From positions 1 through 35,448 of the IMG/VR virus record IMGVR_UViG_3300046490_000097: a DNA stretch of 35,448 nt; one strand, written 5' to 3'. This DNA comes from a virus (taxonomy: Duplodnaviria; Caudoviricetes). The notes under the pieces were generated by a model, which had not been told where the DNA came from, searched no databases, and saw nothing but the letters and a program-made list of their open reading frames with translations. This document shows, piece by piece, positions 1 through 35,448 of the stretch (position 1 is the first letter of the stretch; the number at the start of each line of letters is the position of its first letter). A program made the position numbers and the translations under genes.

Positions 1-275
1 TCAGGGCCTCCGGCTCCGCGTCGGTCACGGCCTACGGCTCCGCGTCGGTCACGGCCTCCGGCTCCGCGTCGGTCAGGGCCTCCGACACCGCGTCGGTCAC
101 GGCCTCCGGCTCCGCGTCGGTCACGGCCTCCGGCTCCGCGTCGGTCACGGCCTACGGCTCCGCGTCGGTCACGGCCACGCGCTCCGCGTCGGTCAGGGCC
201 TCCGGCTCCGCGTCGGTCACGGCCTCCGACACCGCGTCGGTCAGGGCCTCCGACACCGCGTCGGTCACGGCCACG
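1..275 (+). repeat. 24-nt coding tandem repeat, peptide V(T/R)A(S/Y/T)(G/D/R)(S/T)AS
   Basis: GCGTCGGTCA recurs every 24 nt at 18, 42, ... 258 (11 copies), with two more at 35415 and 35439. Confidence 0.95.
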
Positions 276-776
276 CCGTTCGTGGCCGTCCACCGCCGGG
301 TGCGCGACGCGGCGCTCGTCAGCGTCACCGGCGGCGTCCTCATCGAGGTCCCCGAGTGCGATACGCCCGAGTCCTGGTGCCGATACCACGGCATCGAGCC
401 CGACGCCGAGGGGCGGGTGGTCATCCACAAGGCCGTGGACGACGACTGGTCCACGGACAACGCCCGGCGCAGGAAGATCGCCTACGCCCCCGGCACCACG
501 GCGGAGGCCCGGGACTGGAAGCCCACCCCGGCCTGCGGGAACGGGCTCCACGCCAGCGCGACGCCGCACGAGGCGCTCGCGTACAACGAGGCCGCCACCC
601 GGTTCGTGCAGGTCCGCGCCCCGATGGCCTCGCTGGTCGTCATCGACGAGACGAAGGTCAAGGCGCCGGCGTTCGAGGCCCTGCTGGCGGTGGACGTCCA
701 CGGCGTCCCGCTGGCGGTGCAGCCCGAGGCCCCTGCCCCCAAGGCGAAGCGCATTCGGAAGGCGGCGGCCAAGTGA
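3..776 (+). CDS. C-terminal part of octapeptide-repeat protein (N-terminus at 35286..35448), with a C-terminal globular domain
   Basis: Frame 3 is open from base 3: RASGSASVTAYGSASVTASGSASV... runs into ORF 282..776, which contains DWKPTPACGNGLHASATP. Confidence 0.85.
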   Translation, partial: RASGSASVTAYGSASVTASGSASVRASDTASVTASGSASVTASGSASVTAYGSASVTATRSASVRASGSASVTASDTASVRASDTASVTATPFVAVHRRVRDAALVSVTGGVLIEVPECDTPESWCRYHGIEPDAEGRVVIHKAVDDDWSTDNARRRKIAYAPGTTAEARDWKPTPACGNGLHASATPHEALAYNEAATRFVQVRAPMASLVVIDETKVKAPAFEALLAVDVHGVPLAVQPEAPAPKAKRIRKAAAK

Positions 777-1609
777 GCGATCCCGTGCGCATCCCCGGGC
801 TGCTCGACATCTCCATCGAGCCGCCGTTCGTCCGCAGCCAGCAGGTCGAGGACCTCGCCGCGGAGGTGATCGCCGCCTTCGACGAGTTCGAGCCCATCCA
901 GACGGCCCAGCGCGAGTGCGGGCTGTCCATCGAGTACGTCTGGGAGACCAAGCCCTTCGACCCGGCGCGCGACGAGTACCACGCGCACGTCGTCGCCAAA
1001 GTGACCAAGGCTAGCCCGCTGTGGCTCTCCCTGACGGACACCCACCTCGTGGTCCAGTTCCGCCGCTGGTTCTGGGAGCGCTTCGACGACTCGCAGCGCC
1101 GCGCCGTGCTGCACCACGAGCTCACGCACGTCGAGGTGGACGAGCCCGACGACCAGGGCCGCATCCCGGTGCGCCTGCGCAAGCACGACGTCGAGGACTT
1201 CACGCAGACGATGCGCCGGTTCGGTCCGGTCATCCCCGGGCGGAGGGCGTTCATCGCCGCGGCCACCGAGTGGGGACGCGAGCACCCGGGCGCGCTGGGC
1301 GAGGGCACCGCGGCCCACGAGGACGCCTTCGGCCACCAGGTGGCGGAGGAGGTCGCGCGCCGGATCAATGCCGGCGAGATGGACACCGCGGACGCCACCG
1401 CCACGGCGACCGTGTCGCACTCGCCGATGGTCGTGGACGCCGAGACCGGCGAGATCCTGTCCCGCGGCGACGACCCCGACGAGGTCCTGCACCGGATCGA
1501 GCGCCGCCCTGACCACCTGGCCGTGCTCGGCTCCGACGAGGGCCAGGAGGCGCTGCGCGGGGCCGCCCGCAAGGCTGCCGAGTCCCGCAGAAGGGCGGTC
1601 GAGCCGTGA
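773..1609 (+). CDS. Phage putative metallopeptidase (HExxH)
   Basis: GTG overlaps the upstream TGA. Motifs W..FDDSQRRAVLHHELTH and LRKHDVEDF...RFG are typical of the phage metallopeptidase-like family. Confidence 0.8.
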   Translation: MSDPVRIPGLLDISIEPPFVRSQQVEDLAAEVIAAFDEFEPIQTAQRECGLSIEYVWETKPFDPARDEYHAHVVAKVTKASPLWLSLTDTHLVVQFRRWFWERFDDSQRRAVLHHELTHVEVDEPDDQGRIPVRLRKHDVEDFTQTMRRFGPVIPGRRAFIAAATEWGREHPGALGEGTAAHEDAFGHQVAEEVARRINAGEMDTADATATATVSHSPMVVDAETGEILSRGDDPDEVLHRIERRPDHLAVLGSDEGQEALRGAARKAAESRRRAVEP

Positions 1610-1758
1610 CCCCGCTTGCAATCGCCGCGGTCGGCCTGTTCCTCGCCTTCACGGCACTCGCGGTCCTGCTGCTCGCGCCCACGGCCGACCAGCGGGACGC
1701 GCGCAGGCGCTCCGAGCCCCCGCGCTACTGGCGCGACCAGGCGCGGAGGATCCGGTGA
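1606..1758 (+). CDS. Small membrane protein (50 aa)
   Basis: Read by hand: VTPLAIAAVGLFLAFTALAVLLLAPTADQRDARRR...RRIR*. GTGA overlaps at both ends. Confidence 0.7.
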   Translation: MTPLAIAAVGLFLAFTALAVLLLAPTADQRDARRRSEPPRYWRDQARRIR

Positions 1759-1970
1759 GCCTGCTGTCGCTGGACGACGTGTGGCCGGGCTCCCCGCAGT
1801 CCGCCGTGTTCCGCGTCGGGGCCGCGACCGCCGACGAGGCCAACGCGCTCGCCAAGGCCGAGTCCCGCGAGCTCGGGTTCCAGACCAAGACGCGCGGCTA
1901 CACCGTCGAGGTCGAGCCCGGCGTCTGGCACGTCGAGCTGCGGGTCAGGACCGCGGGGGTTGCGCCGTGA
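1755..1970 (+). CDS. Hypothetical protein
   Basis: GGAGG RBS, GTGA overlaps at both ends, GC3-rich codons. Confidence 0.7.
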   Translation: MSLLSLDDVWPGSPQSAVFRVGAATADEANALAKAESRELGFQTKTRGYTVEVEPGVWHVELRVRTAGVAP

Positions 1971-2320
1971 GCCGCCTCATGTCCGTGTCCCTGACGGAGC
2001 AGGCCGTGGTGGATCGCCGCAAGACCGTGACCCGCCGGAAGGGCTGGCTGTTCCTCAAGCCGGGCGACCGGCTGACGCTCTGCCGCAAGGTCATGGGGCG
2101 CAAGCCGGGCGAGCCGCTGGTGAGGCTGGCCGAGGTCGAGGTGGTCAGCGTCCGCCGCGAGCTGCTCGATGCCATGCCAATCGGAGACGTCGAGCGCGAG
2201 GGCTTCACCGGCTGGTGGCGCACCGACTTCATCTGGTTCTTCTGCCAGCACATGAAGGTCACCCCGCAGACCGAGGTCACCCGGATCGAGTGGCGCTACC
2301 TCCCCGAGGTTGCGTCGTGA
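1967..2320 (+). CDS. ASCH/PUA-like domain protein
   Basis: Contains VVDRRKTVTRRKGW..LKPGD and VEVVSVRRE.L......DVEREGF, an ASCH-type signature. Confidence 0.8.
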   Translation: MSRLMSVSLTEQAVVDRRKTVTRRKGWLFLKPGDRLTLCRKVMGRKPGEPLVRLAEVEVVSVRRELLDAMPIGDVEREGFTGWWRTDFIWFFCQHMKVTPQTEVTRIEWRYLPEVAS

Positions 2321-2607
2321 TCGTCAGGGACGCGCGCCGGCGAGAGTCGGAGAACACGCCCTGGACGCCGTGGCTGTCCTCCCCGTCCTCGGGCGGCGCC
2401 TCGGTCCCGGTGCCGCTCGCGTCGGGCAACGTCGCGTCGCAGCGTCGCCACCGCCAGCGCGTCAGGATCGCCCGAGTGCCCGCACCGCGCCCCGTGGTGG
2501 CCTGCACGGTGTGCTCCGCGCCCTGTGAGCAGGGACGGGGCGAGCCGCGCCTCTACTGCGGAACCACGTGCCGCCAGCGGGCGTACCGGACCCGGCGGGA
2601 CGCCTGA
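2317..2607 (+). CDS. Zinc-finger protein
   Basis: C-terminal CTVC...YCGTTCRQRAYR. The start overlaps the upstream stop. Confidence 0.65.
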   Translation: MIVRDARRRESENTPWTPWLSSPSSGGASVPVPLASGNVASQRRHRQRVRIARVPAPRPVVACTVCSAPCEQGRGEPRLYCGTTCRQRAYRTRRDA

Positions 2608-2608
2608 G

Positions 2609-3181
2609 ATGCCCGCCCTCGTCATGCGCGGCCGGTACCTCATGCGCGAGTTCTGGTCGGACTCCGACCTGTTCCTCAAGCTCGACGCGCAGACCCGAGA
2701 GGTCTACATGGGCCTCTGGATGCTCGCCGACGACGACGGATGGCTGCCGAGGGACGTCCCGGGCATCGCCGCGGCGCTCTTCCGCTACATGGACCGCGAG
2801 CCTCGGGAGCGCCTGGTCACCGAATCGCTGTCGATGCTGGGACGGCTGGGCAAGGTTCAGAGCCTCAGGTGCTGCCTTTTCTGTCCGAGCGTCGCCAGAT
2901 ACCCCCGCGCGGGCAAGAAAAGCGCGTCGCACCACGACGACCACCGTCTGCATCAAACGCATTCAAACCAAACTGATGCAAAACCCCGAGCACATTCAAA
3001 GCCTTTTGAACCCATTCAAACGGATTTGAACCCCTCTCCCGTCGTTAACCCTTCCCTTCCTGACCCGTCGTCGCGCACGGGCGCGCCCGCGAGGGGCGGC
3101 GCGCCGAGCGCCATCACCGAGAGCGACTTCCGCAGCCTGGTGCCCATCGAGATGGCGCTCGGCAAGAAGGCCGCCTCGTGA
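2609..3181 (+). CDS. Phage replication initiator (replisome organizer-like)
   Basis: N-terminal REFWSD...LDAQTREVYMGLWMLADDDG is an initiator-type wHTH pattern. The gene contains an internal AT-rich repeat tract. Confidence 0.75.
   Translation: MPALVMRGRYLMREFWSDSDLFLKLDAQTREVYMGLWMLADDDGWLPRDVPGIAAALFRYMDREPRERLVTESLSMLGRLGKVQSLRCCLFCPSVARYPRAGKKSASHHDDHRLHQTHSNQTDAKPRAHSKPFEPIQTDLNPSPVVNPSLPDPSSRTGAPARGGAPSAITESDFRSLVPIEMALGKKAAS
2951..3032. promoter_or_regulatory. Putative replication origin (iterons) inside the initiator gene
   Basis: AT-rich island with CATTCAAA at 2960, 2993 and 3013. Two tandem 20-mers CATTCAAA-N4-TTTGAACC each contain the palindrome TTCAAA-N4-TTTGAA. Confidence 0.75.
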
Positions 3182-3378
3182 CCGCCGAGAGGGTGTGCGC
3201 CGTCTGCGGGCACGACCGCCGCGCCGACCTCGAGGCGTCCTGGGTCCGCTGGCTGTCCTCCGGCAGGGAGCGCCACGAGGCCGCCACCCGCTGCACCGAC
3301 CGCTCCGCCTGCCGGGCACGCGTCGAGGCCGCCGACGACGAGTGGTGGCCGATCGACGCCGAGGGGGCGAAGCCGTGA
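3178..3378 (+). CDS. Small Cys-rich hypothetical protein
   Basis: CAVC...RCTDRSAC motif, with overlapping start and stop codons. Confidence 0.7.
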   Translation: MTAERVCAVCGHDRRADLEASWVRWLSSGRERHEAATRCTDRSACRARVEAADDEWWPIDAEGAKP

Positions 3379-3677
3379 CGCTCCGCCGACGGTCGCCCAT
3401 CGCCCCATCCCGGGGGACCGTCATCGAGCCGCGCGTCAGGCAGGCCGTCCGCGAACGGGACCGCGGCTGCGTCGGGGCCCGTCTCGGATGGCCCGGTCCG
3501 CACGACACGGCGCTCGAGCTCGACCACGTCAGGGCCTCGGGCGGCATGGGGATGAAGAGCCGCGGCACGGAGGACAACCTCGTCTCGCTGTGCCTGGCGT
3601 GCCACTGGTGGAAGACCGAGCACGGCCGGGAGGCCCGGCCCCAGCTCGTCGCCTATCTCGAAGGGGTGAACGAATGA
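3375..3677 (+). CDS. HNH endonuclease
   Basis: VRERDRGC...LELDHVR...NLVSLCLACH. Confidence 0.85.
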   Translation: MTLRRRSPIAPSRGTVIEPRVRQAVRERDRGCVGARLGWPGPHDTALELDHVRASGGMGMKSRGTEDNLVSLCLACHWWKTEHGREARPQLVAYLEGVNE

Positions 3678-3994
3678 ACGCCTACCGTGTCCCCGAGATC
3701 GCCGCCGCGGTCTGCCCGCACCAGGTCCGCCTCGACCGCTGGTGCCCCGCCTGCTCCGACGCCGACCCGCTGCGGCCCGCCGATACGGACCGTGGCGAGT
3801 GCCCGGCCTGCCACCACCCCGACCACGACCCCGGCTCGTGCGAGTGGTGCCCGCGCTGCGAACTCCACACCGACGACGCCCGCGAGTGGCTGGATCGCAT
3901 CGAGCCGAGCGGCCTCCGCGTCCCAGCCGGCTGGGTCGCCGTCGCGCTGCTCGCGGGCCTCGCCCTGGGGCTGCTGATCGGACGGCTGGCGTGA
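3674..3994 (+). CDS. Cys/His-rich protein with C-terminal transmembrane helix
   Basis: ATGA overlap; CPACHHPDHDPGSCEWCPRC; hydrophobic C-terminus. Confidence 0.75.
   Translation: MNAYRVPEIAAAVCPHQVRLDRWCPACSDADPLRPADTDRGECPACHHPDHDPGSCEWCPRCELHTDDAREWLDRIEPSGLRVPAGWVAVALLAGLALGLLIGRLA
3800..3881 (+). repeat. 82-bp exact direct repeat, copy 1 (copy 2 at 5692..5773)
   Basis: TGCCCGGCCTGCCACCACC...ACCGACGACGCCC is identical in both copies by eye. Confidence 0.95.
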
Positions 3995-4617
3995 GCGGCC
4001 CCGATCCCCGACCCCTGACGCCGGAGGACGCGCTTCGGGAATGCATCGATCGGCTAGAGCGCTCGTCATCGCTGTTCAAGTCAGCGATGGGTCTTGCCCT
4101 CGACGCCGACGAGTTGATCCTCGACAAGGCGTTCGATGACGAGCGGTTCGCCATCGATGGCGTCGTGACGCGCGCTAACGCCACCCTCGACGCCGAGCGC
4201 GCCTCCCGCGAGGGCACCGACTGCACCGCATGCGGCTCGACCCTCGCCAACTGCCGCTCGCTCGCCCCAAGCGGGTGCTGCGGCCTCCACGACCACACTC
4301 CCGCCGAGCGCGCCCCTGTCGCGCCTCACCCCGACGAGAACCACGAGTTCCGCACGGCCTGCCTCCGCTGCGGCGAGCCGGGCAGCCTGTTCGTCTCCGT
4401 CCTCGCGCCGGGCGAGACGATGACGCTCAACCCGGCCCCGGCCGCCCTCGCCCCCGCCACCCCCGCCGACCGCGTCGAGGCCCCCCGTGACCAGCCCCGA
4501 TCCCCGACCCCTGACGCCCAACGAGGAGAGACTGCTCCGGTTCATGTGGCCGCAATGGCGGCAAAGCCGCAGCATCGGCGGGGCCCCCATCGACATGGGA
4601 CCCGTCGAAGTCGTTGA
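3991..4617 (+). CDS. Modular array gene 1 (SGPDPRPLT start; two Cys-rich modules)
   Basis: GTGA overlap and shared start motif. The frame reads past the EAPR junction at 4487 and overlaps gene 2 by about 130 nt. Confidence 0.7.
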   Translation: MSGPDPRPLTPEDALRECIDRLERSSSLFKSAMGLALDADELILDKAFDDERFAIDGVVTRANATLDAERASREGTDCTACGSTLANCRSLAPSGCCGLHDHTPAERAPVAPHPDENHEFRTACLRCGEPGSLFVSVLAPGETMTLNPAPAALAPATPADRVEAPRDQPRSPTPDAQRGETAPVHVAAMAAKPQHRRGPHRHGTRRSR

Positions 4618-4795
4618 CCGCCTTCTCGCCACCCTCGACGCCGAGCGCGCCCCCCGCGAGAGGGAGGGCGGGACGCTCTGCGAGTGCTCGCTAGTCGGCG
4701 TCCACGTCCACTCGTTCCGAGGCCCGCACCGCTTCCGCGAGTGGGACCCGGACGGCTCCGCAGCCATCAATGAACTCAGGGAGGCCAAGCCGTGA
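4487..4795 (+). CDS. Modular array gene 2 (TSPDPRPLT start)
   Basis: GAGG RBS plus GTG, shared start motif, TLDAERAPRE linker. Confidence 0.8.
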   Translation: MTSPDPRPLTPNEERLLRFMWPQWRQSRSIGGAPIDMGPVEVVDRLLATLDAERAPREREGGTLCECSLVGVHVHSFRGPHRFREWDPDGSAAINELREAKP

Positions 4796-5073
4796 CTAGC
4801 CCCGATCCCCGACAGGCTCTCGCGGCGCTCTTGGAGGCCGAGGGTTGGGAGCCCGAGTCGAACGTGTGCGCCGGGTGCGGCCACCCCGGAGGCGATCACG
4901 ACCTCAACAACTGGTGCCTGACCTGCCCTCGACCCGACCACGCCGGGCACGGCTTCACCGCGAAGATCGACGCCGGTTGGGACTACTTCTCGTCGTTCAG
5001 CCGCCGCGATCTGTGGGACCACGCCGTCGCCCGCCTCGTCGCCGTCGGCGTCACCGTGGAGGAACACCCGTGA
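4792..5073 (+). CDS. Modular array gene 3 (TSPDPR start; CxxC/His module)
   Basis: GGAGG RBS, GTGA overlap, shared start motif. Confidence 0.8.
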   Translation: MTSPDPRQALAALLEAEGWEPESNVCAGCGHPGGDHDLNNWCLTCPRPDHAGHGFTAKIDAGWDYFSSFSRRDLWDHAVARLVAVGVTVEEHP

Positions 5074-5483
5074 CCAGCCCCGATCCCCGACCCCTGACCG
5101 CGGAGGAGGTCATGCGTGCCGCGTGGGAGCGCGACATCCACACGCCGCACTCGATCCTCCGTCGCATCGAGCAGATGGGCTACACCATCGTCCCCGCCGA
5201 GCGCGCCCCCCGCGAGGGGGACGCCGACGAAGTCCTTGCCCGCCTCCGAAGCACCACCGACGCGGAGGTCAGGGATCGCACGGCGCTGCTCGACGCTGAG
5301 ATCGTCCGCTTCCGGAAGGCGCTGCGGGCCTACTTCAAGGCGGTTGACGACATCCGTGACGCTGGCGAGGCCCGAGGGGGCGATCCCGGCCTCATCTCGG
5401 CCATGTACCGGAACGCCGGGAAGCGGCAGCGAGAAGCCGAGGCGATCCTCCGCGCCGCCATCAAGGAGGCCCCCCGTGGCTAG
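5070..5483 (+). CDS. Modular array gene 4 (TSPDPRPLT start)
   Basis: GGAGG RBS, GTGA overlap, PAERAPREG linker, ends KEAPRG*. Confidence 0.8.
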   Translation: MTSPDPRPLTAEEVMRAAWERDIHTPHSILRRIEQMGYTIVPAERAPREGDADEVLARLRSTTDAEVRDRTALLDAEIVRFRKALRAYFKAVDDIRDAGEARGGDPGLISAMYRNAGKRQREAEAILRAAIKEAPRG

Positions 5484-6246
5484 CCCCGATCCCCGACCCC
5501 TGACCATGACCGACGACGAGGCGCACGACTACCTGCTCACCCTCGCCAACCTAGCGCCCATCCCCGATGCCGGTCGCCTCGGAGCCGCCATCCGAGCCAT
5601 CCGTGCGAAGGCCATCACCGACTGCAAGGAGTGGGGCCTCGACGCCGAGCGCGCCGCCCCCGCTGGCCTAGGACCGCTCGTGGACGACGGCTGCCCGGCC
5701 TGCCACCACCCCGACCACGACCCCGGCTCGTGCGAGTGGTGCCCGCGCTGCGAACTCCACACCGACGACGCCCTGTCGTGGGTCGAGCGGATCGACCCCG
5801 CCCTGCTGGTCGAGCGCGCCGCCCGCGCTGGAGACGGGCTGCGGGAGGCGGCACTTCACGCGGCGTACATCGCGGAGTCCTGTGGCGACCTGTACCACCA
5901 CCCCGGATGCAAGGAGGCGGGCCAGAGACTCCGCGCCGCGATCCCGAAGGAGGCCCCCCGTGACTACGTCGTCAGGGTAGAGGTCGAGCTGCACGAGGCG
6001 GAGATGGCCGCTGCGGGCCGCGAGGACGACCCGAGCCAGTGGGGCTTCCGGGAGATCGCACGGGCGGTCGAGGAGGGCGTCGCCAGCGCGGAGGCGGTGG
6101 GGCGGCCGTCGCCGATGAGCGAGGGCGAGGCCGCCGTGCTCGAGCGGATGGCGACGGCGCTCCGCGCCTGCGGCGCGTACTTCCCGCGGGACGACCCGCA
6201 CGCCTACGCCGGCCGTCTGCTGGCCGAGATGAGAGGAGCGACCTGA
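5476..6246 (+). CDS. Modular array gene 5 (ASPDPRPLT start; four fused modules)
   Basis: AAGGAGG RBS. Contains LDAERAA and VERAAR linkers, the 82-bp duplicated module and an internal KEAPRD junction. Confidence 0.75.
   Translation: MASPDPRPLTMTDDEAHDYLLTLANLAPIPDAGRLGAAIRAIRAKAITDCKEWGLDAERAAPAGLGPLVDDGCPACHHPDHDPGSCEWCPRCELHTDDALSWVERIDPALLVERAARAGDGLREAALHAAYIAESCGDLYHHPGCKEAGQRLRAAIPKEAPRDYVVRVEVELHEAEMAAAGREDDPSQWGFREIARAVEEGVASAEAVGRPSPMSEGEAAVLERMATALRACGAYFPRDDPHAYAGRLLAEMRGAT
5692..5773 (+). repeat. 82-bp exact direct repeat, copy 2
   Basis: Identical to 3800..3881 and encodes the same peptide. Confidence 0.95.
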
Positions 6247-6247
6247 A

Positions 6248-6475
6248 ATGCCCTTCGTGATGATGGACACGACCGACCCGGTGATCGCCAACACGGCGAT
6301 CGACGACCCGTTCGGCCCGTGCTTCAGCCGAGCGCTGGCCGCGAAGGCCGACCGGCTCGTCGTGCGCGGCTCGTCCGTCGGGGACCCCGGCGGCGACTAC
6401 GTCGAGTTCGAGCTGCTGGTGCGCACGACCGCCGGCGAGAGCACGATCGCCAAGCGGCGCGTGCTGGGGTACTGA
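6248..6475 (+). CDS. Hypothetical protein
   Basis: GAGGAG RBS and ATG just after the upstream stop. Confidence 0.7.
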   Translation: MPFVMMDTTDPVIANTAIDDPFGPCFSRALAAKADRLVVRGSSVGDPGGDYVEFELLVRTTAGESTIAKRRVLGY

Positions 6476-6476
6476 C

Positions 6477-6923
6477 ATGGCACACGAGGTTCCCGACCCG
6501 CCCACGCAGGACGGGTGCACCGGCTGCGGCGCAGACCTGCGTCACGGCCTCTCCGTCGGCGATCGCGTCCTCGTCGTCGCGCCGCACACGGCCCGGATGG
6601 CCGCGACCGTCATCGGGCTCTCGCTCGACACGGCCGACCTGATGGTCGACGGTCGCGACTACCCGCTCGGCCACGTCCACTGCAAGTGGCTCGTGCCCGC
6701 CGACGAGCCCGCCGAGACCGTCTGCCGGTTCAGCGACGAGGACGACGGCGCGTGGTGCGGCCATCCGCTCGCCGAGCACCGCGTACAGCACGCGACCGCG
6801 GTGGCCGAGAGCTTCCCGAGCGACGTGCTCGGCCGCTGCCACGAGCCCGGCGCAGACCACGCGTGGTACCACCGCCACGGCTCGCGGTGGGTGCGACCGG
6901 CCGAGGACAGGGGGTTCGCGTGA
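6477..6923 (+). CDS. Hypothetical Cys/His-containing protein
   Basis: Fills the gap between neighbours; GC3-rich codon usage. Confidence 0.65.
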   Translation: MAHEVPDPPTQDGCTGCGADLRHGLSVGDRVLVVAPHTARMAATVIGLSLDTADLMVDGRDYPLGHVHCKWLVPADEPAETVCRFSDEDDGAWCGHPLAEHRVQHATAVAESFPSDVLGRCHEPGADHAWYHRHGSRWVRPAEDRGFA

Positions 6924-7183
6924 CCCTCACCGCCCGCCAGTCCGAGGCCCTGCGCCTCCTCGCATCGGGGCTCCGGGACAAGGAGATCGCCGCCTCGATG
7001 GGCGTGACGCTGAACACCGTCAAGGCCCTGCTGATGGACGCCCGCGCCCGCCTCGGGATGCTGGGCGCCACCCGCGTCGAGCTGGCCTCCGCGTACTCGG
7101 GCGGTGCGGGCAACCCCGGCGCCGGGGCTCCAGCCGTTTCGTCCGGAAGACCGGGCACCCGCGCCGCCCGGGCCGAGCCGTAG
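6920..7183 (+). CDS. LuxR-family HTH regulator (stand-alone)
   Basis: LTARQSEALRLLASGLRDKEIAASMGVTLNTVKALL. Confidence 0.85.
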   Translation: MTLTARQSEALRLLASGLRDKEIAASMGVTLNTVKALLMDARARLGMLGATRVELASAYSGGAGNPGAGAPAVSSGRPGTRAARAEP

Positions 7184-7184
7184 C

Positions 7185-7391
7185 GTGGTCGTCCTGCACC
7201 CCCTGACCGCCCGCGAGGCCGAGGTGGCCGAGCTCGTCCGCATGGGCCTGTCCAACGGCCAGATCGCCGCCGAGCTCGTCATCGAGGAGCGGACCGTCCG
7301 CGCCCACGTCAGCGCCGTCCTGCACAAGTGGGCGCTCGACGGCCGGGTGGACATCGCCCGCGTGGCGACCGAGGAGCGGCTGCACCGGTGA
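7185..7391 (+). CDS. LuxR-family HTH regulator (stand-alone)
   Basis: LTAREAEVAELVRMGLSNGQIAAELVIEERTVRAHVSAVLHK. Confidence 0.88.
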   Translation: MVVLHPLTAREAEVAELVRMGLSNGQIAAELVIEERTVRAHVSAVLHKWALDGRVDIARVATEERLHR

Positions 7392-7567
7392 GCGCCTTCC
7401 TGACCCTCGACGAGGCGGCCGCCGAGCTGCGCGTGTCGCGCCGGTCGGTGGAGCGCCTGGTGCGCTCGGGGCGGATCCGCGTCGTGCGCCCGTCGCCGGG
7501 CAGGGTCGCGGTAGAGCGCCGCGAGATGGACGCCTACATCGCGTGGATGCGCCGCTCGGCGGCGTAG
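7388..7567 (+). CDS. xis: Excisionase (Xis-like HTH)
   Basis: FLTLDEAAAELRVSRRSVERLVRSGRI, located upstream of the integrase. Confidence 0.75.
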   Translation: MSAFLTLDEAAAELRVSRRSVERLVRSGRIRVVRPSPGRVAVERREMDAYIAWMRRSAA

Positions 7568-7602
7568 ATGAGTTCCATTCAGGGAACCGACACAGAGAAG
7601 GG

Positions 7603-8493
7603 ATGGTCGAGAACGTGAAGATCGAGGAAACCGAGCTGACTCCGGAGCTGGCCGCGAAACTGCTGGCGAACCCGCACCCGGCGCAGCGAAGGCCGTCGAC
7701 GCTGGTCGTCGCCACATATGCCCGGGCGATCAGGGAGGGAAGGTGGCGCCTCATCGCCGATCCGATCCTCGTTGACCCCTCGGGCCTGATGTTCAACGGC
7801 GCGCACCGGTGCGCGGCTGTCATCTCCGCCGCGCAGTCGATCCCCGTGATGATCTGCTGGGACGCGGACGCTTCGACGTTCGACCTGATCGACATCGGCC
7901 GCAAGCGGAGCGCCTACCAGTTCGTGACTGCCGCCGACGCTACGCTACGGTCATCCGCGGCGCGCGTAACCCTCTGGTATGAGCGCCGGTTCGACCGGCC
8001 GCTCCAGCCCCGACACATCGCGTTCGACATGCACGAGATCATGACCGAGGTCGAGGCGCAGTCCAACGCCTTCGACGCCATGGGCAGGTGCGCCAAGACG
8101 ACCCACGAGTACACGGGACTCACGCCGTCCGTCGTCCTGGGTGCCTACTCGATCGCCTTCGGCATGGGGTGCTTGGCCGAGGTCGACGCATTCGTTGACG
8201 GCATCGTCAACCCGAATGACCTCCCGTCGGGGAGCCCGGCCCGCGCGCTGTCGGACCGCTTCCGCAAGCAGGACCATCGCGGGCGGCGGCGTGAGCTGGT
8301 GCAGGACTGGTCGATTCTCGTTCGGGCCCTGAACCTGTACGTCGAGGGGCGCAGCGTCAATCGGCTCGTCCTGAGCGATTTCTGGCCGCGTGTCGCGGAG
8401 TCGGAGGCCGACTTCAACCGGCGTCGTAACGCAGCCTCACACGCTCGAAAGACTCCCATCTATGGTGCTAGATCGGAGTCTCGTTCGGCGTAA
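7603..8493 (+). CDS. ParB/Srx-like N-terminal domain protein
   Basis: LTPELAAKLL..N...QR...V..YARAIREGRW....PI.VD..G.MFNGAHR..AV matches the phage ParB-like pattern, which usually reads DGQHR. GC is lower than in the flanks. Confidence 0.7.
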   Translation: MVENVKIEETELTPELAAKLLANPHPAQRRPSTLVVATYARAIREGRWRLIADPILVDPSGLMFNGAHRCAAVISAAQSIPVMICWDADASTFDLIDIGRKRSAYQFVTAADATLRSSAARVTLWYERRFDRPLQPRHIAFDMHEIMTEVEAQSNAFDAMGRCAKTTHEYTGLTPSVVLGAYSIAFGMGCLAEVDAFVDGIVNPNDLPSGSPARALSDRFRKQDHRGRRRELVQDWSILVRALNLYVEGRSVNRLVLSDFWPRVAESEADFNRRRNAASHARKTPIYGARSESRSA

Positions 8494-8503
8494 CATCCGC
8501 GTC

Positions 8504-9547
8504 ATGGTCGAGCGTCGGGCGCGCCGTGGGGACGGCAGCGTCTACTGGTCCAAGTCCATGCGGCGGTGGATCGCCAAGCACCCCAAGGCCGCCTCCCGCC
8601 GACGGTTCAGGACGGAGCCCGAGGCCGTCGACCAGCTCCGCGAGTGGCGCCGCCTGTACGGGCGCTCCGAGCGCAGGTTCGACGGCACGCTCGGCGAGTG
8701 GCTGGCCGAGTGGCTGCCCGCGCACTCCCGGAGCGTCCGCCCGTCGACGGCCACCAGCTACGCGGGGCACGTCAGGCTGCACATCTCCCCACTGCTGGGC
8801 GGCATCCCGCTCGCAGAGCTTCGCCCGTCCGACATCCGGCGCCTCGTGGCGGACTGCGCGGCGAACGGCCTGAGCCCCGGCACCACGCACCTCGTCATCC
8901 GCACGCTGTCCGTGGCGCTGAACGCCGCCGAGTCGGACGGCGTACTCGACAGGAGCCCGACGAGGGGCGTCAGGCTCCCGCGCCTCGAGCGACCCGGACC
9001 CGCCGCCATGACGCGGGACGACGCCGACGTCGTCCTCGCGGCCGTCGTCGGGACATGGCTGTGGCTGCCCGTCCGGGCGCTGCTCGGCTCGGGCCTCCGC
9101 GCCGGCGAGCTGTGCGGGCTCGACCAGGGCGACCTCGTGCTCCCCGCGCTGTACGTCCGGGTCCGCCTGACCAAGACGCAGCCGCGGGCCGTCCCCGTCA
9201 CGCGCGACGCGGCCGAGGCGCTCACCGAGCTCCTGCGCGCCGCCCCCCGTGTCGGGCCGGGTGAGCCCGTCCTGTTCGGGCCCCGGACGGGCGAGCGGCT
9301 GCGGGTGGGGTCGCTGTCGCACGCCTTCGGCAAGGCGCTCCAGGACGCCGGCCTGCCGCCGATGCGCGTCCACGACCTGCGGCACGGGGTCGCCACGATG
9401 ATGCTCACCAAGGGCAGTCCCATGCGCGCCATCGCGGACCAGCTCGGGCACCGCAACCCGAGCATGACGGCCCGCGTCTACGCCCACGTCGTGCCCGAGG
9501 TGCAGCGGCGCTCGCTCGACGCGATCGACGAGTCCCAGACCGGATAG
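8504..9547 (+). CDS. int: Tyrosine integrase
   Basis: RRGDGSVY N-terminal arm; catalytic residues in GLRAGE, TK, HDLRH, LGH and RVYAH. TAACAT (8491-8496) lies 7 nt before the ATG, suggesting a leaderless promoter. Confidence 0.95.
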   Translation: MVERRARRGDGSVYWSKSMRRWIAKHPKAASRRRFRTEPEAVDQLREWRRLYGRSERRFDGTLGEWLAEWLPAHSRSVRPSTATSYAGHVRLHISPLLGGIPLAELRPSDIRRLVADCAANGLSPGTTHLVIRTLSVALNAAESDGVLDRSPTRGVRLPRLERPGPAAMTRDDADVVLAAVVGTWLWLPVRALLGSGLRAGELCGLDQGDLVLPALYVRVRLTKTQPRAVPVTRDAAEALTELLRAAPRVGPGEPVLFGPRTGERLRVGSLSHAFGKALQDAGLPPMRVHDLRHGVATMMLTKGSPMRAIADQLGHRNPSMTARVYAHVVPEVQRRSLDAIDESQTG

Positions 9548-9722
9548 GGGTCCCGTAGGGGTCCCGTTTCCGATGATCCGTGCGGTGGGTCATCGGATTG
9601 TGGCTCCGAAGGTCACGGGTTCGAGCCCCGTAGGCCACCCCACTCCACGCACGATGCGCCCCGACAGGACGCGACACGGGCCGACACCGCCCGACACGGT
9701 AAGGGTCCCGTAGGGGTCCCGT
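9545..9722 (+). other. attP: core in a tRNA-His 3' half, flanked by arm-type repeats
   Basis: TAGGGGTCCCG occurs twice at 9545-9566 and TA(A/G)GGGTCCCG twice at 9700-9721. They flank the tRNA fragment directly downstream of int. Confidence 0.88.
9593..9642 (+). pseudogene. 3' half of tRNA-His(GTG) forming the attP core; not a complete tRNA
   Basis: Anticodon arm TCGGA-TTGTGGC-TCCGA, variable loop AGGTC, T arm ACGGG-TTCGAGC-CCCGT, acceptor strand AGGCCAC-C-CCA. No matching 5' acceptor strand or D arm lies upstream. Confidence 0.9.
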
Positions 9723-9746
9723 CCCGGCCCGACCGTGCCATTCGGC

Positions 9747-9764
9747 ATTGGCGTGCACGCCAAT
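9747..9764. promoter_or_regulatory. Perfect 18-bp palindrome upstream of the late operon
   Basis: ATTGGCGTGCACGCCAAT, with a -35-like TTGACC at 9792-9797. Function is inferred. Confidence 0.5.
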
Positions 9765-9984
9765 AGGAAACCGCCGCCGCGGCGCGCACCCTTGACCGGA
9801 TGCGAGCAGACCGCGACTCGACCCGCGACAGGCCCCGGCGGACCTCCCCCCTCGCCGCCGGGGCCGCTCCATCGCCCATTCCCACTGGCAGGCCCAGCTG
9901 CGAGTCCGTCCTGCCCGCCCGCCGGTGGGCGATGTACGCCGGCAACCCCCGCTCCCCGATGCTCCCCCGCCGCCCGGCGATCCG

Positions 9985-10497
9985 ATGGCGCTCCGCCTCG
10001 TGACCGAGCAGCACGAGGACCACGCCGCGGCCGTGGCCGCCGTCGCCGCGGTCGCCGCGGTCGCGCCCGTCGCCGCGGTCGCGGCCAGCACGCCGTCCCT
10101 GTCCGCGGCCGAGGTCACGGCGCTCGTCGGGCTGTTCCAGGGGATGCTCAGCGGGACGGAGAACCGGATCCTCGCGGCGATGGCGGACAACAGCCGAGCC
10201 GCCGGCGAGCGGTGGGCCAAGCACGACGCCGAGCTCGCGGCGAACACCGCCCGCGTCACCGCCCGCTTCCTCGACCTCGACGCTCGCCTCCAGACGACGG
10301 CCGACACGCTCCAGGCGTACCTGTCCCGCGAGCACGACGACGACGTCCGCATGGAGGCCCGGATCAAGCCGCTGCGCGGGAGCATCGCGTGGCTCTGGCT
10401 GAACCGCCGGGACATCGTGATCGTCCTGATCGGCCTCGGCGTCTTCTCGACGTTCATCGTCGAGGCGGTCGGCCGGATCACGGGGGCCGGCTCGTGA
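9985..10497 (+). CDS. Coiled-coil protein with C-terminal TM helix (probable lysis accessory)
   Basis: Helical heptad-like middle, terminal hydrophobic segment and AAV tripeptide repeat; first gene of the lysis cluster. Start is uncertain. Confidence 0.65.
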   Translation: MALRLVTEQHEDHAAAVAAVAAVAAVAPVAAVAASTPSLSAAEVTALVGLFQGMLSGTENRILAAMADNSRAAGERWAKHDAELAANTARVTARFLDLDARLQTTADTLQAYLSREHDDDVRMEARIKPLRGSIAWLWLNRRDIVIVLIGLGVFSTFIVEAVGRITGAGS

Positions 10498-11279
10498 CCT
10501 ACCGGCACGTCCACGTCTCCGAGGTCCCCGACAGCCCGGTCGTCGAGTGCACTACTGCGTCGGTGCTCGAGGTCGCCCGCGCCGTGATGAACGGCCTGTC
10601 CGGGCAGCCGCCCGCCACCGCGGCCGAGCGCGAGCACCTGCGCGCCGCGTCCGGGGCGCCCGACGACCACGGGGCGAGCATCCCGCTCATCGCCGCCGGC
10701 GCGCACCGCCGCTACGGCATCACGCTCGCCGTGGGCGCGCTCCCCGACCTCGACGCGCTCCCCGAGGGCGCGTTCCTCGCGGTCCAGGGCGACTACCACG
10801 TCCTCCCCGCCCACCTCCAGCGCTGGGACCCCCACTTCGCGCTCCACCCCGGCGCCGGCCACTGCGTCAGCGTCTTCCGGCTGGGCGCCCTGCGCTGGTG
10901 CGACCCGCTCGCGCCGTGGGGCGCCTACGCCGGGGAGCCCGTCGTGCCGTCCGTGGTGCGCGCCTACTTCATGAGCCTGCCCGGAGCCCAGACGGCGCGC
11001 GGCCAGCTCCGCCTGCCCCTGCCAGCCGACCCGCCCGCCTCGCTCGGGAAGCGCCCGGGATACGCCGAGGGCTGGGTCTCCGTGAGCGGCTCGTTCTTCC
11101 GCTGGCACCCGGGGCCGCGGCGCTCGTCGCACTCGGGGCTGTTCAGCGCGTGGGCCTCGCCGCACCGCCTCGCGTGGGACGGCGGCGTGAGGGACGGCTA
11201 CGAGCTGCTCGGCGGCGCGTACAAGGGCTGGCTCGTGTTCCCCGGATCGAACGTGACCTACCGCGAGGTGACCCCGTGA
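10494..11279 (+). CDS. Putative lysin: papain-like (C39-like) cysteine peptidase plus C-terminal binding domain
   Basis: Putative Cys-His-Asp triad in ECTTAS...GHCVSV...WCDPL; lies between membrane-protein genes. Confidence 0.7.
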   Translation: MTYRHVHVSEVPDSPVVECTTASVLEVARAVMNGLSGQPPATAAEREHLRAASGAPDDHGASIPLIAAGAHRRYGITLAVGALPDLDALPEGAFLAVQGDYHVLPAHLQRWDPHFALHPGAGHCVSVFRLGALRWCDPLAPWGAYAGEPVVPSVVRAYFMSLPGAQTARGQLRLPLPADPPASLGKRPGYAEGWVSVSGSFFRWHPGPRRSSHSGLFSAWASPHRLAWDGGVRDGYELLGGAYKGWLVFPGSNVTYREVTP

Positions 11280-11638
11280 ACCTGACCCTCGACGCCGTCC
11301 TGACAGCGGGCGGCGTCACCGCATCGGCGGCCCTCATCACCGGGATCATCGCCGTCCTCAAGCAGGTGCGCGGGATCGGGCAGGTCGTGACGGGGAACGA
11401 GCCGACGACGGCGTTCATCCTCTCCGCCCTGCTCACGGCCGCGTCCTTCGCGTCCATCGGGGTCTACACGCCCGAGGCGGCGTTCGTCGCCGTGCTCGCG
11501 TGGTTCGGCATCGCCCAGATCGCGATGGGCGTGCACGACACGGTGAAGTCGCTGACGATGCCCGCCCCCGTGACGGTCACCGCCACCCCGCCGCCGTCGC
11601 AGACGCCGCTGCCGCGGGGAAGCGAGCCCCGGCCGTGA
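11276..11638 (+). CDS. Holin-like membrane protein
   Basis: About three hydrophobic segments, ITGIIAVLKQ motif, directly follows the lysin. Confidence 0.7.
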   Translation: MNLTLDAVLTAGGVTASAALITGIIAVLKQVRGIGQVVTGNEPTTAFILSALLTAASFASIGVYTPEAAFVAVLAWFGIAQIAMGVHDTVKSLTMPAPVTVTATPPPSQTPLPRGSEPRP

Positions 11639-11772
11639 GCGTCCCGACCGCGCTCGTCATCGCCGCGCTCGTCGTGGCGCTCGTGGACGAGGTCATGACG
11701 CGCGGCAGGAGCCTGCTGGGCTGGGCCGTCGTGCTCGTCTGCGCCGCGCTGCTCTGGGGGCGACTCTCCTGA
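11635..11772 (+). CDS. Small two-TM membrane protein
   Basis: VSVPTALVIAALVVALVDEVMTRGRSLLGWAVVLVCAALLWGRLS, with GTGA overlap. Confidence 0.7.
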   Translation: MSVPTALVIAALVVALVDEVMTRGRSLLGWAVVLVCAALLWGRLS

Positions 11773-11773
11773 C

Positions 11774-12223
11774 ATGCGAAGCGTCGCCATCGTCTCTGGG
11801 CTGGTCGAGATCGCGGCGCGAGCCGTCCGGCCGCGTCCTCCGCGCCGCGACGAGGCGAGGGGTGGGGTAGCACCCGCCGATCGCTCGAGATCTAAGACCG
11901 GCGCTCCCGTTTTTCTCTCTCCCCCAGCCACTCCCGAGCCCGCGCCGAGGTCCACCGACCGCCGCTACCGGACCCAGCGGTGGCGCAGGCTCCGGGAGGC
12001 CGTCCTCCGGCGCGACGGGTACGCGTGCCGGGTCGTCGCGGGCTGCCAGGCGCGGGCGACGGTCGCCGACCACGTCTCGCCCGTCTACCCGGGGATGCCG
12101 GACGACGAGTTCTTCGACCCCCGCAACCTCCGGGCCTCCTGCCGCCGCCACAACCTGGCGCGGGGCTTCGCGGCCCAGCTCGACTCGGCCCCGACGGGCG
12201 TCGTGACCGGGGACTACTCCTGA
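11774..12223 (+). CDS. Terminase-associated HNH endonuclease
   Basis: YRTQRWRRLREAVLRRDGYAC...ADHV.P...FFDPRNLRASCRRHN, with TGATG coupling to terL. Start is uncertain. Confidence 0.85.
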   Translation: MRSVAIVSGLVEIAARAVRPRPPRRDEARGGVAPADRSRSKTGAPVFLSPPATPEPAPRSTDRRYRTQRWRRLREAVLRRDGYACRVVAGCQARATVADHVSPVYPGMPDDEFFDPRNLRASCRRHNLARGFAAQLDSAPTGVVTGDYS

Positions 12224-13641
12224 TGCTCGCGGTCGCGGTCGAGGAAGCGCTCTACGGGAGCGCGAGGCCGCGCGTCGCCCCGCCCGTCCCGGCCCTCTCG
12301 CGGCTCGACCTGTACCTCTCCGAGTGCGAGTGCATCGGCGTCGAGCCCTTCCCGTGGCAGGAGGAGGCCGGGCGCTACCTCTACGGCGTCGGGCCCGACG
12401 GCCTGTGGCTCTACCCCGAGGTGGCCGAGCTCGTCGCCCGCCAGAACGGCAAGACCGAGCAGCTCGTGCCGCACGTCGCCACCCGGCTCGTGATGGGCCG
12501 GCGGATCATGCACACCGCTCAGAACCGGGAGCTCCCCCGCGAGGTGTTCGGCCGGGTCGCCGACCACTTCGAGACGCGCCACGCGGGCCTCCTGTCGCGG
12601 AAGCCGAGGTTCGCGAACGGCCAGGAGGAGATCCGCCTCGAGAACGGCGGCCACTACCGCATCGTGGCGCCGACGCGGGGCGGGGCCCGCGGCCCGTCCA
12701 ACGACGACGTGATCGTCGACGAGGTCCGCGAGCTCGACTCGCACGACTTCATCGCCGCCGCCAAGCCCACGATGAACGCCTCGCCCAACCCGCAGATCCT
12801 CTACCTGTCCAACATGGGCGACGAGTCGTCCGAGGTGCTCAACGCGATCCTCCAGCGCTCGTCCGAGGACCCGGCCCTCGCCTGCCTCCAGTGGTCGGCT
12901 GCCCCGTCCAGAGACGCCGGCGACGTCGCGGGCTGGCTCGAGGCGAACCCGTCGGTCGGGCACCTGCCCCACGTCATGGCGAACCTCGAGCGCGAGTACC
13001 GCTCGCACCGCCTCGGCGGGACGCTGGCCGTCTGGGAGACCGAGCACCTCTGCCGCGCCGTCGCGTCGATGCGCGAGCGGCTGGTCGACGCCGCGGCCTG
13101 GTCGCGCGGGGAGGCCGAGCTGGGCGAGCCGACGCGCCCCGTCATGGCGGTCTCGCTCGACCCCCGAGGGACGCGGGCCAGCGCCGCCATCGCGTGGGCG
13201 GACGCCGACGGGCGGGTGTCCCTGCGGATGCTCTTCGACGTCACCGGCAGCCCGATCAACACCGACAAGCTCGGCCGCGACCTGCGCGAGGCCGCGGCGT
13301 CCCGCGGGGTGCAGGTCGTCGGGTTCGACCCGCTGACCGACGCCCTGCTGGCGAAGTTCTTCCCGCAGTCCGAGGCCGTGGCCGGCCAGAAGTTCGCGAA
13401 CGCGACCGCCCGGTTCGTGTCCTCCGTCGAGTCGGGCCGCCTCTCGTGGGCGGACTGCTCCGCCGTCACGGCCGACCTCGCGTTCACGACGCGCAAGGAC
13501 CACGACGAGTCGGGCAGCTTCCAGGCGGTCCGCGGCAACGACGACCGGCCCATCACCGCATCGCTGGCGGCCATCCGCGCCGTGTGGCTGGCGTCGGAGC
13601 CGTCCGCGGCCCGGCGGCCCTACCGCCGGGGCAGCTTCTAG
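12223..13641 (+). CDS. terL: Terminase large subunit
   Basis: PFPWQ Q motif, Walker A VARQNGKT, Walker B VIVDE, W..ANPS, C-terminal nuclease region. Confidence 0.95.
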   Translation: MLAVAVEEALYGSARPRVAPPVPALSRLDLYLSECECIGVEPFPWQEEAGRYLYGVGPDGLWLYPEVAELVARQNGKTEQLVPHVATRLVMGRRIMHTAQNRELPREVFGRVADHFETRHAGLLSRKPRFANGQEEIRLENGGHYRIVAPTRGGARGPSNDDVIVDEVRELDSHDFIAAAKPTMNASPNPQILYLSNMGDESSEVLNAILQRSSEDPALACLQWSAAPSRDAGDVAGWLEANPSVGHLPHVMANLEREYRSHRLGGTLAVWETEHLCRAVASMRERLVDAAAWSRGEAELGEPTRPVMAVSLDPRGTRASAAIAWADADGRVSLRMLFDVTGSPINTDKLGRDLREAAASRGVQVVGFDPLTDALLAKFFPQSEAVAGQKFANATARFVSSVESGRLSWADCSAVTADLAFTTRKDHDESGSFQAVRGNDDRPITASLAAIRAVWLASEPSAARRPYRRGSF

Positions 13642-13652
13642 AGGTGACCGCC

Positions 13653-15149
13653 GTGGACGACCCCGCCCTGTCCCCCTCCCCGACCGGGGCCTTCGGCTCG
13701 TCCGAGTGGTGGATCTCGCGGCTGTCGCTCGAGCTCGACAGGCGCGCCGCGCCGATGACGCGGTTCGACGACTACTACCAGGGCCGCCACCCCATGCTGT
13801 ACGCCGGGTCGAAGTACCGGGCGGCGTTCGGGTCGCTGTTCGCCGGGTTCTCGGACAACTTCTGCGGGCTCGTGGTGGACGCGGTCGAGGAGCGGCTCGA
13901 CGTCGAGGGCTTCAGGATGGGCCGGGACGGGCAGGCCGACGCCGACGCCTGGCGCATCTGGCAGGAGAACGGCCTCGACGCGTGGTCCCAGATCGCCCAC
14001 ACCGAGGCGCTCGTCAAGGGCCAGGCGTCGGTGCTCGTCTGGGTGGACGAGGACGAGTCCGACGCGGCCGAGGTCACCGTCCAGGACCCGCTCGAGATGG
14101 CCGTCGCGACCGACCGGGCGTCCGGCTGCCGGCGCGCCGCCCTGAAGCGGTGGCTGGAGGACGACGGGTCGACCCGCTTCACCCTCTACATGCCCGACCG
14201 CATCGAGAAGTGGCAGACGGCCCCCCGCGGCCAGCGGCCCGCCACGGTGCTCCGCGTCGGCCAGCACGCGCTCGTGCCCCGCGACGTCCCGGGCGAGGCG
14301 TGGCCGCTCCCGAACCCCCTCGGCGACGTCCCGGTGGTGCCGCTCCGCAACCGCCCGCGCCTGCGGGGCGACGGCGTGTCCGAGCTGGTCCCGGTGATCC
14401 CCCTCCAGAACGCGCTCAACAAGCTGTTCCTCGACATGTTCGTCGCCTCGGAGTTCTCGGCCTTCCGCCAGCGCTACGCGGTCGGGCTCGAGCTCGAGGT
14501 GGACCCGGACACCGGGCGCGTCGTCGAGCCGTACCAGGCGGGGCCAGGCCAGCTCTGGGCCGAGGAGAACCCGAACGTGAAGTTCGGCGACTTCGCGGTC
14601 ACCGACCTCGCCAACTACCGGGGCGCGCTCGAGACGGTGATCCAGCACATCGCGAGCATCACCCGGACGCCGGCCCACTACCTCATGGGCAACGCGGGAT
14701 CGTTCCCGTCGGGCGAGTCGCTCGCGGCCACCGAGACGGGCCTGACGCGGAAGGCCGAGCGGAAGCAGCGGTTCCTCGGGGAGTCGTGGGAGGAGGTCAT
14801 CCGGCTCGCGTTCGCCGTCCAGGGCGACCCGCGCGGCGGGATCGAGGACGGCGAGACCATCTGGCGCGACCCGGAGAGCCGCAACGAGGCGGCGCACGTC
14901 GACTCGCTCGTCAAGCTCAAGGCGCTCCACGTCCCGGACGAGATGCTCTGGGAGATGGCCGGGCTCACCCCGCAGCAGATCGCGCGGGCGAAGGGGATCA
15001 ACGCCGGGACGGCCCCCGCCGCGGACCCGCCCGGCGAGCCGGCCGCCGACGGCGGCGGGCCGATGGACATGCCCCCCGCCGCGGGCGGCGGGGCGAACGG
15101 GCTCCCGATGGAGGCCACGACAGGCGCGCCGGACGCCCCGTCCCGGTGA
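13653..15149 (+). CDS. Portal protein (SPP1 gp6-like)
   Basis: YYQGRH, NFCGLVVDAVEERL, NPLGDVPVVPL.NRP, SGESL. Alternative start at 13644. Confidence 0.92.
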   Translation: MDDPALSPSPTGAFGSSEWWISRLSLELDRRAAPMTRFDDYYQGRHPMLYAGSKYRAAFGSLFAGFSDNFCGLVVDAVEERLDVEGFRMGRDGQADADAWRIWQENGLDAWSQIAHTEALVKGQASVLVWVDEDESDAAEVTVQDPLEMAVATDRASGCRRAALKRWLEDDGSTRFTLYMPDRIEKWQTAPRGQRPATVLRVGQHALVPRDVPGEAWPLPNPLGDVPVVPLRNRPRLRGDGVSELVPVIPLQNALNKLFLDMFVASEFSAFRQRYAVGLELEVDPDTGRVVEPYQAGPGQLWAEENPNVKFGDFAVTDLANYRGALETVIQHIASITRTPAHYLMGNAGSFPSGESLAATETGLTRKAERKQRFLGESWEEVIRLAFAVQGDPRGGIEDGETIWRDPESRNEAAHVDSLVKLKALHVPDEMLWEMAGLTPQQIARAKGINAGTAPAADPPGEPAADGGGPMDMPPAAGGGANGLPMEATTGAPDAPSR

Positions 15150-15185
15150 CGCCCGACACTTGCGCTAGGAGGCGATCCGCGTACC

Positions 15186-15833
15186 ATGCCTGACACGACC
15201 ACTCCCACCGCGGGCGCGACGCCCGTCGAGCCGGGCGCGACGCCCGGCCAGAGCGCACCGGCGCAGAGCGACGCGGCCCCCGCGACGGGGACCGACGAGC
15301 CGCTCGGCGACGCGGGCAAGGGGGCGCTCCAGGCGGAGCGCAAGGCGGCCCGGGACGCGGTTAAGCGCGCCGAGGCGGCCGAGCGCGAGCTGGAGGCGCT
15401 CCGCACCGCGAGTCTGTCCGACCACGAGAAGGCCATCGCCGCGGCCCGCAAGGAGGGCTCCGACGAGGCGTCCGCCCGGGCAGACGCGATCGTCCGCCGC
15501 TCGGAGGTCCGCCGCGTGCTCGCCCAGGCCGGCTGCATCGACCCGTCCGCCATCGACCTCTCCTCGTTCTCCGGCCTCGCGGTCGGCGAGGACGGCGAGG
15601 TCGACGGCGTGGAGAGGGCCGTCACCGCGTACCGCGCAGCGCACCCCGCCCTGTTCGCCGCGAGGCGCCCGGCGGGATCCGCCGACGCCGCCAGCCCGAC
15701 CGGCGCCGGCGCGCCGGCCACGTTCACCCCGGGCCAGATCAAGGCCATGACCCCCGACGAGTTCGAGCGCAACCGCCCGGCCATCTTCGAGGCGATGGCG
15801 TCGGGACGCATCCCGAGGGGGCCCTCCGCATAG
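15186..15833 (+). CDS. Head scaffolding protein
   Basis: LGDAGKGALQAERKA coiled coil and LSDHEKAI; lies between portal and capsid genes; AGGAGG RBS. Confidence 0.85.
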   Translation: MPDTTTPTAGATPVEPGATPGQSAPAQSDAAPATGTDEPLGDAGKGALQAERKAARDAVKRAEAAERELEALRTASLSDHEKAIAAARKEGSDEASARADAIVRRSEVRRVLAQAGCIDPSAIDLSSFSGLAVGEDGEVDGVERAVTAYRAAHPALFAARRPAGSADAASPTGAGAPATFTPGQIKAMTPDEFERNRPAIFEAMASGRIPRGPSA

Positions 15834-15925
15834 CACCGAAGGCGGCCCTCGGGCCGCACCCCGCGTCGCCCGAGTGCGAGTGAAGGCGACACCGGCGGGC
15901 CCTCCCTACTCGCGGGAGCTACCGA

Positions 15926-16786
15926 ATGGCGATCGACAACTTCATCCCGGAGGTCTGGGCGAGCGAGCTGCTCGTGAACCTCAACAAGGCCCACGTCTAC
16001 GGCGCGCCGGGCGTCGTGAACCGCGACTACGAGGGCGAGATCACCGCCGGCGGCGACACGGTCCGCATCAACAGCATCGGCCGCGTGACGGTCGGCGACT
16101 ACACCAAGAACACGGACATCGCCGCCGCCGAGACCCTGACCGACGCCCAGGCCACGCTGCTCATCGACAAGCAGAAGTTCTTCAACTTCCAGATCGACGA
16201 CATCGACAAGGCCCAGCAGAACCCGAAGGTCATGGCCGCCGCGATGCGCGAGGCCGGGTACGGCCTCCGGAACGCCGTCGACACGGCGATCGCCGCGCTC
16301 TACGCGGACGCCGCGTCGGCCAACCTCATCGGCTCCACCGGCACCCCGAAGACGGACCTCGCGACCGCGGGCAAGCCGTACGAGTACCTGGTCGACCTCG
16401 GCGTCCTGCTCGACAACGCGGACGTCCCCGGCGACGGGCGCTTCGCCATCGTCCCGCCGTGGTTCGAGGGCTACATGCTCAAGGACGCGCGGTTCGTGGG
16501 CAACGGCACCGCCGAGAACACCGCGAACCTCTCGAACGGGCGCATCGGCCGGGCGGCCGGGTTCGACCTCTACAAGTCGACCAACGTCCCGTACGCCGCG
16601 GGCCCGATCAAGTACCGGGTGATCGCCGGCCACCCGATGGCGTGGTCCCTCGCGAGCCAGGTCACGAGCATGGAGGCCTACCGCCCCCAGGCCCGCTTCG
16701 CCGACGCGGTCAAGGGCCTCCTCGTCTTCGGCGCCAAGGTCGTCCGCCCGGACTGCCTGGCCGTCCTCACCGCCAACCCGACCTGA
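15926..16786 (+). CDS. Major capsid protein
   Basis: MAIDNFIPEVW...NRDYEGEI...GDTVRI...IDDIDKAQ...DAVKGLLVFGAKVVRP. Confidence 0.93.
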   Translation: MAIDNFIPEVWASELLVNLNKAHVYGAPGVVNRDYEGEITAGGDTVRINSIGRVTVGDYTKNTDIAAAETLTDAQATLLIDKQKFFNFQIDDIDKAQQNPKVMAAAMREAGYGLRNAVDTAIAALYADAASANLIGSTGTPKTDLATAGKPYEYLVDLGVLLDNADVPGDGRFAIVPPWFEGYMLKDARFVGNGTAENTANLSNGRIGRAAGFDLYKSTNVPYAAGPIKYRVIAGHPMAWSLASQVTSMEAYRPQARFADAVKGLLVFGAKVVRPDCLAVLTANPT

Positions 16787-16801
16787 TCGGGGAGCTGAGA
16801 C

Positions 16802-17206
16802 GTGGCAAACGCAACCGCCATCACCCTCACCGCCTGCGTCGCCAACGGCGCAGTCGCCCAGCCCGCCGTCGACACGCTCGACACGGGGACGGCCGCCGTC
16901 ACCCTGCCGCTCACCGTGGTCGGCAAGCCGGGCCGGGTCATCCTCGAGGTCAAGAACACGGCCGCCGCGGCGCTCAAGGTCGAGCTCCTCGCCGGCGACA
17001 ACCCGCCCGCCCTCCGGGCGGGCCTCGGGGACGCGATCCTCGTCGCGGCCGCCGCCCAGAACGAGGTGAACATCCTCGGCCCGTTCGAGTCGTCCCGGTT
17101 CGCCCAGAACGACGCGACCTCCAAGGGCCGTCTCGACGTGAAGTTCACCCCGGCCTCCGGGACCATCGGCGTGACGATCCGGGCCTACCGCCTCCCAACC
17201 GTCTGA
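16802..17206 (+). CDS. Virion protein, probable capsid decoration
   Basis: Beta-rich ORF immediately after the capsid gene; GGGAG RBS. Confidence 0.6.
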   Translation: MANATAITLTACVANGAVAQPAVDTLDTGTAAVTLPLTVVGKPGRVILEVKNTAAAALKVELLAGDNPPALRAGLGDAILVAAAAQNEVNILGPFESSRFAQNDATSKGRLDVKFTPASGTIGVTIRAYRLPTV

Positions 17207-17215
17207 ACCGGGCAC

Positions 17216-17242
17216 CCCGGCCGCTGGCCGCCAGCGGCCGGG
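17216..17242 (+). terminator. GC-rich hairpin without U-tract (terminator or mRNA-stabilising stem)
   Basis: CCCGGCCGCTGG-CCG-CCAGCGGCCGGG is a perfect 12-bp inverted repeat after the capsid genes. Confidence 0.65.
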
Positions 17243-17261
17243 ACCGCCCCAAGGAGGCGAC

Positions 17262-17633
17262 ATGGCCAACGACTACGACACCACGGCGCGCAACGTCGGG
17301 GTCGACGCCATCGCGTCGCTCGGCACCCGCTGGGCGCTGCACACCGCCGACCCCGGCGGCGCGAACAGCGCCTCGAGCGAGGTTACCGGCGGATCCCCGG
17401 CCTACGCCCGGAAGGCCGTCTCCTGGAACGCCGCGAGCGGCGGGTCGGCGACGCAGAACGGGGACGTCGTCCTCGACGTGCCCGCGGGGGCGTCGGTGAC
17501 CTACGTCTCCCTGTGGAACGCGGCGGGGACGGTGCGCTACCTCAAGAAGCTCGTGACCACTGAGACGTTCGGCGCCCAGGGCACCTACACGATCAAGGGG
17601 ACCACCAGCACGCTCGACCTCAACGACGCCTAG
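17262..17633 (+). CDS. Virion structural protein (fibre/minor structural type)
   Basis: ALHTADPG...EVTGGSPAYARKAVSW...VTYVSLW is a pattern recurrent in phage minor structural proteins; AAGGAGG RBS. Confidence 0.7.
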   Translation: MANDYDTTARNVGVDAIASLGTRWALHTADPGGANSASSEVTGGSPAYARKAVSWNAASGGSATQNGDVVLDVPAGASVTYVSLWNAAGTVRYLKKLVTTETFGAQGTYTIKGTTSTLDLNDA

Positions 17634-17650
17634 GACGGAAGGAAGACGAC

Positions 17651-18079
17651 ATGGCGATCAGCTCCCTCGCCCAGCGCACGAGCGTGTTCACGGCGACCAC
17701 GACGGCCAACACGCAGATCGCGCTCGCCGCGGCCACCCAGCGCCCCAAGCTGCTCGAGTTCTCCTACATCCAGCTCACGGCCGTCGCGAGCCAGATCGGC
17801 GTGGGCAGGCCGCAGGCGGTCGCGGGCACCCCGACCAACGTCCTCTTCCAGCGCGACGACCCCGGCGACCCGGCCTCGGTCACGAACGGCGCGGTCGCGT
17901 GGAGCACCAGCCCCACGGTCCCGCTGATCTACGCCCGCCGCTGGAACGGCACGCTCGCCTCGGTGGGCGTCGTCTGGACGTTCCCGCGCGGCCTCGTCGT
18001 CCCGGCGAGCGGCGCGCTTGTCTGCTGGAATGTGGCGACCACGGTTGCTGCCGATGTGAATGCAGTAATCGATGATTGA
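17651..18079 (+). CDS. Beta-rich virion protein
   Basis: Clean ORF with GGAAGG RBS inside the structural operon. Confidence 0.65.
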   Translation: MAISSLAQRTSVFTATTTANTQIALAAATQRPKLLEFSYIQLTAVASQIGVGRPQAVAGTPTNVLFQRDDPGDPASVTNGAVAWSTSPTVPLIYARRWNGTLASVGVVWTFPRGLVVPASGALVCWNVATTVAADVNAVIDD

Positions 18080-18617
18080 CGTGTTGCGGCCGGACGCCTC
18101 CGCGAGTCGCAAGTATCGTGCGGCTCATCCCGAGCGAGTCGCTGCCACCGGGCGGGCGTATCGGGCGCGGATCGCAGAGGACCCGACCTACCGCGAGCAC
18201 AAGAACGCCGCGCACCGGGCGTGGTACGCCGCCTACGTCGCCGAGCACCCGGACTATCTAGCCCGGAAGCGCGAAGCGGCCAGGCGGCACTCCGACGCGA
18301 ACCCGGAGACGGTCCGCGAGCAGCGTCGGGCCGCATCGAAGCGCTATTCGGAGAGTCATCCTCGCCACGGCGATCCGTCACGCCCCGGTAGGCGCGCCGC
18401 TGTTCTGGCGTTCTTCGGCGACGTGTGCTTCCTGTGCGGGTTCACGGATCCTCGGGCGCTCCAGGTGGACCACATCAACGGCGGCGGACACCGCGAACGC
18501 AGGGCGGGACTCGGGACCCTCAGCGAGCAGTACCGACTGGTCACCGAACGTCCCGACGAGGCCCGGGCGAAGTACCAGCTCCTCTGCGCCAACTGCAACA
18601 TCGTGAAGGGCCGCTGA
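18072..18617 (+). CDS. HNH endonuclease, homing-like insertion
   Basis: Basic helical N-terminus followed by CFLCG..DPRALQVDHINGGG...YQLLCANCN. Confidence 0.85.
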   Translation: MIDVLRPDASASRKYRAAHPERVAATGRAYRARIAEDPTYREHKNAAHRAWYAAYVAEHPDYLARKREAARRHSDANPETVREQRRAASKRYSESHPRHGDPSRPGRRAAVLAFFGDVCFLCGFTDPRALQVDHINGGGHRERRAGLGTLSEQYRLVTERPDEARAKYQLLCANCNIVKGR

Positions 18618-18618
18618 C

Positions 18619-18909
18619 ATGGCCGACCCCACGCCCCTCGACCGGATCGCGTACATCGCCGTCAGCCTGTACGGCGGCGGCGCCATGAGCATCAGCGGGA
18701 ACATCGGCGACAAGCGCCTGGCCCTCCAGATGCTCGACCACGCGCGCCACACGATCGCGGGGCAGCTCGAGCGGCACCCGGCCTCGGGCCTCCTCGTCCC
18801 CCCGAGGGACGTCGAGGTCTCCCCGGACCCGCGCTACCCGGCGCTCGTCGAGGCGGGCGACGTGCCGCCCCCCCTGCGCGCCCGCCTCCTCACGGACGCA
18901 CCGGCGTGA
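18619..18909 (+). CDS. Hypothetical protein
   Basis: ATG immediately after the upstream stop; GC3-rich codons. Confidence 0.7.
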   Translation: MADPTPLDRIAYIAVSLYGGGAMSISGNIGDKRLALQMLDHARHTIAGQLERHPASGLLVPPRDVEVSPDPRYPALVEAGDVPPPLRARLLTDAPA

Positions 18910-19391
18910 GCACCCTCCTCGGCGGCGAGTCGGGCCAGGCGGGCGTCGGCATGTTCCGCTGGAACGACGACCGGCTCAACCCGCAGTGGTTCGACTTCGA
19001 CGACCAGCGCACGTGCCCGAGGGACGCCGCCTGGAGCAACGTCGGATTCGCCACCGAGTTCTGGCCGGGCGGCCTCGGCATGGACGCGAGCGGCGGGGAG
19101 CTCCTCTCGGCGGTCTGGTCCGGGCAGCCCGAGTACGCCTCCGGGGCGTCGGGCTTCTACGGGATCGCCGGCGTGACGCGCGACGTCTACGGGACCGTCA
19201 TCACCGGCGCGCTCGTCCGCCTGTTCCGGACGAGCGACAGCCTCCTGGTCGCGACGGTGGTGTCCGACGCGGTGGACGGCGAGTTCATGCTGCCCACGCC
19301 CTACTACCCGGACGCGCACTACGTCGTCGCCTCGAAGTCGGGCACCCCGGACGTGGCCGGGACCTCCGTCCAGACGCTGGTGGCGGGCTGA
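18906..19391 (+). CDS. Virion protein with C-terminal prealbumin/carboxypeptidase-regulatory-like beta domain
   Basis: IAGVTRDVYGTVITGALVRLFRT...VATVVSD..DGEF. Confidence 0.6.
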   Translation: MSTLLGGESGQAGVGMFRWNDDRLNPQWFDFDDQRTCPRDAAWSNVGFATEFWPGGLGMDASGGELLSAVWSGQPEYASGASGFYGIAGVTRDVYGTVITGALVRLFRTSDSLLVATVVSDAVDGEFMLPTPYYPDAHYVVASKSGTPDVAGTSVQTLVAG

Positions 19392-19392
19392 C

Positions 19393-20508
19393 ATGCCCGA
19401 CGTCCGGCTCCGTCCCGCAGGGCTCCCCGGAGACGTCGCGCTCGTCGCGGGCGAGGCGCCCGACCGCCTGACGCTCACGCTGGGCGCCGGAACGATGCCG
19501 GACGTGCGCATGGGCGCGCAGCACGACGAGGCCCCGGTGCAGGCCGCCGCCGGCGCCGCCCGCACGGCATCGGTCGCCGCGACGGGCGCGGGCGTGACGT
19601 CGATTGTCGAGGCGACGGGAAGGTACCGGGCCGCGTCGGCCACTGGCGGCGGGGTTGCCGCCGAGACGGCCGCGAGGGGCGCGGTGTCCGCCATCGGCCT
19701 GACCGGCGGCGGCGTGTCCGCCGTGGACGGCGTCAAGGCGATCGCCGCCGAGAACCACAACGCCTCGATCGCGGCCACAGGCGGCGGCGTGCTCGCTCCG
19801 ACCCTCCGCTCGCAGCGGACGCGGGTCCTCTCCGGAACCGCCTCGGGCGTGGCCGCCGTCGCGGACTCGACGACCAGGGCCGCGTCCGCGGCCTCCACGG
19901 GCGGCGGGGTCGCCGCCGTCCTCCGGTCCACGTCGCGCACGTCGGCCCCGGCTGCGACGGGCGGCGGAGTCACGTCCGCCAGCGCCCGGTCCGCGCACCT
20001 CCTCGCGGCGGTCCTCTCCGGAGGCGGCGTCCTTACCCACGTCGAGGCGACCGCGCGAAGGGCGTCGACATCAGCCGCCGGCGGCGGTCTCGTCTCGGTC
20101 GACGGCGTCAAGCAGATCCCGACCGTCAACCGGGACGCCAGCGTCGCCGCGACGGGCGCCGGGACGGCCCACGCCGCGGCGACGACGCGTCGGGCGGTCG
20201 ACACCTCGGCCTCGGCCGGCGGCCGGGCGGCCCCGTCAATCCTGTCCGCGCGCCTGCTGGCGATCGCCCTGTCCGGGTCGGGCGCCGCGTCCGTCCCCGG
20301 GAGCAGCGGACGGCTCGGGGACCTGTCCGCCACGGGCGGCGGGGTCGCGGGGCTCGACGCCCTCGCCGCCGCCGCGCTCGGCCTGCCGGCCGTCCTGCGC
20401 ATCGTCCCGTCCGCCGCCGGGAGCGCCCGCGTCGTCGGACCGCCCGGCCTGTCGGTCGCGTCAATCCCCGACTCCCCCGTCATCACGAGCGCGAGGCTGG
20501 TTGCATGA
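19393..20508 (+). CDS. Ala/Gly/Thr-rich repetitive fibre-like protein
   Basis: About 13 copies of an (A/S)TGGGV-like motif, mostly about 16 aa apart. Confidence 0.65.
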   Translation: MPDVRLRPAGLPGDVALVAGEAPDRLTLTLGAGTMPDVRMGAQHDEAPVQAAAGAARTASVAATGAGVTSIVEATGRYRAASATGGGVAAETAARGAVSAIGLTGGGVSAVDGVKAIAAENHNASIAATGGGVLAPTLRSQRTRVLSGTASGVAAVADSTTRAASAASTGGGVAAVLRSTSRTSAPAATGGGVTSASARSAHLLAAVLSGGGVLTHVEATARRASTSAAGGGLVSVDGVKQIPTVNRDASVAATGAGTAHAAATTRRAVDTSASAGGRAAPSILSARLLAIALSGSGAASVPGSSGRLGDLSATGGGVAGLDALAAAALGLPAVLRIVPSAAGSARVVGPPGLSVASIPDSPVITSARLVA

Positions 20509-21404
20509 GGCACCTCGAGATCGACGTCGCGAACACGGCCGAGCTGCTCGCCGCCGAGGCGTACGGCGCGGGCGCGCTGCTCCGCTGGGAGCGGTCCGCG
20601 GCCGAGGCAGGACCGTACGCCGAGGGCGGCACGGCCGCGCTCGTGCCCGGGACCGAGCTGTACGACGTCTGGGACGCGGCGGGCGTCGAGACGACCTGGT
20701 ACCGGACCCGGGTGAGCGACGCGGCCGGGACGACGTTCAGCGCCTACTCGGCCCCGCGCTCGCCGGTCACCTCGCTCGTGTCGCCCGCCGAGGTCCGGGC
20801 GCTCGTCCAGTCACGGCTGTCCGACGCGGACCTCCAGGCCGTCATCGACCGCGAGGAGGCGGCGCTGGCGCGGCTGGTCGGCCCGCTGGCGGGGGAGCGG
20901 ACGCAGACGTGGTTCGTCGGCGACGCGTCCGGCCCGTGGCCCGTCTACGGGTTCGACCCGCCCGGCGGCTTCGACGCCGTCCACAGGGGCGCCCGCGTCG
21001 CGTCCGACCGCATGGCGCCGCTCATGCTCCTGCGCCCGGCGGACTCGGCAGGGGTCGTGGACGGCAGCACGGCGGTGGACCCGCAGGACGTCCGCCTGAT
21101 CCGCAACGGCACCCAGCTCGAGCGGGCGAGCGGCGGGTGGAACGGCCCGGTCGTGGCCGCGACCTACACGCCCAACGACAGGGCCGAGGTCGTCCGCGTC
21201 GTGATCGCCCTGTGCCGCCTCACGCTCGGCGACACCGGGTACGCCTCCGAGACGATCGGCGACTACAGCTACGCCCGGTCCGAGAGCGTCACGGACCTCC
21301 GGCGGGCGCTGGCCCGGTCGCTGGGGACGGCCCCGCGGCGGGGCACGGTCGCCGTCCGCACGTCGAGCGACACGGCGCGCGTCGGAACGGTGGCGGCCCC
21401 GTGA
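20505..21404 (+). CDS. Head-tail adaptor with extra N-terminal domain
   Basis: LVSPAEVRAL..S.LSDADLQ.VI...E and SETIGDYSY are adaptor-type motifs, preceded by about 85 additional aa. Confidence 0.7.
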   Translation: MRHLEIDVANTAELLAAEAYGAGALLRWERSAAEAGPYAEGGTAALVPGTELYDVWDAAGVETTWYRTRVSDAAGTTFSAYSAPRSPVTSLVSPAEVRALVQSRLSDADLQAVIDREEAALARLVGPLAGERTQTWFVGDASGPWPVYGFDPPGGFDAVHRGARVASDRMAPLMLLRPADSAGVVDGSTAVDPQDVRLIRNGTQLERASGGWNGPVVAATYTPNDRAEVVRVVIALCRLTLGDTGYASETIGDYSYARSESVTDLRRALARSLGTAPRRGTVAVRTSSDTARVGTVAAP

Positions 21405-21730
21405 GCTTCGACGACCTGCTCAACGCCGAGCTCGTGGTCTACCGCAACGTCGCGTCCGGGACCCTCGACGACTACGGCCAGCCGGCCTCCACCGCCGAGG
21501 TACTCGTCGCCGTGCGCGGCCGGATCCGCCCGCGCACGGCCCGCGAGGTGCCGCTGGCGAGCCAGGCGGGCGCCGCGGTCTCGACGCACGTCGGCGACCT
21601 GTACCCGGTCGCCGGGATCACGACGGCGTGCTGGATCGAGTCGGGCGGGGTCCGCTACGACATCACCGGCATCAGCGACGCCGCGGGCGCCGGCCACCAC
21701 CTGGTGCTCGACCTCGCGGCGGTCGCGTGA
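21401..21730 (+). CDS. Head closure/stopper protein
   Basis: DDYGQP...GRIRP...GVRYDITGI.D..G..HHL.L. Confidence 0.8.
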   Translation: MSFDDLLNAELVVYRNVASGTLDDYGQPASTAEVLVAVRGRIRPRTAREVPLASQAGAAVSTHVGDLYPVAGITTACWIESGGVRYDITGISDAAGAGHHLVLDLAAVA

Positions 21731-22293
21731 TGGTCAGCCCGAAGGCGCCCAGCGCCAAGCTCGTCGCCAGGCGCGGGGCGCAGATCGTCATGAACAAGGC
21801 CGCGGTGGACCAGCTCTACGCGGGCATGGCCGACGGGCTCGTCCAGCTCGGCGACAGGGTCGTCGCCGACGCGTCCCGCGGCCCGGGGGGATCGGGCCCG
21901 GGCTCCCTGCGCGACCCGGCCGCGGCGGCCGAGCACGGCGTCCCGATGATGCTCGACACGGGATCCGTCACGGTCTGGGGCCCGGTGGACGGCAGGAGCA
22001 GGCTGCTCCACGGGAGCGCCGACGTCGCCGCGTCGAAGAACAAGCCGAGGGGGCTCAGGGTGCCGCCCGACCAGGTCGTCATGGTCGTCGCGTTCGGCTC
22101 CCCGCTCTCGCACTTCGCCGAGCTCGGGACGATCGCGGAGCCCGCCCGGCCGTTCCTGACGCCCGCCCTGCTGTCGAACGTCGCCAACGCCGCGCCGTAC
22201 GTCCAGGGCGCCATGTCGAGGCGCGCCGCCAGCGCCCCGAGGCGGGCGGCCGCCGGCGCCGCCATCAGGGCCCGCGCGGGGGGTGCAGGATGA
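21730..22293 (+). CDS. HK97 gp10-like tail completion protein
   Basis: HFAELGT..EPARPFLTPAL. Confidence 0.8.
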   Translation: MVSPKAPSAKLVARRGAQIVMNKAAVDQLYAGMADGLVQLGDRVVADASRGPGGSGPGSLRDPAAAAEHGVPMMLDTGSVTVWGPVDGRSRLLHGSADVAASKNKPRGLRVPPDQVVMVVAFGSPLSHFAELGTIAEPARPFLTPALLSNVANAAPYVQGAMSRRAASAPRRAAAGAAIRARAGGAG

Positions 22294-22712
22294 GCCTCGC
22301 CGACCCCACCGGCAAGCTCCTCACCGACATCCGCGACGACGCGGGGGTGTCGGCGATCACGGCGCGCGTCCGCGCCGGGGAGGCCGCCCCGGGAGACGCG
22401 CTGGGTCCCGGCAAGTGGCAGCCGTTCGTCGTCCTCGCGCGCCTCGGGCACACCCGCCTGCCCCACGCTCCCGTGCAGGGCGTCCGCTACGTCGCCCGGT
22501 GCTACGGCGTGACGCGCCAGGGGGCGACGGCCCTCGCGGCGGCGGTGTCGGACGCCGTCCACGCCCGCGGCCACCGGATCAGCGGAGGCGGGGTGTCCAT
22601 CTTCGGCTCCCTCGACGACGGCGGCGGCGGCTCGGACACCGACCCCGGCACCGGGCAGCCCGTCGAGTACCTGTTCATCGAGGTGTCCGCCCTGGCGAGC
22701 CTCGTCCCGTGA
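22290..22712 (+). CDS. Tail terminator protein
   Basis: Position before the tail tube gene; PFVVL...RCYG.T...A.ALA.AV.DA. Confidence 0.7.
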   Translation: MSLADPTGKLLTDIRDDAGVSAITARVRAGEAAPGDALGPGKWQPFVVLARLGHTRLPHAPVQGVRYVARCYGVTRQGATALAAAVSDAVHARGHRISGGGVSIFGSLDDGGGGSDTDPGTGQPVEYLFIEVSALASLVP

Positions 22713-22812
22713 CCGCCTATCGGTAGCCATCCCCTATCCGCCGTCCCCGCCCAGGCGGGTGCGGGACCAGTCATCCGGGGCCACGGCCCCGGGCAGCGAG
22801 AGGACAGGAACC

Positions 22813-23841
22813 ATGACCGCGATCGACCCCAGCGCCATCTTCAGCGGCGCGCCCGTGAGCATCACATTCGGCGGCGTGGACTGCGGGTCCACGACGGCCG
22901 TCCCGAAGCTCGGCATCGACGTGACCTCGGGCGCCCCCGAGTTCACCAACGCCGGCGGCCCCGTGAAGGGCACCCGCGGCATCCGCAAGATCGTCCCCAC
23001 GATCGAGCTGACCGTCAACGAGCTGACCGCGCAGAAGATCGCGTGGGCGATGCCCGGCGCGACGGCGACGTCGTCGGCGTCCCTCGGCCAGACCCTCGCC
23101 GGCCTCGACACCACCCTGGCGGCCGACCCGGCGCTCGGGGCGACCAACGTCAAGGTGACGAGCGTCACCACCGTCACGGTCGGCCAGTTCGTCCACATCG
23201 GCCCCCCGGCCGGCGCCACGGAGGCCAACTCCGAGGTCGTGCGCGTCCTCACCGTCGGCACGACCGGCGGCGGCGGCACCGGCCTCGACATCGAGAACGA
23301 CGGCGGCACCGGCCTCCGCATCGACCACGCCAACGCCGAGCAGATCAAGACCGTCAACGGGACGATCCTGTCGGCACCCGCCGCGGCCGGATCGGTCAAC
23401 GTCAGGGTCGACAGCGTCGCCGCACTCGCGATCGGCGACTTCGTCCGCATCGGCTACCTCGGCCACTACGAGACCCGCCAGCTGACCGCGGTCGGCACGG
23501 CGCTCGCCGGCGGCACGGGGATCACCTTCGCGACCCCGCTCACCCGCGACCACGGCCTCGACGAGTGGGTCGTCGAGGTCACCGCGCTCGGCGGGACCAC
23601 CATCCGGCCGGTCATCGGCCGCATCGCCTCGGCCGACTACAAGGACCTCGTCCTGACCGAGGTCGGCGCGGACGGCCGGACGATGGTCGTCACGCTAGAG
23701 AACGCGGTCAGCGCCGAGAGCCAGTCGCTCGACTTCGACGACGACCCGGCCAAGCCGCTCGGCCTGGCGCTGAAGTTCACCGGCCACTACGGGTCGGCCA
23801 CGCCGACCCAGGTCCCGCTCACCGTCGTGATGAGCGCCTAG
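22813..23841 (+). CDS. Major tail (tube) protein with internal tandem accessory domains
   Basis: Tube-like N- and C-terminal parts (FGGVDCGST; VVTLENAV...LKFTGHY) are split by two repeats; precedes the tail chaperones. Confidence 0.8.
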   Translation: MTAIDPSAIFSGAPVSITFGGVDCGSTTAVPKLGIDVTSGAPEFTNAGGPVKGTRGIRKIVPTIELTVNELTAQKIAWAMPGATATSSASLGQTLAGLDTTLAADPALGATNVKVTSVTTVTVGQFVHIGPPAGATEANSEVVRVLTVGTTGGGGTGLDIENDGGTGLRIDHANAEQIKTVNGTILSAPAAAGSVNVRVDSVAALAIGDFVRIGYLGHYETRQLTAVGTALAGGTGITFATPLTRDHGLDEWVVEVTALGGTTIRPVIGRIASADYKDLVLTEVGADGRTMVVTLENAVSAESQSLDFDDDPAKPLGLALKFTGHYGSATPTQVPLTVVMSA

Positions 23842-23845
23842 CCCG

Positions 23846-24328
23846 ATGGACAGCCGAAGCCCTGAGGACGTCCTGGCGGGCGTCCTCAGGATCTCGGTCG
23901 GGGGCGTCGAGAAGATCGTCCCGACGCTGCCGATCCGCGCGACCCGCGAGTGGCAGGCATCTCTGGCGGAGGGGCCGGGCGCCTTCACGCCCGCCGACGC
24001 CGACGACTGGACGCCCGTGGAGGCCTCGGAGTTCTCCGGCCTCGCGCTGGAGGCGGTCCTCGGCATCGTCGTGTCCTACGACCGCACCGGCGCGCTCGGC
24101 GGCCGGGAGTGGCTCGAGGAGCACGCCGACCCGGCGCAGATCTACGCGGCCGCGGGCCAGATGGCGGACGTCGCGTTCCCTTTCGCGGACGACACGAGGG
24201 TGCTTCTGGCCGCCCTGGTGGCCCGGTCGGTCGTCGGGTCGGTCGCCCCGAGCTCTACGAGTGGGCGCTCTCGAAGTGGGGCCTCGACCCGCGGGCGCTC
24301 GAAGACCGCCTCGACGCGAGCCAGCTGA
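23846..24328 (+). CDS. Tail assembly chaperone (G-like)
   Basis: Lies between the tube and tape measure genes and contains a slippery heptamer. Confidence 0.8.
   Translation: MDSRSPEDVLAGVLRISVGGVEKIVPTLPIRATREWQASLAEGPGAFTPADADDWTPVEASEFSGLALEAVLGIVVSYDRTGALGGREWLEEHADPAQIYAAAGQMADVAFPFADDTRVLLAALVARSVVGSVAPSSTSGRSRSGASTRGRSKTASTRAS
24178..24184 (+). promoter_or_regulatory. Programmed -1 frameshift site C CCT TTC
   Basis: X XXY YYZ in the chaperone frame; the -1 frame stays open to 24582. Confidence 0.75.
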
Positions 24329-24582
24329 CGATGCTCTGGGAGGCCGGCCAGGAGCGCATCACCCGGGAGGGCCGGGAGCGGCTCGCCGAGCGGTTCGCCG
24401 CCGCGCGCGACGCCCACCTCGACGTCCTCGTGTCCACGGGCGCGGTCAAGGCCCGGGGCGCCTGGCGGCTTCCGGCCTACGCCCGATCGGAGGCGCCGCA
24501 GGAGCTCCGCTCCCCCGCGGAGCGGGACCGCGCGCTCCTCCGGCTCGGGATGATGTTCCCAGGCATGGTGAGGGTCGACTGA
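24181..24582 (+). CDS. Frameshifted chaperone extension (GT-like product, 23846..24582)
   Basis: The -1 frame reads ...ELYEWALSKWGLDP...VRVD*, has no obvious start of its own, and its stop overlaps the TMP ATG. Confidence 0.75.
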   Translation, partial: FRGRHEGASGRPGGPVGRRVGRPELYEWALSKWGLDPRALEDRLDASQLTMLWEAGQERITREGRERLAERFAAARDAHLDVLVSTGAVKARGAWRLPAYARSEAPQELRSPAERDRALLRLGMMFPGMVRVD

Positions 24583-26954
24583 TGGGCATCTCCATCGCGG
24601 ACATCTTCGGGGCCGTCCACCTCAACCTCGAGACCGGCCAGTTCGAGGTCGACGCGCTCAAGTCCACCGACATCGTCGCCGGGAAGATGGCGGCGAGCCT
24701 CAAGAAGGCGGCCGGCGGGGCGCTCGGGGCCGGCGTCGGCCTCGCCCTCTCCTCCGCGATAAACGGGGCCACGCAGCTCAACCAGCTCGCGGGCGACTAC
24801 CGGGTCCAGACGGGCGCCAGCGCGGCGGAGGCCAAGGCGTTCACGGGGACGCTCAACGACCTGTTCATGACCAGCCACCAGGGGTACGACGAGATCGCCG
24901 CCACCCTGACGGGGCTCAAGACGCACTTCGACCTCTCCGGCCAGGCGGCCAAGGACCTCGCCGCCAACATCCTCGACTTCGCGGAGATCGCCGGCGGGAC
25001 GGGGACGGACGCGGTCGAGCGGCTCAACAGCCTCGTCAAGACGGGCGTCATCGGCGAGGCAGACATGGCCGCGACGATGGACAAGCTCACGGTCGCACAC
25101 CAGCGGTGGGGCATCAACATCAACGAGACCGCGGACTCGCTGGTCAAGTTCGCGCCGGCGATGAACGCCTTCGGGATGAGCACCGACCAGGCGATCGCGT
25201 GGATGAGCATTTTCAACAAGGCGGGGGTCGACGCCCAGCGCGTCACGATGGGGTTCAACACCGCGCTCCAGAAGGTCAAGAGCCCGGCGGAGTTCAACAC
25301 GCTGGTCGCCCAGATCGCCGCCACGGCGGACAACACCGACCGCGCGAAGCTCGCGATCAGCCTGTTCGGGGCGCGCGCCGGCGGGGCGCTGGCGAACATG
25401 CTGCGGCCGGGGTCCGAGAGCGTCGCGGACATGGCCGCGATCATCGGGACCGACTACACCGGCGCGGTCGAGAAGGCGGCCGAGGTCAACGACAGCACCT
25501 TCGGCGGCCAGGCGATCCTGATGCTCCACAAGTTCCAGGGCGCCCTCGCGGGGACCGGGACGAACATGGGCGACCTGCTCATCGTGTTCGCGACGCTCGG
25601 CCCGCAGCTGACGAAGGTCGTGCTGGGCTCGCTCGGCGGGCTGGCCGGGCTCCTCCTCCCCAAGATCGCCGAGCAGCTCGGCCTGACGCTCCCCGCGTGG
25701 CTCGCGGGCGGGACCGCCGCGGGCGCGGCGCAGGTCGGGGCCGAGGCGGCCACGGTCGCCGCGGGCGGCCCGCTGGTCGCCGCGGCGGTGACGGCGCAGA
25801 CGCCGGAGGTCGTCCTCGCGGCCGGGGCGATGGGCGGCGAGGCGGGCGCCGCGGCGGCCGCGGCGACGGCGACGTCCTTCGCCTCCCGGATCGCCGCGCT
25901 CGTGGCGCGCGGGGCGTTCGCGATCCCCGGGGGAGGCGGGGCGGCCGTGGGGCTGCCGCTGCCGGAGCTCCCGATGGACAAGCTCGAGGCCGCGTGGCCG
26001 AAGGCCGGCCAGCAGGCCGGCGAGGCGTTCGCCGGTGCCGCCGTCGCGGCGATCAAGGGGCGGATCGCCCGCGGCGAGGACGAGGTCGGCGCGGCCGCGG
26101 GCGGGATCGGGCAGGTCATGGCGACGCGCATGGCGCGCGGGGAGGACGAGGTCAGCGGGGCCGCGTCCCTGCTGGCCTCCGGGATGACGAGCCCCGTGCT
26201 GGTGGCCCTGGCGCGCCTGGCCACGTCGACGAAGTCGGTGCTCGGCCAGATCGCGCAGGACTACCGGGACAAGTGGTCGGAGCTCACCTCGATCGCCACC
26301 GACGCCGCCGCGACGATCTACGGCCGCCAGCACCGCGCCGACGCCCTCTCCGCGAACAGCCGGGAGCAGTCCGCCCAGCGGGCGATCATCGCGTCGAAGA
26401 AGTCCACCGCGCAGGAGAAGCGGGACGCGAGGTCGCGGCTGCTCGCGCTCCAGGAGGAGGGGCTCGGCATCCGCATCGAGATGGCGGGCCGCGGCGAGCT
26501 CACGAAGACGGCCTACGACGCGCTCATATCGGACCTCCAGAAGCAGGCGAAGTCGGGCAACGCCGAGGTCGCCAACGCCGCGAGGCTCGCGCTCGCCGAG
26601 CTCGAGAAGCTCAAGGCCGAGTGGAACACCGCGCCGGCCGACCTGCACGCCGCCCTGATCGGCGCGGGGCACCGCGCCAGGCCGACCGCGACCGGCGGAC
26701 GGCGGAACGCGGGCGAGCTGCTCAAGGTGGGCGAGCTCGGGCCCGAGCTGTGGGTGCCGGACACCAGCGGCTACATGATCCCGCACAACCAGCTGGCGTC
26801 GGTCGGCGCGGGCATGTCGGGCGGCGTCACCTACAACATCCCGGTCACCGTCCAGGGGCTCGTGCGGGCGAGGAACCCGCTCGAGATCGCCCAGCAGGCG
26901 CGCCGCTTCGCCCGGCTCGGGACCGTCGCGCCGCCGGCGACGGAGGCGGCATGA
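24582..26954 (+). CDS. Tape measure protein
   Basis: 790 aa, Ala-rich and helical; AISLFGARAG core; C-terminal ATGG...VGELGPELWVP..SG. Confidence 0.93.
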   Translation: MGISIADIFGAVHLNLETGQFEVDALKSTDIVAGKMAASLKKAAGGALGAGVGLALSSAINGATQLNQLAGDYRVQTGASAAEAKAFTGTLNDLFMTSHQGYDEIAATLTGLKTHFDLSGQAAKDLAANILDFAEIAGGTGTDAVERLNSLVKTGVIGEADMAATMDKLTVAHQRWGININETADSLVKFAPAMNAFGMSTDQAIAWMSIFNKAGVDAQRVTMGFNTALQKVKSPAEFNTLVAQIAATADNTDRAKLAISLFGARAGGALANMLRPGSESVADMAAIIGTDYTGAVEKAAEVNDSTFGGQAILMLHKFQGALAGTGTNMGDLLIVFATLGPQLTKVVLGSLGGLAGLLLPKIAEQLGLTLPAWLAGGTAAGAAQVGAEAATVAAGGPLVAAAVTAQTPEVVLAAGAMGGEAGAAAAAATATSFASRIAALVARGAFAIPGGGGAAVGLPLPELPMDKLEAAWPKAGQQAGEAFAGAAVAAIKGRIARGEDEVGAAAGGIGQVMATRMARGEDEVSGAASLLASGMTSPVLVALARLATSTKSVLGQIAQDYRDKWSELTSIATDAAATIYGRQHRADALSANSREQSAQRAIIASKKSTAQEKRDARSRLLALQEEGLGIRIEMAGRGELTKTAYDALISDLQKQAKSGNAEVANAARLALAELEKLKAEWNTAPADLHAALIGAGHRARPTATGGRRNAGELLKVGELGPELWVPDTSGYMIPHNQLASVGAGMSGGVTYNIPVTVQGLVRARNPLEIAQQARRFARLGTVAPPATEAA

Positions 26955-27388
26955 CGCTCTCGCTCGCTCCCGTCGCGCTGACCTACGACGGCGGGGCGAC
27001 GTCCGTCCAGGCGGTCCCGGGCATCTTCCTCGAGATCACGCAGGGCCTCGACGGCGTCCCCGACGTGCGGGGCGTCGACACGGTCGTCCCGGGCCTCGCC
27101 GGGCGCGTCACCGGGCCGCGGATCGTCGACCGCATGTCCATCCTGCTCGAGGGCGTCGTCATCGGCGCCGACGAGGCGGAGTTCCGCACCGCGATGCTCG
27201 CCCTGCGGGCGCTGTTCGACCCGGCGCTCCCGCCGCGCGACCTCGTCGCCGTGCTCGAGGACGGGTCCACCGCGACCGTCGCCGCGCGGGCGCTCAACAT
27301 CGCGTCCAAGCGCGTCGACCGCGAGTCGGCCGAGGTCTCCGTCGAGCTGGAGGCGCTCGCCGACTGGTCGGTGGTCGCCGGGCCGTGA
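26951..27388 (+). CDS. Distal tail protein (Dit-like)
   Basis: Follows TMP; GLDGVPDVRG.D.VVPG..G. Confidence 0.75.
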   Translation: MTLSLAPVALTYDGGATSVQAVPGIFLEITQGLDGVPDVRGVDTVVPGLAGRVTGPRIVDRMSILLEGVVIGADEAEFRTAMLALRALFDPALPPRDLVAVLEDGSTATVAARALNIASKRVDRESAEVSVELEALADWSVVAGP

Positions 27389-30300
27389 CCTGCTCAGTCG
27401 TCGGCCGAACCTACCCCGGCCGCGCGCTCGACGGCGCGACGCTCGTCGGCCCGACCCCGGCGGGGTTCTACCCGTACCGGAGCGTCGACGCGACGGCGGG
27501 CGACTACATCAGCCCCGGCGCGGCCGGCCTCACCTATTACGGCGGGTACGGCGAGAGGCCCTACCCGACCACCGACCCGTCCGGGGGAACGGGCGGCGGG
27601 TTCTTCTTCCGCAACTATGGGGCGGTCGTCCCATCGTTCCCGCTCGGCCACGGCGACGGCGGCTGCCCGGTCGGCAACCCGGACAAGGTGAAGGTGTTCC
27701 TCGTCGGGCCAGGCACGGCGAGGGTGTGGATGGAGAGCGCGTCCACGTCCGACGTCCTGGTGTGGTCGGTCGAGACCCCGGATCCGCTCGACGCCTCGAC
27801 CGACGTCTGGACGTTGTTGTCCACGACGGCCGGGACCTACCCGTCGACGACCGTCGAGGTGCCGGACGACGGCATCTGCCTGCACGTCGTCCTTGTCCGC
27901 GACTACGGCTCTCTCGGCGGGGCGCTCCTCTACGGCGGCTTCGACTGGTTCCCGGCCTCCGCCGGCGCGATCGGCCTCGACGTCTACGCGATCGACCCGC
28001 CGGGAGACTCGATCCGCTACCTCGCGACGCTCGACGGGGCCTTCGCCAAGGTCGTGCGCCCAGAGCGCAATGCCACCGGGTCCGGCCAGTTCTCCATCCG
28101 GCGCGACGACCCGAACGCGACGGCCGAGGTGCTGCGCCAGGGCAACCTCGTGAGGGTCCGGGTCCCGGCCATCGACGCGGACTACATCTTCGCGTTCTTC
28201 ATCGAGTCGCTCACGACGCAGGTCGTCTCGCAGGACGAGGGCGGCGGCGAGGTCGTCGAGGTCGCCGGCCGCGGCGCGATGGCCTACTTCGACTGGGCCC
28301 GCTGGCTCGCCGTGAGCTACGTCGTCCCCTGGTGGGACTCGGGATGGGCCGACCTCGTGGCGGGAGAGCCGCCCGCCGGGTCGCTCGGGCACGTCGCGCT
28401 CGCGGCCGGGACCTACCGGACCTTCACCTTCAACTCCTCGGGACGGGTCGTCTACCCGGCCGGGTCGATCACGACGGGCGGGTTCTCGGCGTTCTACGAC
28501 AAGCGGCAGGCGCGCCGCTGGGAGTCGGGCGCACCATCCGCGGGGGCGAGGGTGACGCTGGTCAAGCTCTCGACAGGCGCCTACGCCGGCACGTGGGTCC
28601 ACCCGTCCGACGCCGGCGTGACCGACGTCCGGGCGTCGTCGGTGCTCGGGCTGCGGCCGGAGTTCGGCGAGATCGGCGCCTCGGACGTGACGCAGTGGTG
28701 GGACTCCGGCTGGGGGACGCCGCCCGGGGGGACCGCGGGCCGCGTCGCCGTCCCGGCGGGCTCCTTCACGACCTACACCGTGTCCGGCGGCAAGATCACC
28801 GGCAAGAGCGTCGGCGCGCTGACCACGGGCGGGTTCTCGGCGTGGCTCGACCAGATCGCCGCCCTGCCGTTCCTCCACGGGTCGGGCCGGGGCCACCTCC
28901 TCCACATCAGCTCCGGGGCGTACTCCGGGACGTGGATCCACGCCGCGGCCGCCGGCCTCCGCGTGTGGGTCGCGACCGAGCCGCTCCTCTCGCTGGTCCC
29001 GGGCAAGGTGCTCTGGCGGGTCTGCCAGGAGGCGCAGGCAGCGGGCCGGCCGAGCCACCCGATGCCGCTGCTCTCCTACGCCTTCACCGAGACGGTCGAC
29101 ACCGACGGCAACGACTGGCTCGCGGGGGGCGGGCTCCAGGGCGTCACCGCGGAGGTCGGCGACCCGTACCTCGACACGCTCGCGAAGCTCACGGCCACCG
29201 GGCTGATCGACGTCGAGATGGCGCCGTCGCTCGAGCTCCGCGCGTGGGCCCAGCAGGGCCGGGACCTCACGGGCGACGGGACCGGGGGCAGCGTCCGCTT
29301 CGAGAAGGCGGCGAACATCGCGTCGGCGCTCTCCCGCGAGCGCACGGACGGCCCGGCGGCCACGTTCACCCAGGTCGTCGGCACCGACGGGTGGGCGCAG
29401 GCGGAGCTCCCCGACGCCGCCGACCGCGTGACGCGGGAGACCTCGACGCAGGCGGAGACCGACGACGCCGACTCCCTCGCGGCGCTCGGCCTGGCGGACC
29501 TCCTGAACCGCCTGCGCCGCTCGGACGCCGCGGGCTTCCCGATCCTCGTCGGCGACGGGACCGGCTACTCGGCCGGGCGCTACCTGCCCGGCCCGCCCGG
29601 GTCGGCGCACGGCGACTTCTGGCTCGGCGACCTGGTGACCGTCCACACGGGCACCGGGCTCGAGGACTACGACGAGGACGCGGTCGCGATCGCGGCGATC
29701 ACCCTGTCCGAGAGCGAGGCCGGCGACCTCGTCGTCATCCCGGAGGTGAGCTCGAGCCTCGGCGCGGCCGAGGACGCCGCCTACCCCGGGGCGTCGGGCT
29801 CGTCCGGCGGCGGGTCGTCGACCGGGTCGTCCGGGTCCGGCACGACCGGGGTGCTGTCGATCGACCTGTCCGGCTACCAGGAGACCGCCGAGAGGGGGCT
29901 CGCCGGCGGGTACGCGGCCCTCGACGGGTCCGCGCTCGTCCCGGTCCCGCAGCTCCCGCGGGTCGAACTCCTGACGACGTCGGAGACGGACGCGACCAAG
30001 GTCCTGGGCGCCGACGGGTCCGGCGGGCTCGCGTTCGTGACGGTCGCGGGCGGGGGCGGCGGGGGCGCCGACGCCAGCCACCCGATGCCCCTCGACTCCT
30101 ACGCGATCGACGGGACCTACGGCGACGACTTCACGGGCGCCTCGCTGTCGGGATCGTGGACGCGGCGCAACTTCACCAGCGGGGCCGAGGCGTACCAAGT
30201 CGGCAAGGCCGCCACCTACCTCCGGCTCGCAACCACGGGCCGGTCCGGCGGCGACGGGTACTTCCGCGCCGCGCCCGCCGGGGACTGGACCCTCGCGATG

Positions 30301-30735
30301 GCGTACATCGCCCGCAACTACGACGTCGCGAATAACCAGGTCATGATGCTCGGACTCGCCTGCGTGGACACGTCGGGCAACGGGGTGGTCGCGACGCTGG
30401 GAAACAACACGCCCAACGCCTTCGAAATCCTCAACGTCTCGGCGTACACGTCCTATGGCGGGTCATACATCGAGGCGGGCATCCCGGGCGCGGCCCCCAA
30501 CGTGAGCTACCTCAACGGCGCCCAGACCGCGTTCGTCAAGACGTGGCTGCGCCTCCGCAAGAGCGGGACGAGCTATTACGTCGCGTTCTCGCTCGACGGC
30601 GAGGCGTGGGGCGTCGAGTCGGGCCCGCTCTCGGCCTCGTTCACGGTCGACCGCGTCGGGATCATCGTCCCGCCGCTGGCGTCCACCGGCACCAACACGT
30701 ACTTCGACGTGGACTGGTTCAACAAGATCGCATGA
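27385..30735 (+). CDS. Large tail tip/hub protein with internal duplicated domain and C-terminal lectin-like receptor-binding domain
   Basis: Hub-like segments (NATGSGQFSI; DFWLGDLVTV), a Gly/Ser linker, and a C-terminal DDF....L...W...WLRLRKSGT.Y...SLDGE.W ConA-like pattern. Confidence 0.85.
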   Translation: MTCSVVGRTYPGRALDGATLVGPTPAGFYPYRSVDATAGDYISPGAAGLTYYGGYGERPYPTTDPSGGTGGGFFFRNYGAVVPSFPLGHGDGGCPVGNPDKVKVFLVGPGTARVWMESASTSDVLVWSVETPDPLDASTDVWTLLSTTAGTYPSTTVEVPDDGICLHVVLVRDYGSLGGALLYGGFDWFPASAGAIGLDVYAIDPPGDSIRYLATLDGAFAKVVRPERNATGSGQFSIRRDDPNATAEVLRQGNLVRVRVPAIDADYIFAFFIESLTTQVVSQDEGGGEVVEVAGRGAMAYFDWARWLAVSYVVPWWDSGWADLVAGEPPAGSLGHVALAAGTYRTFTFNSSGRVVYPAGSITTGGFSAFYDKRQARRWESGAPSAGARVTLVKLSTGAYAGTWVHPSDAGVTDVRASSVLGLRPEFGEIGASDVTQWWDSGWGTPPGGTAGRVAVPAGSFTTYTVSGGKITGKSVGALTTGGFSAWLDQIAALPFLHGSGRGHLLHISSGAYSGTWIHAAAAGLRVWVATEPLLSLVPGKVLWRVCQEAQAAGRPSHPMPLLSYAFTETVDTDGNDWLAGGGLQGVTAEVGDPYLDTLAKLTATGLIDVEMAPSLELRAWAQQGRDLTGDGTGGSVRFEKAANIASALSRERTDGPAATFTQVVGTDGWAQAELPDAADRVTRETSTQAETDDADSLAALGLADLLNRLRRSDAAGFPILVGDGTGYSAGRYLPGPPGSAHGDFWLGDLVTVHTGTGLEDYDEDAVAIAAITLSESEAGDLVVIPEVSSSLGAAEDAAYPGASGSSGGGSSTGSSGSGTTGVLSIDLSGYQETAERGLAGGYAALDGSALVPVPQLPRVELLTTSETDATKVLGADGSGGLAFVTVAGGGGGGADASHPMPLDSYAIDGTYGDDFTGASLSGSWTRRNFTSGAEAYQVGKAATYLRLATTGRSGGDGYFRAAPAGDWTLAMAYIARNYDVANNQVMMLGLACVDTSGNGVVATLGNNTPNAFEILNVSAYTSYGGSYIEAGIPGAAPNVSYLNGAQTAFVKTWLRLRKSGTSYYVAFSLDGEAWGVESGPLSASFTVDRVGIIVPPLASTGTNTYFDVDWFNKIA

Positions 30736-30800
30736 GGACCTGCCCGCTCCGGCGCCGGCGCCGCCTCGCCGGCATCTCGACAGCCTCAGGAGGCCGCACC

Positions 30801-31109
30801 GTGACAGCGCTCGCGCTCACCGACCAGCAGAGGGCACCGCTCGCCGTCCTGCTCCACTACAGCGACGGATCGACCGCCGACGCGGGCAGCCAGTGGCGCT
30901 CCAACTTCAACCCGGGCGGGATCGCCGAGGTCACGGGTGGTCCGGGCGCCTACTTCGTCACCGCCCTCGCGGCGGGCTCGACGACGCTCCACGTCGAGGA
31001 CATGTCGCAGACATACTCCGCCGACCTCGTCGTCACCGTGACGGCGGTCGCGGCACCGCCGGCGCTGGTCGGGATCTCCGTCGAGGCGGGGGCGCCCGAG
31101 CCCAGGTAG
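30801..31109 (+). CDS. Ig-like (Big_2-type) domain protein
   Basis: AGGAGG RBS plus GTG; YSDGSTAD....W.S.....AEV...VTALAAGSTTL. Confidence 0.7.
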   Translation: MTALALTDQQRAPLAVLLHYSDGSTADAGSQWRSNFNPGGIAEVTGGPGAYFVTALAAGSTTLHVEDMSQTYSADLVVTVTAVAAPPALVGISVEAGAPEPR

Positions 31110-31984
31110 CGCGTCGCCACGAGCAGCACGGCGGCCACGGGCCAGTCCCCCAGCGTGTAGGACAGCCCGCGGCCGCTGCGCGCGTTCAGGAGCGCCTCGC
31201 CGTACTGGACCCACAGCACCCCGAACGGCAGCGACAGGGCCACGAGCCCGAGCACGGCGGCGCGCCAGTCGCGCCGCCGCCAGCCGGGCAGGGCGAACGG
31301 GGCCAGCGGCAGTTTGATCGCCGCGAGGGCCGCCGGCCATCCCCACGCCGCGCCCGCCGCGATCGCGGCGTAGGCCCAGAGCGCCGGGTTGCCGAGCAGG
31401 AGGGCGTACCACGTCCGGGGGTAGACCAGCAGGCACGCCAGCAGGAGCCACCCGGCGCGCGAGGGGCGGACGCGGGCGAGCGACGCCGCGATGACGCCCA
31501 GCGGGACGGCCCACCACAGGACCGCGGGGAGTCCGAGCGCGAAGGGCGCCGTCAGCCACAGCAGGGTCGGCGGGTAGGCGTTGCCGTTGAGGTCCTCGAT
31601 GCTGTACGGCCCGGCGAGCTGCGCCGGCGCGTAGAGCGGTCCGCCGTGCAGCCAGGAGGTCGTGTAGCCCTGGTAGACGCGGAAGTCGATGCCGATCGAG
31701 GCGAGTATCCCGGGCACGCTCTCGATGGTGACGGCCGCCGCGCCCGCGAGGACCACGACTGCCGCAGCCTTGAGCGCGATGCGCACGGGGCGGGCTGCGA
31801 CCGTGACGCGCAACCTGTCACGGGCCGCGGCCACGATGGCCTGCCGACCGGCGGACTGTGGCGCCGGGAGGCCGGCCGAGGCGCTCGCGGCCGGCAGCGA
31901 CGGGCGCGCACCGGGGGTATCCGTGTCCGACGAGGAGCGCGCCATCTGGGAGCAGCTCGAGGCCGACGTCGAGGCCGCCATCAT
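30950..31984 (-). CDS. GT-C fold membrane glycosyltransferase (GT87/DUF2029-like)
   Basis: IDFRVY...WLHGGPLY...AYPPT, LGN and AIK motifs, many TM segments. ATG overlaps the repressor stop; the true start may lie further downstream. Confidence 0.78.
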   Translation of the reverse strand: MMAASTSASSCSQMARSSSDTDTPGARPSLPAASASAGLPAPQSAGRQAIVAAARDRLRVTVAARPVRIALKAAAVVVLAGAAAVTIESVPGILASIGIDFRVYQGYTTSWLHGGPLYAPAQLAGPYSIEDLNGNAYPPTLLWLTAPFALGLPAVLWWAVPLGVIAASLARVRPSRAGWLLLACLLVYPRTWYALLLGNPALWAYAAIAAGAAWGWPAALAAIKLPLAPFALPGWRRRDWRAAVLGLVALSLPFGVLWVQYGEALLNARSGRGLSYTLGDWPVAAVLLVATRYLGSGAPASTEIPTSAGGAATAVTVTTRSAEYVCDMSSTWSVVEPAARAVTK

Positions 31985-32277
31985 TCGCGCTCGGTCGAGG
32001 ATTGCCGAGTCGCGGCGCGCCAGGTCGCGAGGCGGACAATCACGTCGTCCTTCGTCGGCGCCGGGTCCGCTAGGAACTCCACCGGGACCGCCATCGCGCG
32101 GGCCAGGTCCCGCAGCGTCTCGGCGCGCGGGCTCTCCCCGGCCTCGTACCGGCTGATCGTCGACTCGCTCGTCCTCGCGCGCCCCGCGAGGTCGCGCTGC
32201 GTGTAGCCGAGGTACTCGCGGATCGCGCCGATCGCAACGCCCACCTTGGTCGCGTAGTCGGTGCGCTGCCTTGCCAT
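31981..32277 (-). CDS. Immunity repressor (XRE HTH)
   Basis: IREYLGYTQRDLAGRARTSESTISRYEAGESPRAETLRDLARAMAVPVEFL, divergent from the Cro-like gene. Confidence 0.88.
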   Translation of the reverse strand: MARQRTDYATKVGVAIGAIREYLGYTQRDLAGRARTSESTISRYEAGESPRAETLRDLARAMAVPVEFLADPAPTKDDVIVRLATWRAATRQSSTERE

Positions 32278-32283
32278 GTCGGG

Positions 32284-32312
32284 AGCGTAGGTTGCAATCA
32301 CTGGACTTGCAA
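32284..32312 (-). promoter_or_regulatory. Repressor promoter, leaderless
   Basis: On the minus strand TTGCAA-17 nt-TACGCT, with the ATG 6 nt downstream and no SD. Confidence 0.7.
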
Positions 32313-32405
32313 CATTGCACAACGGTTCCCGGACCTGCAATGGTCCGAATGTCCCGAAGATGACGTGCCGCCTTTGTAGTTGACGGCTAGATTGCAGAAG
32401 TGCAA
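32307..32405. promoter_or_regulatory. Operator sites TTGCA-N4-TGCA(A/C)
   Basis: TTGCAACATTGCAC (32307-32320) and TTGCAGAAGTGCAA (32392-32405), with half sites at 32292 and 32335. Confidence 0.7.
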
Positions 32406-32408
32406 GAT
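32380..32408 (+). promoter_or_regulatory. Early lytic promoter, leaderless
   Basis: TTGACG-17 nt-CAAGAT, with the ATG 7 nt downstream and no SD. Confidence 0.65.
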
Positions 32409-32415
32409 AGCCGCC

Positions 32416-32637
32416 ATGACGAACACGCGAACCACCGCAGGCATGGCGCTCGCCGAAGAGCGCGTCGGGCGCCCCATCGGCGAGTACCTGGTGGACGCCT
32501 ACGAGGTGCGCGAGCTCTCGCAGCAGGCCATCGCCGACGAGATCGGGGCGGACGTGTCCACGGTCTCCCGCTGGATGCGGCGTCTCGGCATCCGCGCCCG
32601 GTCCATCGGTCACAAGAAGACGCGGGCCCTCCGGTGA
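32416..32637 (+). CDS. Cro-like HTH protein
   Basis: [26 protein letters not shown]. Confidence 0.82.
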
Positions 32638-32714
32638 CCGCCGTCGCGATGCTCGGGATGCTGTTCGCGCTCGTCTGGCCGCTCGCCCGCTCGATCGCGA
32701 GGGCGGGTCGGTGA
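32634..32714 (+). CDS. 26-aa hydrophobic peptide
   Basis: [26 protein letters not shown], with GTGA overlaps on both sides. Confidence 0.5.
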
Positions 32715-32917
32715 CCCCCTACGTCCTCCACACCTGCGACAACCGCCCTTGCTGCAACCCCGCGCACCTCTGGCTGGGCACCCAGCGCGAGAACTTGCTG
32801 GACATGATCGCCAAGGGTCGCCACGGGATGCAGGTCAAGGCCCGGGCGCGGCGAGAGGCCCTCGAGCGGGCGAAGGCGCCCGTCTACGCGGGCCGGCAGG
32901 AGTCGCTGCCCATCTGA
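32711..32917 (+). CDS. Minimal or truncated HNH endonuclease
   Basis: Begins directly at [29 protein letters not shown], without the usual N-terminal part. Confidence 0.7.
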
Positions 32918-32928
32918 TCCCGCTCCCC

Positions 32929-32969
32929 GCGATGCCCGCCGGCCAGTGCCCGGACGCGGCGGGCATCGC
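32929..32969 (+). terminator. Intergenic 13-bp stem-loop in the early operon
   Basis: GCGATGCCCGCCG-15 nt-CGGCGGGCATCGC; no U-tract. Confidence 0.55.
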
Positions 32970-33009
32970 AGGTCGCAGGACCGGTCGAGAGAGTGAAGGG
33001 GTCGAGGAC

Positions 33010-33240
33010 ATGCAGATCGTCATTGACAGGGGCGCCGCGGAGGCGCTCGCGGAGGCGGCCGAGGTCCGCTGCGGGCTGCTGGCGGCGCACCTCGAGCGGA
33101 TCCCCGAGGCCGACCGCGCGCTGGTCATGGGCGAGATCGTCCGCGTCCAGCGGGGAGCCGAGGCCGTCCGGGCGGCGCTGGGGCCGCGGTCCGGGCTGCT
33201 CTGGCGCGAGATGGTCGCCGAGTGGCAGGCGGGCGCCTGA
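33010..33240 (+). CDS. Hypothetical protein
   Basis: Purine-rich RBS plus ATG; stop overlaps the next ATG. Confidence 0.7.
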   Translation: MQIVIDRGAAEALAEAAEVRCGLLAAHLERIPEADRALVMGEIVRVQRGAEAVRAALGPRSGLLWREMVAEWQAGA

Positions 33241-34256
33241 TGGCCGCCACGGCCGAGTACCTGTCCGTCGTCCAGCGGACGCCCGAGTGGATCGAGGCGC
33301 GACAGCACGGCATCGGCGCCAGCGAGGCCGCCGCGGCCTGCGGGCTATCGCCGTGGGAGTCGCCCTACTCGCTGTGGGCCCGCAAGTGCGGCCTCGTGCC
33401 GCCCATCGACACGACGCTCGCGATGGAGATCGGCACGCTGACCGAGCCGCTCAACGCGGCCCGCTACGCCGATGCGGTCGGGATGCCGGTCCGCCGGGTC
33501 AACCGCCTCATGCGCTCCAAGTCCCGCCCGTTCGCGCTCGCGAGCCTCGACCGCCGCCGCGCCGACGGCCGTCTCGTTGAGCTCAAGTGGAGCGAGCGCG
33601 CCGACGGCTACGGCGACCCCGGGACCGACGAGGTCCCCGAGGCCGTGGCCTGCCAGGTCACGCACCAGATGTTCGTGGCCGGCGCGGACTGCGCCGACGT
33701 GTCGCTGCTCACCGGGGCGAGGGACGCCATCCGCGTCTACACCGTCCGCTGGGACGCCGAGTTCGCGGACGCGATGCTCGAGCGCGAGGCCCGCCTCTGG
33801 GGCCATGTCGAGGACCGCACCGAGCCTGAGCTCGACGGCAGCGCCGCCACGCTCCGGGCGCTGTCCGAGCGCTACCCCGCCGCCGAGCTCGAGGAGGTCG
33901 AGTCGGCCGACCCGGACGTGGCCGAGGCGCTGCGGGCCGTCCTCGACGTGCGGGAGGCCATCGCTCGCCACCAGTCCACCGAGAAGACGCTGCGGGTGGT
34001 CCTAGAGGCCGCGCAGGGGGCGGCGGGGCTGCTGACGGTCCCTGGCGTCGGGTCCGTGAGGTGGGCCGGCTGGGTCAAGGGGTCCACCAAGTGGAAGGAC
34101 GCCGCCGCGGCGCTGTGGGGCGAGATCGCCGCCGCCGAGTCGATGGAGATGGCGGCCAAGTCGCTGCCGGAGTTCGCAGAGCAGTTCCGCGGAGAGGGTC
34201 GCCGGGGCGACTGGGAGCCGCGCCGCGTGAAGGTCGAGGAGGGATCGAATGTCTAG
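33240..34256 (+). CDS. YqaJ/lambda-exonuclease-like recombination nuclease
   Basis: EWIEARQHGIGASEAAA..GLSPWES...ASLDR...LVELK. Confidence 0.92.
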   Translation: MAATAEYLSVVQRTPEWIEARQHGIGASEAAAACGLSPWESPYSLWARKCGLVPPIDTTLAMEIGTLTEPLNAARYADAVGMPVRRVNRLMRSKSRPFALASLDRRRADGRLVELKWSERADGYGDPGTDEVPEAVACQVTHQMFVAGADCADVSLLTGARDAIRVYTVRWDAEFADAMLEREARLWGHVEDRTEPELDGSAATLRALSERYPAAELEEVESADPDVAEALRAVLDVREAIARHQSTEKTLRVVLEAAQGAAGLLTVPGVGSVRWAGWVKGSTKWKDAAAALWGEIAAAESMEMAAKSLPEFAEQFRGEGRRGDWEPRRVKVEEGSNV

Positions 34257-35289
34257 CACCGCGCTCGCCGTCGTCGAGCAGAGCCAGGTCGCCCGCGAGC
34301 TCGGGGGGCTCACCAAGCAGCTCCTCTCGCTGCTCCCGGGCCCCGAGGCGGTCCGCCGGTTCCAGCGGGTCACCGTCCAGGCGCTCGTCAAGAACCCGGA
34401 CCTGCTCGACTGCACCCCGGACTCGGTCGTGCAGTCCGTCATGGAGGCCGCCGCGATGGGCCTCGAGCCGACCGGCTCGACGGGCGGGGCGTACCTCGTC
34501 CCGCGCAACGTCAACGTCGGCACCAAGGACCGGCCCAAGTACGAGAAGCAAGCCCAGCTCATCCCCGACTACCGCGGCGTCTCCAAGATGGTGACCCGGA
34601 CCCGGATGGACGGCTCGCCCTCGGACGTGGCGAAGGTCGAGTGGCGCGTCGTCAAGGAGGGCGACGAGTTCGCCTGGACCGAGGGCACCGCCCCGACCCT
34701 GACGCACGTACCGGCGCTGGCCCCGGACCGCTCCGCGAAGCCGACCACCCACGTCTACGCGGTCGGCACCCTGCGCTCGGGAGAGACGCTGTTCGACGTC
34801 ATGGACCACGCGGCCGTCGAGCGCATCCGCAAGCGCGGCAAGCCCAAGGCGTTCAGCCCGTGGGACAGCGACTGGGACGAGATGGCGAAGGCCAGGGTGG
34901 TCAAGCGCCTGTGCAAGATGCTACCGGTCGAGCCCGTCGTGCTCGCCATCATCAACCGCGAGGACGAGCAGGCCGGCGAGTCCGCCGATGCGCCCGACGT
35001 GCCGGTGGAGGTCACGGGCAGCCGGACGCGCCAGCTCGCGGCGAAGCTCCGCCAGGAGCCCGTCCAGGACGCCCCCAGCGCCCAGCCCGAGCCCGAGGCG
35101 GCGCCCGTCGCCCCGGAGCCCGTCGAGGAGGCCGTGGCGGTCGCCCTGTGCCCCGCCAGGAGCGACGAGAAGCTCGGCGCCGTCGAGGACTGCAGCCTGC
35201 CCGCCGGGCACGAGTCGCGCCCCGGCCCGAAGCGCCACCAGTCGGCCGCCGGGACGGTCTGGCCGGTCGCGAAGGCGGCAGCGTCGTGA
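34249..35289 (+). CDS. recT: RecT-family ssDNA annealing protein
   Basis: NPDLLDCTPDSV...AAAMGLEP...AYLVP...AQLIPDYRG...SPWDSDWDEMAK..V.KRL.K.LP. Confidence 0.92.
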   Translation: MSSTALAVVEQSQVARELGGLTKQLLSLLPGPEAVRRFQRVTVQALVKNPDLLDCTPDSVVQSVMEAAAMGLEPTGSTGGAYLVPRNVNVGTKDRPKYEKQAQLIPDYRGVSKMVTRTRMDGSPSDVAKVEWRVVKEGDEFAWTEGTAPTLTHVPALAPDRSAKPTTHVYAVGTLRSGETLFDVMDHAAVERIRKRGKPKAFSPWDSDWDEMAKARVVKRLCKMLPVEPVVLAIINREDEQAGESADAPDVPVEVTGSRTRQLAAKLRQEPVQDAPSAQPEPEAAPVAPEPVEEAVAVALCPARSDEKLGAVEDCSLPAGHESRPGPKRHQSAAGTVWPVAKAAAS

Positions 35290-35448
35290 GCACCATCGAG
35301 GTCCGCTCGCAGCAGGAGCTGGACGCCGCGCTCGACAGCGCGGGCGCCTACGACGTAATCGCCATCGTCGGGGGCTCGTGGCTCGAGTTGTCGAGGCGCC
35401 CCAAGAACGACACCGCGTCGGTCACGGCCTCCGACTCCGCGTCGGTCA
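35286..35448 (+). CDS. N-terminal part of the octapeptide-repeat protein (continues at window start)
   Basis: GTGA overlap with recT; MSTIEVRSQQELDAALD...NDTASVTASDSASV is open to the end of the window. Confidence 0.85.
   Translation, partial: MSTIEVRSQQELDAALDSAGAYDVIAIVGGSWLELSRRPKNDTASVTASDSASV

Follow-up and report, generated by a model that had tools for sequence, protein, structure and literature searches.

Coding joints repeated at and within the genes of a phage array, with different modules between them in related phages

Known systems of modular exchange and the present array

The closest described systems are known from T4-type, lambdoid and E. coli phages. PeSL cassettes, which the cited sections (Arbiol et al. 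2010, PMC2839356; Comeau et al. 2014, PMC4122927) place between genes of T4-type phages, are non-coding promoter/terminator units; they move whole genes, and mini-circles have been shown for them. The Botstein–Campbell linker model and the conserved boundary sequences of lambdoid phages are presented in parts of PMC2839356 and PMC3233612. Concerning E. coli phages, the cited part of De Paepe et al. 2014 (PMC3945230) reports relaxed recombination by Rad52-like phage recombinases, acting on long diverged homologies. Domain mosaicism of phage proteins is covered, in the portion cited, by Smug et al. 2023 (PMC10684548) for fragments of at least 50 aa and annotated core functions, and the cited part of PMC8614690 deals with the mosaic exo-xis/Ea22 region of lambdoid phages, with its small early accessory genes.

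We analysed a stretch of 35,448 nt from an uncultured phage of peat soil (IMG/VR record IMGVR_UViG_3300046490_000097), hereafter the window, which contains an array of small genes lying between replication and integration functions (Table 1). Judging from this position, the array proteins are likely host-interaction or counter-defence accessories. Two kinds of joint divide the array into modules: a gene-boundary joint (J3 running into J1) and an internal joint (J2). The array is the Botstein linker model in kind and PeSL-like, but with coding joints inside genes. It shares with PeSLs, as far as the cited text of those papers goes, the short repeats, the variable region of small unknown genes and the sites of homologous exchange, insertion and deletion, and a dedicated recombinase is shown in neither. 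Unlike the PeSLs of those sections, the joints here are coding, and the intragenic position of J2 means that the units exchanged in frame are smaller than a gene. A consensus scan of positions 2500–7700 found 0 sigma-70-like promoter sites (host promoters may differ from the consensus), and no stem-loop terminator was found in the array, whose joints fold no better than shuffled sequences.

As in the linker model, J3+J1 is a conserved boundary, keeping the RBS, start codon and translational coupling upon gene exchange. The 2001 HK620 paper by Clark et al. reportedly deals with conserved boundary sequences of lambdoid phages. What differs from the linker model is that the boundary is repeated at consecutive genes of one genome and paired with an internal in-frame joint, around modules of 25–90 aa. 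With the system of De Paepe et al., as given in the cited part, the phage shares a RecT/exonuclease pair, and the longer joints reach the Red-beta segment of 23–27 bp; unlike there, any activity in this phage would be on joints of 10–40 nt. Sub-gene fragments common to otherwise unrelated phage proteins, and small early accessory genes, are traits shared with the mosaicism of Smug et al. and of exo-xis, whereas the repeated DNA joint is not described in the cited portions of PMC10684548 or PMC8614690. No description of coding intragenic joints was found in the open-access main texts searched.

Joints and modules of the array

J1 (CCCCGATCCCCGAC) is found at positions 3999, 4495, 4800, 5078 and 5484 and nowhere else on either strand (chance expectation 0.002 copies, 4th-order Markov). 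J2 (G(C/T)CGAGCGCGCC) is found at 4192, 4303, 4640, 5196, 5644 and 5809, in frame in all six cases, with one extra copy on the reverse strand near 24100 (expectation ~0.19), and J3 at 4477, 5466 and 5950 (expectation 0.002). The coordinates given earlier by a sequence-only reading for the joints and the five gene starts were all reproduced on recomputation. Its count of three joints reduces to two kinds, since J3 (gene end and RBS) runs directly into J1 (start peptide) as a single contiguous gene-boundary element, J2 being the internal one. The same reading took J3 to double as RBS and start of the next gene; the copy at 5950 has no J1 after it. Where J3 has its six-C form, the stop of the upstream gene is a TAG two codons on, within the first codons of the next gene. 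This TAG is intact at 5481; it is CAG at 4492, and therefore gene 3991 continues to 4617, and TAC at 5965, and therefore gene 5476 continues to 6246. The relative P0062 terminates directly after EAPRD. Gene 4792 lacks J2, and gene 3991 begins without J3 and has no GGAG, GAGG or AGGA within 20 bases upstream. Longer joint forms had been missed: LRAAI ahead of J3 and DGLREAA behind the sixth J2.

Table 1. Coordinates of the joints, genes and modules of the array and of related features in the window
Feature	Position	Strand
Module B second copy, joint-less upstream gene ending 3994	3800..3906	+
J1 copy 1, start GTG + SGPDPRPLT, no J3 upstream	3991..4019	+
Gene 1 (J1-M1-J2-M2-J2-M3-J3), read-through to 4617	3991..4617	+
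Module M1; block 85% identical in P0064, flanks unrelated	4021..4176	+
J2 copy 1, long form (core 4192-4203)	4178..4215	+
Module M2, Cys-rich; only last 11-13 aa in P0062 (off-joint break)	4216..4299	+
J2 copy 2 core	4303..4314	+
Module M3 (HPDENHEFRTACLRCG)	4318..4476	+
Gene-boundary joint J3+J1 (RBS, start 4487)	4477..4515	+
Gene 2 (J1-M4-J2-M5-J3 variant)	4487..4795	+
J2 copy 3, long form (core 4640-4651)	4626..4660	+
Variant gene-boundary joint (EAKP stop, start 4792, short J1)	4781..4813	+
Gene 3: short J1 + module M6 (Cys/His), no J2	4792..5073	+
Variant gene-boundary joint (EEHP stop, start 5070, J1)	5059..5098	+
Gene 4 (J1-M7-J2-M8-J3)	5070..5483	+
J2 copy 4 (core 5196-5207)	5190..5225	+
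Extended gene-boundary joint (LRAAI-KEAPRG stop; start 5476; J1)	5447..5504	+
Gene 5 (J1-A-J2-B-J2-C-J3), read-through into segment D	5476..6246	+
Module A, helical in a poor model	5506..5634	+
J2 copy 5 (core 5644-5655)	5637..5667	+
Module B (CPACHH...C..C...ELH; likely zinc-binding)	5671..5805	+
J2 copy 6 with DGLREAA extension (present in P0063 too)	5809..5852	+
Module C; C-terminal in P0057, P0059	5854..5929	+
Extended J3 copy 3, no J1 after	5930..5962	+
Tyrosine integrase (temperate phage), unsupported as rival catalyst	8390..9547	+
YqaJ/RecE-like exonuclease, candidate catalyst, E 7.8e-28	33222..34256	+
RecT annealase, candidate catalyst, E 1.3e-27	34249..35289	+

The joints are repeated and conserved at the DNA level, in frame. 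All copies are direct repeats, and exact matches between copies span 15–32 nt (J1), 10–25 nt (J2) and 13–16 nt (J3). Four of the 28 joint pairs match exactly over at least 24 nt and one further pair over 23, the matches being longer if mismatches are allowed. The J1 codons GAT (2% of Asp) and CGA (3% of Arg in nine reference genes, which served for both values) are fixed in all five copies; identical codons in all copies would arise by chance with a probability of 3e-6 (J1) or 8e-4 (J2 core). These codons bear on a reading in which selection acts without targeting: modules would be joined by random illegitimate recombination, survival would be restricted to fusions that fall at gene ends or in flexible Pro/Ala linkers, and the joints would be hitch-hiking linker remnants. 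Selection on a linker peptide would not fix rare synonymous codons in five of five copies.

The modules are 25–90 aa long and many are Cys/His-rich. They had been called mutually unrelated, which is mostly true, except that M3, M6 and B have a weak Cys/His motif in common (blastp E 1.5e-4 to 0.17 over 15–20 aa). This motif is what speaks for decayed tandem paralogues, the joints then being the last conserved residues of one family. The remaining modules show no similarity to one another, yet several array modules have 70–98% identical counterparts in other phages beside other neighbours, and full-length homology between the genes is absent; we regard a paralogous origin as largely refuted and barely credible.

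Database searches with the array proteins gave few matches. None of the five has a Pfam family above the cut-off or a PHROG at E 0.001, and the best ESM Atlas score (0.83) is at chance level. With the predicted model of module B (pLDDT 78), Foldseek found nothing in PDB or BFVD at E 0.001; a 163-aa single-sequence model (pLDDT 51) was left out of the evidence. Module A had no confirmed match in IMG/VR, and two weak matches of module B in GTDB genomes were set aside as irrelevant. At the DNA level, a J1 21-mer had 0 matches in IMG/VR, and three metagenome matches to a J1 22-mer are heptamer-type repeats in bacterial DNA, none of them phage relatives. INPHARED phages gave no DNA match to the array, the terminase reaching just ~27% to actinophages there. 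Among 22 terminase relatives and one RecT relative, the best DNA match to the array region is 41 nt; the listings for the 10 of these 23 that were fetched show no window-like clustered joint family, save in G010 and possibly, as a repeat, in G011.

Modules and breakpoints in related phages

Related phages hold other modules, or other module orders, between the same joints. P0065 is 98% identical to gene 4487 over aa 1–58 (57/58 aa) and unrelated beyond J2. P0063 keeps J1, the long J2 and DGLREAA around two foreign modules followed by M3, and P0062 has the joints of the window with other cargo. M3 is found behind different modules in P0062, P0063, L076, P0031, P0035 and P0058, and P0002–P0004 carry the C-terminal 47 aa of M8 between unrelated flanks. 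Module A has 12 homologues with varied downstream modules. Module B, for which 39 homologues were scored, is identical in 45/45 positions, from joint to joint, in L072, P0006, P0007 and P0008, where it has four different left and four different right neighbours; P0006 and L077 have their first module in common (92%) and diverge at the joint. Most of the distant module B homologues start at the CPACH motif and differ in their flanks, and in another lineage ATPAPL joints flank the module. Gene content at the joints thus differs between relatives, neither order nor content being fixed, and the short conserved boundary (J3+J1) flanks non-homologous genes. Since different pieces lie between the same words in relatives, the words mark swap points. 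The words themselves are lineage-specific (AERAPREG, ATPAPLD, PDPAPLD, HERSAGTAPLD), and joint copies are clustered in other loci too: 11 in L076, five in L083, seven in L088, four in L085, and four internal plus five boundary copies in L087.

The reading of the joints as crossover points is supported, with limits, and the refuting conditions that the sequence-only reading had set came out in its favour. The cleanest breakpoints fall on joints (P0065, P0063 and the M7-J2-M3 fusions), and many others do; several fall elsewhere. In runs X6 and X8, all 11 listed joins run from J1 to J2, J1 to J3, J2 to J3 or J2 to J2 and carry letters other than those of the window between the joints; 21 of 26 endpoints, which are not independent of one another, are no more than 10 nt away from a joint core, an area that makes up 20% of the region. 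J2 copy 4 is fused to M3 in three variants (X1, X2, X6, X8), so that gene 5070 contributes its first half and gene 3991 its last module, with the frame kept by coordinate arithmetic; frame is kept in all four listed fusion variants with known junction letters. Loose ends in X3 at 4478, 4486 and 4517 are the J3 start, the start codon and the J1 end. The two joins listed for X1 (3719 to 3936, 5059 to 6359) are not joint-to-joint. Other off-joint breakpoints are found at aa 84 of gene 5070, 38 aa from J2 (three homologues), at aa 92 of gene 3991, 13 aa from J2, and at aa 135, where the module C block starts. An automated count placed five of nine interior block ends no further than 6 aa from J2 (p 0.027), and likewise five of nine no further than 10 aa (p 0.13). 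On and beside joints, breakpoints are ragged across 10–30 nt, with no single fixed crossover position.

The variant contigs come from permafrost and peat runs, of which X1–X4 (peat, 2025) may be one campaign and X1 may be the source of the window. Mapping used a likeness of 90 with sides of 21–39 nt, a range with a risk of chance matches, and the loose ends listed are 24 of 54 in one set of runs and 18 of 69 in the other. A 22-nt J2 pattern gave six matches in IMG/VR, all by chance in unrelated genes; J2 alone is thus a common word, and a loose end seen there on one side only may belong to a different organism. Many module bins lacked cover in X6–X9 and were left out of the evidence. Among the variants listed for eight runs (X1–X4 and X6–X9) there were no joint-to-joint deletions or (mini-)circles, contigs being prone to drop rare forms, and no RNA dataset carrying the array was listed.

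The off-joint breakpoints, and a second copy of module B missed earlier (107 nt, 92% identical, in a gene without joints), favour selection without targeting, which is also the standard alternative for phage mosaicism in the cited part of PMC3233612. It leaves unexplained why each lineage has its own word repeated 4–11 times around unrelated modules, and together with the fixed codons this makes the reading unlikely in our judgement.

Recombinases, proposed mechanism and host

We consider it probable that the swaps arise by homologous crossover in the joints, likely catalysed by YqaJ/RecT, with small unrelated modules between the two joint kinds. The YqaJ and RecT genes named by the sequence-only reading are indeed present, and RecT lies on the same strand as the array and, should the record be circular, ~4.1 kb upstream of it. 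In a co-infected cell, or when a prophage is rescued, YqaJ would resect and RecT would anneal 15–50 nt of common joint. A crossover in J3+J1 would swap whole genes, including stop, RBS, start and translational coupling; one in J2 would swap half-genes without frameshift, and unequal crossover would add or remove modules. Repeated crossover and conversion would keep joint copies alike within a lineage, while words drift between lineages. The Pro/Ala-rich joints may link the modules flexibly, in which case most of the resulting proteins would be tolerated. Published pairing minima are 23–27 bp for Red-beta and 31–34 for RecA (cited part of PMC3945230), and many J2 pairs, matching over just 10–15 nt, fall below them. 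RecT, ERF and Rad52 were each found in none of five fragmentary carrier records, one of which has a Sak4-like AAA_24 protein; the idea that RecT travels with arrays is thus unsupported.

A tyrosine integrase 2.1 kb downstream could point to a dedicated site-directed system, in which the joints are recognition sites of the integrase or of some other factor, as in integrons or shufflons, or a template-strand G-quadruplex of J3+J1 starts recombination. Four runs of at least four C occur in the 35-kb window only at the J3+J1 joints 4481 and 5470; looser four-run C motifs are missing in L083, L087 and L072 (three of six loci). Dyad symmetry or a stable fold is absent in all eight joints tested (z -0.88 to +2.27), breakpoints are ragged rather than fixed, and the joints are direct repeats whose words vary between lineages, all of which makes such a system quite improbable. 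The integrase, which has an excisionase-like neighbour, is consistent with ordinary prophage integration and a temperate phage.

The array is an exceptionally clear example from nature of how the linker model of phage evolution can work below the gene level: modules of 25–90 residues, delimited by defined DNA words, pass in frame from phage to phage. It offers a testable substrate for the long-standing question whether short homology targets the boundaries of mosaics or selection merely filters them, and suggests why many small phage ORFans lack a full-length family: they would be assemblies of modules too small for the usual mosaicism screens. More tentatively, and in our view rather doubtful, the array may be an evolved combinatorial protein library, kept by temperate phages of Limnocylindria-type soil bacteria. 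It would have a selected grammar of start, internal and end joints, whose words, different in each lineage, are adapted to the phage recombinase, possibly with a G-quadruplex at the gene-boundary joint as primer; small zinc-binding and helical modules, dozens of them, would be combined into new counter-defence proteins much faster than background recombination allows. The host is likely a member of Chloroflexota (Ca. Limnocylindrales), and one of the homologues comes from a Ca. Limnocylindrales MAG.

The joints as DNA elements

The sequence-only reading described three repeats: a start peptide (J1), an internal joint (J2) and a gene end with its ribosome-binding site (J3). All were located where it had placed them, at a frequency far above chance, and all six copies of J2 are in frame, as claimed. 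Their sequences stand but their separateness does not: J3 and J1 form one gene-boundary element, in the order gene end, RBS (6–8 nt before the start), GTG and SPDPRPLT. In the six-C form of J3, the upstream stop is a TAG at the third codon position of the next gene. This stop is in place at 5481; CAG is found at 4492 and TAC at 5965, and therefore two genes read through. Since the homologous protein P0062 terminates directly after EAPRD, we infer that read-through of gene 3991 (array genes are named by their starts) is the derived state.

Two rare J1 codons, GAT (2% usage) and CGA (3% usage), are kept in all five copies (joint probability of identical codons 3e-6), which is why J1 is considered conserved as DNA, beyond the peptide level. 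J1 also parses into three imperfect 7-mers, and its 22-mer turns up in unrelated bacterial DNA, within heptamer-type repeats located between genes (Table). The repeat in L006 lies behind a gene which we take to resemble a four-helix-bundle protein; those in L007 and L008 have an inverted copy nearby. A host repeat of this type may have given rise to J1, or the two may be alike by chance.

Table. Coordinates of features in the window and in other sequences
Feature	Sequence	Position	Remark
J1 7-mers	window	3999-4019	CCCCGAT CCCCGAC CCCTGAC; also in other J1 copies
J1 22-mer in bacterial repeat	L006	243-275	
J1 22-mer in bacterial repeat	L007	about 4887-5022	
J1 22-mer in bacterial repeat	L008	1267-1326	
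Module B, upstream copy	window	3800-3906	107 nt; gene without joints
Module B, array copy	window	5692-5798	
Segment D	window	5966-6246	fused to gene 5476 through J3 read-through
LuxR-like HTH gene pair	window	6920-7567	tandem; label inferred from PHROG sigma-factor/HTH matches
24-nt tandem repeat	window	35408-35448 and 1-296	8-aa unit, SASV-type; inside a single ORF just downstream of recT
Own gene-end joint	L059 (G010, terminase relative)	35499, 35717, 36013	
15-nt repeat, three copies	L062 (G011)	22564, 22806, 23779	contains minus-strand start codon
Genes before terminase	L072	1469-3906	ParB-like, PLP-enzyme-like, radical-SAM-like; labels by eye from translations
Extra linker/module words	P0002, P0054, P0058; P0008, P0027, P0028, P0041, P0045		

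Breakpoints and probable exchange at the joints

The joints had been proposed as crossover points. With the joints masked, the best block for each of seven module groups gave nine interior ends. Five of these lie no more than 6 aa from a J2 core (p 0.027 against an expected share of 0.22), and the same five lie within 10 aa (p 0.13 against an expected share of 0.33); the remaining ends are 13, 20, 38 and 52 aa off, and the one at 52 aa lies 6 aa from the J1 end. The shared part of M8 (M1–M8 and A–D are the segments between joints) starts 38 aa past J2 in all three homologues. Given these five near ends and the others 13–52 aa away, the joints are preferred, not exclusive, breakpoints; the proposal holds to that extent, also through P0065, P0063 and the metagenomic joins below.

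P0065 matches gene 4487 at 57 of 58 residues; beyond the end of J2 the two are unrelated. In P0063, J1 and a long J2 with a DGLREAA extension surround two foreign modules; its last module is M3, from which it departs where J3 starts. In P0062, M3 and the J3 end occur together with a variant J1 and two copies of J2; its break inside M2 is 13 aa ahead of J2. P0062 and P0065 each derive from a 1,407-base ENA contig, presumably one and the same.

Array DNA is present in peat and permafrost metagenomes, and eight of ten such runs (X-numbers) were compared with the window. All 11 joins listed for X6 and X8 link joint to joint with other letters between: J1 to J2 (4), J1 to J3 (4), J2 to J3 (1) and J2 to J2 (2). 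Of 26 endpoints in these runs, 21 lie no more than 10 nt from a joint core (a zone that makes up 20% of the region), with the points not independent and contigs breaking at repeats by construction. The joins show a population which shares the joints, with other DNA placed between them. Three variants connect J2 copy 4 to M3, with four (X6/X8), two (X1/X6) or one (X2) letters between, and all are in frame by coordinate arithmetic: M7 or its joint is followed by M3 in place of M8. In X3, loose ends fall at 4478 (continuing as in P0063), 4486 and 4517. Neither of the two joins listed for X1 runs from joint to joint. Loose ends at 4638, 4652, 4658, 5114, 5185 and 5639 may come from other organisms (24 of 54 and 18 of 69 loose ends were listed, at a likeness threshold of 90). 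On its own, J2 is a frequent word: six of six matches to it arose by chance.

Homologous crossover within joints is the best reading: at J2 it would keep the frame, and at J3+J1 the stop, RBS and start. A site-specific system acting on the joints is unlikely, as none of the eight joints tested has dyad symmetry, breakpoints are ragged and joint words change between lineages. A recombination lead comes from four-run C4 motifs, of which the window has just two; both coincide with J3+J1 joints (4481 and 5470) and are of G-quadruplex type on the template strand. However, looser four-run C motifs are absent at three of six other loci, and proline codons may account for the C4 motifs. Exact matches between joint copies span 10–32 nt; if mismatches are allowed, they reach about 50 nt. 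Compared with the minimal pairing segments of Red-beta (23–27 bp) and RecA (31–34 bp) given in PMC3945230, these lengths favour a phage annealase for homologous crossover at the longer joints and are marginal for short J2 pairs. RecT is the candidate catalyst. RecT, and likewise ERF and Rad52, were found in none of five fragmentary carrier records (11–76% complete), and one of the five encodes an AAA_24 protein, presumably Sak4-like.

The array works like the PeSL cassettes found in T4-type phages (PMC2839356, PMC4122927) and like the linker/boundary-sequence model (PMC3233612). Identity with PeSLs was rejected: the array has no promoter or terminator, and its joints encode protein and in part lie inside genes. 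Domain mosaicism has been described before (PMC10684548, PMC8614690), but the accessible parts of these accounts describe no repeated joint, unlike the array. A search of open-access main texts found neither coding intragenic joints described for accessory arrays nor joint arrays of this kind in Limnocylindria phages.

Joint words of other lineages

Gene 5476, used as a query, matched 56 proteins in three groups, corresponding to modules A, B and C, many with their own repeated linker at the position of J2. In pattern scans, one word was found in nine stretches (three with several exact copies) and another in seven. Joint copies are clustered at L076 (11), L088 (7), L083 (5) and L085 (4), and a start or gene-boundary word is also repeated in L085, L087 and L088; L084 and L086 have single joint copies. 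The matches in L075, L080, L082 and L090 are single and probably unrelated.

Four proteins of the ATPAPL lineage carry an identical module B from joint to joint (45/45 residues); the neighbours differ in all four, on either side. At 98% identity, a second module recurs in L076 and P0006 at different positions, and P0006 and L077 have the first module in common and diverge at the joint. The alignment of L072 DNA with the window begins at J2 copy 5 and ends just beyond J2 copy 6 (77% over 198 nt). Because other lineages repeat their own words around shared modules, the start/internal/end grammar is general across this group, and each lineage has words of its own. The grammar does not extend to all relatives: array DNA is absent from 23 found via terminase or RecT.

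Outside the window's lineage, TLDAAWAEAE-type and LDVERLARA-type words also recur; such extra words suggest a much larger module pool. In L059, SLNVRKR ends the integrase as well as both genes that come after it, all three with a common RBS and start, and the L062 repeat is possibly another start joint. The genes of L072, a phage fragment carrying module B, form a possible DNA-modification cluster.

Modules, genome and host

The segments between joints had been called unrelated, which is true of the twelve except for a weak Cys/His motif common to M3, M6 and B. The Cys/His residues of module B are invariant in all 36 aligned sequences, and zinc binding is likely; for proteins of the array, comparisons with Pfam, PHROG, the Atlas and known folds gave no match. 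The two module B copies (92% identical over 107 nt, core identical) may reflect recent duplication or gene conversion. Segment D has no homologue among the 56 proteins matched by gene 5476, and the GTG at 5960 opens six codons only; D is possibly a captured gene attached at a decayed boundary.

The window is the whole IMG/VR virus record (35,448 bases, G+C 73%). Since both ends lie within one 24-nt tandem repeat and the reading frame continues across them, it is likely a complete circle opened within this repeat; the CheckV completeness figure (47%) is at odds with circularity. Based on its terminase, capsid, tail, tyrosine integrase, excisionase-like, replication and YqaJ/RecT (exonuclease/annealase) genes, it is a temperate tailed phage. 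A Chloroflexota host is likely because P0014, a homologue of an array module, derives from a Ca. Limnocylindrales MAG (taxon given for one of 20 proteins looked up). The LuxR-like pair and the excisionase-like gene are followed, on the same strand, by a gene of PHROG 5931 (316 aa) and by the integrase.
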